Positions 1-64,000 of a stretch of 64,000 nt of DNA are shown here, piece after piece. The notes below the pieces were generated by a model that ran no database searches, was not told the DNA's origin, and saw only the letters and a program-made list of their open reading frames with translations. This stretch comes from Spirochaetia bacterium (GTDB lineage Bacteria > Spirochaetota > Spirochaetia > UBA9216): contig OY776510.1 in assembly GCA_963675665.1 (NCBI GenBank), forward strand, positions 3,840,001-3,904,000, read 5' to 3'. How positions within the stretch are numbered: position 1 is the first letter of the stretch; every line of letters begins with the position of its first letter. A program made the position numbers and the translations under genes.

Positions 1-613
1 GTCCTGCGGCGATTTGAAGCGCAACTATTATGAGTTTATTGTTACAAATCTCAATGTTCCATTTTTATATGTTTTGGGAAATCACAGCCCTTTTTCAATA
101 GAAAAACCTGCACCTCTGTGCTGCAATTCCGAAAATACCGGTTACCCTGATTATGAAAAATGCGGAACACTTTTTAACGGCGGAACACTTGTCGACGGCA
201 GATCCGTATATCTTAAAAAACTCGACCTTATTGTCGCCGGATTCGGCGGATCTGTCAGGTATAATCGCGGAGACAACCAATATACTGAAAACGAAATGCT
301 GTTCAGAATATTGAAACTTATACCGCGGCTTATTTTGAATAAAATAATTCACGGCAGGTATCTCGACATTTTTATAACGCACGCCCCGCCCAGACATGTG
401 AATGATCGCGAAGATCCATGCCACCGGGGATTCAGAGTCTTCCGCTGGTTTATCAGGAATTTCAAACCGAAGTGCATGATTCACGGGCATATTCACCTTT
501 ACAGTTATGATACATCAAGAGAAACAGAATATTCGGATGTTCCGGTTATTAATGCTTACGATCATTATATTCTTAAACTGCCGAAAGAGAGAAACTTTGA
601 TGAAGGAAAATAA
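1..613 (+). CDS. Calcineurin-like metallophosphoesterase (5'-truncated by window edge)
   Basis: Frame is open back to position 2 (SCGDL...). Motifs GD, VLGNH, THAPP and HGHIH. Confidence 0.85.
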   Translation, partial: SCGDLKRNYYEFIVTNLNVPFLYVLGNHSPFSIEKPAPLCCNSENTGYPDYEKCGTLFNGGTLVDGRSVYLKKLDLIVAGFGGSVRYNRGDNQYTENEMLFRILKLIPRLILNKIIHGRYLDIFITHAPPRHVNDREDPCHRGFRVFRWFIRNFKPKCMIHGHIHLYSYDTSRETEYSDVPVINAYDHYILKLPKERNFDEGK

Positions 614-1469
614 TTTTCAGGAATCCGACTATCATTTCAATAAAGCCAGGATGCGCGAATTCAGGGAAAGCATATTCTCGATTCTGCGTCCGGAAAAAAA
701 AGAGCTGCTTTCATTTTATGATATTAAAAAATTAATCAAACCCAAAGCCGAATTTTACAAAGGAGTAAAAACTATTCCCCTGGATAAAATCGTCGGAAGC
801 GAAGGCCGTTATAATGATTTCAACAGGGCCTTTCTGCCCAAACGGGAACACCTCAGAACCCGCTGGCGTGCGATTAATATTGCAGCGCTTGAAGATGTTA
901 ATCTGCCGCCGATAAAAGTTTTTAAAATTGGCGATACTTTTTTTGTACGTGACGGAAACCACCGGGTATCGGTTGCCAGACAGCGCGGACAAATTGATAT
1001 TGATGCCGAAATAACAGAAATTACTTCTGAGATAGAAATGTCGCCGGATATTACAGTTTCCGAATTGCGGAAAAAGGTTATTGCTTATGAGCTGAACCGA
1101 ATACGTGAACGTACCGGTCTGGACAAGTGGATAGACTTTCAGGAAATACAATTTACTTCACCGGGACGTTATGAAGAAATTCTTGGTCATATCATGGGTC
1201 ATCGTGAATACCTGAACCATACATCAATGAAACCGGTAAAGCTTGAACAGGCAGCACACTCATGGTTTTTGACGATTTATCTGCCGATAGTTGATATTAT
1301 TCTGAACGAAGATCTTCTCGACCGTTTCCCGGGCCGGACAAAAGCCGATTTATATGTCTGGGTAATAAAGCACTGGGATGCTCTTGAAAACCGTTATGGT
1401 TCATTCCCGAATATTGCTTCAAAAAAAACGAAAGGAATTTTCAGAAAATTAAAAAACAAGCTACGTTAA
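600..1469 (+). CDS. ParB/Srx-like N-terminal domain protein with DUF4032-like C-terminus
   Basis: IPLDKIVGS...GRYNDF...LPPI...FVRDGNHRVSVA motif; C-terminal 'FPGRTKADLYVWV'. ATG at 600 overlaps the upstream gene end and is preferred over 507. Confidence 0.75.
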   Translation: MKENNFQESDYHFNKARMREFRESIFSILRPEKKELLSFYDIKKLIKPKAEFYKGVKTIPLDKIVGSEGRYNDFNRAFLPKREHLRTRWRAINIAALEDVNLPPIKVFKIGDTFFVRDGNHRVSVARQRGQIDIDAEITEITSEIEMSPDITVSELRKKVIAYELNRIRERTGLDKWIDFQEIQFTSPGRYEEILGHIMGHREYLNHTSMKPVKLEQAAHSWFLTIYLPIVDIILNEDLLDRFPGRTKADLYVWVIKHWDALENRYGSFPNIASKKTKGIFRKLKNKLR

Positions 1470-1636
1470 AAATCGCCCGCCATTCGCAAGTCATTAAGAT
1501 ATAACAGCATAACAGACGGAAATCCGCTTTATTTTTAATAACTGACATTACCAAACTTTACGGCATTGAATTTATGAGTATATAATTATTGATCCGGATA
1601 ATCCGGTTACAGCATGATTTTTAAAAAGGAACCGAT

Positions 1637-2824
1637 ATGAGCAGAGAACTGTTAAATCACCTTGCAGAAGAAACCGGGCAACTTAAAACCAAAGGTTTGT
1701 TTAAAAACGAACGAATAATAAGTTCGCCCCAGAATGCGGAAATAAAACTTGAAGACGGGAGGAAAGTTTTAAATTTCTGTGCAAATAATTATCTTGGACT
1801 GGCGGATAATCCTGACATAATCGAAAGCGCAAAAAAGGGAATGGCTGATTACGGTTACGGATTGTCGTCAGTTCGTTTTATTTGCGGCACACAGACCATC
1901 CACCGCCGTCTTGAAAGAGAAATCAGCAATTATCTCGGAACTGAAGACACAATACTGTATTCTTCCTGTTTCGATGCAAACGGAGGTCTTTTCGAAACCC
2001 TTTTCGGTGAAGAAGATGCAGTAATATCAGATGCCCTTAACCATGCAAGTATAATAGACGGAATCAGGCTCTGCAGGGCCAAACGCTACAGATACGCAAA
2101 CAACAACATGGATGAACTTGAAAAATGCCTGAAGCAGAGTCGTAATAACCGCTTCCGACTGATCGCTACAGACGGAGTCTTTTCAATGGACGGCACCATT
2201 GCCGATCTCAGGGGAATATGCAGGCTTGCCGAACGCCATGATGCACTTGTCATGGTCGACGATTCGCATGCCGTCGGGTTCATCGGTAATACGGGCGCAG
2301 GCACCCCGGAATACTGCGGTGTTTCCGAACAGGTCGATATAGTTACAGGAACCCTGGGGAAAGCCCTGGGCGGGGCTTCCGGCGGATATACATCCGGAAG
2401 AAAAGAAATTATTGAATGGCTGCGTCAGCGATCACGCCCCTATCTTTTTTCAAACTCCCTTTCTCCCGTTATGGTTTCAGCAGCCCTGAAAACCCTGGAA
2501 ATTGTAAGGGAATCCGACAACCTGCGTTCAATACTGACAAAAAATACAGAAACGTTCAGAAGCGGTTTGAAAGCTGCAGGATTTTCAATCATCGACGGAG
2601 TTCACCCTATTGTCCCGCTCATACTGTTCGACGCACCGCTTGCCGTTAAAATGGCGGATATTCTTCTTGAACGCGGAATATATGCTGTAGGATTCAGTTA
2701 TCCTGTTGTCCCGGTTAACCAGGCCCGGATAAGGTTCCAGATGTCTGCCGCCCACAGCACGGCACAGATTAAACAAGCCGTTAAAACAATAACCGAAACC
2801 GGAAAAGATCTTGGAGTAATCTGA
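1637..2824 (+). CDS. kbl: Glycine C-acetyltransferase (2-amino-3-ketobutyrate CoA ligase)
   Basis: [42 protein letters not shown]; AAGGA RBS; adjacent to tdh. Confidence 0.97.
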
Positions 2825-3864
2825 TGGATAACAACAGGATGAAAGCACTCGCAAAAACCAGGCCTGAACCCGGTCTATGGATGATTGACGCTCCGATACC
2901 CGAATGCGGACCGAACGATCTGCTGATAAAAATTCGTGTCACTGCAATCTGCGGCACGGATGTTCATATATACAACTGGAACGAATGGGCGCAGAAGACA
3001 ATTCCTGTCCCGATGATTACCGGCCACGAATTTGCCGGAGTTGTCGAACAAGTCGGCAGTGAGGTGGACGGTTTCACTGTCGGAGACAGAGTCACCGGCG
3101 AAGGGCACCTTACATGCGGTCACTGCCGCAACTGCCGTGCCGGTAAGCGTCATCTATGCCACTATTCAAGCGGTATAGGAGTAAACCGGACAGGCTGTTT
3201 CGCCGAATACCTTGTGCTGCCTGCCTACAACGCCTTCAAGCTGGACGACTATATTCCGGATGACATTGCCGCAGTTTTTGACCCACTTGGGAATGCCGTT
3301 CATACAGCTCTGTCTTTCGATCTTGTAGGCGAAGATGTTCTGATAACCGGGGCCGGACCGATAGGAATAATGGCTGCCGCAGTTGCACGCCATGCCGGCG
3401 CACGTTATGTGATAATCACCGATTTAAATGAATACCGCCTTGAACTTGCACGCGCTTTCGGCGTTACAAGAGCTGTAAATGCCAATCGCGAGAAACTATC
3501 AGACGTTATGAGCGAACTTCATATGCTTGAAGGCTTCGATGTCGGACTTGAAATGTCCGGCAGTCCTGCAGCTCAGAAACAGATGTTTTCGCTTATGAAT
3601 AACGGCGGACGCGTTTCGCTTCTGGGAATACCTGAAGGAATATGCGAGATTAACTGGAACGAGATTATCTTCAAAGGTCTAACTCTCAAGGGTATCTACG
3701 GCCGGGAAATGTTTGAAACCTGGTACAAAATGGCGGCGATGGTAAGAACAGGTCTGAATATCAGACCGATAATCACACATAAAATGCCGGTAGAACACTT
3801 TCTTGAAGGTTTTGAAATCATGCGATCCGGCAAATCCGGCAAAGTACTTCTGCTATGGGAATAA
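2824..3864 (+). CDS. tdh: L-threonine 3-dehydrogenase
   Basis: [38 protein letters not shown]; coupled to kbl. Confidence 0.97.
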
Positions 3865-3896
3865 TCCTTATATTTCCGATTAAAATCCAATAAAAA

Positions 3897-3949
3897 TAAA
3901 TTACTTTTTTTATATATCCGATAAAGTTTAAGTTCGCTAAGGACGATAT
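3897..3949 (+). promoter_or_regulatory. Tandem sigma28 (FliA) promoters for flagellin
   Basis: TAAA(3897)-N16-TCCGATAA(3917-3924) and TAAA(3922)-N16-GACGATAT(3942-3949). Confidence 0.7.
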
Positions 3950-4086
3950 AAGAAATAAGGGTAAAACCCGGAGATTTCTAAATAAATCAACCGGATCTTC
4001 CCCTCTGGTATTATTATCGGGAAAAAATTACGCCTGCTTAGTAATATCTGAAAAATTTTTGTTAATAGCTCTGCGTATGCAGGGTC

Positions 4087-4120
4087 GGGCATGGATGCCC
4101 TTATATATTTCCACGGAGGA
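4087..4120 (+). promoter_or_regulatory. CsrA-binding hairpin plus GGA-containing RBS in flagellin leader
   Basis: GGGCA-TGGA-TGCCC stem-loop (4087-4100), then CACGGAGGA RBS. Confidence 0.7.
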
Positions 4121-4124
4121 AAAC

Positions 4125-4985
4125 ATGATTATTAATCACAATGTAAGTGCCATGTTTGCTAACAGACAACTTGGTCACACCAACAAACTGGTCGGAAAGG
4201 ACATGGAAAAACTGTCATCCGGACTCAGAATCAACAGAGCCGGTGATGATGCATCAGGACTTGCTGTATCCGAAAAGATGCGCTCACAGATCAGAGGTTT
4301 AAAACAGGCTTCGGACAATGCAGAAAACGCTATATCCTTTATCCAGGCTACAGAAGGTTATCTCGGAAACACCCAGAGTATTCTTCAGAGAATGAGAGAA
4401 CTTTCAGTTCAGTCTGCAAACGGTATATACAGCGAAGAAGACAGAATGCAGATTCAGGTCGAAATTTCACAGCTCGTAGATGAAGTTGACCGAATTGCGT
4501 CTCACGCACAGTTCAACGGTATGAACATGCTGACCGGCCGTTTTGCTGCCGAAACCGGCGAAAACACAGTTACTGCATCAATGTGGTTTCATATCGGAGC
4601 AAACATCGATCAGAGAGAACGTGTTTATATCGGAACAATGACTTCAACAGCTCTCGGTGTCAGGGAAATCGGAAGTGAGCAGATTCTGTCGCTCGAAACC
4701 CCGGAAAGTTCCAACATGGCTATCGGTGTTATCGACAGTGCTCTCAGAACTGTCAACAAACAGAGAGCAGATCTTGGCGCCTATCAGAACAGACTTGATC
4801 ATGCTGTTCAGGGTCTCGATGTCGGTGCTGAAAATCTTCAGGCTGCTGAATCCAGGATCAGGGACGCTGATATGGCAGAGCAGATGGTTAATTACACAAA
4901 GAACCAGATTCTTGTACAGGCTGGAACAGCAATGCTTGCCCAGGCAAACATGAAAACACAATCTGTATTGCAATTGCTTGGATAA
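4125..4985 (+). CDS. flaB: Periplasmic flagellar core protein (flagellin FlaB)
   Basis: MIINHN...[31 protein letters not shown]; short ~286-aa spirochete type; RBS before 4125. Confidence 0.97.
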
Positions 4986-5200
4986 GGGACTATAATCTTA
5001 GGAGAATAGTACCAATATACTTGGTTGCAAGTTCTTTGAAAAACACCCTCTAGGCATGGTAGAGTGAGGAGATCTTTCGATTTCTGTAAAGGAATCGGAA
5101 TTTCTCCTTGTTGTGCAGGAGACAGGCGGAGTATTTATCCGTTAAGGAGCGGAGGAAGCGCGAGAATCTTCCGGTTTTCTGTACTGCTATGCAAAAAATG

Positions 5201-5236
5201 AAGGCAAGGGATGCCTTCTTAACCTATCAAGGAGGG
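5201..5236 (+). promoter_or_regulatory. CsrA-binding hairpin plus RBS in second flagellin leader
   Basis: AAGGCA-AGGGA-TGCCTT stem-loop (5201-5217), then CAAGGAGGG RBS. Confidence 0.7.
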
Positions 5237-5240
5237 TTAT

Positions 5241-6092
5241 ATGATAATTAATCACAACTTGAGTGCTGAATACGCCAACAGACAATTAGGCGTTAAATCA
5301 TCAGACATGAGCGGCAATCTTGAGAAGCTTAGTTCCGGTATGAGGATCAACAAGGGCGGTGATGACGCTTCCGGTCTGGCAGTATCTGAGAAACTCAGAA
5401 GCCAGATTAGAGGTCTTAATCAGGCTGAAAGAAATATTGAAAACGGTGTTTCTTTTATCCAGACCACCGAAGGGTTCCTTCAGAATACCCAGGACATTCT
5501 TCACAGGCTCCGGGAATTGTCTGTACAATCAGCTAACGGTATCTACACTGAAGAAGACAGAATGCAGATTCAGGTAGAAGTATCGCAGCTTGTTGATGAG
5601 ATTAATAGAATTGCTTCTCATGCCCAGTTTAACGGCATGAACATGTTAACAGGTGCTTTTGCTACAGATTCAGCAACCGGACAGATTATGCAGTTCCAGG
5701 TTGGTGCCAATATGGACCAGAATGAAAGAATTTATGTTGGAACTATGACCGCAGCCGCTCTAGGAATTGAAAATATCCAGGGTGGAGAAGGAACTATCTC
5801 AATCGAAACCCCTGAAGACGCAAATATGGCAATTGGTCTTGTTGACAGCGCACTCAAACAGGTTTCCAAGCAGAGAGCCGATCTTGGTGCTTACCAGAAC
5901 CGGTTCGATACAGCTTCCAAAGGTGTTGCAATTGCAGCAGAAAACCTTCAGGCAGCTGAATCTTCAATCAGAGACGTTGACATGGCAGCCGAGATGTCTG
6001 AATACGTTAAGAACCAGATACTTACACAGTCAAGTACTGCAGTTCTTGCTCAGGCGAACACTCAGCCGCAGTCTATTTTACAGCTTCTTTGA
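5241..6092 (+). CDS. flaB: Flagellin FlaB paralog
   Basis: MIINHN start; conserved flagellin N and C domains; paralog of 4125-4985. Confidence 0.97.
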
Positions 6093-6138
6093 TTCAAACT
6101 TTGTAAAAAGATTTCTGGACGTTATCTTTTTACGTTTC

Positions 6139-6168
6139 GGGAGGGGCTCGCGCCCCCTTCCCTCTTTT
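6139..6168 (+). terminator. Probable intrinsic terminator after the flagellin pair
   Basis: GGGAGGGG...CCCCTTCCC GC stem followed by TCTTTT. Confidence 0.65.
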
Positions 6169-6287
6169 AATTACGTTGATTGTCATGTAAACAATCGGCG
6201 TTTCAGCGTTGATAGGTTCGCTGGCATTGCATTGCAATGCAAATGTATACCGGTTTATCCGGTCTGCATCAACCAGGGAGTGGTGAT

Positions 6288-6716
6288 ATGGAAATTGATT
6301 TAATGACTATAAATTCAACTTCTGTGCCAGTAAAAGCGCCGGCCAAAAAACAAACTGACGCTTCTTCTACTTCGAATGAGACATCCAAAGTTAAGGCCCG
6401 AACCGAAGAGACCGTAAAACAGCAGCAGGAGATGAAAGAAACTGCTATAAAACAGCTTGAAGTGGAACTTCAGAAAACGGAAGAACAACGGCAGAGAATT
6501 GACGCAGAAAAATATCTCAAGGAAATAATTAAAATAACAGAGACCTTTAACAGAAAGCTCAAATACAGTATAGATAAGGATTTAGGCCAGGTAATCGTAA
6601 AGGTCGTTGACGCGGAAACCGATAATGTTATAAAGGAGCTCCCTCCGGAAGAGCTGAAAAGGCTGTATGCCAAAATGAAAGAAGCTATTGGATCGATTAT
6701 AGATACCATTATCTGA
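6288..6716 (+). CDS. flaG: Flagellar protein FlaG
   Basis: C-terminal 'LKYSID...VIVKVVDAETDNVIKELPPEE'; lies between flagellin and fliD; GGGAG RBS before 6288. Confidence 0.9.
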   Translation: MEIDLMTINSTSVPVKAPAKKQTDASSTSNETSKVKARTEETVKQQQEMKETAIKQLEVELQKTEEQRQRIDAEKYLKEIIKITETFNRKLKYSIDKDLGQVIVKVVDAETDNVIKELPPEELKRLYAKMKEAIGSIIDTII

Positions 6717-6747
6717 AAAACCGCTCGGAGGGACAGGTTAGCAGCTG

Positions 6748-8742
6748 ATGTCTGATATAACAATCCCCGGTGTAAACAGCGGCCTGAATACAGAAAGTAT
6801 AGTGTCTAAGCTTATGGAGCTTGAGCGAATCCCTTTGGATCGCAAAGAAGACGAGCTTGAAAATTATCAAAATGAAAAGAAAATATGGCAGGATCTGTCT
6901 AAAAACATAACAAAACTTGAGAACTCGGCAAAAAGCCTTTACGGCGCCGAGAACCCTTTTAACGAACGAATTGTTGAATCTTCAAATGAAAAAGCACTCA
7001 CCGCAATAGCAGAAAGAGGAGCTCTTGAGCAGGAAAAAGAAATAACGGTTTTGCAGAAAGCCTCTGCAGATCGCTTTCTTTCAGACTCAATAGATAATGA
7101 TTATGAAGCGCCTTCGGGCACCTACTCGTTTTCCGTCGGCGAAGAAGAGATTAATTTTAATTTCAGGGGAGGTTCAATCAACAGGCTTGCCGAACGGATA
7201 AACAGTCGTGGCCGCGGTATAATCAGAGCCCAGGTTATAAAAGATACCCCTGATACAACCGTTATTCTGCTGGAATCCACAAAGGAAGGTCTTGCAAATC
7301 GTCTTGAATTTAAAGAAGGAACTGCTCTCGAATTTGCGGTATCGTCCGGCATTCTTAAAAGAACCGATTCATCTCTGAGAATCATAACTGCCGGAGATTT
7401 GGAAGGCGCTGCCGGTGTTGAAGAAACTTCCGACGGAAAAACAAAGCTTAACCCCGGAGCTGCCGGTATTTTTAAAATCGATCCGCCGGTAAAGGACAAC
7501 GGCAACCTTGTTCTTGAATTTGAGGTTAAAATAAACGATATTGAAGAAGAAGTCTGGACGCCCCCTGCCCCGCCTGCAGGACCGGACAGCCCTGTTTCAA
7601 CAGGAATCGATTTTAAAGGTATTTATATACAGAACTCGGCCACCGCAATAAGTCTTCCTGCCTGGCAGGCGCCGAAACCCCCGGAAAAAATAGTTGATTT
7701 CGAGATTTTTTCCTCAATATCCGGCCAATCTGAAAAAATTCTTCCTGCGCTTCGTGACACCGGTCAAACACAGAAAATTTCAGTTAAGCTTGCCGATATC
7801 GGAGGGCTTACCGGCGGAATAAAATTCCTTAATAAAAATACATACAAGGAAATCAGTATATCCGATATAAAGATCTTTGATCCTGATGCCCGCGGAGACT
7901 GGGAGCCCGCAAGACCGGTTGAAACAGCCTCAAATTCCAAACTTGAAGTCGACGGCATTGAAATTATTCGTGAAAGTAATACCATTGACGATATTGTTCC
8001 CGGTGTAACTCTTACTATCAAGGGCGAAGATGACGACCCTGTTGATCTGAAAATAACTCCCGATGTTGAACTTATTAAAGACCAGATTATCAGTTTTATC
8101 GGGAATTATAACCGTGTACAGGCTGACCTCGGAATTCTGACGTCAAACGATTCCGATATAATTGCAGAACTTGATTATTTTACAGAGGAAGAAACCGAAA
8201 AAGCCAACGAAAGGCTCGGTCATTTTCAGGGTGATTCAACGCTTGTTCAGATGAAATCGCGCCTTCAGCTGATAATGATGGAACCCTATTCCGCCTCAAC
8301 TGATGAAACACTAAGGCTTCTTTCTCAAATCGGAATTTCAACAAATTCATCTGGCTTCGGCGGAGTAAACAATTCAAAGCTTAGAGGCTATATTGAAATT
8401 GATGAGGATATGCTGGATACTTCACTGGAAAATAATATTCAGAGTGTTAAAGACCTTTTCGGCATTGATTCAGACGGCGACTTAATTATTGACAACGGTG
8501 CAGCATATAAAGCTCAGGAATATATCAAACCTTATATAGGCACAAATGGTATTATTTCATACAGAATGACAAGCCTTGATTCAAGAATTGATCGTACAGA
8601 ACGGGATATTTCAAGTTATGAACTAAAGCTTGAAGACAAGGAAGCTGAGCTTAAAAATAAATATGCGATTATGGAAGGAAACATAAACGCTATGCAGCAG
8701 AATTCAAATGCATTGAATAATCTCAATTATAATAATGATTAG
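6748..8742 (+). CDS. fliD: Flagellar filament cap protein FliD
   Basis: MSDITIPGV, 'SNTIDDIVPGVTLTI', C-terminal coiled coil; long spirochete form. Confidence 0.95.
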   Translation: MSDITIPGVNSGLNTESIVSKLMELERIPLDRKEDELENYQNEKKIWQDLSKNITKLENSAKSLYGAENPFNERIVESSNEKALTAIAERGALEQEKEITVLQKASADRFLSDSIDNDYEAPSGTYSFSVGEEEINFNFRGGSINRLAERINSRGRGIIRAQVIKDTPDTTVILLESTKEGLANRLEFKEGTALEFAVSSGILKRTDSSLRIITAGDLEGAAGVEETSDGKTKLNPGAAGIFKIDPPVKDNGNLVLEFEVKINDIEEEVWTPPAPPAGPDSPVSTGIDFKGIYIQNSATAISLPAWQAPKPPEKIVDFEIFSSISGQSEKILPALRDTGQTQKISVKLADIGGLTGGIKFLNKNTYKEISISDIKIFDPDARGDWEPARPVETASNSKLEVDGIEIIRESNTIDDIVPGVTLTIKGEDDDPVDLKITPDVELIKDQIISFIGNYNRVQADLGILTSNDSDIIAELDYFTEEETEKANERLGHFQGDSTLVQMKSRLQLIMMEPYSASTDETLRLLSQIGISTNSSGFGGVNNSKLRGYIEIDEDMLDTSLENNIQSVKDLFGIDSDGDLIIDNGAAYKAQEYIKPYIGTNGIISYRMTSLDSRIDRTERDISSYELKLEDKEAELKNKYAIMEGNINAMQQNSNALNNLNYNND

Positions 8743-8750
8743 CGGGGAGA

Positions 8751-9671
8751 ATGAGCATGGAGATATTCATTAACGACGAAAAAATAGATTTCAGACTTGA
8801 GAATGAGAATTTTCTTGAAGAAGTCGTATCTGAACTTGAACGTTGGGCTTCGGAAAACAACGTACTCATTCAAAAGATTCTTTATGATCAGAATACATAT
8901 AATTCTGCAAATGAAATTTGCAGACAGTTCCCGGTAGAAAATGTAACATCGCTTAAAATATCAGTTAAAAGCCTTTTTGAGGTTCATCAGGACAATCTTC
9001 AATTGCTATACCAGTTTATAAGCCTTCTTTTAAAGGCAATAGAGGGTCAGAACAACAAGCTGATAGCAGAACTGCAGGCTGAGGTCGAACCGATAGCAAA
9101 CCTTCTGGCAGATTTTCTGGAAGAATCCGTTAATTCTGCCGAATCGGTCAGCAGAACATTTCTTGATAATATACTCAGATATAACCCCGATAACCCGGAC
9201 GCAGATACTGAGCTGCTTGCCAACTTACTTCAACAGCTTAAAGGTTTAAAGATTATTCTCAATGAACGTATGGCTGAACTTGTCGACCCTATTGTTGAAC
9301 TTGGAAAAACAATAACAGCACTCAGACTTTCTCTTGAAGAAATAAATGATATATCGGTCCTTATTCAGTCCGGAAAAGACAGAGATGCGCTTAACAGTAT
9401 AATAAAATATTCAGAAATCAGTCAAAAAACCCTGAGACTCTACCCGATTCTTAAAGGCAGAGGAATATTTGATTTTGAACAGCTTGTTATAGATGGTGTA
9501 AGTATATCCGACTATTATATTGATCTTAACAGCATCCTGTCGGAACTTCTTGAGGCTTTTTCCGCAAATGACAGCGTACTCATTGGAGATCTGCTTGAAT
9601 ATGAGGTTGCTCCCAGACTTGAGAGTCTTACTGATGTTCTTGAGGAAATCCAGAAGGAGCATTTAAAATGA
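8751..9671 (+). CDS. Conserved helical hypothetical protein downstream of fliD
   Basis: 306-aa ORF with RBS; 'DSVLIGDLLEYE' motif. Confidence 0.75.
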   Translation: MSMEIFINDEKIDFRLENENFLEEVVSELERWASENNVLIQKILYDQNTYNSANEICRQFPVENVTSLKISVKSLFEVHQDNLQLLYQFISLLLKAIEGQNNKLIAELQAEVEPIANLLADFLEESVNSAESVSRTFLDNILRYNPDNPDADTELLANLLQQLKGLKIILNERMAELVDPIVELGKTITALRLSLEEINDISVLIQSGKDRDALNSIIKYSEISQKTLRLYPILKGRGIFDFEQLVIDGVSISDYYIDLNSILSELLEAFSANDSVLIGDLLEYEVAPRLESLTDVLEEIQKEHLK

Positions 9672-10783
9672 TTAATTTCCCTCTTTTACAACGATATCTT
9701 CCCAGTATCCAGAGCAGCAGCGGTACAGAGAACTGGATTACATTGGTTGTTATTATTGGGATTATTATCGTAATTATTGCCGCAAGCAGAATCTCGGCTT
9801 CCGGACGCGCGTCTTCCGGCTCAGGAGGCTCGGGTTTGGGCAGTTCAAAACCGCAGAAGTTCAGTCGGCGAAAATTTATCAGAAAATCAACAATAATGGG
9901 CCTTACAAAAGTCCAGGCAAATACGCTTGCAAACCTTGTTTTAAAATACAAAATGAAAAATCCATATATGGTTTTTACACACGGAAACCAGCTTGATGCT
10001 CTGCTGCGAAAATCCATTAGTGAAATAGAATCGCAGGTATCCTCGGATCAGGTGAAAGAAGCCCAGAAAATTACAATTTTTAGAATTAAACAGGCTCTTG
10101 AACGTAATTCGAATAAAAGTAAATCTTTTATATCTACTACCACCATTCCAGCCGGTCAATCAATTGCTATCACTCCCGAAAACGGAGGAAGATACCAGTC
10201 CAAAATTAATACTAATCTCCGCAACTACCTTAGCGCCACAGTACCTGCAGATCCTTCCGGAGCACAGGTCCGCTGGAAGAAATGGACAACAGTAAAAGTA
10301 TTTTTCTGGAAAAAGAACGGACAGGGTTTTACATTTGATTCAAAGGTTACAGGCTACAGTGTAATCAGGGGCGTACCTAGCGTTCTTCTTCAGCATTCCG
10401 GCAAGGTAAAACAGGCACAGCAGCGCAAATTCCGCCGAAAAGAATTAAGCCGTCCGGCGTACTTTTTCCCGGTTAAAATCATTCCTGTAGGTGTCGGCAA
10501 AAAAGCTAAAAAACGGGCTATTGTTGAAAATGACCGTGGGGCACTGGGCACTTTGGTTGATATTTCAGCAGGCGGATGCGCAATAAAATCTACCAAACCA
10601 ATACCAAAAGCCGGTTTGATAAAACTTCAGTTTGAAACGGGTGAAGGACATTCAATCTGGTGTTTCGGTAAGGTGATTAATATCAGAAAAGCACCGCCTC
10701 TCGGCGGAATTATGCATATTGTATTTACAAAAGTAACTCATAAAAACCTTAATTCTATCAATTCGTTTGTATATGATTATTAG
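9668..10783 (+). CDS. Membrane-anchored PilZ-domain (c-di-GMP receptor, YcgR-like) protein
   Basis: N-terminal TM helix; RKFRR (RxxxR) and DISAGG (DxSxxG) motifs. Confidence 0.85.
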   Translation: MINFPLLQRYLPSIQSSSGTENWITLVVIIGIIIVIIAASRISASGRASSGSGGSGLGSSKPQKFSRRKFIRKSTIMGLTKVQANTLANLVLKYKMKNPYMVFTHGNQLDALLRKSISEIESQVSSDQVKEAQKITIFRIKQALERNSNKSKSFISTTTIPAGQSIAITPENGGRYQSKINTNLRNYLSATVPADPSGAQVRWKKWTTVKVFFWKKNGQGFTFDSKVTGYSVIRGVPSVLLQHSGKVKQAQQRKFRRKELSRPAYFFPVKIIPVGVGKKAKKRAIVENDRGALGTLVDISAGGCAIKSTKPIPKAGLIKLQFETGEGHSIWCFGKVINIRKAPPLGGIMHIVFTKVTHKNLNSINSFVYDY

Positions 10784-10822
10784 AATTGATATACTGAAAA
10801 AAAGTAAATATTCGGAGACTGT

Positions 10823-11074
10823 ATGGAATTTATTGAACTGAAAAATATTGTCAGAAAAGACTCCCCTATTCATTATATCAATGAATATCATGGATTGCTT
10901 GTTTTTAATAACGAAAACGGTATCAAGGAACACATGATAGAAATTATTCTGGAAAAAACGGCCCTCGGTTTAACCAACATTCAGCTTCATTTTACAGATA
11001 AAGATTTACTTGCCAATATTGAAGAACTTAGAAACTTTATTGATGAAAAAAACAAACAGGGTTACTTTGAATAG
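10823..11074 (+). CDS. Small conserved hypothetical protein
   Basis: GGAG RBS; in operon directly before tsaE. Confidence 0.7.
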   Translation: MEFIELKNIVRKDSPIHYINEYHGLLVFNNENGIKEHMIEIILEKTALGLTNIQLHFTDKDLLANIEELRNFIDEKNKQGYFE

Positions 11075-11495
11075 CAGTATATCCAGCTTTTCTGCAGTTG
11101 ATACAATAAAAATCGGAGCTGAACTTTCAGAAAAAATCAAACCCGGAGCTGTTGTAGCATTAACAGGCAGCCTTGGTGCCGGTAAAACAACCTTTGTAAA
11201 AGGTGTTGCATCAGGTTTAGGCATTAAATCAGAAATAACCAGCCCCAGCTTTACAATTATCAAGGAATATTATGAAGGCCGTATTCCCCTTTATCATATG
11301 GATTTGTACAGAATCGATAATTATGAAGAACTTTACATGATCGGCTTTGAAGAATTGATTTACGGCGTCGGGTTGTCTATAATTGAATGGAGTGAAAAAG
11401 CAGAAGAATTGCTTCCGTCTGAAAGAATCGATGTAGATATTGCAATAAATATTGACGGAAGCCGGCAAATAACTACCAGGGGGCTTTACTTTTGA
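11067..11495 (+). CDS. tsaE: tRNA threonylcarbamoyladenosine biosynthesis ATPase TsaE
   Basis: GSLGAGKTT, SPSFTII, HMDLYR, IIEWSE; TTG start at 11067 is inferred. Confidence 0.93.
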   Translation: MNSSISSFSAVDTIKIGAELSEKIKPGAVVALTGSLGAGKTTFVKGVASGLGIKSEITSPSFTIIKEYYEGRIPLYHMDLYRIDNYEELYMIGFEELIYGVGLSIIEWSEKAEELLPSERIDVDIAINIDGSRQITTRGLYF

Positions 11496-12163
11496 ATATT
11501 CTTGCTTTCGATACATCAGGAGTTTTTCTCAGCGTTTGTGTTAAAACTGAAAAATATTTTTTTGAAGAAACCAGATACGCCGGCATGAAACATTCCGAGC
11601 ACCTTCTGCCTGTAATTAATCATCTTATGGAGCAGTCTAATCTGACATTCGATAATCTCGATTTGATTGTTTGTTCCAAAGGCCCGGGTTCATTTACAGG
11701 CCTCAGAATCGGAATGTCCACTGCCAAGGGCATTTCCACCGGCTGTAATGCGCCTTTGGTTTCTGTCAACACACTTGATGCCATGGCACACAAGCTTGAT
11801 TTTTTCGACGGTGCTGTCGTTCCTGTTATTGATGCAAGAAAAAACCGTTTTTATACTGCTGTATATGTTAACGGAAATCTTGAATCTGATTATCTTGATG
11901 TTTCCGTTGAAACTCTTTCTTTACTGCTGAACAAAAGGAATAAAGTTCTTTTTGCAGGTACCGACTGTGCAATGCTTGAATCATTACTGGCAGACATGGA
12001 ACCGGCTGCTGAATTCGATTATTTTTTTTATCATTCATTATCAGGACTTTCATCAACTTTTGCTGAAACAGGACAAAAGCTTTTTGAAGCCAACGGACCT
12101 GATCCTGATGATGCAGGGCCGTTGTATATAAGGTTAAGTGACGCGGAATTATCAAGACTATGA
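11492..12163 (+). CDS. tsaB: tRNA threonylcarbamoyladenosine biosynthesis protein TsaB
   Basis: ILAFDTS, GPGSFTGLRIG, IDARK, C-terminal PLYIR. Confidence 0.95.
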   Translation: MNILAFDTSGVFLSVCVKTEKYFFEETRYAGMKHSEHLLPVINHLMEQSNLTFDNLDLIVCSKGPGSFTGLRIGMSTAKGISTGCNAPLVSVNTLDAMAHKLDFFDGAVVPVIDARKNRFYTAVYVNGNLESDYLDVSVETLSLLLNKRNKVLFAGTDCAMLESLLADMEPAAEFDYFFYHSLSGLSSTFAETGQKLFEANGPDPDDAGPLYIRLSDAELSRL

Positions 12164-13203
12164 ATGACTGTATAAAACAGATGTTTGTACTTTACAAACA
12201 ATCACAAATCCCGGTTGTTATTTTTTCTGATGAAATGGAAATAATCTGGAACAATACTCCTTTCGGAAAATATTTCGGTAAAACATCTCTCGAAGGAGAG
12301 AATCTCTCGGCTCTTACCAAAACAGCCTTAAGAAAAAAACTTCTTTCATCGCAGGGCTTTTCCATAAGACTTCAGGCAACTATCAGCCCGGCTGATTATA
12401 TATCATCAATAATTGTACTGCTTATCTTCCCGCTTGATATATCAAATTCCGCGCCTACTGCCTTTATCGGTTATATTGATGATATTACAAGCGAGCGCAA
12501 TATGATGCTCAGAAAAACCTATATGGGTCTTCTTGAAGCATCAAAGCTGAAGGACGACGATACGGGCAACCATATTAAACGCGTGGGAGCTTATGCAAGA
12601 AGACTCAGTGAAGAATGCTATAAACGCGGCGGCTATCCTCAAATAAATCCTGATTTTATAGACAAAATTCATTTTCTTGCACCGATGCATGATGTAGGTA
12701 AAATAGGTACTCCCGACGAAATTCTTACAAAGCGCGGCTCTCTTGATGAAACTGAATGGGCAATTATGAAACAGCATACTATAAACGGAGCCCTTATTCT
12801 TTCAAATTATCCCGATAAAATGGCTTCTGAAATCGCCAGAGCACACCATGAGAGGTGGGACGGCAGCGGTTATCTTTTTGGTCTGGAAGGCGAAGACATT
12901 CCTTTGGCGGCAAGAATTACCACAATTGCCGATGTATATGATGCTCTGCGAATGAAACGCAGTTATAAAGACGCCTTTTCCCATGAAAAAGCTATTGAAA
13001 TCATTAAATCTGACAGCGGCAAACTGTTTGATCCTGCTCTTGCAGATATATTCTTTTCTATAAATGAATCATTTCTGAATATCTATAATGCGCTTTCGGA
13101 TGAACCCGATAAATCAGGCTCAACGGTTATTGAAGATCTGCCTGTTTATATGGAAGATGCATTTGACGATCTGGAAGAAATTGAGGAGCTCGAAGAACTT
13201 TAA
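12160..13203 (+). CDS. PAS-like + HD-GYP c-di-GMP phosphodiesterase
   Basis: TGNHIKRV, HDVGKIG, HHERWDGSGYL, IADVYDAL. Confidence 0.9.
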   Translation: MNDCIKQMFVLYKQSQIPVVIFSDEMEIIWNNTPFGKYFGKTSLEGENLSALTKTALRKKLLSSQGFSIRLQATISPADYISSIIVLLIFPLDISNSAPTAFIGYIDDITSERNMMLRKTYMGLLEASKLKDDDTGNHIKRVGAYARRLSEECYKRGGYPQINPDFIDKIHFLAPMHDVGKIGTPDEILTKRGSLDETEWAIMKQHTINGALILSNYPDKMASEIARAHHERWDGSGYLFGLEGEDIPLAARITTIADVYDALRMKRSYKDAFSHEKAIEIIKSDSGKLFDPALADIFFSINESFLNIYNALSDEPDKSGSTVIEDLPVYMEDAFDDLEEIEELEEL

Positions 13204-13227
13204 TCAGAGTTCAGAACCCTGATAATA

Positions 13228-13467
13228 TCAATCTTTATCTTTTTGTTCGTTCAGCAGGCTGCCGATAACAGGAAGCTCCGCTTTAGTCATTGCAGCCGCC
13301 CTGTTTTCTTCCTGAATTGCGATATAGACTTCTTTTCTATAAACTTTTATTTCTCTTGGCGCATTAATGCCGAGCTTGACCTGGTCACCTTTTATTTCAA
13401 TTACAGAAACTTCTATACTGTCGCCTATAGTTATGCTTTCATTCAATTTTCTTGTGAGTATCAGCAT
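13228..13467 (-). CDS. csrA: Carbon storage regulator CsrA
   Basis: MLILTRK...[17 protein letters not shown]. Confidence 0.97.
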
Positions 13468-13922
13468 GCCCTTTCCCTGCTGCCTGAAAGTTCTTCAAGA
13501 ATATAATGTCTTGTTTTCCACTTTGGATTCAACGAAATGGACTGACGCCCGGTTTTATTATTTCGGTTAATAATAACGGGGCCCTGCAGATTCGCCGACA
13601 TTTTTTGCTGGTTTTCAGGTACGGTAACAATCGCAAAGATAAGCAAATTTTCATCGTTAATATCTTCCAGTCCTATCTCATCCAGATCAGCGTTCAGAAC
13701 TTCCAGTTTATAATCCTTTCTGAATACAACAGGATTAATAAGCACAAATGCAGTTTCTTTTACATCAAGTGACTGCAACCAGTAAAAAGGCTGCTGCTCC
13801 GCATCAAGAAGTATAAATTCCTTTAAATTCTCAAATCCGAAGATTCCGAATGGGAACTGTATTTTCTGTCTTTCATCAACATCAATAATCCCGTAGGCTT
13901 TAGTATTTACAGTCAGCATCAA
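13461..13922 (-). CDS. fliW: Flagellar assembly factor FliW
   Basis: [24 protein letters not shown]; adjacent to csrA. Confidence 0.95.
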
Positions 13923-15170
13923 TTACCTCAGATAATCCAGCAATGTGGGTTTCAGTACTTTTGCGGCAGTCTGCAAAGTAGCCTGCTGCGTTTTCTCCAT
14001 CATTTTTAATTCTGTTATTGCTTCGGCAAAATCCAGATCAACAGCGTTTGAATTCATCTGCTGGATGTTTGGTATTTCATATGAAATTCTTTCGTATACG
14101 GTCTGAAGCCTGGCATCTTCCGCCCCAAGCCTGGATAACTCCGAAAGCATATTGTTATGGGCCATATCAATACCCTTAAGCGCCATTCCGCCTATATCGA
14201 TAGTATTGCCAGCAAAAAGATTATCCCGCAGATTTATTATTGTGTCAAACAGTGAGCCTCCGGAGACTCTTGCATCGCGGTGAATATTGGCCGGCGGACT
14301 GCCTGCGTTTTCCGAGACAAGCCCGAGGTCTTTTAATACCCTTCCGCCTTCTGCGTCTTCCATCCATATCTGGTGTGGAGTTGTAGTTTTAAGTATAACT
14401 GAATTGGTAACAGGATCCAGCTGGGCCTTTACTGCGATATCCGCCCGGTTAATTTTGGAGATAACGGCATATACGTTATCTCCGGCATTAAGGCTTATTT
14501 CTTCACCGTCAATAAGTATTTTACTGTCGGATAACAGATTATAATTTGTGGAATCAACAGCCGAAAAAATCTGCTGCTGTTCGGCCCAGAAAACCCTGTT
14601 CCCGGGAAAATCAACATTTACATAACTGTTTTCAGAAACTTCCGCTTTCTGGTTATTAACCGTTCCGACATAATCAACCGATGTTATCCTCTTGCCCGAG
14701 ACTCCCGGCACCATTCCCGAGTCTGCCCTGAATGCAAGGCCCTTGTTCTTGTCGCCCGCAAATATGGTTACACCGCTTCCGTTTTCAGCATTTGCAACAG
14801 CAACAAGTTCATTAAGCAGCTGGTCCACCTCTTCAGCCATATAGGCCTTATCCTGCTTTGAATATGTGTCGTTTGCACCCTGGACGGCAAGCTCGCGTAC
14901 TCTCAGGATTATATCGTTCGCACTTGTAATATAACCTTCTGCAATTCTGTGGTCGCTCTGTATTGTTTCAATGTTCTCAGAAAATCTTGTCAGTCTTGTT
15001 ATCTTCGACTGAAACCTTGTGGAATGCGCTGCAGCCAGCGGGTCGTCCCTTAATTCCTTAACTCTGGTCTGCGAGGCTATTTTCGACTGCAAATCGCCCA
15101 TTTTCCATTCCTGAAGACGCATCCTGTACTGATAATCATCGTTCGGCATGTATGTGCTTATACGTTTCAT
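13923..15170 (-). CDS. flgL: Flagellar hook-associated protein 3 FlgL
   Basis: MKRIST start, DDPLAAA, flagellin-like ends (TLLDYLR). Confidence 0.95.
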   Translation of the reverse strand: MKRISTYMPNDDYQYRMRLQEWKMGDLQSKIASQTRVKELRDDPLAAAHSTRFQSKITRLTRFSENIETIQSDHRIAEGYITSANDIILRVRELAVQGANDTYSKQDKAYMAEEVDQLLNELVAVANAENGSGVTIFAGDKNKGLAFRADSGMVPGVSGKRITSVDYVGTVNNQKAEVSENSYVNVDFPGNRVFWAEQQQIFSAVDSTNYNLLSDSKILIDGEEISLNAGDNVYAVISKINRADIAVKAQLDPVTNSVILKTTTPHQIWMEDAEGGRVLKDLGLVSENAGSPPANIHRDARVSGGSLFDTIINLRDNLFAGNTIDIGGMALKGIDMAHNNMLSELSRLGAEDARLQTVYERISYEIPNIQQMNSNAVDLDFAEAITELKMMEKTQQATLQTAAKVLKPTLLDYLR

Positions 15171-15174
15171 TTAA

Positions 15175-17052
15175 CTACGCCCCCATCCTGTTTATTATGG
15201 TATCCAGCATTTCATCAAAGGTGTTTACGACACGTGCAGCCGCTGTATAACCATGCTGAAATTTAATCATGTTAGCCAGTTCCTCGTCCATATTTACCCC
15301 GGAAATTGATTCCTGAAGCCCTTTCAGTTCTTTCATTATTATTTCTTCTGTCTCCAGCGCCCGTTCTGCCGTTTCGCCTTTCAATCCGATATCTGCAACT
15401 GTTTTAGCAAAATATTCATCAAACCCGGGAACATCTCCGACCATAACCTGGTTGTTTCGAAGCGCTGCTATTGCAACCGCAGCAGTCCCGTCGCCCGGTT
15501 TTGCCGGTCTTCCGTTTTCCCCGAATCCTGCAGCAACCGCACCCGGATCATTTTTAACCGTATCGCTTACTTCCATATATGCCGAAGGGTGCGATAAAGG
15601 CGCTACGGCATAAAGTGTTTCCGGCCCCTGAAGAGCATTCACTGCATCTGCTGTTTCCCAGTCGTACGCGCCATCCGCGCCAGATTGGGACAGGATTCCT
15701 GCGTAACCGACAAGAAACTGCCCTGAATCTTCCACATGTCTGATAACAAAATCAGGATTTTCCATCAGTGCCGCCGGAGCAGCCTTAAGCGTCAGTTGGC
15801 CAAGCCGGTTCAATCCGGCCGTAACCTCTGAGCCCGAATAATTTATCCTGTCTATAACATCCTGTACCGTATCTGTCGGGAAATATTCCAACGTATTGTT
15901 GCCTTCGGCAGACGACAAGGTGATTGTACCGCTTATGCCTATCTGTTCCTGCGCGCCGAGGCTGTTTGCGCCGTTTATACGGAAAATCCAGCTTGAATCA
16001 TATGCCCCGTCACCGTTTCGGTCGTAATTTCCGGCTAAATTATTTATAAACGGATATTCCTTGAAGAAATCAACCCCTGTGCGACCGTTAAGACCGTAGC
16101 CAGCATTGTGATTTTCATTAACGAGATCAACAAAATTTACGACCATCATATCGAAATTCTGAATTTCCTGCCGCACATCGCCGTCGCGCAGTTGCATAAG
16201 TGAAGCAAGTTTGCCCCCTCCGAACCAGGCCTTTTCACCGCTATCTGCCCATACAACGTCAAGATAACCTTCATTCTGCGGACTCGGCTCGGCCCTGAAA
16301 CCGTTGACAAGTTTTCCCTGCATCAGATGAAGACCACCTGTATGTATTGTAAATTCGTCCGGGTCGCGTCCGTCAGTCGTAATATTGATAATTGAAGACA
16401 AATCCCTTACAAACCTGTCGCGCTGATCATAGAGATCATTCGGATTATCACCTATAGCTTCTATCTTTACTATCTGTTCATTAAGGCTTGAGATTTCATT
16501 AAGAATCGAATTCACACGGTCAACTGTAACCTGCACATCTTCATCGATCATTGTCCTGATTTCTTTCAGCGCTTCAGCTCTATCCTTAATGCCGTCGGCA
16601 AGCGCCCCTCCTCTTTCAATTACAGCCTGGCGGGCCGGCATTTCATCCGGATACAATGAAAGCTCCTGCCAGGAATCCCAGAATTTATCCATCAGGGTCC
16701 GTATCGATGATTCTGTGGGTTCATTGTAGACCTGTTCCACCATCAGAATGTACTTGTCCCGGGCCTCCCACCAACCCTGGTCGTCACCCTGGGCAACTAT
16801 TCTGTTTTCCAGGATCATATCGCGGATACGCTCTACACGGTTTATCTGAACACCCTGACCTAGCTGCCCGGGAGTATTCTCCCTGTTCAAACCGGGCATA
16901 TACAGCGGGTCGACAGCACTCATTTCAACCCTCTGACGCGAATAGCCATCTACCGACGCATTACTTACATTGTGCCCTATTGTAGACAGCCCCTGTGTAT
17001 GAGCTATCAGGCTTCTTTTTCCCATTTCTATTCCGCTGAAGGTAGACTGCAT
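15175..17052 (-). CDS. flgK: Flagellar hook-associated protein 1 FlgK
   Basis: GHNVSNASVDGYSRQRV; SGVNMDEELANMIKFQHGY. Confidence 0.97.
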   Translation of the reverse strand: MQSTFSGIEMGKRSLIAHTQGLSTIGHNVSNASVDGYSRQRVEMSAVDPLYMPGLNRENTPGQLGQGVQINRVERIRDMILENRIVAQGDDQGWWEARDKYILMVEQVYNEPTESSIRTLMDKFWDSWQELSLYPDEMPARQAVIERGGALADGIKDRAEALKEIRTMIDEDVQVTVDRVNSILNEISSLNEQIVKIEAIGDNPNDLYDQRDRFVRDLSSIINITTDGRDPDEFTIHTGGLHLMQGKLVNGFRAEPSPQNEGYLDVVWADSGEKAWFGGGKLASLMQLRDGDVRQEIQNFDMMVVNFVDLVNENHNAGYGLNGRTGVDFFKEYPFINNLAGNYDRNGDGAYDSSWIFRINGANSLGAQEQIGISGTITLSSAEGNNTLEYFPTDTVQDVIDRINYSGSEVTAGLNRLGQLTLKAAPAALMENPDFVIRHVEDSGQFLVGYAGILSQSGADGAYDWETADAVNALQGPETLYAVAPLSHPSAYMEVSDTVKNDPGAVAAGFGENGRPAKPGDGTAAVAIAALRNNQVMVGDVPGFDEYFAKTVADIGLKGETAERALETEEIIMKELKGLQESISGVNMDEELANMIKFQHGYTAAARVVNTFDEMLDTIINRMGA

Positions 17053-17201
17053 TAGTTACTCCTGTAAAATCTGCCATGAAAGACAGTTCCGTATAATTTA
17101 ATTACATGCCAGTAATTAAATTATTCTTACTCCTATAAAAACATCCACCATTGAAGGTGATCAATACTTTTGAAGTTTGTAAACAAACTTCAGTAGTTTA
17201 A

Positions 17202-17702
17202 TTACAGATGACGGCTAAAAACCATCGGGTCCGCCTGAACCGGCTTTGCAATTCCATTGTTTGAATAGATTTTGCCTTTTCTGTGCGGAAAAACTTCATC
17301 CAGCACCAATCGGCTGGTTTCTCCCACTATTCTTACATACTGATCAATTCCTGCGGTTATTCCCTGCATCTTTAACAGGGCTATTTTCATTTTACGGTAA
17401 CCACTCAGACAATTTTCGCGGGTCATGCCTTTCATATGCATTGCAACGGCATAAAAACCGTCTTTCTCGCTCTTGTTCAGTTTAACCTTAAGCTTTTTAT
17501 AAATTTTATCCCTTTCCGCTTCTACCTTTTCCATCTTAACCGACAGCGGATTCAGGCCTTTTATTATTGTTTCCATTTCATCCCAGCTGTTTTTTCGAAG
17601 AGCTTTTTGAAGTTTTTCTTCTTCACAACAAATCTCGTTCAATATTCCGGTTTCTTCTTCCATCAGCCCTGCAAGTTTTTCGCTTAATGTATCAACATTC
17701 AT
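17202..17702 (-). CDS. flgN: Flagellar export chaperone FlgN-like
   Basis: Helical ~166-aa protein upstream of flgK; GAGG RBS before ATG 17702. Confidence 0.7.
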   Translation of the reverse strand: MNVDTLSEKLAGLMEEETGILNEICCEEEKLQKALRKNSWDEMETIIKGLNPLSVKMEKVEAERDKIYKKLKVKLNKSEKDGFYAVAMHMKGMTRENCLSGYRKMKIALLKMQGITAGIDQYVRIVGETSRLVLDEVFPHRKGKIYSNNGIAKPVQADPMVFSRHL

Positions 17703-17722
17703 AAGACTACACCTCATTTCTA

Positions 17723-17749
17723 TGTTCGGAATCTTAAAAAAGTTTTTTA
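17723..17749 (-). promoter_or_regulatory. sigma28 promoter for the flgN-flgKL-fliW-csrA operon
   Basis: Minus strand TAAA-N15-TCCGAACA. Confidence 0.55.
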
Positions 17750-17835
17750 GGAGAATTTTAATAAATTTGATACTATTATAACCTGATAAAAGTTAAGCTT
17801 TTGGGAGGAAGCTTTAATAATTCCAATATTGGGTA

Positions 17836-19314
17836 TTAGAGATTCTCCTTTATCTTTCCGGTATACCCCCCGTCCGGATGCGGAACAAGTTCAAGTGTGT
17901 TTGTTATCTCTTCCATTCTGTAATAAGGATCATGACTCACATAAAGTAATACCGAATGATCATGTTTTATTACCCGCTTTGCCACTGCAAGTACAAAGCC
18001 TGAATTATGATCATCCAGTCCCTGGCATGGTTCATCAAGAATGAGAACCTGCGGTCTTTTAACTATTGCACGTATTATCAGAACAGCCCTTTTCATTCCT
18101 TCGGATAAACTGTCAAACGGCCTCTGAAGATAGTCGGCAACACCGAATTCGGCACACCAGCCCCTGGCTTTTTCGACCTGTACCGGATCGGGACGATCGT
18201 AAAGCCCTATTGTATCAAAGAAACCCGAGATTACTATATTGAATACATTCTGTGTTATTCGGTGTTCCTTCTGCAAAGTTCCTGACACATATCCTATCCT
18301 CTGCTTTATGTCCCAGATGGTCTCGCCGCTTCCGCGTTTTATTCCGAACAGGTATATGTCCTGCCCGTAAGCTTTTGGGCTGTCGCCGTTTACAAGGCTA
18401 AGCAGGCTTGATTTGCCGGAACCGTTTGGCCCGCTTATCTGCCAATGTTCACCGTTTTTAACTGTCCAGTTTATATCTGTAAGGATTTTCTCATCATAAT
18501 AACTCATTCTTACATTATTCATCCGTATAAGTTCACAGTCCTGATTTTCAGCGGACGTAATCCCCAATTCATTGGTCTCAGACTCATCAGAAATCATGCT
18601 AAGCGGGTTATCATTTCCAAGAATCCCGCTGACATCATTTTCAGTCTTGAATTCCAGAAGAGTCATATTATGAAGCAGATATTTTTTCTCTGTTCTTTTT
18701 ATATCATCCAGCCTGCCGGAAACCAGCATAAGGGCTTTTACCCTGCTCTTTATTTCGAGGATCAGGCCTGCCAGCAAGTGTCTTGTTTCAATATCAAGCC
18801 CGGTATACGGATCGTCAAGCACTATGATGTCCGGTTTTGACAGCAGCGCTCGGACAATCATCATTTTCCGGAATTCTCCGGTCGACAGGAATTTTATGCC
18901 CCGATCCATAATATGGTTTATTTCAAATAATTTAACGTAATGTTTTATTTCGTTTAACGGTGCCGACTGATCCATTGTCAGCCTGAGAATATCAGTAACT
19001 GTACGACCGGGATCTGTTTTACCTTCCATGAATTCCGAATCATCATTATGTCGGTCTTCTTCAAGCATCCTTTTTTGTTCAGCTGATGATACTACTGCTG
19101 TTTTCAGTCCGTCCCGTTTTATAATTTCTGCTGAACCGGTTTTTAATGCTCCGCCGATTAACTCCGACAACAGGCTTTTTCCGCTTCCGTTCAAACCGTA
19201 TATACCTGTATAATCTCCGGCCCGGATAACAAGATTGAGGTTTTTCAGTTTTTCCTTTCTCTTTATACTGAGTCCGGCATTTTTAAGCTGCAATAACATT
19301 TGCGGTTTATTCAT
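17836..19314 (-). CDS. modF: ModF-like tandem ABC ATP-binding protein
   Basis: Two ABC domains (GLNGSGKS/LSTGE; GPNGSGKS/LSEG); 'KRGSGETIWDIKQRIGYVS' ModF-like signature; RBS GGGGAG before 19314. Confidence 0.75.
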   Translation of the reverse strand: MNKPQMLLQLKNAGLSIKRKEKLKNLNLVIRAGDYTGIYGLNGSGKSLLSELIGGALKTGSAEIIKRDGLKTAVVSSAEQKRMLEEDRHNDDSEFMEGKTDPGRTVTDILRLTMDQSAPLNEIKHYVKLFEINHIMDRGIKFLSTGEFRKMMIVRALLSKPDIIVLDDPYTGLDIETRHLLAGLILEIKSRVKALMLVSGRLDDIKRTEKKYLLHNMTLLEFKTENDVSGILGNDNPLSMISDESETNELGITSAENQDCELIRMNNVRMSYYDEKILTDINWTVKNGEHWQISGPNGSGKSSLLSLVNGDSPKAYGQDIYLFGIKRGSGETIWDIKQRIGYVSGTLQKEHRITQNVFNIVISGFFDTIGLYDRPDPVQVEKARGWCAEFGVADYLQRPFDSLSEGMKRAVLIIRAIVKRPQVLILDEPCQGLDDHNSGFVLAVAKRVIKHDHSVLLYVSHDPYYRMEEITNTLELVPHPDGGYTGKIKENL

Positions 19315-19347
19315 TACTGAACAATTCTCCCCGTTGATGACAGCATG

Positions 19348-19424
19348 TTGCATATACTGCAAACACTTATAGTAATATTTGCAATAATCGCAAGGTTGAC
19401 ATCAACTGGTTTCAGTTATATCCT
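19348..19424 (+). promoter_or_regulatory. ilvC sigma70 promoter with two IlvY/LysR-like operators
   Basis: TTGCA-N5-TGCAA (19348-19362), TTGCA-N5-CGCAA (19379-19393), TTGACA-N17-TATCCT (19396-19424). Confidence 0.65.
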
Positions 19425-19453
19425 TTCTGTAACCAATATACAAGGATATAAAC

Positions 19454-20920
19454 ATGAATTATTTTAATTCCATACCGTTAAGAGAACAACTTAAACAACT
19501 CGGCACATGTGATTTTCTTGATAAATCCGAATTTTCCGGAGTCGAAAAACTCAAAGGTAAAAAAATCGTAATAGTCGGCTGCGGAGCACAAGGACTTAAC
19601 CAGGGCCTTAACCTTCGCGATTCCGGCCTGGATGTAAGTTATGCCTTGAGAAAGGAAGCCATAGAACAAAAAAGACAGTCATATCTTAATGCAAGCGAAA
19701 ACGGGTTTGCCGTAGGAACCCATGAAGAAATGATCCCCAAAGCCGATCTTGTAGCAAATCTTACTCCGGACAAGCAGCATTCTAATGTAGTCGGAAAAAT
19801 TATGCCTTTAATGAAAAAAGGCGCAGCGCTTTCATACTCACACGGGTTCAACATTGTTGAGGAAGGAATGCAGATTCGCAAAGACATTACCGTTGTAATG
19901 ATTGCGCCGAAATCACCCGGCTCCGAAGTGCGTGAAGAATACAAACGCGGTTTCGGGGTTCCGACGCTTATTGCCGTACACCCCGAGAACGACCCCAACG
20001 GCGACGGAATGGAAATAGCAAAAGCATACTGCTGCGGAACGGGCGGCGACCGCGCGGGAGTTCTCGGCTCTTCATTCGTAGCCGAGGTTAAATCCGACCT
20101 TATGGGTGAGCAGACAATTCTCTGTGGAATGCTTCAGACCGGAAGTCTTCTCTGTTTTGACAAGATGATTGAAGAAGGAGTTGATGCCGGTTACGCTTCA
20201 AAACTTATCCAGTTCGGATGGGAGACAATTACTGAGGCAATGAAGCACGGCGGACTTACAAACATGATGGACAGATTGTCCAACCCGGCCAAGATTAAAG
20301 CGAACGAGCTTTCAAAACAGATGAAAGCTATAATGTCCGATCTTTACCAGAAGCATATGGATGACATCATCTCCGGAGAATTCTCATCCACAATGATGAA
20401 GGACTGGGCCGACGATGATAAGAATCTTCTTGCATGGCGTGAAGAAACAGGCGCATCCGCGTTTGAAACAACACCTGCCGGCAGCATGGAAATCAGCGAA
20501 CAGGAATACTTCGATAACGGCGTTCTTATGGTTGCAATGATTAAAGCTGGCGTTGAACTTGCATTCGAAACAATGACGGCTTCCGGCATCAAGGCCGAAT
20601 CAGCTTACTACGAATCACTTCATGAAACTCCGCTTATTGCAAACCTTATCAGCCGGAAAAAACTTTACGAGATGAACAAGGTTATTTCAGACACAGCTGA
20701 ATACGGATGTTATCTTTTTGCCAATACTTGTGTTCCTCTGCTTTCAGACTTTATGAAAGCCATCAAGTCTGACGTTATAGGAAAACCCTATATGGAAGGC
20801 GAAAACGATGTTGATAATATTGAACTTATCAAGGTCAACGATGAAATCAGAAACCATCCTGTAGAAATTATAGGCCGCACCCTTCGCGGTTATATGACCG
20901 CAATGAAGTCAATTCTGTAA
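19454..20920 (+). CDS. ilvC: Ketol-acid reductoisomerase, long (class II) form
   Basis: [32 protein letters not shown]; 488 aa. Confidence 0.97.
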
Positions 20921-20983
20921 GAATTGCCAATCCTATAGGAATTGCCGATTTCATAATCATACGCTATTATAACGCAAAATTCT

Positions 20984-21021
20984 TCCCCGGACGGTTTCAG
21001 CTGTCCGGGGATTTTTAATTT
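20984..21021 (+). terminator. Intrinsic terminator after ilvC
   Basis: TCCCCGGACGG-loop-CTGTCCGGGGA followed by TTTTTAATTT. Confidence 0.8.
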
Positions 21022-21119
21022 ATTCCTGAATTCGTTTTATTCATTCAGACGACCATCTACGCTTCTATTTAAAAAGATTTACTTGATTATAAAGAACATT
21101 ACAGCTACGATACCAAGCA

Positions 21120-22652
21120 ATGGAAAGACAAATTTTAGCATTCTTTATTATCACCTTTTTTGCAATGCTCATTATGCTCTGGCTTTCTGTTTATTCATGG
21201 AAACGCCGACCTGCAAAGTGCGCTGATACACTGACTTTTATGTTTCTGAGCGTCACTATATGGATGGGCGCAATTCTATTCGGATTAGTTGTCAGAACCG
21301 AACCTGTATCATACTTCTGGTCGGTGATCCGGATGATCGGAGTCTTTGCCGCACCGGTTTTCTGGTTCATTCTGGCTTTACAATATTCCGGCAACGACAA
21401 AAAGCTGCACCCGGTTATTATCCTGCTTCTGTGGATTATTCCGTTAATCTCACTCATCTTGATGATAAGCAATAAGTATCATCATCTGTTTCTTTCCGGA
21501 ATTATTTATGAACGTCACGGGCCTTTTCTTGTTGATTCCCAATGGCTTCTTGGCCCCTGGTTTCCGATCCACGTTGCGTATTCATATTCACTTGTATTGA
21601 TCGGGAACTTTTTCTTCTTTCGTCAAGCTGTCAGACTTGTTTCCGGTTTTTTTGGTCAGGCAGTGTCACTTTTCCTTGGCGCAATGATTCCGCTGGTTGT
21701 TAATATAATTTATGTTTTCGATCTCATTCCAGGTGTCATAGTAAATTATGATCCGCTTGGATTTGTGATCGCCGGAATAATTTTTTCTGCATGCCTTTTT
21801 CGTTTCCGATTTCTTGACATTATTCCCATAGCCCGCCGTTATCTTGTTGATAATATGCAGGACGGACTTATTGTCATTGATACCCTGAACCGGATTATAG
21901 ATATTAATCCGGAAGCAATACGTAATCTTGGATTTTCAGATACTGAGGTACTCGGTAAGGATGCCGACAGTATTTTCCCATGGCTGACGGCAGATAATGA
22001 GATCACACTCAATGCATTGGTTTTCGACTTGCGGAAGTCTCCATTGATTGTAGGCGGCGAAACTGTAGGACATTTACTGATTATGCGTGATATCACACGG
22101 CAAAAAAAGCTGGAGTCGCAGTTAAGGGAATTAGCACAAACAGATCCACTGACAGGCATATTTAACCGCAGACATTTTCTAAAATTGGCAGATGATGAAA
22201 TTGCACGGGCATTTCGCTACAAGCATATGATTTCAGTTTTGATGATCGACTGCGACCGCTTTAAATCCATCAATGACCGGTTCGGGCATCAGGTCGGTGA
22301 TCAGGTACTTGTCGCATTATCAGGCATCTGCCAAAAAACAATCCGTGAAACCGATATTCTTTGCCGCTACGGAGGAGAAGAGTTTATCATTCTGTCACCC
22401 GAAACCTCTCTGGAGGACGCAGCCCTCCTGGCAGAACGTTTGAGAATAGCAATTGAAGATATGAATTTTCACACAAACGATATACATGTTCCCATAACTA
22501 TCAGTATCGGAATAGCTTCAATGAGCGGTGAGTCTCTTGGGGTTGAAAATGCTCTTGATACCGTTATAGAGCAGACCGACAAGGCTTTGTATAAGGCAAA
22601 AACCTCCGGACGCAACCGAACACATTTTTACATAGGAGAAAAACGTCTGTAG
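21120..22652 (+). CDS. HisKA_7TM-PAS-GGDEF diguanylate cyclase
   Basis: 7TM N-terminus, PAS (DGLIVID...NP), GGEEF active site with RETD I-site. Confidence 0.92.
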   Translation: MERQILAFFIITFFAMLIMLWLSVYSWKRRPAKCADTLTFMFLSVTIWMGAILFGLVVRTEPVSYFWSVIRMIGVFAAPVFWFILALQYSGNDKKLHPVIILLLWIIPLISLILMISNKYHHLFLSGIIYERHGPFLVDSQWLLGPWFPIHVAYSYSLVLIGNFFFFRQAVRLVSGFFGQAVSLFLGAMIPLVVNIIYVFDLIPGVIVNYDPLGFVIAGIIFSACLFRFRFLDIIPIARRYLVDNMQDGLIVIDTLNRIIDINPEAIRNLGFSDTEVLGKDADSIFPWLTADNEITLNALVFDLRKSPLIVGGETVGHLLIMRDITRQKKLESQLRELAQTDPLTGIFNRRHFLKLADDEIARAFRYKHMISVLMIDCDRFKSINDRFGHQVGDQVLVALSGICQKTIRETDILCRYGGEEFIILSPETSLEDAALLAERLRIAIEDMNFHTNDIHVPITISIGIASMSGESLGVENALDTVIEQTDKALYKAKTSGRNRTHFYIGEKRL

Positions 22653-22740
22653 TTTAAGTATTGATTAACTATAGCACCATGTAAAATTTATCAGGTTCAT
22701 TATATCGACGAGAGTTCACTCACAACAGCGCCTTAACTAA

Positions 22741-23289
22741 TCAACCTGACGCCCAGGCTTTTCCGACAATATCGCCAAGAACGTAATAATTGTTTGCGGG
22801 CATCGTCAGCATAAGGGCTTTTATTTTGCTGTCATCCGGTTTTCCGGAAGATAAATACTTTTTTTCCGAATAAATACCCTTTACTTCACCAATGAATATT
22901 GAGTGTTTCAAGATCTCAATTACTTTAAATAAAGAACATTCCATTGCAACAGGACATTCTTCAATCATTGGCGCGAAACATAGTTCACCCTTAAATAAAT
23001 TAAATATTTGCGATTTATCAACTGTACGGCCGGATTTTGTACCGCAGTAATCAACTTCCGACACAATCCTGTCGTCAGGTATATTTATGCTGAATTCATT
23101 ATTTTCCCTGATGCCGATATTTGTATAATGATTTGCCAGCGCAACTGCTATTAACGGCGGAAAGCTCTCTATCCTGGCAGCCCATGCAGCAGTCATAAAA
23201 TTTGTTTTCCCTTCTGTAACTGAACCTATCAAAACTACAGGCATCGGAAAACCGAACGATTTTGTGTTATCCAGTTTTATTTTATTCAT
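22741..23289 (-). CDS. Flavin reductase-like (flavoredoxin) protein
   Basis: FPMPVVLIG, FSINIP, DYCGTKSG, APMIEECPVAMEC. Confidence 0.88.
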   Translation of the reverse strand: MNKIKLDNTKSFGFPMPVVLIGSVTEGKTNFMTAAWAARIESFPPLIAVALANHYTNIGIRENNEFSINIPDDRIVSEVDYCGTKSGRTVDKSQIFNLFKGELCFAPMIEECPVAMECSLFKVIEILKHSIFIGEVKGIYSEKKYLSSGKPDDSKIKALMLTMPANNYYVLGDIVGKAWASG

Positions 23290-23294
23290 AACAT

Positions 23295-23338
23295 AAAAAC
23301 AACTTTCTCCCACCCTGTAACAGGAATGGGAGAAAGTT
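23295..23338 (-). terminator. Terminator of the sugar ABC operon
   Basis: AACTTTCTCCCA...TGGGAGAAAGTT 12-bp stem, followed by GTTTTT on the minus strand. Confidence 0.7.
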
Positions 23339-23346
23339 TTGCTTTA

Positions 23347-24891
23347 TTATTTCGCCTTATCACCCAGGACTTCTGCAAAAATTTCTGCAGTGTGGTCCAT
23401 AGCTTCTTTCACAGTCATCTCTCCTGAAATGGTATTGCTTATGCTCAACACCATTGCTTCAACCAACTCTTCCTGTTCAGGAAATGTCGGTTTTGGTACC
23501 AATGTAACTTCAGTTGTTTTGGTTGCAGGATTAATAGCTTCCATATATCTTCTTGGAACACCCCAACCTGAGGCATCACCCTGTTCACGTATACCGATAA
23601 CTTCAGCTCCCCTGGTTTTCAGGTATACAGCAGTCGGCGTATAAGGCAATTTTTCTATATCGGGATCATTATAAACAGAACGTACTGCAGACTGTCCGCC
23701 AATTTCCATCTGTTTCTTCTGTGTAAGATCTCCCATTGCCCACTGTATGAATAACCATGCCAATTCAGGTTTTTTTGATTTCTTGGGAATCAGGTAACTC
23801 CATCCTTCAACCTGTACCGCTTTTTCCATTTCAATCGGAGGTCCCGAATATGCTATCTTTCCGGCAACCAATGATTCTTTCGGATTCTCAACTGCGCCTA
23901 CGGCATCATCCCATTCTATACCCATTGCGGCAATATCCTGCTGCATTGCTGCCTGTGATTCATCCCATCCGAATGTCAGAACTCCCGGCGGGCAGAAAGG
24001 AACGAGGGAATTATAGTATTCCATAGCCTTAACGGCCTGAGGAGAATTAATTCCGATTTTTCCGTAATCCGAGCCTTTTTCTATATAAAGCTCTCTTCCG
24101 CCGAACGGATACAGAAAGTTAAGAAAATCATACCATGATGATACGTGTCTTTTACCCTGAATAGTATTTCCGTAGAAGTCTCTGTCAAGCACCTTGCCTG
24201 CCAGTTTTTCACCCTTTGCCCTGGTAAAGAACTCGGCAACATCGTAGTATTCCTTTGCTGTTACCGGCGGGTTCGGAAGATCATATCCATATTTGCTCTT
24301 GAATGCACTGATTTCTGTTGCATTTTCAAAAATGTCATACCTGTACCATAGATACATTGTGATGAAATGAAACGGTAACCCGTAAGCCTGATCGTTATAC
24401 CATGATACTTCATGCCAGTAATATTCATCGAGAAGAGCCCCGCCTTCAATGTTAAAATCCGGGTCTCTTAATTTATCGTTGCTGAGAAAATCTCCCAACG
24501 GTAAAATCCAGTCGTTTTCAACATAGGCGCCAAGCTGCCTGTGGGGACTTATTATCAGGTCATATATCCGCGTACCGCCTACAAAATCAGCCATGGTTTT
24601 TTCTATAACCTCAGCCTGACCATACTGCTCGATTTCAACCTTTACACCTGTTATGGCTTCAAATTCTGCTTTTACATCCGCCAGAGCTTCAAGAGGCGGT
24701 AATGCCTCTCCAATAAACCGTAACGTTTCACCCTTCCAGGGCGCCGCAGCTTCCGCCAAAGTCCAGCCGTCTTTGAAAGTAATGTCAGCAGAACTTGCTC
24801 CGGCCTCCTTATTACCCGAGGCAAACAGCCCTGCAGCAGAGAACAACATCATGATGATACAAACCGCTAATTGAACTTTCGATTTCTTCAT
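23347..24891 (-). CDS. Sugar/polyol ABC transporter substrate-binding protein (CUT1, GlpV-like)
   Basis: Signal peptide 'LFASG'; 'FKSKYGYDL...YYDVAEFFT' motif. Confidence 0.88.
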   Translation of the reverse strand: MKKSKVQLAVCIIMMLFSAAGLFASGNKEAGASSADITFKDGWTLAEAAAPWKGETLRFIGEALPPLEALADVKAEFEAITGVKVEIEQYGQAEVIEKTMADFVGGTRIYDLIISPHRQLGAYVENDWILPLGDFLSNDKLRDPDFNIEGGALLDEYYWHEVSWYNDQAYGLPFHFITMYLWYRYDIFENATEISAFKSKYGYDLPNPPVTAKEYYDVAEFFTRAKGEKLAGKVLDRDFYGNTIQGKRHVSSWYDFLNFLYPFGGRELYIEKGSDYGKIGINSPQAVKAMEYYNSLVPFCPPGVLTFGWDESQAAMQQDIAAMGIEWDDAVGAVENPKESLVAGKIAYSGPPIEMEKAVQVEGWSYLIPKKSKKPELAWLFIQWAMGDLTQKKQMEIGGQSAVRSVYNDPDIEKLPYTPTAVYLKTRGAEVIGIREQGDASGWGVPRRYMEAINPATKTTEVTLVPKPTFPEQEELVEAMVLSISNTISGEMTVKEAMDHTAEIFAEVLGDKAK

Positions 24892-24913
24892 ACCAATTTT
24901 TCCTCCTAAACTT

Positions 24914-26032
24914 TTAAGGGATTAAATTTTCCCCTGTTTCACAATTAAAAAGATAAGAATTTTGACTCTCCCACTTAAGCCAGATCTTTTTTTCCGTATC
25001 AATCATGTTGTTGCGATCCAGTTCCTGTACTACGACAAGCTTTAATTCTTCATTAACAGCTGTAATAACAACCTTCTCCCCGTTTATCTGGAAAAAGTCA
25101 ATTGAGCACTCAAGATAATCTTCTTCCTGCTTTTTTTCGAATGATATTTCAAGGTCGGAATACCGTATTCCGCAAATCACCTTATCGGGGATATTATTTT
25201 CCTCTATTGTTTTGCTTATCTGTTTCGGTATTTTAAAATTTACATTACCTTTCTTTAAATACATGGATTTGTTCTTTCTGACAATCTCCGCATCTATAAG
25301 CGTAATCTTGGGCTCACCGATTGTAGAAGCTACAAATGTATTAACCGGGTGGAAATACAACTCTTTCGGCGTACCTATCTGCTGTATCTTACCCTTATTT
25401 AAAACTGCTATCCTGTCAGCCATTGCCACAGCTTCCGATTGGTCAGGCGTTGCAAAAATTGCAGGAATACCCTGTTCCTGTTGCAGTCTTTTAAGTTCTC
25501 TTCTCATCTGATGTCTTAATTTGGCATCCAGATGGGCTATCGGTTCATCAAGAAGATATACATTTGGTTTCCTGACCAGGGTCCTGCCGAGAGCAACGCG
25601 CTGCCTCTGGCCGCCTGAAAGTTCTCTCGGATACCGATCAAGCAACGGGTCTATCTGCAACAGCTTTGCCATATTCCGCACGATCTTGTCTTTTTCGGCA
25701 TCATCCAAATCTTTTTTTCTAACCGGAGCTTCAAGCGGAAACCGGATATTCTGATATACGGTCCTGTTCGGATATAAAGCATAAGACTCAAACGCTACCG
25801 CGACATTTCTGTTTCCGGGTTTTAGTTTGTTTACTTTTGTATCGCCGATATAAATATCACCTTCGGTTATTGGAATTAATCCTGAAATTAAATTAAATAT
25901 GGTTGATTTTCCGGCACCCGACGGACCGAGCAGAAAGAAGAATTCTCCTTCTTTTGTTTCAAAACTCACATTATCAACAGCCTTTACCCCGCCGAATGTT
26001 TTCGTCAGATTGGATATTTTTACTACTGCCAT
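24914..26032 (-). CDS. Sugar ABC ATP-binding protein (MalK-like)
   Basis: GPSGAGKST, LSGGQRQRVALGR, DEP. Confidence 0.92.
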   Translation of the reverse strand: MAVVKISNLTKTFGGVKAVDNVSFETKEGEFFFLLGPSGAGKSTIFNLISGLIPITEGDIYIGDTKVNKLKPGNRNVAVAFESYALYPNRTVYQNIRFPLEAPVRKKDLDDAEKDKIVRNMAKLLQIDPLLDRYPRELSGGQRQRVALGRTLVRKPNVYLLDEPIAHLDAKLRHQMRRELKRLQQEQGIPAIFATPDQSEAVAMADRIAVLNKGKIQQIGTPKELYFHPVNTFVASTIGEPKITLIDAEIVRKNKSMYLKKGNVNFKIPKQISKTIEENNIPDKVICGIRYSDLEISFEKKQEEDYLECSIDFFQINGEKVVITAVNEELKLVVVQELDRNNMIDTEKKIWLKWESQNSYLFNCETGENLIP

Positions 26033-27123
26033 AAGTCCCTCCTCAAGTCCAGGTTCTTTTCAGTCGCAGGATTAAAGAAATTCAGTTTCGGGTATTCCAG
26101 TTGAAATGAGACAGGTTTATTCATCTCGAAATCGTTGCTTAATCCTGTTGATACAAGAAGGCTTTGACTTCCCAGTTTTACTGTTATTATCTGTTCTTCA
26201 TTTCTCGGTTCTATGAAGATTACTTCGCCTTTTATAGAGTTTTCTGTTTTTTCGGGAACAAAATTAATATGAGTATCCCTTATTCCGACTGTTACTTCTG
26301 ATAACCCGGTCTCGTTGAGAGGATTCATCAGCTCTTCAGGAATGAACAGATCATTTTCCTCAAAAAACAGCTTATTATCATGAAGGTTACCGGAAAGAAA
26401 ATTCATTGGCGGTTCGCCGATAAATCCTCCGACAAATATATTTGAGGGGTGTTCATATACTTCACTGGCAGTATCAAACTGCTGCAGGACTCCGTAATTC
26501 ATTATTGCAATTCTGTCGGCCATAACCATAGCTTCGATCTGGTCATGGGTAACATAGATAGTGGTTACCCCGATTTTTCGCTGCAACTTTTTCAAATCTT
26601 CCCGCATTCTTGCTTTCAGTTCTTCTTCCAGATGAGATATGGGCTCATCCAAAAGAAGCACTTTGGGATTTCGGACAAGAGCCCTTGCTACTCCTGTTCT
26701 CTGCTGTGCGCCTCCGCTTAAGTCCTTGACATTCTCATTCAGAATTGAACGTATTCCCATAAGCTCTGCCGCTTCGATGACTTTGTTTCTGACAACAGAA
26801 TCTTCAACCTTTCTTATTCTCAACGGAAATGCAATATTTTCGCCAACGCTGAGATGCGGATATAAAGCATAATTTTCAAATGCCATTGCAATATCCCGGT
26901 CTTTCGGACTCATCTCATTCACAACCTGACCGTCGATAACGAGCTCTCCGCCGGTTATTTTCTCCAACCCTGCTATCATCCGCAAGGTTGTTGATTTTCC
27001 GCAACCCGACGGGCCCAGTAAACATACAAATTCACCATCTTTAATTGATAAATCTATATCATTAACCGCCAGAACATCATTTTTGTAAACTTTCCGAATA
27101 CTTTTAAGTGCAACTTCAGCCAT
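26023..27123 (-). CDS. Sugar ABC ATP-binding protein (MalK-like)
   Basis: GPSGCGKST, LSGGAQQR, VTHDQ. Confidence 0.92.
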   Translation of the reverse strand: MAEVALKSIRKVYKNDVLAVNDIDLSIKDGEFVCLLGPSGCGKSTTLRMIAGLEKITGGELVIDGQVVNEMSPKDRDIAMAFENYALYPHLSVGENIAFPLRIRKVEDSVVRNKVIEAAELMGIRSILNENVKDLSGGAQQRTGVARALVRNPKVLLLDEPISHLEEELKARMREDLKKLQRKIGVTTIYVTHDQIEAMVMADRIAIMNYGVLQQFDTASEVYEHPSNIFVGGFIGEPPMNFLSGNLHDNKLFFEENDLFIPEELMNPLNETGLSEVTVGIRDTHINFVPEKTENSIKGEVIFIEPRNEEQIITVKLGSQSLLVSTGLSNDFEMNKPVSFQLEYPKLNFFNPATEKNLDLRRDLWQ

Positions 27124-27391
27124 CTTGTTCCCTCTTTTTTGCAGAGCGGGTTTTGAAATATTCTCTCCAGATTAGAAAAACTATCCCTGCCCAAACGATT
27201 AGTGAAAATTTGACATTTATCCCTATTCTTTCAATCGTAAAAAGCCATATCAGCGCAAGAAGACATTCGGAAAGAATTGTGTAAAAGATACAATCTCCCA
27301 ATTCAACCTCCTGTCCCCAGAGGAATTTATATAAACCTTCTCCGACTGACGCATGCTTTCTTTTCCTGAAATCAGTATTATTATTTTCCAT
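27116..27391 (-). CDS. Small two-TM membrane protein inside the ABC operon (DUF2160/GlpU-like position)
   Basis: 91 aa with two hydrophobic segments; tightly coupled between permease and ATPase. Confidence 0.65.
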   Translation of the reverse strand: MENNNTDFRKRKHASVGEGLYKFLWGQEVELGDCIFYTILSECLLALIWLFTIERIGINVKFSLIVWAGIVFLIWREYFKTRSAKKREQDG

Positions 27392-27395
27392 TGTT

Positions 27396-28232
27396 CTATC
27401 CCTTTACCGCGCCCATGGACAAACCTCTTATGAGATGTTTTTGAAGTATGATTGCCAGAATGATAATCGGGAGAGTAACAACCCCTGATGCCGCACACAA
27501 CTGTCCCCAGAAGGTGCCGTGCGGAGTTATCAATCCGCTGAAACTTGCCGGCAGGGTTCTTGCTGCATGTCCCCCAAGAATCAATGAGAAAAGCAATTCG
27601 TTCCACGAAAAAATAAAGGAGATCAGCGCAGTGGAAACAACAGCAGGTTTAACAATAGGAAAAATAACATGTCTGAAGGCTCCCCATTCTGAATAACCGT
27701 CAACAAGAGCGGCATTATCCAGATCAACCGGAATATCATCGAAAAATGCCCTCATTACGTAAATTACCAGTGCAACTATAAAGGTACAGTGTGCCAATAC
27801 AAGCCCCGGAGTTTTTCCAAGGAGTCCAAGCTTGCTGAACATTATGTACAGCGGCAAAGCTTCCGCAACGCCCGGGCACATACGTGTTGTAAGAAAGTAA
27901 AAGTACAAGTGTTTTTTACCGAAAATATGATACCTGCTGAAAGCATACCCGGCGGGAATTCCTACCAGCAGACATAATATTACAGCAAAAACTGCAGTTA
28001 AAACTGAATTCTTGAGATACAGAATAAATCCGTTCTCAATAAATACTTTTGGGAAATTCTCAAGAGTCGGCGTAAAAAACAGCTTGGGTGTTGTAGAAAG
28101 AATATCGGTCCGAACTTTGAAACCGGAAAGAAAAGTCCATAGATATGGAAGCAACGCAAGCAGACAGGCAACAATGATGACTATGATTTCAAATGTTGTC
28201 AGCGTCCATTTTAATTTATTATTCTTAAGCAT
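27396..28232 (-). CDS. Carbohydrate ABC permease (MalG-like)
   Basis: EAA-like loop 'DNAALVDGYS'; SWNEL. Confidence 0.92.
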   Translation of the reverse strand: MLKNNKLKWTLTTFEIIVIIVACLLALLPYLWTFLSGFKVRTDILSTTPKLFFTPTLENFPKVFIENGFILYLKNSVLTAVFAVILCLLVGIPAGYAFSRYHIFGKKHLYFYFLTTRMCPGVAEALPLYIMFSKLGLLGKTPGLVLAHCTFIVALVIYVMRAFFDDIPVDLDNAALVDGYSEWGAFRHVIFPIVKPAVVSTALISFIFSWNELLFSLILGGHAARTLPASFSGLITPHGTFWGQLCAASGVVTLPIIILAIILQKHLIRGLSMGAVKG

Positions 28233-28247
28233 TACAATCTCCTTTTC

Positions 28248-29126
28248 TTAATTGATCTTTTTTTCCGGCGGTATAACCAGGTGGAAAAAGATCAGGGTAA
28301 TCAGGTAACTCACCAGAAACAGAATTACAACAACTGCCGATCCGTATCCTATATGCCAGTATTTAAAATTTACCCGGTATCCGTATATACTTAATGCTTC
28401 CGTAGCCATTCCCGGTCCGCCTGTAGTCATCATCCATATCTTGTCGAATATTTTATAGGCATCAGTAAATCTTAAAAGAAAAGCAACCGTAAAAATCGGT
28501 CTTAATGCCGGTAAAGTTACCCTTCTGAAAGTCTGAACAGCGCTTGCGCCGTCAACCTGTGCAGCTTCCAAAGGTTCTTTCGGCTGCCCCAGAAGCCCGG
28601 CCAGAAACAGCAGGAACAGGAACGGAGTCCATTGCCAGATATCAATCGCAATAATGGTACCGAGCGCCGTTTTAGAACTGCCCAGAAGACCGTCATTTGC
28701 TATGCCGAGATTTTTAAGAAATATTCCTACAACTCCAAAATTGGGATTCAGATTCAGCCTCCAGATAAGACCTACTACAGTAGGAGAAATTATCATTGGA
28801 ATCAAAAGTATGGGTACTACAAATTTCTGAGTAAAAATATGCCGTGAAACAAGAACCGCAAGGGCCAAGCCCAATAACAATTCTACAGGAAGAGAAACAA
28901 GCAGAAACTTAATTGTTACCCAGATACTTGTTCGAAATGCAGTATCGGTAAAAACCTTTCTGTAATTATCCAGGGCTATAAACCCGCCGGAGCCGATTTT
29001 GGTATAACTCAGACTGAAAAAACTGTTGTATATCATTATCAGCCACGGAGTCAGTGATATAACAAAACATAAAATCACTGCCGGAAGAATCCAGGCATTC
29101 CAGCCTTGCCATTTACTTAGTCGCAT
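28248..29126 (-). CDS. Carbohydrate ABC permease (MalF-like)
   Basis: DIWQWTPF, EAAQVDGAS, TGGPG. Confidence 0.92.
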   Translation of the reverse strand: MRLSKWQGWNAWILPAVILCFVISLTPWLIMIYNSFFSLSYTKIGSGGFIALDNYRKVFTDTAFRTSIWVTIKFLLVSLPVELLLGLALAVLVSRHIFTQKFVVPILLIPMIISPTVVGLIWRLNLNPNFGVVGIFLKNLGIANDGLLGSSKTALGTIIAIDIWQWTPFLFLLFLAGLLGQPKEPLEAAQVDGASAVQTFRRVTLPALRPIFTVAFLLRFTDAYKIFDKIWMMTTGGPGMATEALSIYGYRVNFKYWHIGYGSAVVVILFLVSYLITLIFFHLVIPPEKKIN

Positions 29127-29141
29127 AATACACTCCTATTT

Positions 29142-29918
29142 TCAGCTTTTCATAACACGCAGACCGGGACCGTACCCCAAGGTTTCGCCCTGATCAATGA
29201 TAACCGCTGAGCCTTTCATGGCGCTTGATTCATCCGACGCAAGAAATGCCACAAGATTCGCTACCTCTTCAGGGGTTGATATCTGCCCCATGCTTTCCAT
29301 AACGGCCTCAGGATCGTCTTCAAGACTTAGCTGCCGTTCCAGCAAAGGCGTCACCATATTGCCGGGACAGACAACATTTATACGTATATTGTCTTTTGCA
29401 TGATCCAGAGCCAGTGCTCTTGCAAAAGCAACTACCCCGCCCTTTGAAGCGGCATAACTTGTAAAACCGGGATCACATACATATGCCCAGTTTGATCCTG
29501 TAAAAACAATTACACCCTTGTCCTGTTTCAACATTTGAGTTATTCCATACTTTGCAGAAAGAAAAGCGCCGTTCAGATTGACATCTACAACCTTTTTCCA
29601 ATCGTCAAATGAAAGTTCTGAAACAAATTTTACTTTGTCTATAATTCCAGTGTTGATATGAAGTATATCTACTGAACCAAAAGCGGAAACAACCTGTTTG
29701 AAGGCATTAATAACATCAGCTTCCTGTGTTACATCACAGTGAATAAATAACCCCTCGGTTCCGGCATCATTGCATTCTTTAACAACAGCTTCACCTTTTT
29801 TATCATCTATATCAAAGATTGCTACTTTTGCTTTGCCGGAAGCAAATTTTAATACAGAGGCTCTGCCCAGCCCTGAAGCTCCTCCGGTTACAACAGCTAT
29901 CTTACCGTTAAAATCCAT
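29142..29918 (-). CDS. Short-chain dehydrogenase/reductase
   Basis: TGGASGLG, YAASK, NVVCPG. Confidence 0.92.
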   Translation of the reverse strand: MDFNGKIAVVTGGASGLGRASVLKFASGKAKVAIFDIDDKKGEAVVKECNDAGTEGLFIHCDVTQEADVINAFKQVVSAFGSVDILHINTGIIDKVKFVSELSFDDWKKVVDVNLNGAFLSAKYGITQMLKQDKGVIVFTGSNWAYVCDPGFTSYAASKGGVVAFARALALDHAKDNIRINVVCPGNMVTPLLERQLSLEDDPEAVMESMGQISTPEEVANLVAFLASDESSAMKGSAVIIDQGETLGYGPGLRVMKS

Positions 29919-29944
29919 AAATTCCCCCAATTATTACTTTAATT

Positions 29945-31468
29945 TTAATCACCGGTCTCTTTTGCAAACATCGATTTCAATGAAGCATACAGTTCAATAT
30001 ATTTGCTGTATACGACATCATAGATTTCCTTATTCGTATGGTTCGGTTCATACCGTTCTTTCACCGTTACCATTCTTCTGGATGCCTCTTTCAGATTTTG
30101 AAACATTCCTATTCCTGCACCTGCAACAATGGCAGCTCCCAGACATGCTTCTTCCTCATTGTCAGTGACTATTACGGTTTTCCCTGTTACATCGGCCTTG
30201 AGCTGGCTCCAGAACGGACTTTTAGCCCCGCCGCCGAGGCTGCGAATTTCATTAACAGGAATTCCAAGCTCTTCAATAACTTCTATATTCTTTCTCAGAA
30301 TAAAGGCTATCCCTTCCATAATTGCCCTGGTGAAGTGGGCCCTGTTATGTGCCAGGGTAACACCGTAGAAGACCCCCTTTGCCTTTGGATCATTCTCAGG
30401 AGCCATTGCACCCTGAAGATGAGGAAGCATTACCAGTCCGTCAGCTCCGGGAGCCACTTCCGCTGCAGCAAGGCTCATCAGTTCGTAAGCATCAATTCCT
30501 GATCTGTCTCCGACAATAATCTCATTTTCACAGAACTTGTCCCTGAACCACTTCAAAACCATGCCGCCTGTTGTAAAGGTATGGGCCATGTAGGTATCAG
30601 GCATTCCATGGTAGTGGCAGGGCATTCTCTTTAACGGATCAAAGACCGGTTTGTCGACAGTAGAGACAATTGCCAGGGCGGAACCTGTGCTTTCCGAGAA
30701 GACTCCCGGTTCAACATTTCCAACACCTATTGCTCCCGCCGCCTGATCAAGAACCCCGGTACAGACAACAGTTTTGGAAGAAAGTCCTGTTTCATCTGCG
30801 ACATTTTCCTTAACCGGCCCTACAACATCACCCGATTCATGGATTTCAGGAAGTTGTTCTTTGGTTATACCAAGATAATCCAGCATATCTGACCAGTATT
30901 CTTTTGTAGTTATATCCCAGAATACCGTAGAACAAAGTAAGGAGCCCTCCGCCGCAAATTTTCCTGTTAGACGGTAAATGAAATAATCTTCGATCAAAAG
31001 GTATTTTGAAACCCTGGCGAATAAGTCGGGCTCATTCTTCTTCATCCATAATATTTTGGAAGCCGGCCATGTCGGAACAATACTGACCTGACCGGTTATT
31101 CCATAAATATCACTGTTTTGAAAAGCCTTTTGCAGTTCATCAGCCTCATCCTGGGCCCGGTTATCCATCCATACTATTGCATTTCTCAGAGGGTTGCCTG
31201 AATTATCAACCGGAATCAGGGTTTCACCCTGAGCCGAGATGCCTATGGCGCGTATTGAATCGGAATTAATTCCGCTTTTTTGTAAAACTTCGCGTACGCC
31301 GGCCTTGAATGCTTTCCAGTATGTTTCAACTTCCATTTCAACTGAAAGCGCTGTAGGTGTAAGAAGAGTATATTCCTGATTTGAAGATGCAACCAAACCG
31401 CCTTTTTCATTAAACAAAGCGGTTTTTATCGCTGAAGTTCCTAAATCAAGACTTAAAATATATTCCAT
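29945..31468 (-). CDS. FGGY-family sugar kinase (xylulokinase-like)
   Basis: LDLGTSAIK, AIVWMDNR, DQAAG, GGGAKS. Confidence 0.92.
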   Translation of the reverse strand: MEYILSLDLGTSAIKTALFNEKGGLVASSNQEYTLLTPTALSVEMEVETYWKAFKAGVREVLQKSGINSDSIRAIGISAQGETLIPVDNSGNPLRNAIVWMDNRAQDEADELQKAFQNSDIYGITGQVSIVPTWPASKILWMKKNEPDLFARVSKYLLIEDYFIYRLTGKFAAEGSLLCSTVFWDITTKEYWSDMLDYLGITKEQLPEIHESGDVVGPVKENVADETGLSSKTVVCTGVLDQAAGAIGVGNVEPGVFSESTGSALAIVSTVDKPVFDPLKRMPCHYHGMPDTYMAHTFTTGGMVLKWFRDKFCENEIIVGDRSGIDAYELMSLAAAEVAPGADGLVMLPHLQGAMAPENDPKAKGVFYGVTLAHNRAHFTRAIMEGIAFILRKNIEVIEELGIPVNEIRSLGGGAKSPFWSQLKADVTGKTVIVTDNEEEACLGAAIVAGAGIGMFQNLKEASRRMVTVKERYEPNHTNKEIYDVVYSKYIELYASLKSMFAKETGD

Positions 31469-31485
31469 AAAAACTCCTAACTTTT

Positions 31486-31821
31486 TTATTTTTCAGGCGG
31501 TCCCATTGTCCAGGTTACTACTGCTTTCTCCTCACCGATATTTATCAGAGTATGCGAAACCCCTTCGGGCATAAGAATACAATCACCTTCATTCAGTTCA
31601 AAATAGCGATCCTGTTCTTCAACAAACATAAGAACATGCCCTCTTGAAACAAAAAAAACTTCGTGAGAATCCGGGTGCCCGGGGTCCTTAGCCCCTCTCT
31701 GTCCGGGCAATAATTCAGATGAGCCGAATACAATCTTGTCCGTATGCAGATACTCGCGACAATGTTCAACTCCTTCCATGAAATTTCTTGCATCCTTCTT
31801 TTCTACCTTTAAAACATCCAT
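31486..31821 (-). CDS. Cupin-domain protein
   Basis: H-x3-HE...PEGVSH cupin motifs; GGAG RBS before 31821. Confidence 0.85.
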   Translation of the reverse strand: MDVLKVEKKDARNFMEGVEHCREYLHTDKIVFGSSELLPGQRGAKDPGHPDSHEVFFVSRGHVLMFVEEQDRYFELNEGDCILMPEGVSHTLINIGEEKAVVTWTMGPPEK

Positions 31822-31847
31822 TTTTCTTCCTACTTCTCCAAAGTCAT

Positions 31848-32516
31848 TTATTTTTGCAGGTAATCGTAACTTGCAACTACCTGTTCCCTGAAAGAACCTT
31901 CTTTTACAAATTTCTGTTGGAAATACGCTGTACCGATAGTAAATGCCCATGGGTTTATTCTTTTCATTACATCAATTCGGTCAAAGCTTGATATACTTCC
32001 GGCAATTACTACAGGAATATCCAGTCTTTTAACAATCATTTCAGAGACTTTCTCAGCTGCATCAACATGTCTGTATGCAAGAAGATCAACTCCTTCGACG
32101 CCTTTTTGCTGTAATTTATAGGCGTCTTCCGTAATTTCTTCAGGAGTTCCTTTTAAAATGCTGGGGTGCCCTTCTATTTTCCCGCAGAAAGGGAAATATG
32201 CTTTTTTATTTTCCTTTAAATAGGTAAATACAGACTCAAAAAATACCGTGCCCATCAAATAATCAAAACCGCATTCAACAGCCAATTCGGCTCCCGCAAG
32301 GCATTCTTTTTCCGTCAAGGATACGATTTCAAGAAAAGTTTCTTTACCGGCAGCTCTCATTTCTTCCACAAGAGCTTTCATTTCATTCTTTGGTAAGCCA
32401 ATATCTTTAAATCCCCAGAATTTCACCGGCAGATCTTTACAGGATTCAAAGACTTCCAGTGCATTTGCTACAGTTTCATCATTGTTGGTTAACATTACGA
32501 TAAGGTTAGGAACCAT
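31848..32516 (-). CDS. Uncharacterised TIM-barrel (ribulose-phosphate-binding-barrel-like) protein
   Basis: GFKDIG, FLEIVS, GVDLLAYR, and VIAGSI...FTIGTA phosphate-binding-like C-terminus. Confidence 0.7.
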   Translation of the reverse strand: MVPNLIVMLTNNDETVANALEVFESCKDLPVKFWGFKDIGLPKNEMKALVEEMRAAGKETFLEIVSLTEKECLAGAELAVECGFDYLMGTVFFESVFTYLKENKKAYFPFCGKIEGHPSILKGTPEEITEDAYKLQQKGVEGVDLLAYRHVDAAEKVSEMIVKRLDIPVVIAGSISSFDRIDVMKRINPWAFTIGTAYFQQKFVKEGSFREQVVASYDYLQK

Positions 32517-32544
32517 TTATTCTCTCCTTAACTTTTATTGATCT

Positions 32545-32756
32545 ATTATCAGGCATACATTTTCTATTGTCAAGTTTTTTCTTTCGTTCGATATATTTTA
32601 TATAGTGTTTTTCTTTCTATCAACACCTTTTTTATATATTATATATAGCTTTTTAACATTTTTTCTTTCGTTTTTCTTTTCTTTTATATATCTTATCTTT
32701 TTTTCGCAATTTTTTTCGCAATATTTATTGCAAAGTTTATTAAGATACTCTATACT
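32545..32756. promoter_or_regulatory. Divergent sigma70 promoters with CTTTC-type direct repeats (DeoR/AgaR-like operators)
   Basis: Minus: TTGACA-N17-GATAAT (32573-32545). Plus: TTGCAA-N17-TATACT (32728-32756). Repeats TTTTCTTTCG at 32577 and 32661, and TTTTCGCAAT twice. Confidence 0.65.
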
Positions 32757-32786
32757 GAAAAACATAAAATGGTCCAAAGGAAGGTC

Positions 32787-33584
32787 ATGCAGAATAAACT
32801 AACTAAAAAAGAAAGAAAAGCAGAAATTCTAAAGAAACTGGGAGAACAGGGTTCTGTAGAAGTAACGTCACTCTCCCAACTTTTTACAGTCAGCGAAATG
32901 AGCGTAAGAAACGACTTGAATGAACTTGCAGATGAAGGCAAACTTATCAGAAAACACGGGGGAGCCTACTCTATCAGTAACTCCATACAAAACAGGGAGA
33001 TTCCTTTAACAGAAAAGCAGAAAAAGAATTTCAAGGAAAAAGATCTTATAGGACAGGCGGCGGCATCTCTTTTAAAAGCGGGAGACTCCATTATGCTGGA
33101 TGCAGGAACAACTACCGAACATATTGCGCTTCATCTTAATAAATCAGGAGACCTTACAGTAATTACAAACGGCGTAAATATAATGAACCTGCTTATGCAT
33201 TATCCAGGTGTAACAACTTATACCGTGGGCGGTAAAATGGACAGCAAATCTTTCTCTATAATCGGGGAGATGGCTGAAAAAGATCTTAAGAATTATATTG
33301 CAAAGATATCCTTTATTTCGGCCGACGGTCTGACTATTGAAAACGGTTTAACAAATAACAGCCATGAAGCGACAAATATTTCAAGAATTTTAATATCAAA
33401 TTCCCAACAATGCATCCTTGTTATCGATGCCGATAAAATTAATGAAACCGGAATAATCTCATTATGTCCGATTACCGATATTGATATCCTTTTAACAGAT
33501 TCGCGAGCGCCGGAATCTTTTCTAAAGGAAGTAGAGAATATGGGGGTTAAGGTACTGATTGCCGAAGAAATTCTCGGCGTTTGA
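32787..33584 (+). CDS. DeoR/GlpR-family (AgaR-like) transcriptional regulator
   Basis: HTH 'VSEMSVRNDL', LDAGTTT, VITNG. Confidence 0.92.
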   Translation: MQNKLTKKERKAEILKKLGEQGSVEVTSLSQLFTVSEMSVRNDLNELADEGKLIRKHGGAYSISNSIQNREIPLTEKQKKNFKEKDLIGQAAASLLKAGDSIMLDAGTTTEHIALHLNKSGDLTVITNGVNIMNLLMHYPGVTTYTVGGKMDSKSFSIIGEMAEKDLKNYIAKISFISADGLTIENGLTNNSHEATNISRILISNSQQCILVIDADKINETGIISLCPITDIDILLTDSRAPESFLKEVENMGVKVLIAEEILGV

Positions 33585-34096
33585 AAACTTATACAGGAAT
33601 GGCTTTTTTGGATAACAATTTTATAGAAATTAAATATTTGGCAGACTGCCCGGAATATATCAATATTATTGCGGAATGGCTTTACGAGGAATTCGGCCGT
33701 TACCATCATGCCGATTCAAAAGAAAATCGGGTAAAAAGATTAAAGAGTTATTGCAATAAACATATCCTTCCAATCACATTTACTGCATCATACAAAAGCA
33801 ATCCGATTGCTACAGCCAGCCTTCTGAAACAGAACATGGATTCACACCCTGAATTATCGCCCTGGCTCGCAAGCGTATATACACTGTCAGACTTTAGAAA
33901 CCGTGGCATCGCAAAGTTATTAATAAATCATGTTATAAAAAAAGCCTGTGAATTGAATTTCGAACATCTGTTTTTATTCACAGACGAATTTGCAGCTTAT
34001 TACAATAAATTCGGATGGGAAACAATACTTGTTGAAGAATATTATCAGGAGCGTGTATCGTTGATGAAGCTGGACATTACCAATTTCCCGCAATGA
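33581..34096 (+). CDS. GNAT N-acetyltransferase
   Basis: PWLASVY...FRNRGIAKLL; YYNKFGW. Confidence 0.85.
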   Translation: MKTYTGMAFLDNNFIEIKYLADCPEYINIIAEWLYEEFGRYHHADSKENRVKRLKSYCNKHILPITFTASYKSNPIATASLLKQNMDSHPELSPWLASVYTLSDFRNRGIAKLLINHVIKKACELNFEHLFLFTDEFAAYYNKFGWETILVEEYYQERVSLMKLDITNFPQ

Positions 34097-34175
34097 ACAC
34101 CATGAAACCCGGCATAAGGGCAATTTACTTCCCTTATGCCGACCGGCGTATTATATTATTTTTAGAGGTGAAAAT

Positions 34176-34484
34176 ATGGGATTCTGGGAAAGATCAAAAG
34201 AAATGCTTAACAAGGGCGTAATATCAACAAAAGAAGTTATTGAAACCGCCGGCGAAAAAAGCAAGGAGATTGGAGAAAAAGGAGTTGCAAAACTTACCAT
34301 TATGCAGCTTGAAAAACAGGCGGAAAACAGGTTTGCACAGATTGGCCGTCATGTTTATCAAATTCTTATAAAAGAGGGCCAGCAGACTATCTCCAGAGGA
34401 ACAGATGATATTAAGAAACTATTGTCTGAGGTTGAGAAAATAGAAAAAGATATAGACGAATACGAGAAAACACTGAAAAGCTGA
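34176..34484 (+). CDS. Hypothetical coiled-coil protein
   Basis: GAGGTG RBS; 102 aa, charged and helical. Confidence 0.7.
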   Translation: MGFWERSKEMLNKGVISTKEVIETAGEKSKEIGEKGVAKLTIMQLEKQAENRFAQIGRHVYQILIKEGQQTISRGTDDIKKLLSEVEKIEKDIDEYEKTLKS

Positions 34485-34489
34485 GATTG

Positions 34490-35554
34490 CTACAGCCAGC
34501 GTTTTCGCCTGAACAATCTCAGTAATATCAGTGATACAATCAGAAATATGCCCCACATAATAAAGTAACTGTATCTGAAATGGAGTTCCGGCACATAATC
34601 AAAATTGGTGCCGTAGATTCCGGCGATGAAAGTGAGCGGGATAAATATTGCAGAAAAGATGGTAAGTATCTTCATGATTTCGTTCAAGCGGTTGCTTACG
34701 CTTGTATTATAGATATTTAGATGATCAGAGAGCATTTCTCGGTAACTGTCGATTGCGTCTACTGTCTGATTTGAAAGATCCAGAAGATCTTTCAGAAAAG
34801 GTATTGTTTCTTCCTGAATCAGCTCCGAATCTATTCTGGAAAGCTGAAGCAGGAATTCTCTTACAGGCCTCAACTGTTTGCGAAGATAATTCATTTCCCT
34901 TTTGTAATTATTGATCCTGGCAAGAACTTCCTGCGTAGGATTCCTTAGTATCTGCTCCTCGATATCTTCTATCTGTTCTCCCAGCCTTTCAATAATAATA
35001 AAGTAGTTATCTATAATAGTATCAAGAAGCGCATATGCCAGATAATCAATTCCGACCTTGCGTATCCGTCCTTTATGTTTTCTGATCCTGTTGCGGACCG
35101 GCTCAAAAACATCACCCGGTCTTTCCTGAAATGTAAGGAGAAAAGTTTTACCGAGAATAATACTCAACTGTTCACTTTGGATCTCTTGCTTTTCCTCATC
35201 ATAGTGCATCATTTTAATACCGAAAAACAGGTAATCATCATAGTCTTCCATTTTGGGTCTTTGTCCGGTATTTACAATGTCCTCGGTCACCAGGGCGTGG
35301 AGGTCAAACCCGCTGCCTATTTGCCTGATCAGGTCGGTATCGTGAAGCCCATTAATATTGAGCCATGTAACAGTATTTGTTTCCTTATACGGAAGCCCTT
35401 CTTTTATTTCATGAAGTGTTTTCTCGCTCAGTTTCTCATGGTCATAATCAATTAATGATATCGTTGATTCCTCAACCTTCTGTTCTCCAATAAAAATAAG
35501 TTCACCCGGAGCCTGACCTATTGCTGCAACTTTATTTTTCAAAAATCTGGCCAT
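34490..35554 (-). CDS. corA: Magnesium/cobalt transporter CorA
   Basis: GQAPG N-terminus, QRPKME, FIPLTFIAGIYGTNF..PEL. Confidence 0.93.
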   Translation of the reverse strand: MARFLKNKVAAIGQAPGELIFIGEQKVEESTISLIDYDHEKLSEKTLHEIKEGLPYKETNTVTWLNINGLHDTDLIRQIGSGFDLHALVTEDIVNTGQRPKMEDYDDYLFFGIKMMHYDEEKQEIQSEQLSIILGKTFLLTFQERPGDVFEPVRNRIRKHKGRIRKVGIDYLAYALLDTIIDNYFIIIERLGEQIEDIEEQILRNPTQEVLARINNYKREMNYLRKQLRPVREFLLQLSRIDSELIQEETIPFLKDLLDLSNQTVDAIDSYREMLSDHLNIYNTSVSNRLNEIMKILTIFSAIFIPLTFIAGIYGTNFDYVPELHFRYSYFIMWGIFLIVSLILLRLFRRKRWL

Positions 35555-35622
35555 GTTTCCTCCCATGGTTTAAGCGTTTTTCATTTTTTAATTTATTGTT
35601 TAAATATTATTCCAATCAGTGA

Positions 35623-36579
35623 TCAAAAAAGATTAAAACCGATTTTAATGCCGGCTTTTAACTGAAACCGGTTTTTCTCAAAAAATGTCGGATCCAAAAA
35701 GTCTTTGAACATTGGTGCTTCCCAGCTTTTATCTTGCCAAAAATCACTGTAGGTTTTTGTAAATCGGGCATCAAGCAGATCAAGCCCCTCACAGAATATA
35801 CTGACGGAAACAAGGTTAGCCTGGCCCAGGAGTTCTTCGGACATAACAGTATACCCACGAAAAACAACAAAATCTGCACCCAGTCCGGAAAACCAGATGC
35901 CGTCGCTGCCGGACTGAGCTACACCATCCTTAATCCAGCCGGTACTGCTGCTGACGATTGAAACATAATGATTTACAATGTAAGCCTTGATAACCGGCAT
36001 ATATTTAAAAGGCAGACGGAATATAATCCCGTAGTACCATGACCATGCACCAGCCATGGGATCGGTCATCATAGTGTTTATCAGCGAATCGCCGTATTCA
36101 AAAACATCAAGCTTTTTCTGATCGTCAGCGCTTAATGAGCCCCCTTCATAGATAATTGCTTCCAATTCGGCAAGAATCTCCTCGTATTCCGTACACCTCC
36201 GGTAATGTTCAGAAAGATTTTTCTGGAAAGAATCTTTGTAATCAGAACCCCAAACCGGAGAGATTCCGATAAACGGGGCAATAAGCAGTCCTTTATTCAT
36301 AAAAACAAAAGGATTAATACCGGTTTCTATATATAAACCGCTGCCTAAACCGGAATAACCACCAAGTATTTCCGTTTTGTTTCCGATATCAAAATAAAAT
36401 ATGCCGACATTATTGTCCGGGTATAAATGAGATATAAAATCATCATCCATATCCAGAAATGAATAACCCGGGAACCCGAAGACCAGAGCTGGCGTTACAG
36501 CAAAGATAAAAATCAATAATAAAAAAAACGGTTTTTTTATTGCTTTCTGTCTTATTTTATCAAAATCGAATGTGCTCAT
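35623..36579 (-). CDS. Hypothetical exported protein, possible outer-membrane beta-barrel
   Basis: Signal-like hydrophobic N-terminus; Gly/aromatic-rich strands; C-terminal ...GIKIGFNLF. Confidence 0.6.
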   Translation of the reverse strand: MSTFDFDKIRQKAIKKPFFLLLIFIFAVTPALVFGFPGYSFLDMDDDFISHLYPDNNVGIFYFDIGNKTEILGGYSGLGSGLYIETGINPFVFMNKGLLIAPFIGISPVWGSDYKDSFQKNLSEHYRRCTEYEEILAELEAIIYEGGSLSADDQKKLDVFEYGDSLINTMMTDPMAGAWSWYYGIIFRLPFKYMPVIKAYIVNHYVSIVSSSTGWIKDGVAQSGSDGIWFSGLGADFVVFRGYTVMSEELLGQANLVSVSIFCEGLDLLDARFTKTYSDFWQDKSWEAPMFKDFLDPTFFEKNRFQLKAGIKIGFNLF

Positions 36580-36707
36580 ATTCTTCAATAAATATTTTTA
36601 TATTAACTCCTGTAAAAAACTTAAATCAGTTTCCCGTGGCTGTCAACTTTTTTATTTTGCAGTAATTATATGAATCTATTTGATCTGAATCCGATTGAAG
36701 ACGGTTT

Positions 36708-37457
36708 CTATAATGTTTTTACAAGCGAAACCAGTTCCGGCAATCCTGATATTATATTGGTAGAGTTCCGCTCTTTTCCTGTTTCACGGTTTTTCCCCAC
36801 AGTAAAATCAAGCGCCGTCTCATCCGTTCCGCGAACCAGCCGCTGAATCAGAACAGGTTTCATATTTGCTGCTTCAGCAGCAAGAATATCGTCTTCGGTA
36901 TCTCCTACATATACTATATCGGCTGCATCAAGCCCTGTTTCTTCCAGGGCCCGGACAAAAATCTCCGGATCCGGTTTCTTTACACCTACTTCCGCCGATA
37001 CAACAATAGTGTCGAAAAAACCGTCGAGATTATACTTTTCAAGATACTTCCTGACATGCCTGGGATGATCAAAATTACTGACAAGACCAAGGGTAAAATT
37101 ACTGTTTAATCTTTCCAGCGTCGGAACTGCATCAGGATCAGGTTCTATAAATTTTTGCCAGCTCTCAACCATTATATCTGCTGTCGATATAACATCGTTT
37201 ATTGAAACCTCCAGCTCTTCAGCCAGGGCCAGGTCAATAATCCTGTTTTCCAGCAATGTTAAATCTTTATTGATTACTGCGGGCTCTTCCCGTCCAAAAA
37301 ACTGATCACAGGCATTTGAAAAATCCTTCTTCGACATTTTAAGGCCGAGATCACTCAAGCAGGAATAAAATGTATTCAGCCAGACAGTCCATGCCTTTTT
37401 CATATCGCCATAGAGAAATAAGGTACCGTATAAATCAAAAAAGATTCCCCGTATCAT
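36708..37457 (-). CDS. HAD-superfamily hydrolase
   Basis: FDLYGTL, VSN, KKPDP, VGDTEDD. Confidence 0.9.
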   Translation of the reverse strand: MIRGIFFDLYGTLFLYGDMKKAWTVWLNTFYSCLSDLGLKMSKKDFSNACDQFFGREEPAVINKDLTLLENRIIDLALAEELEVSINDVISTADIMVESWQKFIEPDPDAVPTLERLNSNFTLGLVSNFDHPRHVRKYLEKYNLDGFFDTIVVSAEVGVKKPDPEIFVRALEETGLDAADIVYVGDTEDDILAAEAANMKPVLIQRLVRGTDETALDFTVGKNRETGKERNSTNIISGLPELVSLVKTL

Positions 37458-37626
37458 ATATTTTCCTTTCTGTTATCGCATTATATTTATAAAACTTTCT
37501 GTTTGCCGGATTATATATAATATACGGATCGCTATCAACCTGCAGAACCAATCGTCCGTGATACAAATCCTGTTCTACCGTAAAAAATGTCAAGAAAAAA
37601 GTTGGTAGTCACAATAAGTAAATTCC

Positions 37627-37635
37627 TGATATAAT
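37627..37635 (+). promoter_or_regulatory. Extended -10 promoter upstream of the riboswitch
   Basis: TGATATAAT (TGnTATAAT) about 13 nt before the aptamer. Confidence 0.6.
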
Positions 37636-37647
37636 ACTCAAGTATTA

Positions 37648-37744
37648 ATCTCCGAGCCGACTTTCCTAAGGGACTAACCTATGGAAACAGGCCGTCAGGT
37701 TGTACCGGAAACGGTACCAGCCCCCCGTGTTTGGAAAGGAGAGA
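37648..37744 (+). ncRNA. Moco/Tuco riboswitch (MOCO_RNA_motif), P3-less tungsten-cofactor variant
   Basis: CTCCGAGC...CCTAAG...TATGG-aaacag-GCCGT-CAGG...GTACCG-GAAA-CGGTAC...CCCCCGTGTTTGGAAAGGAG. Matches the moaA-leader conserved blocks, with no P3 insert between GCCGT and CAGG. Confidence 0.88.
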
Positions 37745-37867
37745 AAGTGAACTGTTGCCCATATCATCCCGTTATTTTTATCTCACCTGTGTTTATCTAC
37801 ATTGAAAACAACAAGCTACAGCAGCATCTCTCCCTGTCAAATAAATCCTATACAGCAGGTAAACCAG

Positions 37868-40048
37868 ATGAAATGCTCAATATGCGAATTACGATGTGAT
37901 GTTACTGAAACCTTTTTCGGCCGCTGCGGGATGTACGTCCTGAATGAAACTGAAATCGTTCCCCGTTTTGAAAACCAGATATCCTCTTTTACAGTCGGCC
38001 GGATTGAAGATGTTCCGATACTTCACTATTACCCCGGCAGCCTAACCCTTCTTGCCGGAACAGTGAGCTGTAATTTCGACTGTCCATACTGCGAAAACAG
38101 TTATATCGCCCGGGAATCGTGGGAAAAACTGTTCCGCTATCAGATATCTCCCCGGGAACTTGTGCAAAAAGCCCGTTCCCTGGAATGCATGAATATTGCC
38201 TTTAACGTGAACGAACCGGCCGTCTCCTTCCCGTACTTTCTTGAAACGGCCGCAACCGCCCGGTCCGCAGGGCTCCATGCCGGCTGCGCAACCAACGGTT
38301 ATTTTACACGTGAAGGAATTGAGACCCTTGCAGAAAACATCGACTTCGCCAATGTCAGCCTTAAATCAATCAGCGATGATTTTTACAAAAAATCCTGCCG
38401 TGTTCCCGGTGTCGCTCCAGTGATCAGGAATATCGACATTCTTCAACAGAAGGGTGTACATGTGGAGGTGACTACTCCCGTTACACCGGATATGAATGAA
38501 GAAGATATAGAAAAAATATCCGGAATTCTGGGCGGCATAAGCAGAGACATTCCCTGGCATATATTCTGGCTTCTGCCTGAATACAAGATGGAGTCAGATG
38601 ACCATGTGCCGGTTGAACGGCTTCTGGCCATGAAAGAAATTGCGCACAGCAGCCTTAATCATGTTTTTCTGGGCAACCTGGTGGGATCGGAATGGCTTGA
38701 TACAGCCTGTCCTGATTGCGGATCGGTCATTGTGAAGCGGCTCAATGCCATGGGCTGCGGCTGTCAGATTGTAGAAGACAATCTGAACGGAGGACTCTGT
38801 CCGAACTGCGGTTCGCCGGTCAGTTTGGAGGGCCCCCTTTCCCTTGAATTCGCAGCCGCGGATGATTCTGCGACGCAGTCCTGGAAAAAAGATCCGCTGA
38901 GCCTGGGCCTGCTGGATGTACACGGATATCAGAAACTTTTTGACTTCAGGACCGGCGAAAGAATGGAACACCCGTCGCCGATTATTTCGAAGGTAAAAAA
39001 GCTTATCAGCGGCCGGCCGTATCCCGGAGATCAGAAGCCCGAATCGGACACCTGGGTAACGGATCTTGCACTGGAAATGATGGACATCTACCAGCCGGAG
39101 CTTGTTGTCCTTGATTACGCCCAGGCATGGTTTCTGGCGGTTAATCAGCCGGACGGGAAGAAAGAGGCCTTTGACAATATTTTTTCCAATGTAAACAGAT
39201 TTCTCGACAGCACCGGATTTGAACCCATGGTTGTAGGCACCGGAGGATTTGAAACCGTCGAAAGAATCATCGATCTGGAAAAATACTTCAGGACTGAAGA
39301 GATAATCCTGTCCAGCGGCAAATATGCCTATTTCAACCGGTCGTCTATAAAGGACCTTTCACAGGAAATACTTCAGGAACTGTCCGATATCTGGGACCTG
39401 TATACCCGGGATGAATTCCTTGCCGGCCTGGAATCATCCTATTCCGACGACTTTGCCATGTATATACACGATTTCATTGCCGTTGCCAAACCTGGAGTAA
39501 TGTTCAAGGGATTGAGCAGTTTTATCCGGATTAACGACTACACTTCATCACTGGATCGTTACATTCCGGTATATACCACACTGGATATTCCGGAAGATAT
39601 TACCCGGGTGGTTCCCGTCTCCTGCGATGCTGTCCGATCCGGTAAAAAGGTGGCCCTGATCATTATAGAAGGAGCCGGCCTTTCGTCTTTCCCGTTTACC
39701 GGCACCGCAAAATGCAGAAACCACGACGGCCTTTATACATATCAGATGCATGAACAGTATATAAGCCTGGGGACAGGCACTCATTACAGCAGCAGTGATT
39801 TCCGTTTTCCACTGGGCAGGGATTACTGGCTCAGGGATTACAGACCCTATCCTTTTTCAGGACGATTTCACAGGTTCCTGCAGAATACCCCTCAAAAACG
39901 AACCAGCCCGTTAAAAAGCCTTTCGGTAGGAAACAGAAATATCCATACCCATGTCTGTCTTGAAGCTGATATATCTCTGGAATGCTACTGCTGCTACCAG
40001 CATAACTTCGGAACAATGGCCGTGTTTCATGAAGAAGCACTGACCTGA
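37868..40048 (+). CDS. AmmeMemoRadiSam-like radical SAM enzyme fused to a ~400-aa unknown (alkaline-phosphatase-superfamily-like?) domain
   Basis: N-terminal CxxC...C...C, radical SAM CNFDCPYC, NEP, TNGY, CPDCG/CPNCG zinc ribbon; long C-terminal extension. ATG 37868 preferred. Confidence 0.85.
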   Translation: MKCSICELRCDVTETFFGRCGMYVLNETEIVPRFENQISSFTVGRIEDVPILHYYPGSLTLLAGTVSCNFDCPYCENSYIARESWEKLFRYQISPRELVQKARSLECMNIAFNVNEPAVSFPYFLETAATARSAGLHAGCATNGYFTREGIETLAENIDFANVSLKSISDDFYKKSCRVPGVAPVIRNIDILQQKGVHVEVTTPVTPDMNEEDIEKISGILGGISRDIPWHIFWLLPEYKMESDDHVPVERLLAMKEIAHSSLNHVFLGNLVGSEWLDTACPDCGSVIVKRLNAMGCGCQIVEDNLNGGLCPNCGSPVSLEGPLSLEFAAADDSATQSWKKDPLSLGLLDVHGYQKLFDFRTGERMEHPSPIISKVKKLISGRPYPGDQKPESDTWVTDLALEMMDIYQPELVVLDYAQAWFLAVNQPDGKKEAFDNIFSNVNRFLDSTGFEPMVVGTGGFETVERIIDLEKYFRTEEIILSSGKYAYFNRSSIKDLSQEILQELSDIWDLYTRDEFLAGLESSYSDDFAMYIHDFIAVAKPGVMFKGLSSFIRINDYTSSLDRYIPVYTTLDIPEDITRVVPVSCDAVRSGKKVALIIIEGAGLSSFPFTGTAKCRNHDGLYTYQMHEQYISLGTGTHYSSSDFRFPLGRDYWLRDYRPYPFSGRFHRFLQNTPQKRTSPLKSLSVGNRNIHTHVCLEADISLECYCCYQHNFGTMAVFHEEALT

Positions 40049-40071
40049 AAAATAATGGAGGAGAATCTCAA

Positions 40072-41097
40072 ATGTTAAAACACAAAAAACCGGGATCATT
40101 TTCAAAATTCGTTCTTATCATCATTGTCATGAGTCTCACGGCATCCTTTGTGATGGCCGAAGGCAGAACAATATCCGACCAGACCGGCGCAGCCGTTACT
40201 TTACCGGACCAGGTCGACAGAGTGGTTACTGTCTACCCGATGGCGACACTCATTATCTACAGCCTGAAGGGCCAGGATAAAATTGTCGGAATTGATTCCA
40301 ACAGTCCGAAGAACAAGGTGCTTCAGGCCCTTGACGGGAATATCGAAAATATTACAAAAGTCGGGATGCCCTGGGAAGTAAATACTGAATCGGTTGTAGC
40401 AGTTGACCCGGATGTCGTAATAGGCGGATTCGGAGAGGTGCGGAATAACCTTGAAGCCCTTGGACTGCCTGTTATCGGACTTGACCTTGAGAGCCCGGAA
40501 AAACTCAAGGAAGGTATTCTACTTATAGGTGAATGCATCGGCAAAAATAAAGAAGCCGACGCGTTGATTGCTTATTATGACGAGAAAATGTCGTATATTT
40601 CCTCAAAAACAGCATCAATCCCGGAGAAAAAGCGCACCCGTGTTCTGATTCCGAACAAGACGGGGGTTAATTCATGTACCGGCGGAGATTCATATCAGAA
40701 CTTCCTTATTGAAGGGGCCGGAGGTATTAATGTAGCTGAAGCAATTACCGGACGCTGGCCGGAGGCTTCACTGGAACAGATTATGATCTGGAACCCGCAG
40801 GTTATTATTGTACCTCCGTACTGCGCGGAAACCGTTGATGACATTCTGGGCAATTCCGCCTGGGAAGATATCGACGCTGTTAAAAACAAACGCGTATTCG
40901 CCATGCCCGGCTATACCGTTGCATGGGACACTCCTGTAGCTGATTCATTTCTCGGAGAAATCTGGATTGCCGGGAAACTTTACCCTGAACTCTTTTCTGA
41001 TCTGGATTTTTCAAAGGAAGTAAAAAACTTCTACTCGGATTTCTACGGTATACACATGAGCAACAGTGACGTTGAGGCATTGCTGCTTTCCGATTGA
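40072..41097 (+). CDS. Class III (BtuF/FhuD/MolA-type) ABC substrate-binding protein
   Basis: Signal peptide, 'DQTGAAVTLPDQVDRVV', 'WEDIDAVKNKRV'. Confidence 0.9.
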   Translation: MLKHKKPGSFSKFVLIIIVMSLTASFVMAEGRTISDQTGAAVTLPDQVDRVVTVYPMATLIIYSLKGQDKIVGIDSNSPKNKVLQALDGNIENITKVGMPWEVNTESVVAVDPDVVIGGFGEVRNNLEALGLPVIGLDLESPEKLKEGILLIGECIGKNKEADALIAYYDEKMSYISSKTASIPEKKRTRVLIPNKTGVNSCTGGDSYQNFLIEGAGGINVAEAITGRWPEASLEQIMIWNPQVIIVPPYCAETVDDILGNSAWEDIDAVKNKRVFAMPGYTVAWDTPVADSFLGEIWIAGKLYPELFSDLDFSKEVKNFYSDFYGIHMSNSDVEALLLSD

Positions 41098-42134
41098 AAA
41101 ATATGATCGGACCGGAAACAACAAGGGAAAAGATTTCCGGTGTCAGAATATTTTTTCTGATACTGATTCCCCTCGGGCTGTTTTTGATTTCGCTCTTTAT
41201 CGGGCGCTATCCCCTCAGCCCGGGGGATATTATGAAAGCCCTTGGAGAGGTTCTTCTCTTCAGGGGCTTCAATGTCCCCAAAACTGTTTATACCATTCTT
41301 TTTAAAATACGCTTTCCCAGAACCATGACTGCGATGCTCATCGGGGCCGCCCTGTCTGTAAGCGGCGCTTCCTTTCAGGGAATGTTCAGGAACCCTCTTG
41401 TAAGCCCTGATGTTTTGGGGGTCTCGTCGGCAGCAGGATTCGGGGCCGCCCTGGCTATCCTTGCATCAGGAAATGCAGCTGTTATTCAGATAGCGGCCTT
41501 CGCCTTCGGAATAACAGGGGTAATTCTGACTTACGGGATAAGCCGTATCTACAAAAGCACCCCCGTTCTCATGCTTGTTCTGTCCGGGGTTGTTGTTTCG
41601 GCTTTTTTTTCAGCTCTTATTTCCGCGACCAAATTCATGGCCGATCCCTACGAAAAACTGCCTGCAATCACCTTCTGGCTGATGGGGAGCCTCAGCGGGA
41701 CAACCATGGAAGACATGCTTGCCGTTCTGCCCGCTATTGCAACGGGTCTTACGGGATTAATGCTGGTACGCTGGAGATTGAATGTCCTGGTAATGGGAGA
41801 TGAAGAAGCCCGTTCCCTCGGGATCAGAACGGAAATCCTGAAAGGGATTATTATTTTCTGCGCGACTATTGTTACTGCAGCCTCAGTATGCGTAAGCGGA
41901 ATGGTCGGTTGGGTCGGGCTTGTTATTCCCCATGTTGGGAGAATGCTTGTGGGGCCGGATCACAAGGTCCTGCTGCCCTCTTCGGCAGTCCTCGGAGCGT
42001 CCTACCTTCTTATAATCGATACCGTTGCCAGAACAGCCATCTCATCCGAGATCCCCCTCGGTATACTGACTGCTGTTATAGGGGCGCCCTTTTTCGCCTA
42101 TCTGATAAGAAAGACAAAAGGGGGCTGGCGATGA
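41094..42134 (+). CDS. FecCD/BtuC/MolB-type ABC permease
   Basis: IRFPR, FRNPLVSPDVLG, GWVGLVIPH, GAPFF. Confidence 0.93.
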   Translation: MKNMIGPETTREKISGVRIFFLILIPLGLFLISLFIGRYPLSPGDIMKALGEVLLFRGFNVPKTVYTILFKIRFPRTMTAMLIGAALSVSGASFQGMFRNPLVSPDVLGVSSAAGFGAALAILASGNAAVIQIAAFAFGITGVILTYGISRIYKSTPVLMLVLSGVVVSAFFSALISATKFMADPYEKLPAITFWLMGSLSGTTMEDMLAVLPAIATGLTGLMLVRWRLNVLVMGDEEARSLGIRTEILKGIIIFCATIVTAASVCVSGMVGWVGLVIPHVGRMLVGPDHKVLLPSSAVLGASYLLIIDTVARTAISSEIPLGILTAVIGAPFFAYLIRKTKGGWR

Positions 42135-43312
42135 CCGCTTTCCTTGAAATGTGCAACGGTTCCTATTCTTTCGGAGAACATCGGGTGCTGGATAATATCA
42201 GCTTTAAGGTCGGCGCAGGAGAGATTCTCTGCATCCTCGGAGCCAACGGCTGCGGAAAAACAACCCTGCTGAGATGTATCAACAACGGACTGGAGCTGGA
42301 TGCTGGTTCGGTTTATCTTGAAGGAAGGGATATCCGGACTATGGATGTGCTTGAAACGGCCCGTCAGATCGGTTTTGTATACCAGGAACATACAGCATCA
42401 TTTCCGTTTTCCGTGCTTGAAATTGTACGCATGGGACGTACGCCATACCTCGGGACCTTCGAATCGCCCTCGGACAGCGACACATTTATCGCGGAACAGG
42501 CCCTGGATATGGTAGGACTGCTTCATTATAAAAACAAACCCTACACAGAAATCAGCGGGGGGGAAAGGCAGCTGATCCTGATAGCAAGAACCCTGGCCCA
42601 GGATCCGAAAATCATCCTGCTTGATGAGCCGACATCGCATCTTGATTATAAAAATCAGCACATGGTCCTGAATATGATAAACCGGATGGCATCAGGAGGA
42701 ATAACAGTTATCATGACCTCGCATATGCCGAACCATGCGCTTTTTCATTCAAGCAGAACAGCCCTGATGCACCGGGGCAAGTTTATAGCTGAAGGCCCGC
42801 CTTCCGGGGTTATAACGGAAGCGAACCTTAAGACAATCTACGATATGGATGTAAAACTTCTTCAGGCCGGGAGTTCCGAAACAGATGATCCGATACGGTT
42901 CTGCCTTCCCGACTATTCTTCGTCAAACTCGATTGCTTCAGGCCTTCCGGGAGTCGAAACCCATTTCAGGGGATATTCCAGGGTCAGAAACGGTATCGCT
43001 GAAATTACCATTTCCGAGAATTTTATCCTGACATCTCTCTCCAGGAAAAGCGGAAATGTAAAAGTGACTATTCCTTCTGAGGGAATTCTCCTTTCCCCTG
43101 TTCCTTTTCTCAACAACAGTTCCCATCTTTTCCAGGGACATATCAGCAGTATTGGAGATAACGGCAAGGGAAAAGAATTGCTGGTTTGTATCTCAGGACA
43201 TCCGATCAGGCTCATGCTTTCAGAAAAAATAATCGAATCAATGAAATTAAAAGAAAACACAACTGTGTATCTGGGCTTCAAACATTCAAAGATCACCAGC
43301 GTTTCTTGTTGA
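42131..43312 (+). CDS. FepC/MolC-type ABC ATPase with C-terminal TOBE-like extension
   Basis: GANGCGKTT, ISGGERQ, LDEPTSHLD; C-terminal 'FQGHISSI...MKLKENTTVYLGFKHSKI' resembles TOBE. Confidence 0.88.
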   Translation: MTAFLEMCNGSYSFGEHRVLDNISFKVGAGEILCILGANGCGKTTLLRCINNGLELDAGSVYLEGRDIRTMDVLETARQIGFVYQEHTASFPFSVLEIVRMGRTPYLGTFESPSDSDTFIAEQALDMVGLLHYKNKPYTEISGGERQLILIARTLAQDPKIILLDEPTSHLDYKNQHMVLNMINRMASGGITVIMTSHMPNHALFHSSRTALMHRGKFIAEGPPSGVITEANLKTIYDMDVKLLQAGSSETDDPIRFCLPDYSSSNSIASGLPGVETHFRGYSRVRNGIAEITISENFILTSLSRKSGNVKVTIPSEGILLSPVPFLNNSSHLFQGHISSIGDNGKGKELLVCISGHPIRLMLSEKIIESMKLKENTTVYLGFKHSKITSVSC

Positions 43313-43377
43313 TTACCCCGTATTTGCATATATCTGTTTAACCGTCAGACTCATAAAACATACGGTAAAAGGCAGAA

Positions 43378-44262
43378 CTACTGAAGCACCCAACCCAGGT
43401 CGGCAACTGCCCCGGTCAAAGCCTCTTCCCAGGCGGCCCGGATTTCCGGGTCATCCCAGGTTGCCAGGTGACTGCCCCCTGCAACAGGGTACAGCTTTGC
43501 CGTGTTCCCGGCCTCATTCATCATTCCGACGAATTCCTCGGTGTAGCGAAACGGCAGAATATCATCTTCGACGCATTGGGTCATATATACCGGCGGAAGT
43601 CCGGGCCGGACATTCTGATAGGGCGAGCAGTTTTTTGCCTCCCCGCGGCCTATCAGAAGCTGTTTGAAATTATAATCGTTGACGTTTACCGCCCCCGCAA
43701 CCGTAAAAACAGCATTGGGCACGGAACTTGTTCCCGGATTCTCGGACGGGTCAATATACTGCGGGAACATGGCTGTACAGAGAGCCAGATGTCCGCCCGC
43801 TGAATCTCCCATAGCCGCAATGTGATCGGTATCGATATTAAACTTTTTACTGTATACCCGGGCCCATCGTACCGCTGAATTCGCATCCATCATCAAATCC
43901 ATAACACTGATTTTATTATGGTCGGCAAGCCGGTACTGTGCCGCAATTCCTATAAATCCCATACCGGCCATATACCGGGCATTATCCTGGGCCCATTCCA
44001 TTTCGGCCCGTATCCAGCCTCCCCCGCAGAAGTTTACAACTGCAGGATACGGTTTTATACGATTGGCATCATAGCCTTCAGGATAAAAAATATGCATTTC
44101 AAGCTTTCCATCAGGGGTTTCCTTGTAGTAGCAGGCATAATCGGCGAGATCAGCAGTCGCGTTGGAAACCGGTTCATTAATCAGGTATGGGCTGTGTTCC
44201 TCACCTGTACTTACGCAGGCTAAAACCGACAATAAAATCACTGCAGAAATTACGAATTTCAT
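43378..44262 (-). CDS. Alpha/beta hydrolase (esterase/lipase, BD-FAE-like) lipoprotein
   Basis: Lipobox VLAC, GGGW, GDSAGG, D...H triad. Confidence 0.85.
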   Translation of the reverse strand: MKFVISAVILLSVLACVSTGEEHSPYLINEPVSNATADLADYACYYKETPDGKLEMHIFYPEGYDANRIKPYPAVVNFCGGGWIRAEMEWAQDNARYMAGMGFIGIAAQYRLADHNKISVMDLMMDANSAVRWARVYSKKFNIDTDHIAAMGDSAGGHLALCTAMFPQYIDPSENPGTSSVPNAVFTVAGAVNVNDYNFKQLLIGRGEAKNCSPYQNVRPGLPPVYMTQCVEDDILPFRYTEEFVGMMNEAGNTAKLYPVAGGSHLATWDDPEIRAAWEEALTGAVADLGWVLQ

Positions 44263-44409
44263 ATTTACCCCCTGTTGGACGCTGTCCGCAAGCGTCATTC
44301 ATTTACAACCTTTGAACCTGTATTATCAAAACCGCCGGACAATGTTGTGTCCAATAATGTTCGACAAATATCAGAAGTCAGGCAACCGTACCAGTAGAAC
44401 GCGTTCCGG

Positions 44410-45999
44410 CTATCTCCTGATAAAATCAACAGCAGCCTGCAGCAACGTGTCTTTTCCCCGGGTAATATCATCTGCATTATATTCAATATATTTTTCAACA
44501 AAACTTTTTCGCAGATCAGAGTTTTTTGTATTATGCCTGTACCATATAATGCTGGGTAATACGGTAAATATTTTAATATCGCCTTCGCGGTAAACTTTAT
44601 CGTCCATATGCCCGGCAAAGGAGCCGTTATTTGCCGTACCCATGACAGTGATCTCATCAAATCCCGACGTAATTGCCGTAAAAAAATCTCCTCCGCTCAC
44701 GCATTCCGAACCGGTTAGAACAACGACTTTTTTGCCGAAAACTGTATCCGGACTTTGCCCCGGGAATTTGTGAGCCAACAGAGGATACCGGCTGTAAGTA
44801 TCCGGTCCTGTTTTTTCAAATACATCATAGAATTGCATATCGTCAGGGTTCTTAACCAGCAATTCAAGTCCGCCGTAACTTACCTGGTGCATACCTCCGC
44901 CATGATTACGAAAATCCAGAATAATACCCTCCGTACCAAGTAAAGAAGCTACTGCGTCTCTGAACTCTTTATAAAACCTGGTCCGGGACGGGTCCCATGA
45001 TTTTAAATCTTTAATTTCCTGATCAAAATAATTTACCCTTATATATCCGATATTCATCTCCTGCAATATGCCCCCGTCAAGGGCATCATAGTTTTTGCCG
45101 ATCTCCGAACCGGGAACAAATATTATCGGGAACGGAGCCTCCCTGTATTGTTCCCCTGCAGTAAACTCTCTGTCCGGAATCTTTACCGAATCTATTGTAC
45201 CGCTTGTCTTTCGGCGTATTGTTACGGTTGAGAACAGATGAATGTTCCGCATTATGCTTTTCTGCCAATTCAGATTAACTGCGGTCGTATTTGCTCCGGA
45301 TGAGCCGATAATCGGCAGGGACGACTGTTCCAAAGGCCGACGCCATTCCTGCCACGGGATTCCGTTTAGAGCGATAATTTCATCTCCCGCTTCCCAGAAA
45401 TAAGGCGGAGAATTATCGAAAACCCTGCTGACAACCAGCCGGTTGTCTTTGCATGGCGTAATCCATGCGCCAGGAGGATTAATATTGAAACCCGATAAGG
45501 AAATACAGGGAGCACCGCTTTTTAAATTATTGTTCATAACCAACCGCTCCGGAATGATCATGGTGTGCCCTTCTTTCAGATAATATGTCAGCCTTGACAA
45601 AGCCCCCAAAGCGGAGCCATGACTGTCTGCAGATGCAATATCATCTCCGACTTCCTTTTTAAGAGTCGGCCAGTCCAGGTCAAGATTGATGAAACTGACG
45701 CAGGATCTTTCGATCTCTGAACTTAATTCATCATAAAGACGTAAATAATCCGAACGGTCATCCCCGGACAATAATCCCCAGTAAGAATTATTATTTTCTT
45801 CGAGAAAAAGAATTGTTTCTTGAATCATTGCTTCTTTTTCATCCGGGTCCGTGATTAACGGCGGCGGCAGCTCATGGGGCCAATTGTCCAGAACACCCGG
45901 AATCGGAACCTGTTGAAATGTTGTACATGCTGCAAGTATAGAGCTGTAGAGTATTATCTGAATAAAATTCTTTATCAATCGGCATTGTTTGAAATACAT
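44410..45999 (-). CDS. S41-family peptidase lipoprotein with PDZ-like domain
   Basis: Lipobox LAAC, GDEIIALNG, IGYIRV, ILDFRNHGGG, CVSGGD. Confidence 0.85.
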   Translation of the reverse strand: MYFKQCRLIKNFIQIILYSSILAACTTFQQVPIPGVLDNWPHELPPPLITDPDEKEAMIQETILFLEENNNSYWGLLSGDDRSDYLRLYDELSSEIERSCVSFINLDLDWPTLKKEVGDDIASADSHGSALGALSRLTYYLKEGHTMIIPERLVMNNNLKSGAPCISLSGFNINPPGAWITPCKDNRLVVSRVFDNSPPYFWEAGDEIIALNGIPWQEWRRPLEQSSLPIIGSSGANTTAVNLNWQKSIMRNIHLFSTVTIRRKTSGTIDSVKIPDREFTAGEQYREAPFPIIFVPGSEIGKNYDALDGGILQEMNIGYIRVNYFDQEIKDLKSWDPSRTRFYKEFRDAVASLLGTEGIILDFRNHGGGMHQVSYGGLELLVKNPDDMQFYDVFEKTGPDTYSRYPLLAHKFPGQSPDTVFGKKVVVLTGSECVSGGDFFTAITSGFDEITVMGTANNGSFAGHMDDKVYREGDIKIFTVLPSIIWYRHNTKNSDLRKSFVEKYIEYNADDITRGKDTLLQAAVDFIRR

Positions 46000-46101
46000 T
46001 TTTACTTCTTCAATTTCTCTTTATATCTGCGGATCTGATCTGAAATTATATAGTTTTTACATCTGTACTGTCAAACCTCTTTTTGCCGAAGGAACAGTCG
46101 A

Positions 46102-47166
46102 TCAGCCCTTACCTCTCTTTTTACGAAGCGTAAGAATTACACTCTGAAGCAGGATAAAGAAACACAGCATAAGCCCTGTTGTAATACTTTGCCAGTACGG
46201 TTCCCTTAGCCCGGAAGCGATAACGATATTGCTGATCGTTTTCAGAGAGAGTACCCCGAAAAGCGTTCCGATTACACTGCCGACTCCGCCGGTTAATAAT
46301 GTTCCGCCGATAATTGAAGAGGCAATTGCCTGGATTTCAGCCTGGGTGGCATTTGCCGCATTTCCGGCCCCCGTGTGCATCAGGTAGACATAACCGCCGA
46401 TTCCGGCAAATACCCCGCTTAGAACATAGGCAAAAAACTTCGTGCGTTTGACATTTATACCGAGCATCAGTGCGCTTTCACTGTTGCCGCCCACTGCATA
46501 CAGGTTACGCCCGAACCGCGACCATTTCAGAATTGCCCATACCGCAAACACTATACCCAGCGCTACCAGCACACCCGGCTCTATCCTGGCTGGAATAAAA
46601 TTACCGGTTTTCCCGTAAGTACCGATACCGGGAATTACGATACGAAAATTCTTAAGAGCAAGGAACATTTCGTTTGTCACTGTTCGAGGAGTTTTACTGA
46701 TGATTGTCGTCAGTCCTTTTGCAAAGAACATGCCTCCCAGGGTGACAATAAAGGGCTGTATCTCCAGGTACGATATCAAAAACCCCTGGATAAGGCCTAT
46801 TCCCAAACCCATGCCCAGGGCCAGAACCATCGAGCCTGCTATGCTGCCGCCATGGTCTTCCAGAACAACAACACAGGTCATGGTTACCAGTGCAATCATT
46901 CCTCCAACCGAAATATCTATGCCGGCTGTTATCATGACTACGGTCAGTCCGCAGGAAACTATAATCAAATATGCATTGTTATTAAAAATATCAAAGAATT
47001 GCTGGGGATTAAGAAACCCGCCTCCCCATACAATCATTGCAATCACGTACATCGCTATAAATCCGCAAATTGTTATGGTAAGCAGCAAAGCAGTATTTGA
47101 AACAGGCTCTCCTGATTTTTTTCCTGTTCTACCTGATGAAATATTTAGTAAACTCTTTCCTGCCAT
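46102..47166 (-). CDS. yjfF: Sugar ABC permease YjfF-like (galactofuranose type)
   Basis: GIDISVG, IQPFIVTL, GRNLYAVGGN. Confidence 0.75.
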   Translation of the reverse strand: MAGKSLLNISSGRTGKKSGEPVSNTALLLTITICGFIAMYVIAMIVWGGGFLNPQQFFDIFNNNAYLIIVSCGLTVVMITAGIDISVGGMIALVTMTCVVVLEDHGGSIAGSMVLALGMGLGIGLIQGFLISYLEIQPFIVTLGGMFFAKGLTTIISKTPRTVTNEMFLALKNFRIVIPGIGTYGKTGNFIPARIEPGVLVALGIVFAVWAILKWSRFGRNLYAVGGNSESALMLGINVKRTKFFAYVLSGVFAGIGGYVYLMHTGAGNAANATQAEIQAIASSIIGGTLLTGGVGSVIGTLFGVLSLKTISNIVIASGLREPYWQSITTGLMLCFFILLQSVILTLRKKRGKG

Positions 47167-47167
47167 A

Positions 47168-48247
47168 TCAGTTATTCCCCGTCAGTTTCATGGGTTTTTT
47201 AAAAAGCCTGTCGCGCAACTGAAGTGCATATCTCTGTACAACCGGCGAACCTATTACGACGATGGCAATAATTACAACTGCCTTATAGGCTTTTACCGCT
47301 GTTGACGAAACCTTCATCGCATAAAGCGTAATCGTCAGGGCCTGGATTATGTATGCGCCAATCACTGAACCGGCCAGTTTGAATTTTCCGCCGCTCAGGG
47401 CATTGCCGCCGATTGCGACCGCCAGGATAGCATCCATTTCAATATCGATGAGAATTGTTTCATGGTTAATGAGGCCAATTCTGCAGACATTTATGGAACC
47501 GGCAATTGTTACACAGACACCAAGTATCATGAATACCAGAAGTTTCATAAAAACAGGGTTAATACCGTTTAACCGGGCAGCCCGTTCATTGATACCGACC
47601 GACTGTATATATAACCCGAGATTGGTAAACCTCAGAACAAGCTTAACAAGGATACCGAACACGATTACGATAAGAATCGGACTTGGAATCGGGATCCCCG
47701 GGATAAAACTTCCGATATAGTTAAGCAGCGGACTTTCAACATTGGGCGTTGCCCCGCCGTTTATCCAGTATGCTATCGGACGTCCTGCAGTAAACAGTAT
47801 CAACGAGGCAATCATCGGCTGAATATCAAACCTTGCAACCAGCATACCGTTAAACAGGCCGAACAGAATTGCTACAACACATGCCGTCAGCAGCGCCAGG
47901 ATAATAACCGGCATTGTAATTTCATTTGCCCGAAGTACTTTAACAAAAACGCTGCCTGCTATCGCCGCCGCTGCGCCAACGCTTATATCCTGCCCTTTCG
48001 TCGCCGAGGTTACCAGCGTCATACCGATTGCCAGAACTGCAAGCTCGGAAGCCCCGTTCAAAATACTGATTAAATTCCCGGAAAGAACGGTATTTCCATA
48101 ATTGTTTGTTATAACGCGGATGGAAAAAAAACCGATATCCCTGAATAAATTAAAAATAATAATCAATAAAAGGGCAAACAACGGTATTATCAGCTGGGAA
48201 TGCGACAGTCTCTTTATACCGTTAACCATATTGGAACTCTTAATCAT
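47168..48247 (-). CDS. ytfT: Sugar ABC permease YtfT-like
   Basis: IQPMIASLIL, EMDAILAVAIGG. Confidence 0.75.
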   Translation of the reverse strand: MIKSSNMVNGIKRLSHSQLIIPLFALLLIIIFNLFRDIGFFSIRVITNNYGNTVLSGNLISILNGASELAVLAIGMTLVTSATKGQDISVGAAAAIAGSVFVKVLRANEITMPVIILALLTACVVAILFGLFNGMLVARFDIQPMIASLILFTAGRPIAYWINGGATPNVESPLLNYIGSFIPGIPIPSPILIVIVFGILVKLVLRFTNLGLYIQSVGINERAARLNGINPVFMKLLVFMILGVCVTIAGSINVCRIGLINHETILIDIEMDAILAVAIGGNALSGGKFKLAGSVIGAYIIQALTITLYAMKVSSTAVKAYKAVVIIAIVVIGSPVVQRYALQLRDRLFKKPMKLTGNN

Positions 48248-49757
48248 TATGAGCAGCCTCCCCGGCTATCGTATGCATAATCCTTGTTTGCGTCATTTCT
48301 TCTCCCTTCAATTCACCGACTATGTTACGATCCCGCATAACGATAAGCCGCGAACAGGTGGTGAGCATCTCCTCTATTTCAGATGAAATAAATGTTACGC
48401 TGACACCTTCGCCTGCAAGCTTCAGTACAAGCTTTTGTATTTCCACCTTTGTTCCGACATCTATACCCCGCGTCGGTTCATCCAGAATAAGATACTGCGG
48501 ATTTGTGAGCAGCCAGCGTGCAAGTATGACCTTTTGCTGGTTACCGCCCGAAAGAGATTTTATGGGCGTATCCGTTGAAGCGGTTTTAATTCCCAATAAT
48601 TTAATATACTCATCTGCAAAGGCTTCAGCCTCGGTTCCGGAAAACGGCCGTAAAAAGCCCTTCAACACCTGCAGAGCAAGTATGATATTTTCACGTACGG
48701 ATAAATCCTCAATGATGCCGTCCCCTTTTCTGTCCTCGGGCAGATACCCGATACCATGCTTCATTGAGTCTTTGGGTTTGGAGATTTTAATATCTTTACC
48801 GTTTATCTTTATCTTTCCCCCGGTAATTCTATCAGCGCCGAATATGGCGCGCACGCTTTCACTGCGACCGGAACCGAGGAGCCCGGTAAACCCGTTAACT
48901 TCTCCCTTGTGAATTTCGAAGTCAAACGGTTTTGTGCCTTCTGCGCTGGATAAACCGCGGGCCTCGTAAACAAGCGGGGTATCCAGTTTAAGAGATTTTT
49001 CTCTATGCAATAATTCCGACATATCGTCTATCTCTTTTCCCATCATTGCCGAAATCAGTTTAACGCGCGGTAACTCCTTTACATCATATGCCCCAATCAG
49101 TTCACCGTTCCGTAAAACGGTTATCCTGTCGCTTATCTGGTATACCTGTTCAAGAAAATGTGTTATGAAGATGATTCCAACGCCGCGCAACTTCAGATCC
49201 CGCACAAGAGAGAAAAGCAACGCTACCTCCTGTTCATCCAGAGACGAAGTAGGTTCATCCAGTATAAGCACCTTGCATTCCATATCAACTGCACGTGCAA
49301 CTGCAACCATCTGCTGTACAGCCAGCGAACAGGTACCCAGCTGCCGGGTAGCGCTTGTAGGAATTTTTAGCTTCTCAAGTATCTCAACTGCTTTCTTTTC
49401 TATTGAACGCCAGTTTACAAAACGGTAATTGCCTCGCCCTATAAACATATTCTCAGCAACCGTCAGGTTGGGACACAGGGTTATTTCCTGGTAAACTGTA
49501 CTGATACCCAGGTTCTGGGCCTCCTGAGGTGATTTTATTGCAATTTCATTATCAATTCCTGCTATTCTGATTTGCCCGGAATCTTTCGGGTATACACCCG
49601 TTAAAACTTTGACCAGGGTTGATTTACCGGCCCCGTTTTCACCCATTAAAGCGTGTATTTCGCCTTTGCGAAGAGTAAAATCCACATTATGAAGGGCCCG
49701 TACACCCGGAAATGATTTTGAAATTCCACTCATGGATAAAACAATGTCATTCTTCAT
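48240..49757 (-). CDS. ytfR: Sugar ABC ATP-binding protein YtfR-like (two domains)
   Basis: GENGAGKST, GLLGSGRSE, LSGGNQQK. Confidence 0.8.
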   Translation of the reverse strand: MKNDIVLSMSGISKSFPGVRALHNVDFTLRKGEIHALMGENGAGKSTLVKVLTGVYPKDSGQIRIAGIDNEIAIKSPQEAQNLGISTVYQEITLCPNLTVAENMFIGRGNYRFVNWRSIEKKAVEILEKLKIPTSATRQLGTCSLAVQQMVAVARAVDMECKVLILDEPTSSLDEQEVALLFSLVRDLKLRGVGIIFITHFLEQVYQISDRITVLRNGELIGAYDVKELPRVKLISAMMGKEIDDMSELLHREKSLKLDTPLVYEARGLSSAEGTKPFDFEIHKGEVNGFTGLLGSGRSESVRAIFGADRITGGKIKINGKDIKISKPKDSMKHGIGYLPEDRKGDGIIEDLSVRENIILALQVLKGFLRPFSGTEAEAFADEYIKLLGIKTASTDTPIKSLSGGNQQKVILARWLLTNPQYLILDEPTRGIDVGTKVEIQKLVLKLAGEGVSVTFISSEIEEMLTTCSRLIVMRDRNIVGELKGEEMTQTRIMHTIAGEAAHND

Positions 49758-49793
49758 CGGCAACAAACCGCCTTTTTCAGGTTTTTAAAAACG

Positions 49794-49834
49794 GCAGCGT
49801 AAAGTATGTGGTAAATACACACACTCTGCGCTGC
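49794..49834 (-). other. Intercistronic stem-loop after the binding-protein gene
   Basis: About 17-bp stem GCAGCGCAGAGTGTGTG/CACATACTTTACGCTGC. Confidence 0.55.
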
Positions 49835-49879
49835 ACTTCATCTACTGCAAAGTCATCCAAAAAAGATCAGGAGATTAAA

Positions 49880-50848
49880 TTATTCTCCGAGTCCGTATGT
49901 ATCAATGTCTTTCTGTGTAATGGTTCGCGCATCAAAACCCTTTTCTTCAGAAATAACTTTCTTTGAGGACAGCTTTCCGCCGGCTTCAATCTTTTTAATC
50001 ATTCCATCGATTACTGTTGCCTGGAAAGGACTGCACTGACCGTCATAGTTCCAGTTGCCGGCAAGCAGTTCCCTGAGCGCCCATTTGTTACAGTCGAAAC
50101 CCATGACAACAACATCTCCGTCAACACCGTGTGTGATGCCTGCTTCGTCAAGCGCTGCAACAGCGCCTTTTGCCATGCCGTCATTTTCGGCATAGATAAC
50201 GTTGAAAGCTTCACCGGAATTGATTACCGATTCGGTAATTTTCTTTGCTTCAGCTTCATCCCAGGTTGCAGTCTGCTGCACTACCAGGTTCATCGCACCT
50301 GATGCAAACTGTGCATCCAATGCTGCGGTTCGTCCGATCTGTGCATCACTGCCCATAGCGCCCTGAATGTGAATGACATTGTATGAAGGCAGTTTCTGTG
50401 CTACAAGCCAGTTTACTGCTGTATCGCCCTGGTTTGCCATGTCCGAAACAACGGCGGCTTCATACAGGCTTGAATCCGCATTCAGCATACGGTCAAAGAG
50501 AAACACTTTGATACCGGCTTCTTTGGCATTACCGAGTACCGAAGCCCAGCCGTCTGTGGCAGCCGCAGACAGAAGAATATAGTCCACACCGTCTGTAATA
50601 AACTGGGCGGCTGCATTAAGCTGCTCATCATTCTTCAGGCTGTAAAAGCTTGAAACCTCATACCCGTTAGCTTCTGTAAAGACCTTTTCAAAGTCTGCTA
50701 CATTTGCTGCGCGGTATCCGGATTCGGACGGCGGATTGTTAACAATACCTACCTTAATCAGACCGGATTCCTGTTGTCCTCCGGCAAACAAAACCGCCGG
50801 ACCTAATACTGCAAGAACAACCAGCATGCATAAAATTTTTTTCTTCAT
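49880..50848 (-). CDS. ytfQ: Sugar ABC substrate-binding protein YtfQ-like
   Basis: LFAGG signal peptide; SESGYRAAN, YAENDGMA. Confidence 0.75.
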   Translation of the reverse strand: MKKKILCMLVVLAVLGPAVLFAGGQQESGLIKVGIVNNPPSESGYRAANVADFEKVFTEANGYEVSSFYSLKNDEQLNAAAQFITDGVDYILLSAAATDGWASVLGNAKEAGIKVFLFDRMLNADSSLYEAAVVSDMANQGDTAVNWLVAQKLPSYNVIHIQGAMGSDAQIGRTAALDAQFASGAMNLVVQQTATWDEAEAKKITESVINSGEAFNVIYAENDGMAKGAVAALDEAGITHGVDGDVVVMGFDCNKWALRELLAGNWNYDGQCSPFQATVIDGMIKKIEAGGKLSSKKVISEEKGFDARTITQKDIDTYGLGE

Positions 50849-51068
50849 TTACCCCTCCTTAAGGGAACCAACTAACTTAAATAGTTTTTTAACGGCAACG
50901 CCGCATTGAACTCCGTAATCCTACTCTCTGCATTTCCGGAAGTACATGAGGTATTTTATTAATCCTGGTATAAATTCTTACGCTTTTTACCGGCTCTTTT
51001 TAAAAGGGAGTAAAAGGTTGGTTTTTTTATTCAAAAATTACATTTTTTTACGATAGTATGAATAATCA

Positions 51069-51224
51069 TCAGCCGCCGAACAGCTTGTCAATTACACCGG
51101 AAAAGGAAATCACATCTGTAATATAATGCGCAATTATTGCCGGCAATAAAGCCCATAGCATTGTTTAAAAAAAACACAAAGCCAGGCATAGCAATACATT
51201 TTCACGGTTTTTGTTAATAATCAT
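51069..51224 (-). pseudogene. Remnant of a CPBP (CAAX/Abi) intramembrane protease-like gene
   Basis: GGGAG RBS, then MIINKNRENVLLCLALCFF*TMLWALLPAIIAHYITDVISFSGVIDKLFGG* in one frame with an internal TAA. Confidence 0.5.
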
Positions 51225-51268
51225 TTTGATCTCCCAAAAACAACAGTTTTCAGTTCAATTTTTTTATT

Positions 51269-52246
51269 CTATTCGCAGCACGCTTTGTTTTCAACATGTT
51301 TATTCTCTATCCATGCTTCTACCATTTCCAGATTATTAAAAACCGCGCCATGTCCTCCGTCTGTCTCAATGTATGAAATATTCCCGTTTTTATTATAATC
51401 GTTAAATACAATCCTTGAACCTTCTACCGGAGAGCTGTTATCGTTTCGGCCGTGAACCAGCAATACAGGAATTTGAATATTTTCAAGATCTTCAATATAT
51501 CGGTAATTCAGAAAACTTGCCCAGCGCCTGTAAGGATGCCCCCACCATGATAATACAACAGAATCCGGATTCTTATTTATTTCAATACACTTTTTACTAA
51601 AATCAGCAGGCGTAAGATCTTCTATAATACCGCGTTCGATAAGGATTTTTAATTGCTCTTCCTGGGAGATGCCCCCTGCTCCGGCAATAACCAGCCTGGA
51701 AATTTTCTCTTTAACGGATAACCTGTTATAAATTGCCGGAACCAGTCTGCCGCCTTCCGAATGCCCGAATATTACAGCTTTATCATATTTTCGAATGGTA
51801 AAGAAATAATCTATCGCACGGGCATATATCGTACTCAGTTCTTCTACTGTATATATTTGCAGCAATTCCTTTTTTGATTCTTCATTTTCAAATGGTTCCA
51901 GATTTGGCTTTTCAAGAATTAGTAAATCATATTCCTTCGCCAGCCTGATATTCAGAATCCCAGCTGTACTGTAGCCCGTTGAAAATCCCCCCATCCGTGA
52001 ACCGAGTACTGAGGAATAACCGGAACCGCCTATGATAATTATTACGGTGTTATTATTCGGTTTTCGTGAAACAGGATACATATAGGAAAAGTTATTATTG
52101 GAATGCCCGATTCTTACCTGCTCCATTCCGCTGTAAAGATAATTAATTGATTTACAATTGAATAACAATAAAGTTAACAATACCGTAATTAAAATTTTGT
52201 TTAATAACCTTTTCCGGTTACCTGCTTTTTTCATTGCTTGAAACAT
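51269..52246 (-). CDS. Alpha/beta hydrolase (lipoprotein)
   Basis: GGSG, GHSEGG, HGRND, GGH. Confidence 0.85.
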   Translation of the reverse strand: MFQAMKKAGNRKRLLNKILITVLLTLLLFNCKSINYLYSGMEQVRIGHSNNNFSYMYPVSRKPNNNTVIIIIGGSGYSSVLGSRMGGFSTGYSTAGILNIRLAKEYDLLILEKPNLEPFENEESKKELLQIYTVEELSTIYARAIDYFFTIRKYDKAVIFGHSEGGRLVPAIYNRLSVKEKISRLVIAGAGGISQEEQLKILIERGIIEDLTPADFSKKCIEINKNPDSVVLSWWGHPYRRWASFLNYRYIEDLENIQIPVLLVHGRNDNSSPVEGSRIVFNDYNKNGNISYIETDGGHGAVFNNLEMVEAWIENKHVENKACCE

Positions 52247-52305
52247 CCTGTTTTTTATTTTTATTTGATACTAACACAGGCAAGAGACTTGATAAAACAA
52301 AATAT

Positions 52306-53187
52306 TCAGCAAACAGGCAAATTCTGCGAAGCAAACAGGCCCAATGTTTTTTCCCATAATTCGGCAGATATTTCTTTATTATATTTCCGGATTACCTTTA
52401 CACTGGAATTGTCTCTTTTAAGGTAACATCCGTTCATCTTCAAAGCCTTCTCTGAACAGAGAAGAAATAAGCACGGCTGAACACTTTCTTCATTTGATAT
52501 AAACCTTGATTTTAATATACGCGACATAATATTAAATGTTAATCGAAAAAACCCTTTTTCAGGTTTGCCCAAATTTGTTTGAACCAATCCCGGGTAAAAA
52601 CAATTTATTGAACTGTTTGTATTTTTCAACCGACTTGCCAGTTCAAACGTAAAATATATTTCTGCCTGTTTTGAAAAAGAATATGCGTTCATTCCGTTGT
52701 ATTTTTTTATACTGTTCAGATAATCCGGATCGAATCTGTTATCACTGCTTCCCTCTGATACGACATTAATTATTTTACAGGCCTTTTGTGATTCATTCAT
52801 TTTCAGTATCAGGTTTGTCAACAGGAACGGCCCCAGGTAATTGGTGGCCAGTGTCTTTTCAATTCCTTCATCGGTTAATTCTTTTTTGAATAAAAGAACA
52901 CCCGCATTATTAATTAGAATATCAATATGTTTATACTTATCTATTATTGCCGGAATAACTTCATTTATGGATTTTTGAAGGGATACATCCAAAACAATCA
53001 AATCAATATTATTATTGTTTGATTCATGCATTACTTCTTTTTGAGCACGAAGCCCTTTTTCCCGGTTTCGACAAATCATGAGAACATTTGTCCCGCGTTT
53101 TCCAAGCTCAACCGACAATTTTTTCCCTATTCCGGAATCAGCGCCTGTAATAAGGCAATTCCTGTTCTTGAGTGCATTACATTTCAA
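52306..53187 (-). CDS. SDR oxidoreductase (retinol-dehydrogenase-like)
   Basis: TGADSGIG, NNAG, YSFSK. Confidence 0.9.
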   Translation of the reverse strand: MKCNALKNRNCLITGADSGIGKKLSVELGKRGTNVLMICRNREKGLRAQKEVMHESNNNNIDLIVLDVSLQKSINEVIPAIIDKYKHIDILINNAGVLLFKKELTDEGIEKTLATNYLGPFLLTNLILKMNESQKACKIINVVSEGSSDNRFDPDYLNSIKKYNGMNAYSFSKQAEIYFTFELASRLKNTNSSINCFYPGLVQTNLGKPEKGFFRLTFNIMSRILKSRFISNEESVQPCLFLLCSEKALKMNGCYLKRDNSSVKVIRKYNKEISAELWEKTLGLFASQNLPVC

Positions 53188-53191
53188 ATAT

Positions 53192-53800
53192 CTAATCCCC
53201 TGTAATAATGATACCGTTTAAAATCATTGTTATGGATTCAATTATCTCTTCAATTATCCTTTTTTGTCTTGCTTCTTCAGAAACTGTATCATCATACTTT
53301 TGCCTGTGCAGGTATTCTTTTAATGAATAAACAATATCCTGGATGATCTGGGCAGTTCTAAGTACGTTGATTTTTTTAACCTCGCCTTTCTTCATGTAAA
53401 AGGTAAAAGTATCCGCGAGATAGGCTGTTCCCTTCTTTTTTGAATAATCTACAAGCTTCTGTATATACGGATTCAGGCTGATGATGGATTCGTATGATAG
53501 CTGGTTTAAAATGCTGTTTGAATTAAGATACGAGAACCCCTCTGAGATCCAGCATAATATTCTTTGCCTGCAATCAGCTTCTTTATTTGCCTTTTCAATT
53601 ATTCTCGAAATATACCTGTCTGCTTCTTCAGTAATCATTGCAGTAAAGATTTCCTCTTTATTTTTAAAGTAGTGATAGAATGATGCCTTGTTAATTCCAA
53701 CTATTTTTGCAATATCATCCAAACTTGTCTTGTCATATCCATATTTGGAAAAGCATACGCCTGCAGCGGTAATAATTTGATTTTTTCTCTCGACAGCCAT
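53192..53800 (-). CDS. TetR/AcrR-family regulator
   Basis: HTH 'TSLDDIAKIVGINKASFYHYFKNKEE'. Confidence 0.93.
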   Translation of the reverse strand: MAVERKNQIITAAGVCFSKYGYDKTSLDDIAKIVGINKASFYHYFKNKEEIFTAMITEEADRYISRIIEKANKEADCRQRILCWISEGFSYLNSNSILNQLSYESIISLNPYIQKLVDYSKKKGTAYLADTFTFYMKKGEVKKINVLRTAQIIQDIVYSLKEYLHRQKYDDTVSEEARQKRIIEEIIESITMILNGIIITGD

Positions 53801-53815
53801 TTGGGAACCTCAATC

Positions 53816-53860
53816 AACCTAATATTCTAATATTATAACATATTGTTAGGTTATTGGCAA
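53816..53860 (-). promoter_or_regulatory. tetR promoter with inverted-repeat operator
   Basis: TTGCCA-N17-TATAAT on the minus strand; AACCTAA...TTAGGTT inverted repeat flanking the -10. Confidence 0.65.
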
Positions 53861-53874
53861 GCTTCATAGAAGCT

Positions 53875-54699
53875 TCATCCCATATTCAAACAGACTTTTA
53901 TTATTTTGTTCAGGCTTTTCAATTTCACTTCATCTTTTTCCGTATTTTCCAATATACTAATCCCAATAATTTCATTATTTGCCTGCAGATTTTTTAGGAT
54001 TTCCACTATTTCGCTTATTCGAAACCCATTCTGTTGTGGACATTTAACATTCCTGAATTCCAGAGGATCTATTACATCCAGATCGATATGAATATAAACT
54101 TTTTGCTTTTTCAGATCATCAATCATCGACGGATTTTCTCTGAAGTTTTCAACTGTTATCTTAGCAATTTCATTACTGTTTATGTATAAATCTTCTTCAG
54201 GGTCTAAATCTCTTGTACCTAATAATATCAGGTCGGTTTTTTCTATTTTCTTATACTTCGCTGAAATTTCATTACCTTCGATATTTTCCAGTAAAAATCT
54301 TAGCGGCATGCCATGAAATAATTTGCTGTGGGAACTTTTGGGCGAGTTCAAATCTCCATGCGCATCAAACCAGATTATTTTGAAGTTTTTTTCCTTTTCA
54401 ATAAAATATGAAATTATCGGAACTTCAACTCCGCAGCCGCCCCCGACTGTAAATAGTTTGCCGGGATTTTTTTCTTTCAGAATATTACCTATTCTTTCCA
54501 ACTGCTCTTTAATAACCGAATATCCAATAATATCTTTTTCCGGAACTATATTATCTGATTTTGAGATTTCGATTTCATCGAATTCAATCCCGAATTTTCT
54601 GATGTAATTTCCTAACGCTTCGGCACCAAAGTATAATTCATTTGTATACCCGGACCCCTGCCATTGTGCAACCAGTAAATTCAATTTACCCTCCTTCAT
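53875..54699 (-). CDS. Arginase/ureohydrolase-family protein
   Basis: QWQGSG, GGGC, DAHGD, HGMPL, HIDLDVID. Confidence 0.88.
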   Translation of the reverse strand: MKEGKLNLLVAQWQGSGYTNELYFGAEALGNYIRKFGIEFDEIEISKSDNIVPEKDIIGYSVIKEQLERIGNILKEKNPGKLFTVGGGCGVEVPIISYFIEKEKNFKIIWFDAHGDLNSPKSSHSKLFHGMPLRFLLENIEGNEISAKYKKIEKTDLILLGTRDLDPEEDLYINSNEIAKITVENFRENPSMIDDLKKQKVYIHIDLDVIDPLEFRNVKCPQQNGFRISEIVEILKNLQANNEIIGISILENTEKDEVKLKSLNKIIKVCLNMG

Positions 54700-54822
54700 T
54701 TTATCAATACTTTTTGTTTATCCTTAAGCGGAAAATTCTTAAATCTCGCCTGTTACTATTGAAAGTATTCTTATACTACAATCAATATAGTCAATGTCAA
54801 GATTGATTTTTTTTATTGGATT

Positions 54823-55830
54823 CTATTGTAATTTTATATCATATAGAAGTTCCATTGCCTCTTTTTCAATTTTCGCCGTATGAAAGCAAATTTTTGATGC
54901 TTTATCCAGATATTTCTGTTCCAGGGTTTTTCCGGCTTTATCAATCAGATGAGCTGTTTCAGTCCAATTGGCTGCAGCCTGTTTATACAGATCCGCAGCT
55001 TTTTTAATTCCAGTATTGCCAGGCAGGTAATCAAGACTTTCATATAAAAAGTCTCTGAAAAAATTTCTGAAAATTGCTCCACCGGTTCCACCGTTTTCCA
55101 TCAGGTCGGCCTGATCAAAGAGGTCTCTTTTGGGAGTTGGAGTACAATCAAGCCATTTTATCATTTCACCGGCCAATTTCAGAATACCTGAATATCCAAA
55201 GCACTTTAACGGCGGGTTAAGAAAATCATTAGACATTGACCGTAATACTTTTGGTATTACTTTTTCTGCAGAGGAAATTTCACCTGCTTTCCTGATTGTA
55301 TAAGAACGCGCTTTTGCAGACATGGAACCTTTTTCGAATCTTGCTTTCTCAAGATTCTCCAATGAAACCTTGTAGTTTTTTCCGGTATCAAAAATATAAG
55401 CATAACTTGAATCATATCCGTAAACGGTAACAAAATGTCCTGCAAAATGAAAACTATGATTGAAATGTTCAAGATGATAACAATCCAGCTGCAAACCGAC
55501 AGGAATGCCCCTGTCAAGCGGTTCCGATACATTTAACCAGGCTTTTTTCTTTGATGTTGTCTCTCTTTCTTCTAATTCTATTCCGATATTCCTGCAAAGC
55601 ATTCTCGTTAATTCAAAGGGTTTAGCCCGCCCCCCGATGAACGGCAAATTCATAAAACTCATTTTCCAATATATAAAACCAAATCCCTGACTCAATCCCA
55701 GCATCATTGGTTCACTGATATCAATATGCTTCTGTACAAGAAGGCTTTTTGTCGCTGCGGTTTCACAATGTTTTGCTTCAAATATTTTAAAATTATCTAT
55801 TACTCCCATATATTCAACAGCTCCCTTCAT
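54823..55830 (-). CDS. BtrH N-terminal domain / DUF4872 protein (papain-like acyl-transfer/peptidase fold)
   Basis: HCET, HFAGHFVTVYGYD, GTGGAIFR. Confidence 0.8.
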   Translation of the reverse strand: MKGAVEYMGVIDNFKIFEAKHCETAATKSLLVQKHIDISEPMMLGLSQGFGFIYWKMSFMNLPFIGGRAKPFELTRMLCRNIGIELEERETTSKKKAWLNVSEPLDRGIPVGLQLDCYHLEHFNHSFHFAGHFVTVYGYDSSYAYIFDTGKNYKVSLENLEKARFEKGSMSAKARSYTIRKAGEISSAEKVIPKVLRSMSNDFLNPPLKCFGYSGILKLAGEMIKWLDCTPTPKRDLFDQADLMENGGTGGAIFRNFFRDFLYESLDYLPGNTGIKKAADLYKQAAANWTETAHLIDKAGKTLEQKYLDKASKICFHTAKIEKEAMELLYDIKLQ

Positions 55831-55982
55831 ATAGTTTTTCAGTAACTATATCATTTCATATACGACAGCGTTATGTCATATTAATAGATCTGCTTATAAT
55901 AAAATTTTCGCTTTTCATCCGGACTGCACAGCGGAGTCAAGGGCTGGTCTTTACATAATTCTATAAATGATTTATCAAAATC

Positions 55983-56075
55983 TCATTTATTGTTTCTTTT
56001 TTTCATTACTGTATTTTTTATATAATCAGCAACATAATCTTTATTTCCTGTTTTTATTGCTTTGAAAATCTCCAT
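55983..56075 (-). pseudogene. Possible ankyrin-repeat gene 5' remnant
   Basis: MEIFKAIKTGNKDYVADYIKN... resembles a first ankyrin repeat; stops after 30 aa. Confidence 0.3.
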
Positions 56076-56200
56076 AATATTTACTGCTTATTAAATAGAT
56101 TTGTAAATAATGCAACAGGCAGAGTATTCATGTCGGCTTCTGTATTGATTTTCCTTAGACATTAATTGCAAGGATTATTCTATTCGTTTTTATCGTTTAA

Positions 56201-56986
56201 TTATATTATCCCTATACATTTCAGATAAGTAATTGCCTGGGAAACATTCTTTGTTGAAGTTTTATCCAATATATGCTGCCTGTGATTATTTACTGTATTT
56301 ACACTAACATAAAGTTTCTTTGCTATTTCCTTGCTGTCGAACCCCTGTGAAATTAGTTCAATAATTTCTTTTTCACGTTTTGTAATTAGATATTTCCCTA
56401 TACCGTTCTCCCTGTTAAATAAATGTTCCTCTTTTGTAATTGTATTTATAAAAAATCTTCGGGGTATACTGTTATCCGGATAATTTGATATGACATCTGA
56501 AATAATAAGCATAAGCCAGGAATTATAATACTTATCACATTCATAGATAAGCATTTGATGAAGAAATCTTATATATTCATTTTGCTTATTCTTTACACGG
56601 TAATCATAAATTAACTTGTAATTCTTTTTCTCTGCACTTTTAACAGGTTTTAGAAAATTATACATTTTTATCTCTGAATCATAGAGATAAGGTAAATCTT
56701 CTTTTGAAATCATTTCATGATAGTTTAAAACATCAACAGAACTTTCGGAATCATAACCGAGAAGTTTAATATGGTTATCCTCTTTTATTAAAAAATTATT
56801 TTTATGTATATCATAAACAGAAATAGCACGATTTTGAATTTTTGCCATTTCCTTCAGGCTTTTAATCTTCTGTTCAACCCTTTTATAGTCTGAGTCGGAA
56901 ATTTCACAATGAATTTCGCTCCGTATTTTTTTGTATTCTTCAGCAACTTTCAAATTGTTAATATTCATAAAATGATGAATTCTCAC
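56201..56986 (-). CDS. PAS-like + LuxR HTH transcriptional regulator
   Basis: C-terminal ITKREKEII...SKEIAKKLYVSVNTVNNHR; start could be 56968. Confidence 0.88.
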   Translation of the reverse strand: MRIHHFMNINNLKVAEEYKKIRSEIHCEISDSDYKRVEQKIKSLKEMAKIQNRAISVYDIHKNNFLIKEDNHIKLLGYDSESSVDVLNYHEMISKEDLPYLYDSEIKMYNFLKPVKSAEKKNYKLIYDYRVKNKQNEYIRFLHQMLIYECDKYYNSWLMLIISDVISNYPDNSIPRRFFINTITKEEHLFNRENGIGKYLITKREKEIIELISQGFDSKEIAKKLYVSVNTVNNHRQHILDKTSTKNVSQAITYLKCIGII

Positions 56987-57035
56987 TATATAAACTATTT
57001 TATTTCTAATATTACACTATTTCAAGAATTTTATA

Positions 57036-57497
57036 ATGAACAAAAAGCAAGCATCCTTTTATCAAAGATATCCTCCTTCTTTACCATGTTCATGTAAAAT
57101 TTGCTTATATTTCTGTAACAGGCCCGGCTGGTGGCTTGTCTCAGAAGCACGATTGGCAATAGAAAATGGTCTCTCTCAAAAAATGATGCTTGAGTTTTCT
57201 CCGGATTTTACTTTTGCCGTATTATCTCCGGCCTTTAAAGGAAATGAATCATACTTTGCTTTGCAGCTATATTCTCAAAATAAATGTACATTCCTTCATG
57301 AAAACCGTTGCTCCATTTATAACAAACCTTTCCAGCCAGCAGAATGCAGGTTCTGTCATCATGAGCGTATTGGACAAGGAAAGAAATGCCATATTGAAAT
57401 TGGACATGATTGGAATACAAAAAAAGGCAAAAGGCTGATAAAATCCTGGTTGTCGTTGAATGATCTCAGATTGCCGCCTGCAATTAACATATTCTAA
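57036..57497 (+). CDS. Cys-rich hypothetical protein (YkgJ-like metal-binding)
   Basis: CxCxxCxxxC...CTFL...CSIY...P.ECRFC. Confidence 0.65.
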   Translation: MNKKQASFYQRYPPSLPCSCKICLYFCNRPGWWLVSEARLAIENGLSQKMMLEFSPDFTFAVLSPAFKGNESYFALQLYSQNKCTFLHENRCSIYNKPFQPAECRFCHHERIGQGKKCHIEIGHDWNTKKGKRLIKSWLSLNDLRLPPAINIF

Positions 57498-57672
57498 ATG
57501 TACCTGATTCTGTATAACCAGGTTTTGGGCTGCCTGGCGGCGCGTGTATTCATCACGCGCATTGGTCAGATTCCGGGGTGAAGCCCATTAGCCGAAGGCG
57601 CCGTTTATTATACTGCAGTGATGTAATGTAATTTAGCCGGGGAGTTTTCTTCAGCATAAATCAACTTTGCTA

Positions 57673-58338
57673 TTAATTATTTAGACAAAGTTTTCTCCCT
57701 AATTCATATGCCTTTTTACAATCTTCCACAAATACGGTTTCCCTTCTCTTCAGCCTTTTTTTTCCGTCAAAATATGTCATGGCGTATTTGCTGTAATCAT
57801 CAAATTGGTAAGTTGATGTTGAAGTTAAAAACTCACTATAGCCGAAAGTACGTTTCAGTAATTTTTGATTATATTTAAAAAGTTTAGGGTAACCTGCAAG
57901 CGGCAACGCAAAAGAAGGAGCATTCATTGTATAAAGAAAAGCCGTATTTATTTTTTTCCCAAAAGATGAGGGCTTGCCTTCGTAGGAAGTATATGGGAAA
58001 ATCAGACGCTCCATAAATGATTTCATTTCTCCTGTAACGGCCGTAAAATAGATTGGAGAGCCTAAAAGAAGAGCATCACACCCGCAAATTACCTGCAAAA
58101 CAGGTTCCAGATCATCTTTCATTGTGCATTTGCTTACCGAATTTCCTTTTAACTTGCATGCGAAGCAACTGGTACAGCCTTTAAATTGAATATCGTAAAG
58201 ATTGATCAGTTCAGTTTTCGCGCCTGTATCTTTTGCGCCTTCCAGGCATTTTTCAAGTAGTATATGTGTGTTCCATTCTTTTCTTGGACTTCCATTAATT
58301 GCAATAATCTTCACATTTTTCTCCATATATTTTTTCAC
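57673..58338 (-). CDS. Flavodoxin-family / iron-sulfur flavoprotein (NADPH-dependent FMN reductase-like)
   Basis: NGSPRKEWNT, GCTSCFAC, GSPIYF. Confidence 0.88.
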   Translation of the reverse strand: MKKYMEKNVKIIAINGSPRKEWNTHILLEKCLEGAKDTGAKTELINLYDIQFKGCTSCFACKLKGNSVSKCTMKDDLEPVLQVICGCDALLLGSPIYFTAVTGEMKSFMERLIFPYTSYEGKPSSFGKKINTAFLYTMNAPSFALPLAGYPKLFKYNQKLLKRTFGYSEFLTSTSTYQFDDYSKYAMTYFDGKKRLKRRETVFVEDCKKAYELGRKLCLNN

Positions 58339-58430
58339 TACAACTACATCACAATTATTTTATTTACAATATTTGATATTTTCCGTGTATTTAATTTATC
58401 ATAAATAGATTGTTGTAACCAATAAAATTA

Positions 58431-58459
58431 TTGACTTCTACTGAACCACAGTGTATCTT
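58431..58459 (+). promoter_or_regulatory. sigma70 promoter for the NiCo riboswitch-CDF transcript
   Basis: TTGACT-N17-TATCTT. Confidence 0.6.
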
Positions 58460-58465
58460 TTTTAC

Positions 58466-58536
58466 CAAGCGGATCAGGCGATCTTGATTTAAGATGCAGT
58501 CGGGCTTTTGCAGCAGGCACAACCTGCGGGACCATT
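58466..58536 (+). ncRNA. NiCo (czcD) metal-sensing riboswitch
   Basis: GATCAGGCGA-TCTT..AAGA-TGCAGTCGGGC-TTTT-GC-AGCAGG..CCTGC-GGGAC four-way-junction pattern, directly upstream of a CDF gene. Confidence 0.8.
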
Positions 58537-58591
58537 AACGCAGTCCCGGGCATTGCCCAAACGGCTTAACATTATCGGGGAGAACTGATCT

Positions 58592-59485
58592 ATGCTTGAT
58601 CAAAAACGTACAGGCTACTTTGAAGGTATCCTATCAGCAATTCTAAACACCGTATTATTCACATTTAAATTATGGGTCGGTACAGCAACCGGTTCCGTTG
58701 CCATTGTTGCGGACGCATGGCATACCCTCTCGGACACACTGACTTCATTAATTGTTATTTTCGGTTTCTGGGCATCCAGCCGTCCCAGCGACAAGGAACA
58801 CCCTTTCGGCCACGGCCGCGCTGAACTTGTAGGAGGAATATGTATCGGCATTCTGTTGGGAATGGTCGGCATCAACTTTCTCCAGGACTCGTATCATCAG
58901 CTGAAATCGCATGAATCGGCCGACTTCAATTTAACCGTCATCATTGTATTCAGTATTTCAGTTGTATTGAAAGAAATAATCGCCCGTTTTTCCATTCACT
59001 TCGGAAAAAAGTTCAACTCGACATCGCTGGTAGCCGACGGCTGGCACCATCGAAGCGACGCTATTGCTTCCGCCCTAATCCTCGCCGGAGTTTTCCTTGG
59101 AAAATATTTCTGGTGGATAGACGGCGTTCTGGGATTGGGAGTTTCAATCCTTATACTGAAGGTCTCTTTCAATATCATAAAAGATGCGGCATATTCGATA
59201 CTCGGAGAACCGGCCTCACAGGAATTCCTGTCTGAAATACAGGCCCTGGCAAAATCCATCGTACCGGAGATTGAAGACATCCACCACGTTCATGTTCACC
59301 GCTACGGCGACCACATTGAGGTAACCCTTCATATCCGCCTTTCAGGAAACCGCACATTGAAAGAGTCGCATGATTCAGCTACCCGGCTTGAGGTTTGCAT
59401 GAAGGAAAATATGAATGTGGAAGCAACTATCCATATGGAACCCAAATATATGGATGAAGAGTCTGTAGCATTGGATCTGAAATAG
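58592..59485 (+). CDS. Cation diffusion facilitator (FieF/CzcD-like)
   Basis: ADAWHTLSD, HPFGHGR, ADGWHHRSD, IHMEP. Confidence 0.93.
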   Translation: MLDQKRTGYFEGILSAILNTVLFTFKLWVGTATGSVAIVADAWHTLSDTLTSLIVIFGFWASSRPSDKEHPFGHGRAELVGGICIGILLGMVGINFLQDSYHQLKSHESADFNLTVIIVFSISVVLKEIIARFSIHFGKKFNSTSLVADGWHHRSDAIASALILAGVFLGKYFWWIDGVLGLGVSILILKVSFNIIKDAAYSILGEPASQEFLSEIQALAKSIVPEIEDIHHVHVHRYGDHIEVTLHIRLSGNRTLKESHDSATRLEVCMKENMNVEATIHMEPKYMDEESVALDLK

Positions 59486-59557
59486 CGAAATCAAAAGGAA
59501 AGACATTGTAAATTTTTCCCTGTACAAAGTTTCGGGTTTATTATGTAACATTACGAA

Positions 59558-60058
59558 TTATTCGCCGGATTTTATTTTTCCCAAAATTTCACTGATGTTT
59601 TCTTCTCCGTCAAAATAACCGACATCATTTCCTTTATAAAAGATTTCCCGTTTCGGCAATATATTAACTTTCCCGGTATCCGGATACTCACATATATCAA
59701 CTTTGTTAAGACTTCTTAGATCTATATAAACCAAAAGCTCTTCATTCGGATTATAAAGCTGATGCGCCCCGGATTCTCCCTTTTCAAATAATGCAATTTC
59801 ACCGGTTTTAATCTTGTGAATTCCTTCGGGCGTTCTCAGTTCTCCGCTTCCTGACAGGATCACAAACATTTCTTCCGCATTATGATGAAAATGATATGGA
59901 TAGGAAATTTTACCTTTTTCAAGGGACCTGATATTGCAGCAAAAATCTGTTAAATTTACCAATTCAGCAAGATCTTCAGATGTGTTCCAGGAGTATTCCG
60001 GAATTGGCGAGCTTTTGATTTCCATATGCAAATCTCCCGTTTTTATTATCTTTGACAT
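59558..60058 (-). CDS. Cupin-domain protein
   Basis: YHFHHNAEEMFVILSG, GAHQLYN, EYPDTGK; AAGGAG RBS. Confidence 0.85.
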   Translation of the reverse strand: MSKIIKTGDLHMEIKSSPIPEYSWNTSEDLAELVNLTDFCCNIRSLEKGKISYPYHFHHNAEEMFVILSGSGELRTPEGIHKIKTGEIALFEKGESGAHQLYNPNEELLVYIDLRSLNKVDICEYPDTGKVNILPKREIFYKGNDVGYFDGEENISEILGKIKSGE

Positions 60059-60137
60059 AACTACTCCTTCTGGAATGCCGCGATTAATTGTACGACCGCG
60101 ATAGCGGCGTTGCGCAGGGTTTTCCCGGGGCATAATG

Positions 60138-60485
60138 TTACTGGAATTTCCCATATGCATTAACCCAGTTATCTGCTATTTCAAAAAACATCTTATATCC
60201 ATTTTTTCTAATGTAATAAACTGCTTCTTTATACTTTCTATATTTATAACCGTTTTTTGAATACCATTCACCAATTATATTGCAGGATTCCAACTCTGGA
60301 CAATCAGCACACGTGTCATGTTTCTTTTCCTGAAAACAACATAACTTGATTTTACATTTTGCTTTGGTTATATCTCTTTCACCTGTATCAAAACCAATCT
60401 TACAACCCTTACATGCTCCAGTCAAAAACGGTTTACAGGTCTTGCAATATGCACCGCAACATCCTGCATATCGATTTGGATTCAT
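60138..60485 (-). CDS. DUF3795 Cys-rich protein
   Basis: CCGAYCKTC...CKGC...CKIKLCC...TCADC. Confidence 0.8.
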   Translation of the reverse strand: MNPNRYAGCCGAYCKTCKPFLTGACKGCKIGFDTGERDITKAKCKIKLCCFQEKKHDTCADCPELESCNIIGEWYSKNGYKYRKYKEAVYYIRKNGYKMFFEIADNWVNAYGKFQ

Positions 60486-60506
60486 TTAATCCTCCAACCA
60501 ATTTCT

Positions 60507-61994
60507 TTATTGAATAAGTAATCCCTGAGCAGAATAATGGTTTCCGTTTATGTCGACCACATTTACTTCAAGCATATCATCTGAAAACCTGTAAATATAT
60601 TTTGCGGCCCATCCAAGCGTGGGGATAACCGTATTCCAGATAATTGTATTATTATCAAAGAACGCCTTTGCAGCTATGAGTAAATTACGTTCATTTTTAT
60701 TTATATAATAATTTCCCATTAATCCCGGTTTCAGAATAGTCGGTATATTTTCACTATTATAAACGGTTAGAAATATCTCATTTTTTTGAGAATCAATTTC
60801 AAATTTTAATTTAACAGTATTAAAAACTCTTTGCTCATATTGAAATTCTTTGCCGCTGTAATATTTTAACCATTCAGGAAGCTGCTGAACAAATTCATCT
60901 GAATATTCCTCCCCTGAAGGGCTCTCGATTTGATTTTGTACAAAAACAAGTTCCTCCATGAGCTCTAATGATTCGCCTTGTTCAATTGAGGAGTCTGAAA
61001 ATTGACTGATTATTATATACTTCCCCCGTTTTATCAAATTAATTGTTTTTTCAATCACAAAAAAATCAGGTCGATGGTCCTCTATTAAAATAAAACCGTA
61101 TTTGGCTCCCGGAAAGATTGGATGAAAATGAAAAAGAACGATATCCTTGTTCTCCAAAGCCAGAGGACGGCCCGCCGTAAGGTTTTCATTGGTACTCTCC
61201 GAAAAATAAGGATGATCTTCAGCGGCATAAACGAGATCGGTATATCGAATGTCTGAGAAGTTCATTGCCTGTGTATAAGTAAGATCTAAAGGGTGCCAAA
61301 CACCTTCTTCATCCATAAATTCAACCCATTCATGATGAAAATCATACTGGTCCTGATGCTCCTGATTCAACACAACGCCGGATATTGAGCGAGCGGGAAT
61401 TCCATTTGCCCGGCACAATGCGATAAATAATCTTGAGAAATTAATACAGACCCCTTTCCGCTGGAATAGCGTCTGCGATGCTGATATAGAAGCGGGAGCC
61501 CGGTGGAACTTCTGATCAAACTTTAGATGACCGATGACAAAGTCGCTGATAGCTCTAACATTCTCTTCGACAGTTTTTGTGCCGTCAAATATTTGATGGG
61601 CTTGTTCACGTATGGCGGAATCTTCCGAATCGATGAAACGGGAAGGAGTAATCCAGGCTGCAGCCGTTTCATTACCATGGCGGTATGTCGATACGTTTTC
61701 CTTCTGGAGGGTGTAGCGTACAGTCATAATAGAGTACTTACTGAGCTCATTACAGGAGATCCGGGCCCAATATCCCCCGTACCCATCATATATTTTTTCA
61801 TATGGCACAATACGATCATTTAATAATATTTCAATCCCATTTGTTTCCAGAGATGAGCGACCGATTGGTATTAACAATGATGTTCCCAGCGGTAACATCT
61901 GTATTGATTTATTAGTCTGACTATAAACTCCCGGTATGAAACATATAATCAACAATGAAAAAAATACAACGTTTAAAAAGAATCTCCGTTTCAA
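60507..61994 (-). CDS. Exported transglutaminase-like domain protein
   Basis: Signal peptide; GVCINFS...GIPAR...HEWVEF...LDLT Cys-His-Asp triad. Confidence 0.85.
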   Translation of the reverse strand: MKRRFFLNVVFFSLLIICFIPGVYSQTNKSIQMLPLGTSLLIPIGRSSLETNGIEILLNDRIVPYEKIYDGYGGYWARISCNELSKYSIMTVRYTLQKENVSTYRHGNETAAAWITPSRFIDSEDSAIREQAHQIFDGTKTVEENVRAISDFVIGHLKFDQKFHRAPASISASQTLFQRKGVCINFSRLFIALCRANGIPARSISGVVLNQEHQDQYDFHHEWVEFMDEEGVWHPLDLTYTQAMNFSDIRYTDLVYAAEDHPYFSESTNENLTAGRPLALENKDIVLFHFHPIFPGAKYGFILIEDHRPDFFVIEKTINLIKRGKYIIISQFSDSSIEQGESLELMEELVFVQNQIESPSGEEYSDEFVQQLPEWLKYYSGKEFQYEQRVFNTVKLKFEIDSQKNEIFLTVYNSENIPTILKPGLMGNYYINKNERNLLIAAKAFFDNNTIIWNTVIPTLGWAAKYIYRFSDDMLEVNVVDINGNHYSAQGLLIQ

Positions 61995-62061
61995 ATATTT
62001 TCTCCTGTTGTATATAATACCTTATAATCAGCAGTTTTATGTAAATTAATCTCCATTCCCG

Positions 62062-62148
62062 TCATGGACGGAGGGCGTATGCTGAGGCTGTATATTTGCT
62101 TGTTATGTCATTTTGAATATCAATTATTACCAGGGCTTTTTTCTGCAT
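62062..62148 (-). pseudogene. Truncated cysteine hydrolase/isochorismatase gene
   Basis: MQKKALVIIDIQNDIT (isochorismatase-family first strand 'ALxxIDxQND'), then unrelated sequence and a stop at codon 29. Confidence 0.7.
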
Positions 62149-62206
62149 AGTGTTTACTCTTTACTGGCAGATTTATATGTTTACTTTGATATTATACCAG
62201 CAATTA

Positions 62207-62235
62207 TTGACAACAGTATAGCAACATTTCATAAT
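62207..62235 (+). promoter_or_regulatory. sigma70 promoter of the WYL gene (near-leaderless)
   Basis: TTGACA-N17-CATAAT; ATG only 11 nt after the -10. Confidence 0.6.
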
Positions 62236-62246
62236 AAGGCGATCAG

Positions 62247-63179
62247 ATGAAAATTGACAGGCTTGTAAGCATAATTTTGATACTCCTTGATAAAAAGCGT
62301 ATAGGCGCACAGGAATTGGCGGACATGTTTGAAGTGTCACCCCGCACAATCTACCGTGATATAGACTCTATCAACATGGCGGGTATTCCCGTTCGGTCAA
62401 CAGCAGGCGTGGGCGGCGGCTTTGAAATCATGGAGAAATACAAGATTGACAAAAAGGTTTTTTCGGCTGCCGACCTTTCAGCAATCCTGATGGGGCTTTC
62501 CGGTCTTTCGAATATGATACGTGGTGATGAACTGGTAAACGCCCTTGCGAAAGTCAAGAGCTTTATCCCGGCCGACAGAGCGAATGACATCGAATTAAAA
62601 GTTAATCAAATACATATAGATTTAAGTCCGTGGATGAGCAACAGAAACATACAACCATATTTTGACATTATCAAAACAGCCTTACAGGAAAGCAGACTGC
62701 TTTCATTTGAATATACAGACCGCTACGGGAATAAAACCGCACGAACAGCAGAACCATATCAGCTCGTATTGAAAAGCAGTCATTGGTATTGGCAAGGGTA
62801 TTGCCGTAAAAGAAATGATTTTCGCTTATTCAAACTGTCCCGCACATTAAACCTGCAAATACAAGAGGAAATATTTACGCCGCGTGATTATCAAAAACCG
62901 CAGCTGGAGTTTTCCGACACCCTGGAAACCATGCAGACAAGAATTAAAATTCGTATTCATAAATCCGTCATGGACAGGGTACTTGATTATTGCGCTTACG
63001 AACACTTAACTCCGTACGGTGATGAGCACTACATTGTCAGTTTTCCTTTCATAGAGAACGACTACTACTACAATATTCTTTTCAGCTTCGGGGATAAATG
63101 CGAGTGCCTGGAACCGTTACATATCCGCACGGAAATGAAGCGCAGAATACATAATATGGCTGCCATATACGAAGGCTAA
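62247..63179 (+). CDS. YafY-family HTH-WYL transcriptional regulator
   Basis: MKIDRLVSI...FEVSPRTIYRDI; EPYQL...WYWQGYC...FRLFKLSR. Confidence 0.93.
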   Translation: MKIDRLVSIILILLDKKRIGAQELADMFEVSPRTIYRDIDSINMAGIPVRSTAGVGGGFEIMEKYKIDKKVFSAADLSAILMGLSGLSNMIRGDELVNALAKVKSFIPADRANDIELKVNQIHIDLSPWMSNRNIQPYFDIIKTALQESRLLSFEYTDRYGNKTARTAEPYQLVLKSSHWYWQGYCRKRNDFRLFKLSRTLNLQIQEEIFTPRDYQKPQLEFSDTLETMQTRIKIRIHKSVMDRVLDYCAYEHLTPYGDEHYIVSFPFIENDYYYNILFSFGDKCECLEPLHIRTEMKRRIHNMAAIYEG

Positions 63180-63327
63180 GAAAATCCGGGGACGGGATAT
63201 TTTTACAGCGGCCGTCAAAAAGTTCCGGCGATATCAGGGCTGACAAACAGACTTTTCATAGATCATCCATCTGAAAAACCTTGATGCATTTATTATAAAG
63301 GCATATCATATTTTCAGGGAGAATGTT

Positions 63328-64000
63328 ATGATAACAATAACCCTTCTTGTTTTAATCATGTTTATATTTTCAGTTCCGGAAATTGGTGCTGATGACGGCA
63401 GCTGGAATACCTCATTCTCAGTACAGGGCGGAAGCATCTACAGTGAGACTGATCATCCGGAAATAATCCTTGAAAAGGAACTGCTTGTATTTGACGGGAA
63501 AAAGACTGCCGCAATCTTTCAGTTCAGAAATACTTCTGCCCGCACAATTACGGTAGACTGCGGATTCCCGGTCAGACATGAAATAGATACAATAGATTAC
63601 GGCGACTATCTGGAAGTTCTTTCAGGGGGCTACGGCGGCGGTGTAATAAAAGCGCTTGAGTGGCTTGAAACGGAAGATATCATCGATCCTGAAGGAATTG
63701 AACCTCCCGGTACAGCCATATTACTGAATGACTACAATAACACCCGCGAGTTTATCGGGCCCGAAGATATATCGGCAGAAATCGATTTTTCAATATCACA
63801 GGACGGTAATCAGGTAAAAATCCGGAACCTGCTTCTGGAACGTCATGCTTCAAGACTCGTTGCTGCGGTGACCTACCATTTCCGCCATAACCTGGTTTTT
63901 CCTCCCGGTGCAGTTTCGACAGTCCGGGTTGATTATACTCAGGATCTTGTTTCCGGCGGCGACAACATGAGCAATTCATACCGTTGGGATTATGTAATCG
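63328..64000 (+). CDS. Exported DUF4424-like protein (3'-truncated by window edge; not in ORF track)
   Basis: GGGAG RBS; MITITLLVLIMFIFSVPEIGADDGSW...FQFRNTSARTITVDCGFP; frame appears open to the window end. Confidence 0.6.
   Translation, partial: MITITLLVLIMFIFSVPEIGADDGSWNTSFSVQGGSIYSETDHPEIILEKELLVFDGKKTAAIFQFRNTSARTITVDCGFPVRHEIDTIDYGDYLEVLSGGYGGGVIKALEWLETEDIIDPEGIEPPGTAILLNDYNNTREFIGPEDISAEIDFSISQDGNQVKIRNLLLERHASRLVAAVTYHFRHNLVFPPGAVSTVRVDYTQDLVSGGDNMSNSYRWDYVI

Follow-up and report, generated by a model that had tools for sequence, protein, structure and literature searches.

The window, a 64-kb stretch of a Spirochaetia bacterium genome, carries an operon of four translationally coupled genes that lie on the same strand, 3' of a Moco-class riboswitch aptamer, with opposite-strand genes on both sides (Table 1). 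Gene 1 encodes a radical SAM fusion protein, and genes 2 to 4 encode the binding protein, permease and ATPase of an ABC importer. Gene 2 starts 23 nt past the stop codon of gene 1, with a ribosome-binding site (GGAGGAG), and gene 3 overlaps both of its neighbours by 4 nt, joining gene 4 through an ATGA overlap. This agrees with the initial annotation, which described four tightly packed, co-oriented genes. A listed open reading frame start for gene 4, at 41888, falls within the permease gene and was rejected in favour of the start given in Table 1.

Table 1. Features of the operon and its leader, in window coordinates.
Feature	Position	Strand	Basis
Promoter-like site, extended -10	37606..37635	+	Consensus scan, 10/12 matches; TG at 37627-28, TATAAT at 37630-35
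Moco-class riboswitch aptamer without P3 (Tuco-type architecture)	37638..37757	+	RF01055 match
Putative expression platform	37738..37870	+	ViennaRNA folds; inference only
Gene 1, radical SAM + orphan-domain fusion	37868..40048	+	Radical_SAM aa 65-217; aa ~331-726 without family
Gene 1 N-terminal half, AmmeMemoRadiSam-like radical SAM domain	37868..38857	+	Pfam Radical_SAM 71.5 bits
Gene 1 C-terminal half, orphan 396-aa domain	38858..40048	+	Remote alkaline-phosphatase-superfamily-like predicted fold
Gene 2, class III (Peripla_BP_2) substrate-binding protein, MolA-like	40072..41097	+	Pfam 121 bits
Gene 3, FecCD/BtuC-type permease	41094..42134	+	Pfam FecCD 295 bits
Gene 4, ABC ATPase, 393 aa, HI1470-like core + tail	42131..43312	+	ABC_tran 111 bits
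ATPase tail, ~140 aa, tandem TOBE/Mop-type domain	42890-43309	+	Predicted fold

An extended -10 promoter had been proposed 5' of the aptamer, and TGaTATAAT is indeed found there (37627-37635), with a -35-like TAGTCA or GTCACA 16-18 nt further 5'. Given that the scan returned three promoter-like sites where shuffled sequences give 2.0 +/- 1.5, the match by itself is not significant; the call is credible because the site ends 3 nt 5' of the aptamer. The aptamer covers the full RF01055 model (positions 1-135) and scores 58.3 bits where 36 is the gathering score, with an E-value of 2.1e-11; it is the sole Rfam match at gathering score in the whole window. The P3 hairpin columns are deleted in this alignment, as expected from the earlier call of a Moco-class aptamer lacking P3. 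Moco RNAs without P3 are described as associated with use of the tungsten cofactor (PMC2408646). The Tuco label suits the window aptamer but has to be qualified for the module, since P3-containing aptamers precede both the genome's own paralogous operon and an orthologue, L021, that is 57% identical. The module is therefore wired to both sensor types. In ViennaRNA folds of the leader, the P1 3' strand GGAGAGA (37738) can alternatively pair with UCUCUCC (37827). A CAUCU...AGAUG hairpin is also able to cover the gene 1 start codon; the leader fold z-score of 0.40 is not significant. No terminator-like site was found in the leader scan, which would make occlusion of the start codon the likely switch mechanism.

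Gene 1 was confirmed as a radical SAM fusion, with a Radical_SAM match followed by a second domain that has no Pfam family. Residues 1-318 score best with the AmmeMemoRadiSam radical SAM enzyme (TIGR04337) and cover nearly the whole profile, but at 169.6 bits they fall under the cut-off of 220, whereas the genome's true member scores 287.4. Similar to this family, the window domain has a CX3CX2C motif (C68, C72, C75), a stretch rich in Cys at the N-terminus (residues 1-20 hold four) and two C-terminal Cys pairs (C281/C284 and C311/C314); the cysteines of the motif and of both pairs are invariant among 15 aligned homologues. It differs in its apparent Mo/W control and in its partner, an orphan alkaline-phosphatase-like domain in place of AMMECR1 or Memo. 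Genes for the latter two are absent at the locus, as had been noted, and the genome encodes one of each elsewhere (2900646 and 3119671).

The orphan domain has zero Pfam matches, its profile is without a match among PDB sequences, and its family has 112 representatives in 1.84 billion proteins. The best Foldseek match of its AlphaFold2 model (pLDDT 88.6, pTM 0.90) is 1ei6 (E 7.8e-4, TM 0.31), while the best eight VIA-align rows all belong to the alkaline-phosphatase superfamily, with Z from 9.3 to 6.8 on a scale where 7-8 is often reached by unrelated models. The two independent aligners agree on nucleotide pyrophosphatase/phosphodiesterase and phosphonoacetate hydrolase as the best structural matches, to which the domain has no sequence-level relationship. 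Judged by its predicted fold, the domain appears only remotely akin to this superfamily: the match spans just the C-terminal ~60% (~250 residues) of the reference enzymes, so their nucleophile-bearing part is unmatched. In characterised enzymes, the alkaline-phosphatase-like architecture holds tetrahedral oxyanions. Anaerobic sulfatase-maturing enzymes are radical SAM maturases of alkaline-phosphatase-superfamily enzymes, and they too combine a radical SAM enzyme with an alkaline-phosphatase-like partner in anaerobes. From this likeness, one could imagine the radical SAM domain modifying its own fused partner. However, these maturases are of the SPASM type and have a Cys/Ser-x-Pro-x-Arg target, and the window protein has neither feature.

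The Peripla_BP_2 and FecCD matches uphold the class III binding protein and permease of the initial annotation. Of its BtuF/MolA-type importer, the MolA part stands: the PDB relatives of the binding protein include 4hn9 (4.3e-45), 4ovk (3.5e-43) and HI_1472 (E 3.3e-41), with BtuF at only about 2e-9, and the best prokaryotic importer ATPase match of gene 4 is 2nq2_C (HI1470, 6.1e-43). Sequence comparison supports an importer that is MolA/HI1470-like, not BtuF-like. The gene 2 product has an N-terminal signal or anchor segment without a lipobox Cys. The TOBE-like ATPase tail that had been proposed has no Pfam TOBE match even at E 10, but the predicted fold is in its favour. The tail model (pLDDT 82.5) best matches 3d31_A, the ModC of M. 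acetivorans (E 6.9e-7, TM 0.74, rmsd 2.0 across 122 columns), with ModG and ModE as the next matches. In the genome's TupC-like and WtpC-like ATPases, Pfam recognises TOBE domains, and the window tail can be aligned with these over its second half. The model supports a ModC/Mop-type fold. The window tail reads SSHL where its orthologues and the TupC-like ATPase carry S-x-R-N, which we take to be the anion motif; oxyanion sensing in the window ATPase may thus be altered or lost.

MolABC of H. influenzae (HI1470/HI1471/HI1472), a type II importer for molybdate and tungstate, likewise consists of a class III binding protein, a FecCD-type permease and an ATPase, and among solved structures, HI_1472 and HI1470 rank with those nearest to the window proteins. 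In contrast to the window operon, MolABC has no radical SAM partner, and the solved HI1470 chain (253 aa) lacks a C-terminal regulatory domain, where the window ATPase has its 140-aa TOBE-type tail. MolBC-A is described as low-affinity and its regulator as unknown, whereas the window operon is preceded by a riboswitch; HI_1472 is described as a binder of bare molybdate and tungstate (PMC4031551). The window tail superposes best on the regulatory domain of M. acetivorans ModBC (3d31), a molybdate/tungstate importer of type I that is subject to trans-inhibition. In ModBC, however, the permease is of type I and the binding protein of the ModA type, while the window domain sits on the ATPase of a type II (FecCD) importer and differs at the S-x-R-N position.

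RF01055 matches 11 sites in the genome. Five of these Moco RNAs lie 5' of FecCD-type importers, and others lie 5' of an AOR gene, a TupA-like gene and a WtpA gene. Five of the eight Peripla_BP_2 proteins are encoded behind a Moco RNA. An NAD-type aldehyde dehydrogenase gene also lies behind a P3-less Moco RNA. The orphan domain has only two copies in the genome, 32% identical over their full length, and both are found behind a Moco RNA in importer operons. In this genome, the radical SAM domain has a third paralogue, which occurs as a fusion with a class III binding-protein-like domain; this arrangement suggests that the ligands of such domains come into contact with the radical SAM domain.

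In other genomes, 17 full-length homologues of gene 1 were compared. MolABC-like genes adjoin 10 of these, a same-strand Moco RNA lies 5' of six, an MFS_MOT1 molybdate-permease gene directly precedes two, and a divergent HTH+PBP_like regulator gene adjoins one. In three Desulfovibrio-like loci, genes for a TonB receptor and an ECF-type double ATPase lie 5' of the homologue. SAM-dependent methyltransferase genes recur beside the pair of radical SAM and orphan domains (L031, L033, L035, L015:4281-4916), which in most relatives are encoded by separate adjoining genes. A Moco RNA at gathering score is absent in seven of the 17 loci, and the closest orthologous operon, L035, has none even at E <= 1. 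In Syntrophomonadaceae, the orphan domain occurs in 29 of 107 genomes, and 15 of the 21 copies examined are tied to a Moco RNA. A same-strand Moco RNA lies 5' of 11/21, 4/21 are transcribed away from a series of SBP, permease, ATPase and rSAM genes headed by a Moco RNA, and no Moco RNA is present in 5/21. A stand-alone orphan domain directly follows the riboswitch in four of the 21; one is succeeded by a ModA/WtpA-like binding protein gene, and three have no adjoining transporter. Across both sets, uptake genes adjoin the pair in 24 of 38 loci and copies (10/17 + 14/21), with other uptake types in several more, although these counts include related genomes and are not independent samples. No AOR, FOR, FDH or moa/moe/mob genes lie beside a gene 1 homologue in any locus examined. 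The co-occurrence envisaged by the initial annotation is therefore seen, in several lineages, with Moco RNAs, with importers of this ABC type and with other genes for Mo/W uptake or its regulators, but not with AOR, FOR or FDH. Given that the partners are uptake and regulator genes, 'acquisition' fits better than 'cofactor maturation'.

The best explanation, and in our view a fairly probable one, is that the locus belongs to a tungsten/molybdenum-starvation regulon and is an operon with a conserved cytoplasmic enzyme pair; its W/Mo link comes from the comparison with other loci. Judging by the aptamer class, plentiful metal-pterin cofactor would bind the P3-less aptamer and turn expression off. 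When the cofactor is scarce, the MolABC-like type II importer would be made. The secreted class III binding protein would pass tungstate or molybdate, or a bound form, to the FecCD permease driven by the HI1470-like ATPase, and the fold of the ModC-like TOBE tail suggests that cytoplasmic oxyanion inhibits the pump. The gene 1 product would be a cytoplasmic two-part enzyme, in which a radical SAM domain sister to AmmeMemoRadiSam enzymes is joined to the orphan domain. The pair accompanies four uptake routes (MolA-like, ModA/WtpA-like, MOT1-like and TonB/ECF). Since its members also exist as separate adjoining genes, and the orphan domain alone can be the riboswitch target, the pair probably acts intracellularly, whichever the entry route. 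It may convert the incoming metal species to a form usable by the cofactor pathway, for example by freeing the metal from sulfur or organic ligands. The recurrence of the radical enzyme beside W/Mo uptake genes in many anaerobes points to an undescribed step of metal acquisition. As a counterpoint, TonB receptors, class III binders and methyltransferase genes point to an organic chelate more than to a bare oxyanion.

It is conceivable, though unlikely, that the importer takes up W or Mo held by an organic chelator, with the enzyme, joined in some genomes by the methyltransferase, either destroying the ligand in the cytoplasm or synthesising the chelator. Radical SAM haem-degrading enzymes, which adjoin haem importers, are a comparable case. 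By their family names, class III binding proteins and FecCD permeases usually carry chelates or cofactors, and the TonB-receptor and ECF loci, the recurrent methyltransferase genes and the binding-protein-like fusion of the third paralogue also fit this route. Against it, the TOBE tail indicates an oxyanion signal, the pair also adjoins genes for MOT1-type and ModA/WtpA-type oxyanion transporters, no exporter or recognisable chelator-synthesis genes are found within the window, and the solved relatives of the binding protein include HI_1472, which is described as binding the bare oxyanions (PMC4031551). The main published rival is iron uptake. Eubacterium limosum has two 'Fe ABC-type' operons behind Tuco riboswitches, fetABC1 and fetABC2, which the authors read as iron uptake, and its cells hold about 12-fold more iron on lactate (PMC11725836). 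As in the window, P3-less RF01055 aptamers lie 5' of ABC importers annotated as iron transporters; the likeness is one of description, and the main text of that paper does not contain the term 'radical SAM'. The window importer would then be an iron-chelate transporter under cofactor control, matching iron supply to iron-rich tungsten enzymes, and the best NCBIfam matches of its subunits are to haem, ferric-citrate and siderophore families, all under cut-offs. We consider this improbable, since a cofactor-bound OFF switch would cut iron uptake just as the tungsten enzymes are made, and fetABC1 itself rose under tungsten limitation (PMC11725836). Furthermore, haem, siderophore and B12 binders are all more distant from the binding protein than HI_1472 is, the first matches of the ATPase tail are molybdate-binding domains, and the co-transcribed enzyme family also adjoins MOT1, ModA/WtpA-like and PBP_like-regulator genes.

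Salvage of a molybdopterin-type cofactor or precursor from other cells, with the phosphodiesterase-like domain trimming, for example, a dinucleotide form and the radical SAM domain helping, seems very improbable. Large cofactors, B12 and haem among them, are indeed carried by class III binders, the sensor ligand is the cofactor itself, and the orphan domain comes closest in fold to nucleotide pyrophosphatases/phosphodiesterases and phosphonoacetate hydrolase. That fold match is weak, however, and misses the nucleophile region, no moa, moe, mob or cofactor-using enzyme genes lie beside any examined homologue, and the TOBE tail and the MOT1 and ModA/WtpA-like partners favour metal over pterin. 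Least probable of all is a cofactor-sparing role, in which the fusion protein would be a tungsten-independent stand-in for a tungsten-dependent reaction, turned on by cofactor shortage and sharing its operon with transporters only incidentally. The riboswitch-led aldehyde dehydrogenase gene in the same genome looks like such a backup for AOR, and the three riboswitch-led orphan-domain loci without an adjoining transporter are consistent with this role. Nevertheless, uptake genes beside the pair in 24 of 38 loci and copies, and other uptake types in several more, are hard to account for with an unrelated metabolic enzyme.

The initial annotation placed a Moco-class aptamer lacking the P3 hairpin in front of the radical SAM fusion gene and proposed an Rfam check, which was run here and bears out that reading. 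The aptamer matches the Moco RNA family (RF01055) over the full model (model positions 1-135), scoring 58.3 bits where the gathering score is 36 (E = 2.1e-11), and is the sole match at gathering score in an Rfam scan of the whole 64-kb window. The columns of P3, which lies between P2 and P4, are deleted in the cmscan alignment, and this places the aptamer in the Tuco-type subclass. The loss of P3 is tied to the tungsten cofactor in PMC2408646.

A promoter-like site with an extended -10 element lies 3 bases 5' of the aptamer. Since such sites are about equally frequent in shuffled sequence (three in the scan, against 2.0 +/- 1.5 in shuffles), it is favoured by its position alone. Four co-oriented genes follow, and the junctions of genes 2/3 and 3/4 are 4-nt overlaps. 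A start at 41888 was also considered for gene 4, but it lies inside the permease gene, and the ATG at 42131 is preferred. A sequence scan found no terminator-like site 3' of the aptamer or 3' of the operon. In the predicted fold, the 3' strand of P1 (GGAGAGA, 37738) can alternatively pair with UCUCUCC (37827); when the latter is free, a CAUCU...AGAUG hairpin can mask the start codon. It may be guessed that this alternative pairing controls translation of the operon. In stability, the predicted fold of 37720-37880 does not exceed shuffled sequences (z = 0.40). The features of the operon and its surroundings are collected in the table, together with the other loci discussed below.

Coordinates of the operon, its neighbours and related loci (window positions unless a genome, contig or locus is named; G000 is the source genome, G091 a congener, and L numbers are loci)
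Feature	Position	Strand	Remarks
321-aa open reading frame	35623-36588	-	between CorA and HAD hydrolase genes; no Pfam or NCBIfam match
HAD hydrolase gene	36708-37457	opposite to operon	upstream neighbour
Promoter-like site	TG 37627-37628; TATAAT 37630-37635		-35-like hexamer 16-18 nt before
Moco RNA, P3-less	37638-37757	+
Gene 1, radical SAM fusion	37868-40048	+	726 aa
Gene 2, binding protein	40072-41097	+	GGAGGAG ribosome-binding site in front
Gene 3, permease	41094-42134	+
Gene 4, ATPase	42131-43312	+	start ATG overlaps permease stop as ATGA
Esterase gene	43378-44298	opposite to operon	downstream neighbour
Third radical SAM paralogue with methyltransferase gene	G000:C1:555309-557733 (L015:2492-4916)		fusion of 591 aa
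307-aa radical SAM gene	L015:6735-7658	-	in importer operon at genome site 561938
Moco RNA of the AOR gene, P3-less	G000 1792195-1792314
TD-2 RNA match	L004:1421-1519	+	63.6 bits (gathering score 48.7)
NAD-type aldehyde dehydrogenase unit	G000:C1:2460130-2461671 (L017:7601-9133)	-	P3-less Moco RNA; Aldedh 484 bits
AMMECR1 (PF01871)	G000 2900646		one match in genome
Memo (PF01875)	G000 3119671		one match in genome
Bona fide TIGR04337 member	G000 3370051-3371010		stand-alone; 287.4 bits
Purine gene unit	G000:C1:3452594-3458600 (L012:1-6004)		P3-less Moco RNA; 78.4 bits
Binding protein with SLH domains	L021:10324-11913
Unit 3' of the L035 operon	L035:14536-17925		P3-containing Moco RNA
Place shared with L030	G091:C15:240881-242050

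Genes 2-4 encode a MolABC-like (type II) importer, as a Peripla_BP_2 protein, a FecCD permease and an ATPase lie in one operon and the Haemophilus proteins HI_1472 and HI1470 are close relatives. The class III binding protein encoded by gene 2 is hydrophobic at its N-terminus and has no lipobox cysteine there. Its nearest solved relatives are 4hn9 (4.3e-45) and 4ovk (3.5e-43), which are closer than HI_1472 but bear only generic names; HI_1472 is third-best (3.3e-41), and BtuF lies at about 2e-9. HI_1472 is MolA, the binding protein of the Haemophilus MolBC-A importer. In PMC4031551, MolA is described as binding molybdate and tungstate, with low-affinity transport by MolBC-A. Gene 3 matches the FecCD family with 295 bits, and HI1470 is the best prokaryotic-importer relative of the gene 4 ATPase among solved chains (6.1e-43). 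In one other genome (L021), the orthologous binding protein carries three N-terminal S-layer homology (SLH) domains; these would tie it to the cell wall or S-layer in place of a lipid anchor.

The ATPase had also been credited with a TOBE-like tail. This holds for the fold and not for the Pfam families: neither gene 4 nor the isolated tail matches Pfam TOBE (PF03459, PF08402) at E up to 10, but a model of the last 140 residues (pLDDT 82.5, from a three-sequence alignment) shows a tandem beta-barrel that superposes on ModC, ModG and ModE. The best match is the regulatory domain of Methanosarcina acetivorans ModC (3d31_A; E = 6.9e-7, TM 0.74, rmsd 2.0), then ModG (1h9j, TM 0.72) and ModE (1b9m and 1o7l, TM 0.62), with sugar, polyamine and sulfate ATPases ranking after these. 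In the TupC-like and WtpC-like ATPases of the same genome, Pfam does recognise TOBE domains; the second half of the tail can be aligned with these, and K131 of the tail is invariant in five aligned sequences. The motif S-x-R-N, which we take to be the anion-binding motif of TOBE/Mop domains, is present in the orthologous tails of L021 and L035 and in the TupC-like ATPase, while the window reads SSHL. A homologue search with the tail region returned only the query itself.

Gene 1 belongs to the radical SAM superfamily, with 71.5 bits to PF04055 and a CX3CX2C motif (C68, C72, C75) that is invariant in 15 sequences. Among families it scores best with TIGR04337, the AmmeMemoRadiSam radical SAM enzyme, which aligns with residues 1-318 over nearly the entire profile. 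The score of 169.6 bits is under the NCBIfam cut-off of 220, as are those of a paralogue elsewhere in the genome (136.4) and of a split form in locus L027 (170.6). A bona fide member of the family stands alone at a different place in the genome. The absence of AMMECR1 and Memo genes beside gene 1, remarked on from the sequence, extends to the whole neighbourhood: each has one match in the genome, none near the window (3.84-3.90 Mb), and the two lie far from each other and from the bona fide member. Given the score under the cut-off and the location of the true member, AMMECR1 and Memo elsewhere, gene 1 is assigned to a sister clade of the AmmeMemoRadiSam enzymes, outside that system.

Two further radical SAM genes lie in one region of the genome (L015). 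One joins a third paralogue of the radical SAM domain (105 bits to TIGR04337) to a class III binding-protein-like domain. Together with the methyltransferase gene behind it, this fusion gene forms a unit that runs convergently to a riboswitch-led importer operon and adjoins an IS110-type transposase gene. Within that importer operon, a 307-aa radical SAM gene lies between the binding-protein and permease genes. This gene was considered as a relative of gene 1 and rejected as unrelated; it is BioB/HmdB/PylB-like, with all scores under the cut-offs.

The C-terminal half of gene 1 (residues ~331-726) matches no Pfam family, and its profile finds nothing credible among PDB sequences (best E = 0.45). 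A confident AlphaFold2 model of this orphan domain (26 sequences, pLDDT 88.6, pTM 0.90) places phosphonoacetate hydrolase and nucleotide pyrophosphatases on top in Foldseek, weakly (1ei6, E = 7.8e-4, TM 0.31). In VIA-align, an independent aligner, the best eight rows all come from the alkaline phosphatase superfamily, including 1ei6 (Z 9.3, rmsd 3.5 over 203 aa), ENPP6 (Z 8.7), ENPP7 (Z 8.5) and Xac NPP (Z 8.3), and the next rows are generic RecA-like domains at Z about 6. The alignment with 1ei6 covers chain residues ~150-407 only; as just the C-terminal ~250 reference residues align, the nucleophile-bearing strand of these references is left unmatched. The modelled fold thus appears remotely alkaline-phosphatase-like, and no superfamily membership is assigned. 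Residues invariant in the gene 1 family are YPGD (385-388), W396, S664, S684, G688, R690, T694, E705 and C706.

The source genome (a single contig of 5.15 Mb, 43% G+C) contains a second copy of the orphan domain, in a 750-aa protein encoded at genome positions 2536708-2538960 that is 32% identical to gene 1 over its full length. This paralogue is the last gene of an operon that is led by a P3-containing Moco RNA and encodes a double binding protein, a FecCD permease and an ATPase. Altogether, the genome has 11 RF01055 matches, and five of these lead FecCD-type importers, the window's included. Five of the eight Peripla_BP_2 proteins in the genome are encoded behind a Moco RNA, and the same five are the five best BLAST matches of gene 2.

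Full-length relatives of gene 1 are rare. Among 5.8 billion clusters, a word-indexed search picked up 25 matches, with names no more specific than "radical SAM protein" or "PFL activating enzyme". An exhaustive HMMER search of 1.84 billion representatives with the orphan domain gave 112 matches (47 at E <= 1e-30), with stand-alone proteins of ~380 aa outnumbering fusions of ~730 aa. The initial annotation had proposed testing whether homologues of gene 1 co-occur with Moco RNAs and this type of ABC importer, and such an association was found. In contigs from one genome per species, full-length relatives occur at 17 loci (L021-L037). MolABC-like genes adjoin at ten (L021, L022, L023, L024, L026, L028, L030, L034, L035 and L037), and a same-strand Moco RNA lies 5' at six (L021, L023, L024, L026, L028 and L030); at L022, L034 and L037 the contig is cut too near on the 5' side to judge. 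L035, the closest orthologous operon (63-72% identity per gene), has no Moco RNA upstream even at E <= 1. Directly 3' of it, a P3-containing Moco RNA leads O-methyltransferase, class III binding protein and DUF364/DUF4213 genes, the last labelled "putative heavy-metal chelation". L030 has the public title "Spirochaetales", yet it is the same contig place as one in the congener genome, and so either the label or the bin is questionable and L030 does not count as an independent lineage.

At several of the remaining loci the pair, i.e., the radical SAM protein and the orphan domain, has other neighbours. It is encoded by two overlapping genes immediately 3' of an MFS_MOT1 molybdate-permease gene (L027 and L029), or lies 3' of genes for a TonB-dependent receptor and an ECF-type double ATPase (L025, L033 and L036). 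At L031 there is a divergent gene for an HTH and PBP_like regulator, whose C-terminal half matches that of a MoeA-fusion family and which resembles the tungstate-responsive regulators of sulfate reducers. No informative neighbours were found at L032.

The orphan domain was also found in 29 of 107 genomes of the family of Syntrophomonas wolfei (33 matches). Contexts were obtained from 20 stretches for 21 of these matches, the remainder being fragmentary or on short contigs. Eleven of the 21 copies are behind a same-strand Moco RNA, and another four are divergent from a string of binding-protein, permease, ATPase and radical SAM genes whose leading Moco RNA is ~200 nt away. Five have no Moco RNA in the stretch (among them L144, on the same contig as L032), and one is cut by the contig end. 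MolABC-like genes adjoin 14 of the 21 copies. In four stretches that contain no radical SAM gene (L145, L146, L147 and L151), the orphan domain alone is immediately 3' of the riboswitch. At L151 it is followed by a ModA/WtpA-like binding protein gene, to which an FmdE gene is convergent. P3 is absent in all examined Syntrophomonadaceae aptamers and present in those of L021 and L030. As these genomes are mutually related, the counts describe a pattern and not independent trials.

Within the window's class, the orphan domain was found in only two of 401 genomes searched, the source genome and its congener, and the best relatives of the operon (57-63% identity) are from Chloroflexota-labelled and unclassified genomes. 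The G+C content of the operon region (37000-44000) is 47-50%, against 35-40% in the 6 kb upstream and the genomic average. This contrast and the Chloroflexota-labelled relatives hint at a possible horizontal acquisition of the operon.

A link of the operon to molybdenum or tungsten is supported by several separate lines: the class of its sensor, the affinity of the importer to MolA and HI1470, the ModC-type fold on the ATPase, and the neighbours of the gene 1 family in other genomes (Moco RNAs, MOT1, ModA/WtpA-like proteins, the PBP_like regulator and TonB/ECF genes). Known routes for these metals are ModABC, TupABC, WtpABC, MolABC and MOT1-type carriers, and then directly MoeA-type insertion. 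Because the orphan domain accompanies four uptake routes and is in places a riboswitch target by itself, it would act inside the cell, after uptake, on the metal species. It is usually accompanied by the radical SAM protein, and their fusion in one protein in the window shows that the two domains work together. Hosts of the pair are strict anaerobes of sulfidic or methanogenic habitats. According to PMC11484787, at least one methanogen does draw its molybdenum from thio-molybdate; the paper is silent on the gene 1 family. With such hosts and such a source, it is a reasonable guess that the pair converts thiolated or ligand-bound metal. More broadly, we tentatively propose, as a possibility rather than an expectation, that strict anaerobes have an unrecognised enzymatic step of tungsten and molybdenum assimilation, between uptake and pterin insertion, in which the pair turns the thio-metalates or ligand-bound metal of sulfidic, organic-rich habitats into a cofactor-competent oxyanion; "iron complex" importers behind Moco/Tuco riboswitches would then be tungsten and molybdenum importers.

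The strongest mechanistic rival is that importer and pair handle chelated metal, for which the TonB receptors, the class III binding proteins and the recurrent methyltransferase genes beside the pair all speak. For the transporter, the main published rival is that it carries iron. In E. limosum, according to PMC11725836, there are five P3-less riboswitches; "Fe ABC-type" operons follow two of them, and the authors take this to mean that the iron supply is co-regulated. The paper also reports a rise of one of the two operons when tungsten was limiting, and metal scavenging explains this at least as well.

Taken singly, riboswitch, importer type and regulatory domain have all been described before, and PMC2408646 notes many Moco RNAs in Desulfitobacterium and Syntrophomonas, with genes of unknown function in such operons. 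Three points appear to be new: a radical SAM enzyme with an orphan alkaline-phosphatase-like domain as a conserved member of Mo/W regulons, a TOBE-type tail on a type II importer ATPase, and paralogous copies of the module under P3-less and P3-containing sensors in one genome. A literature search, with most subscription journals outside its scope, found no paper on these points and nothing tying AmmeMemoRadiSam-like enzymes or the orphan domain to molybdenum or tungsten; the term "AmmeMemoRadiSam" appears a single time in each of six papers, and no title among these concerns the function of the enzyme.

Where tungsten and molybdenum are scarce, thiolated or complexed, their acquisition by anaerobes is poorly understood. 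A conserved gene pair with no assigned reaction accompanies the known carriers and the cofactor-sensing riboswitch in syntrophs, Chloroflexota, sulfate reducers and the window's organism. If the pair acts on the metal, the textbook pathway gains a step, and the sister clade of the long-orphan AmmeMemoRadiSam enzymes gains its first functional context. In that case, a widespread class of "iron" ABC importers would also need to be reannotated, and the recent claim that tungsten riboswitches regulate iron uptake would read differently.

Besides the FecCD-type importers, the Moco RNAs of the genome lead two transport systems that include a TOBE ATPase, namely a TupA-like ABC system and a WtpA system (WtpA 439 bits, cut-off 355). 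The remaining ones lead genes for ferredoxin and aldehyde:ferredoxin oxidoreductase (AOR), for an NAD-type aldehyde dehydrogenase, for a sugar-type binding protein together with an Oxidored_molyb-like protein, and purB-guaB-purA-guaA. Eight of the 11 aptamers lack P3; the three that contain it precede the WtpA system, a Big_5/FecCD operon and the paralogous operon. The genome does not cleanly follow a simple rule by which P3-less aptamers would mark tungsten genes and P3-containing ones molybdenum genes, since a WtpA-type (tungstate-named) binding protein is behind a P3 aptamer and the Oxidored_molyb-like gene is behind a P3-less one. The NAD-type aldehyde dehydrogenase could be a tungsten-independent backup of AOR, which has a P3-less Moco RNA of its own. 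In the AOR region (L004), a TD-2 RNA match lies on the strand opposite to the AOR riboswitch and overlaps its 3' end by 19 nt. The purB-, guaB-, purA- and guaA-like genes directly follow their aptamer. GTP is the pterin precursor, and control of purine nucleotide synthesis genes by a cofactor sensor is unusual.
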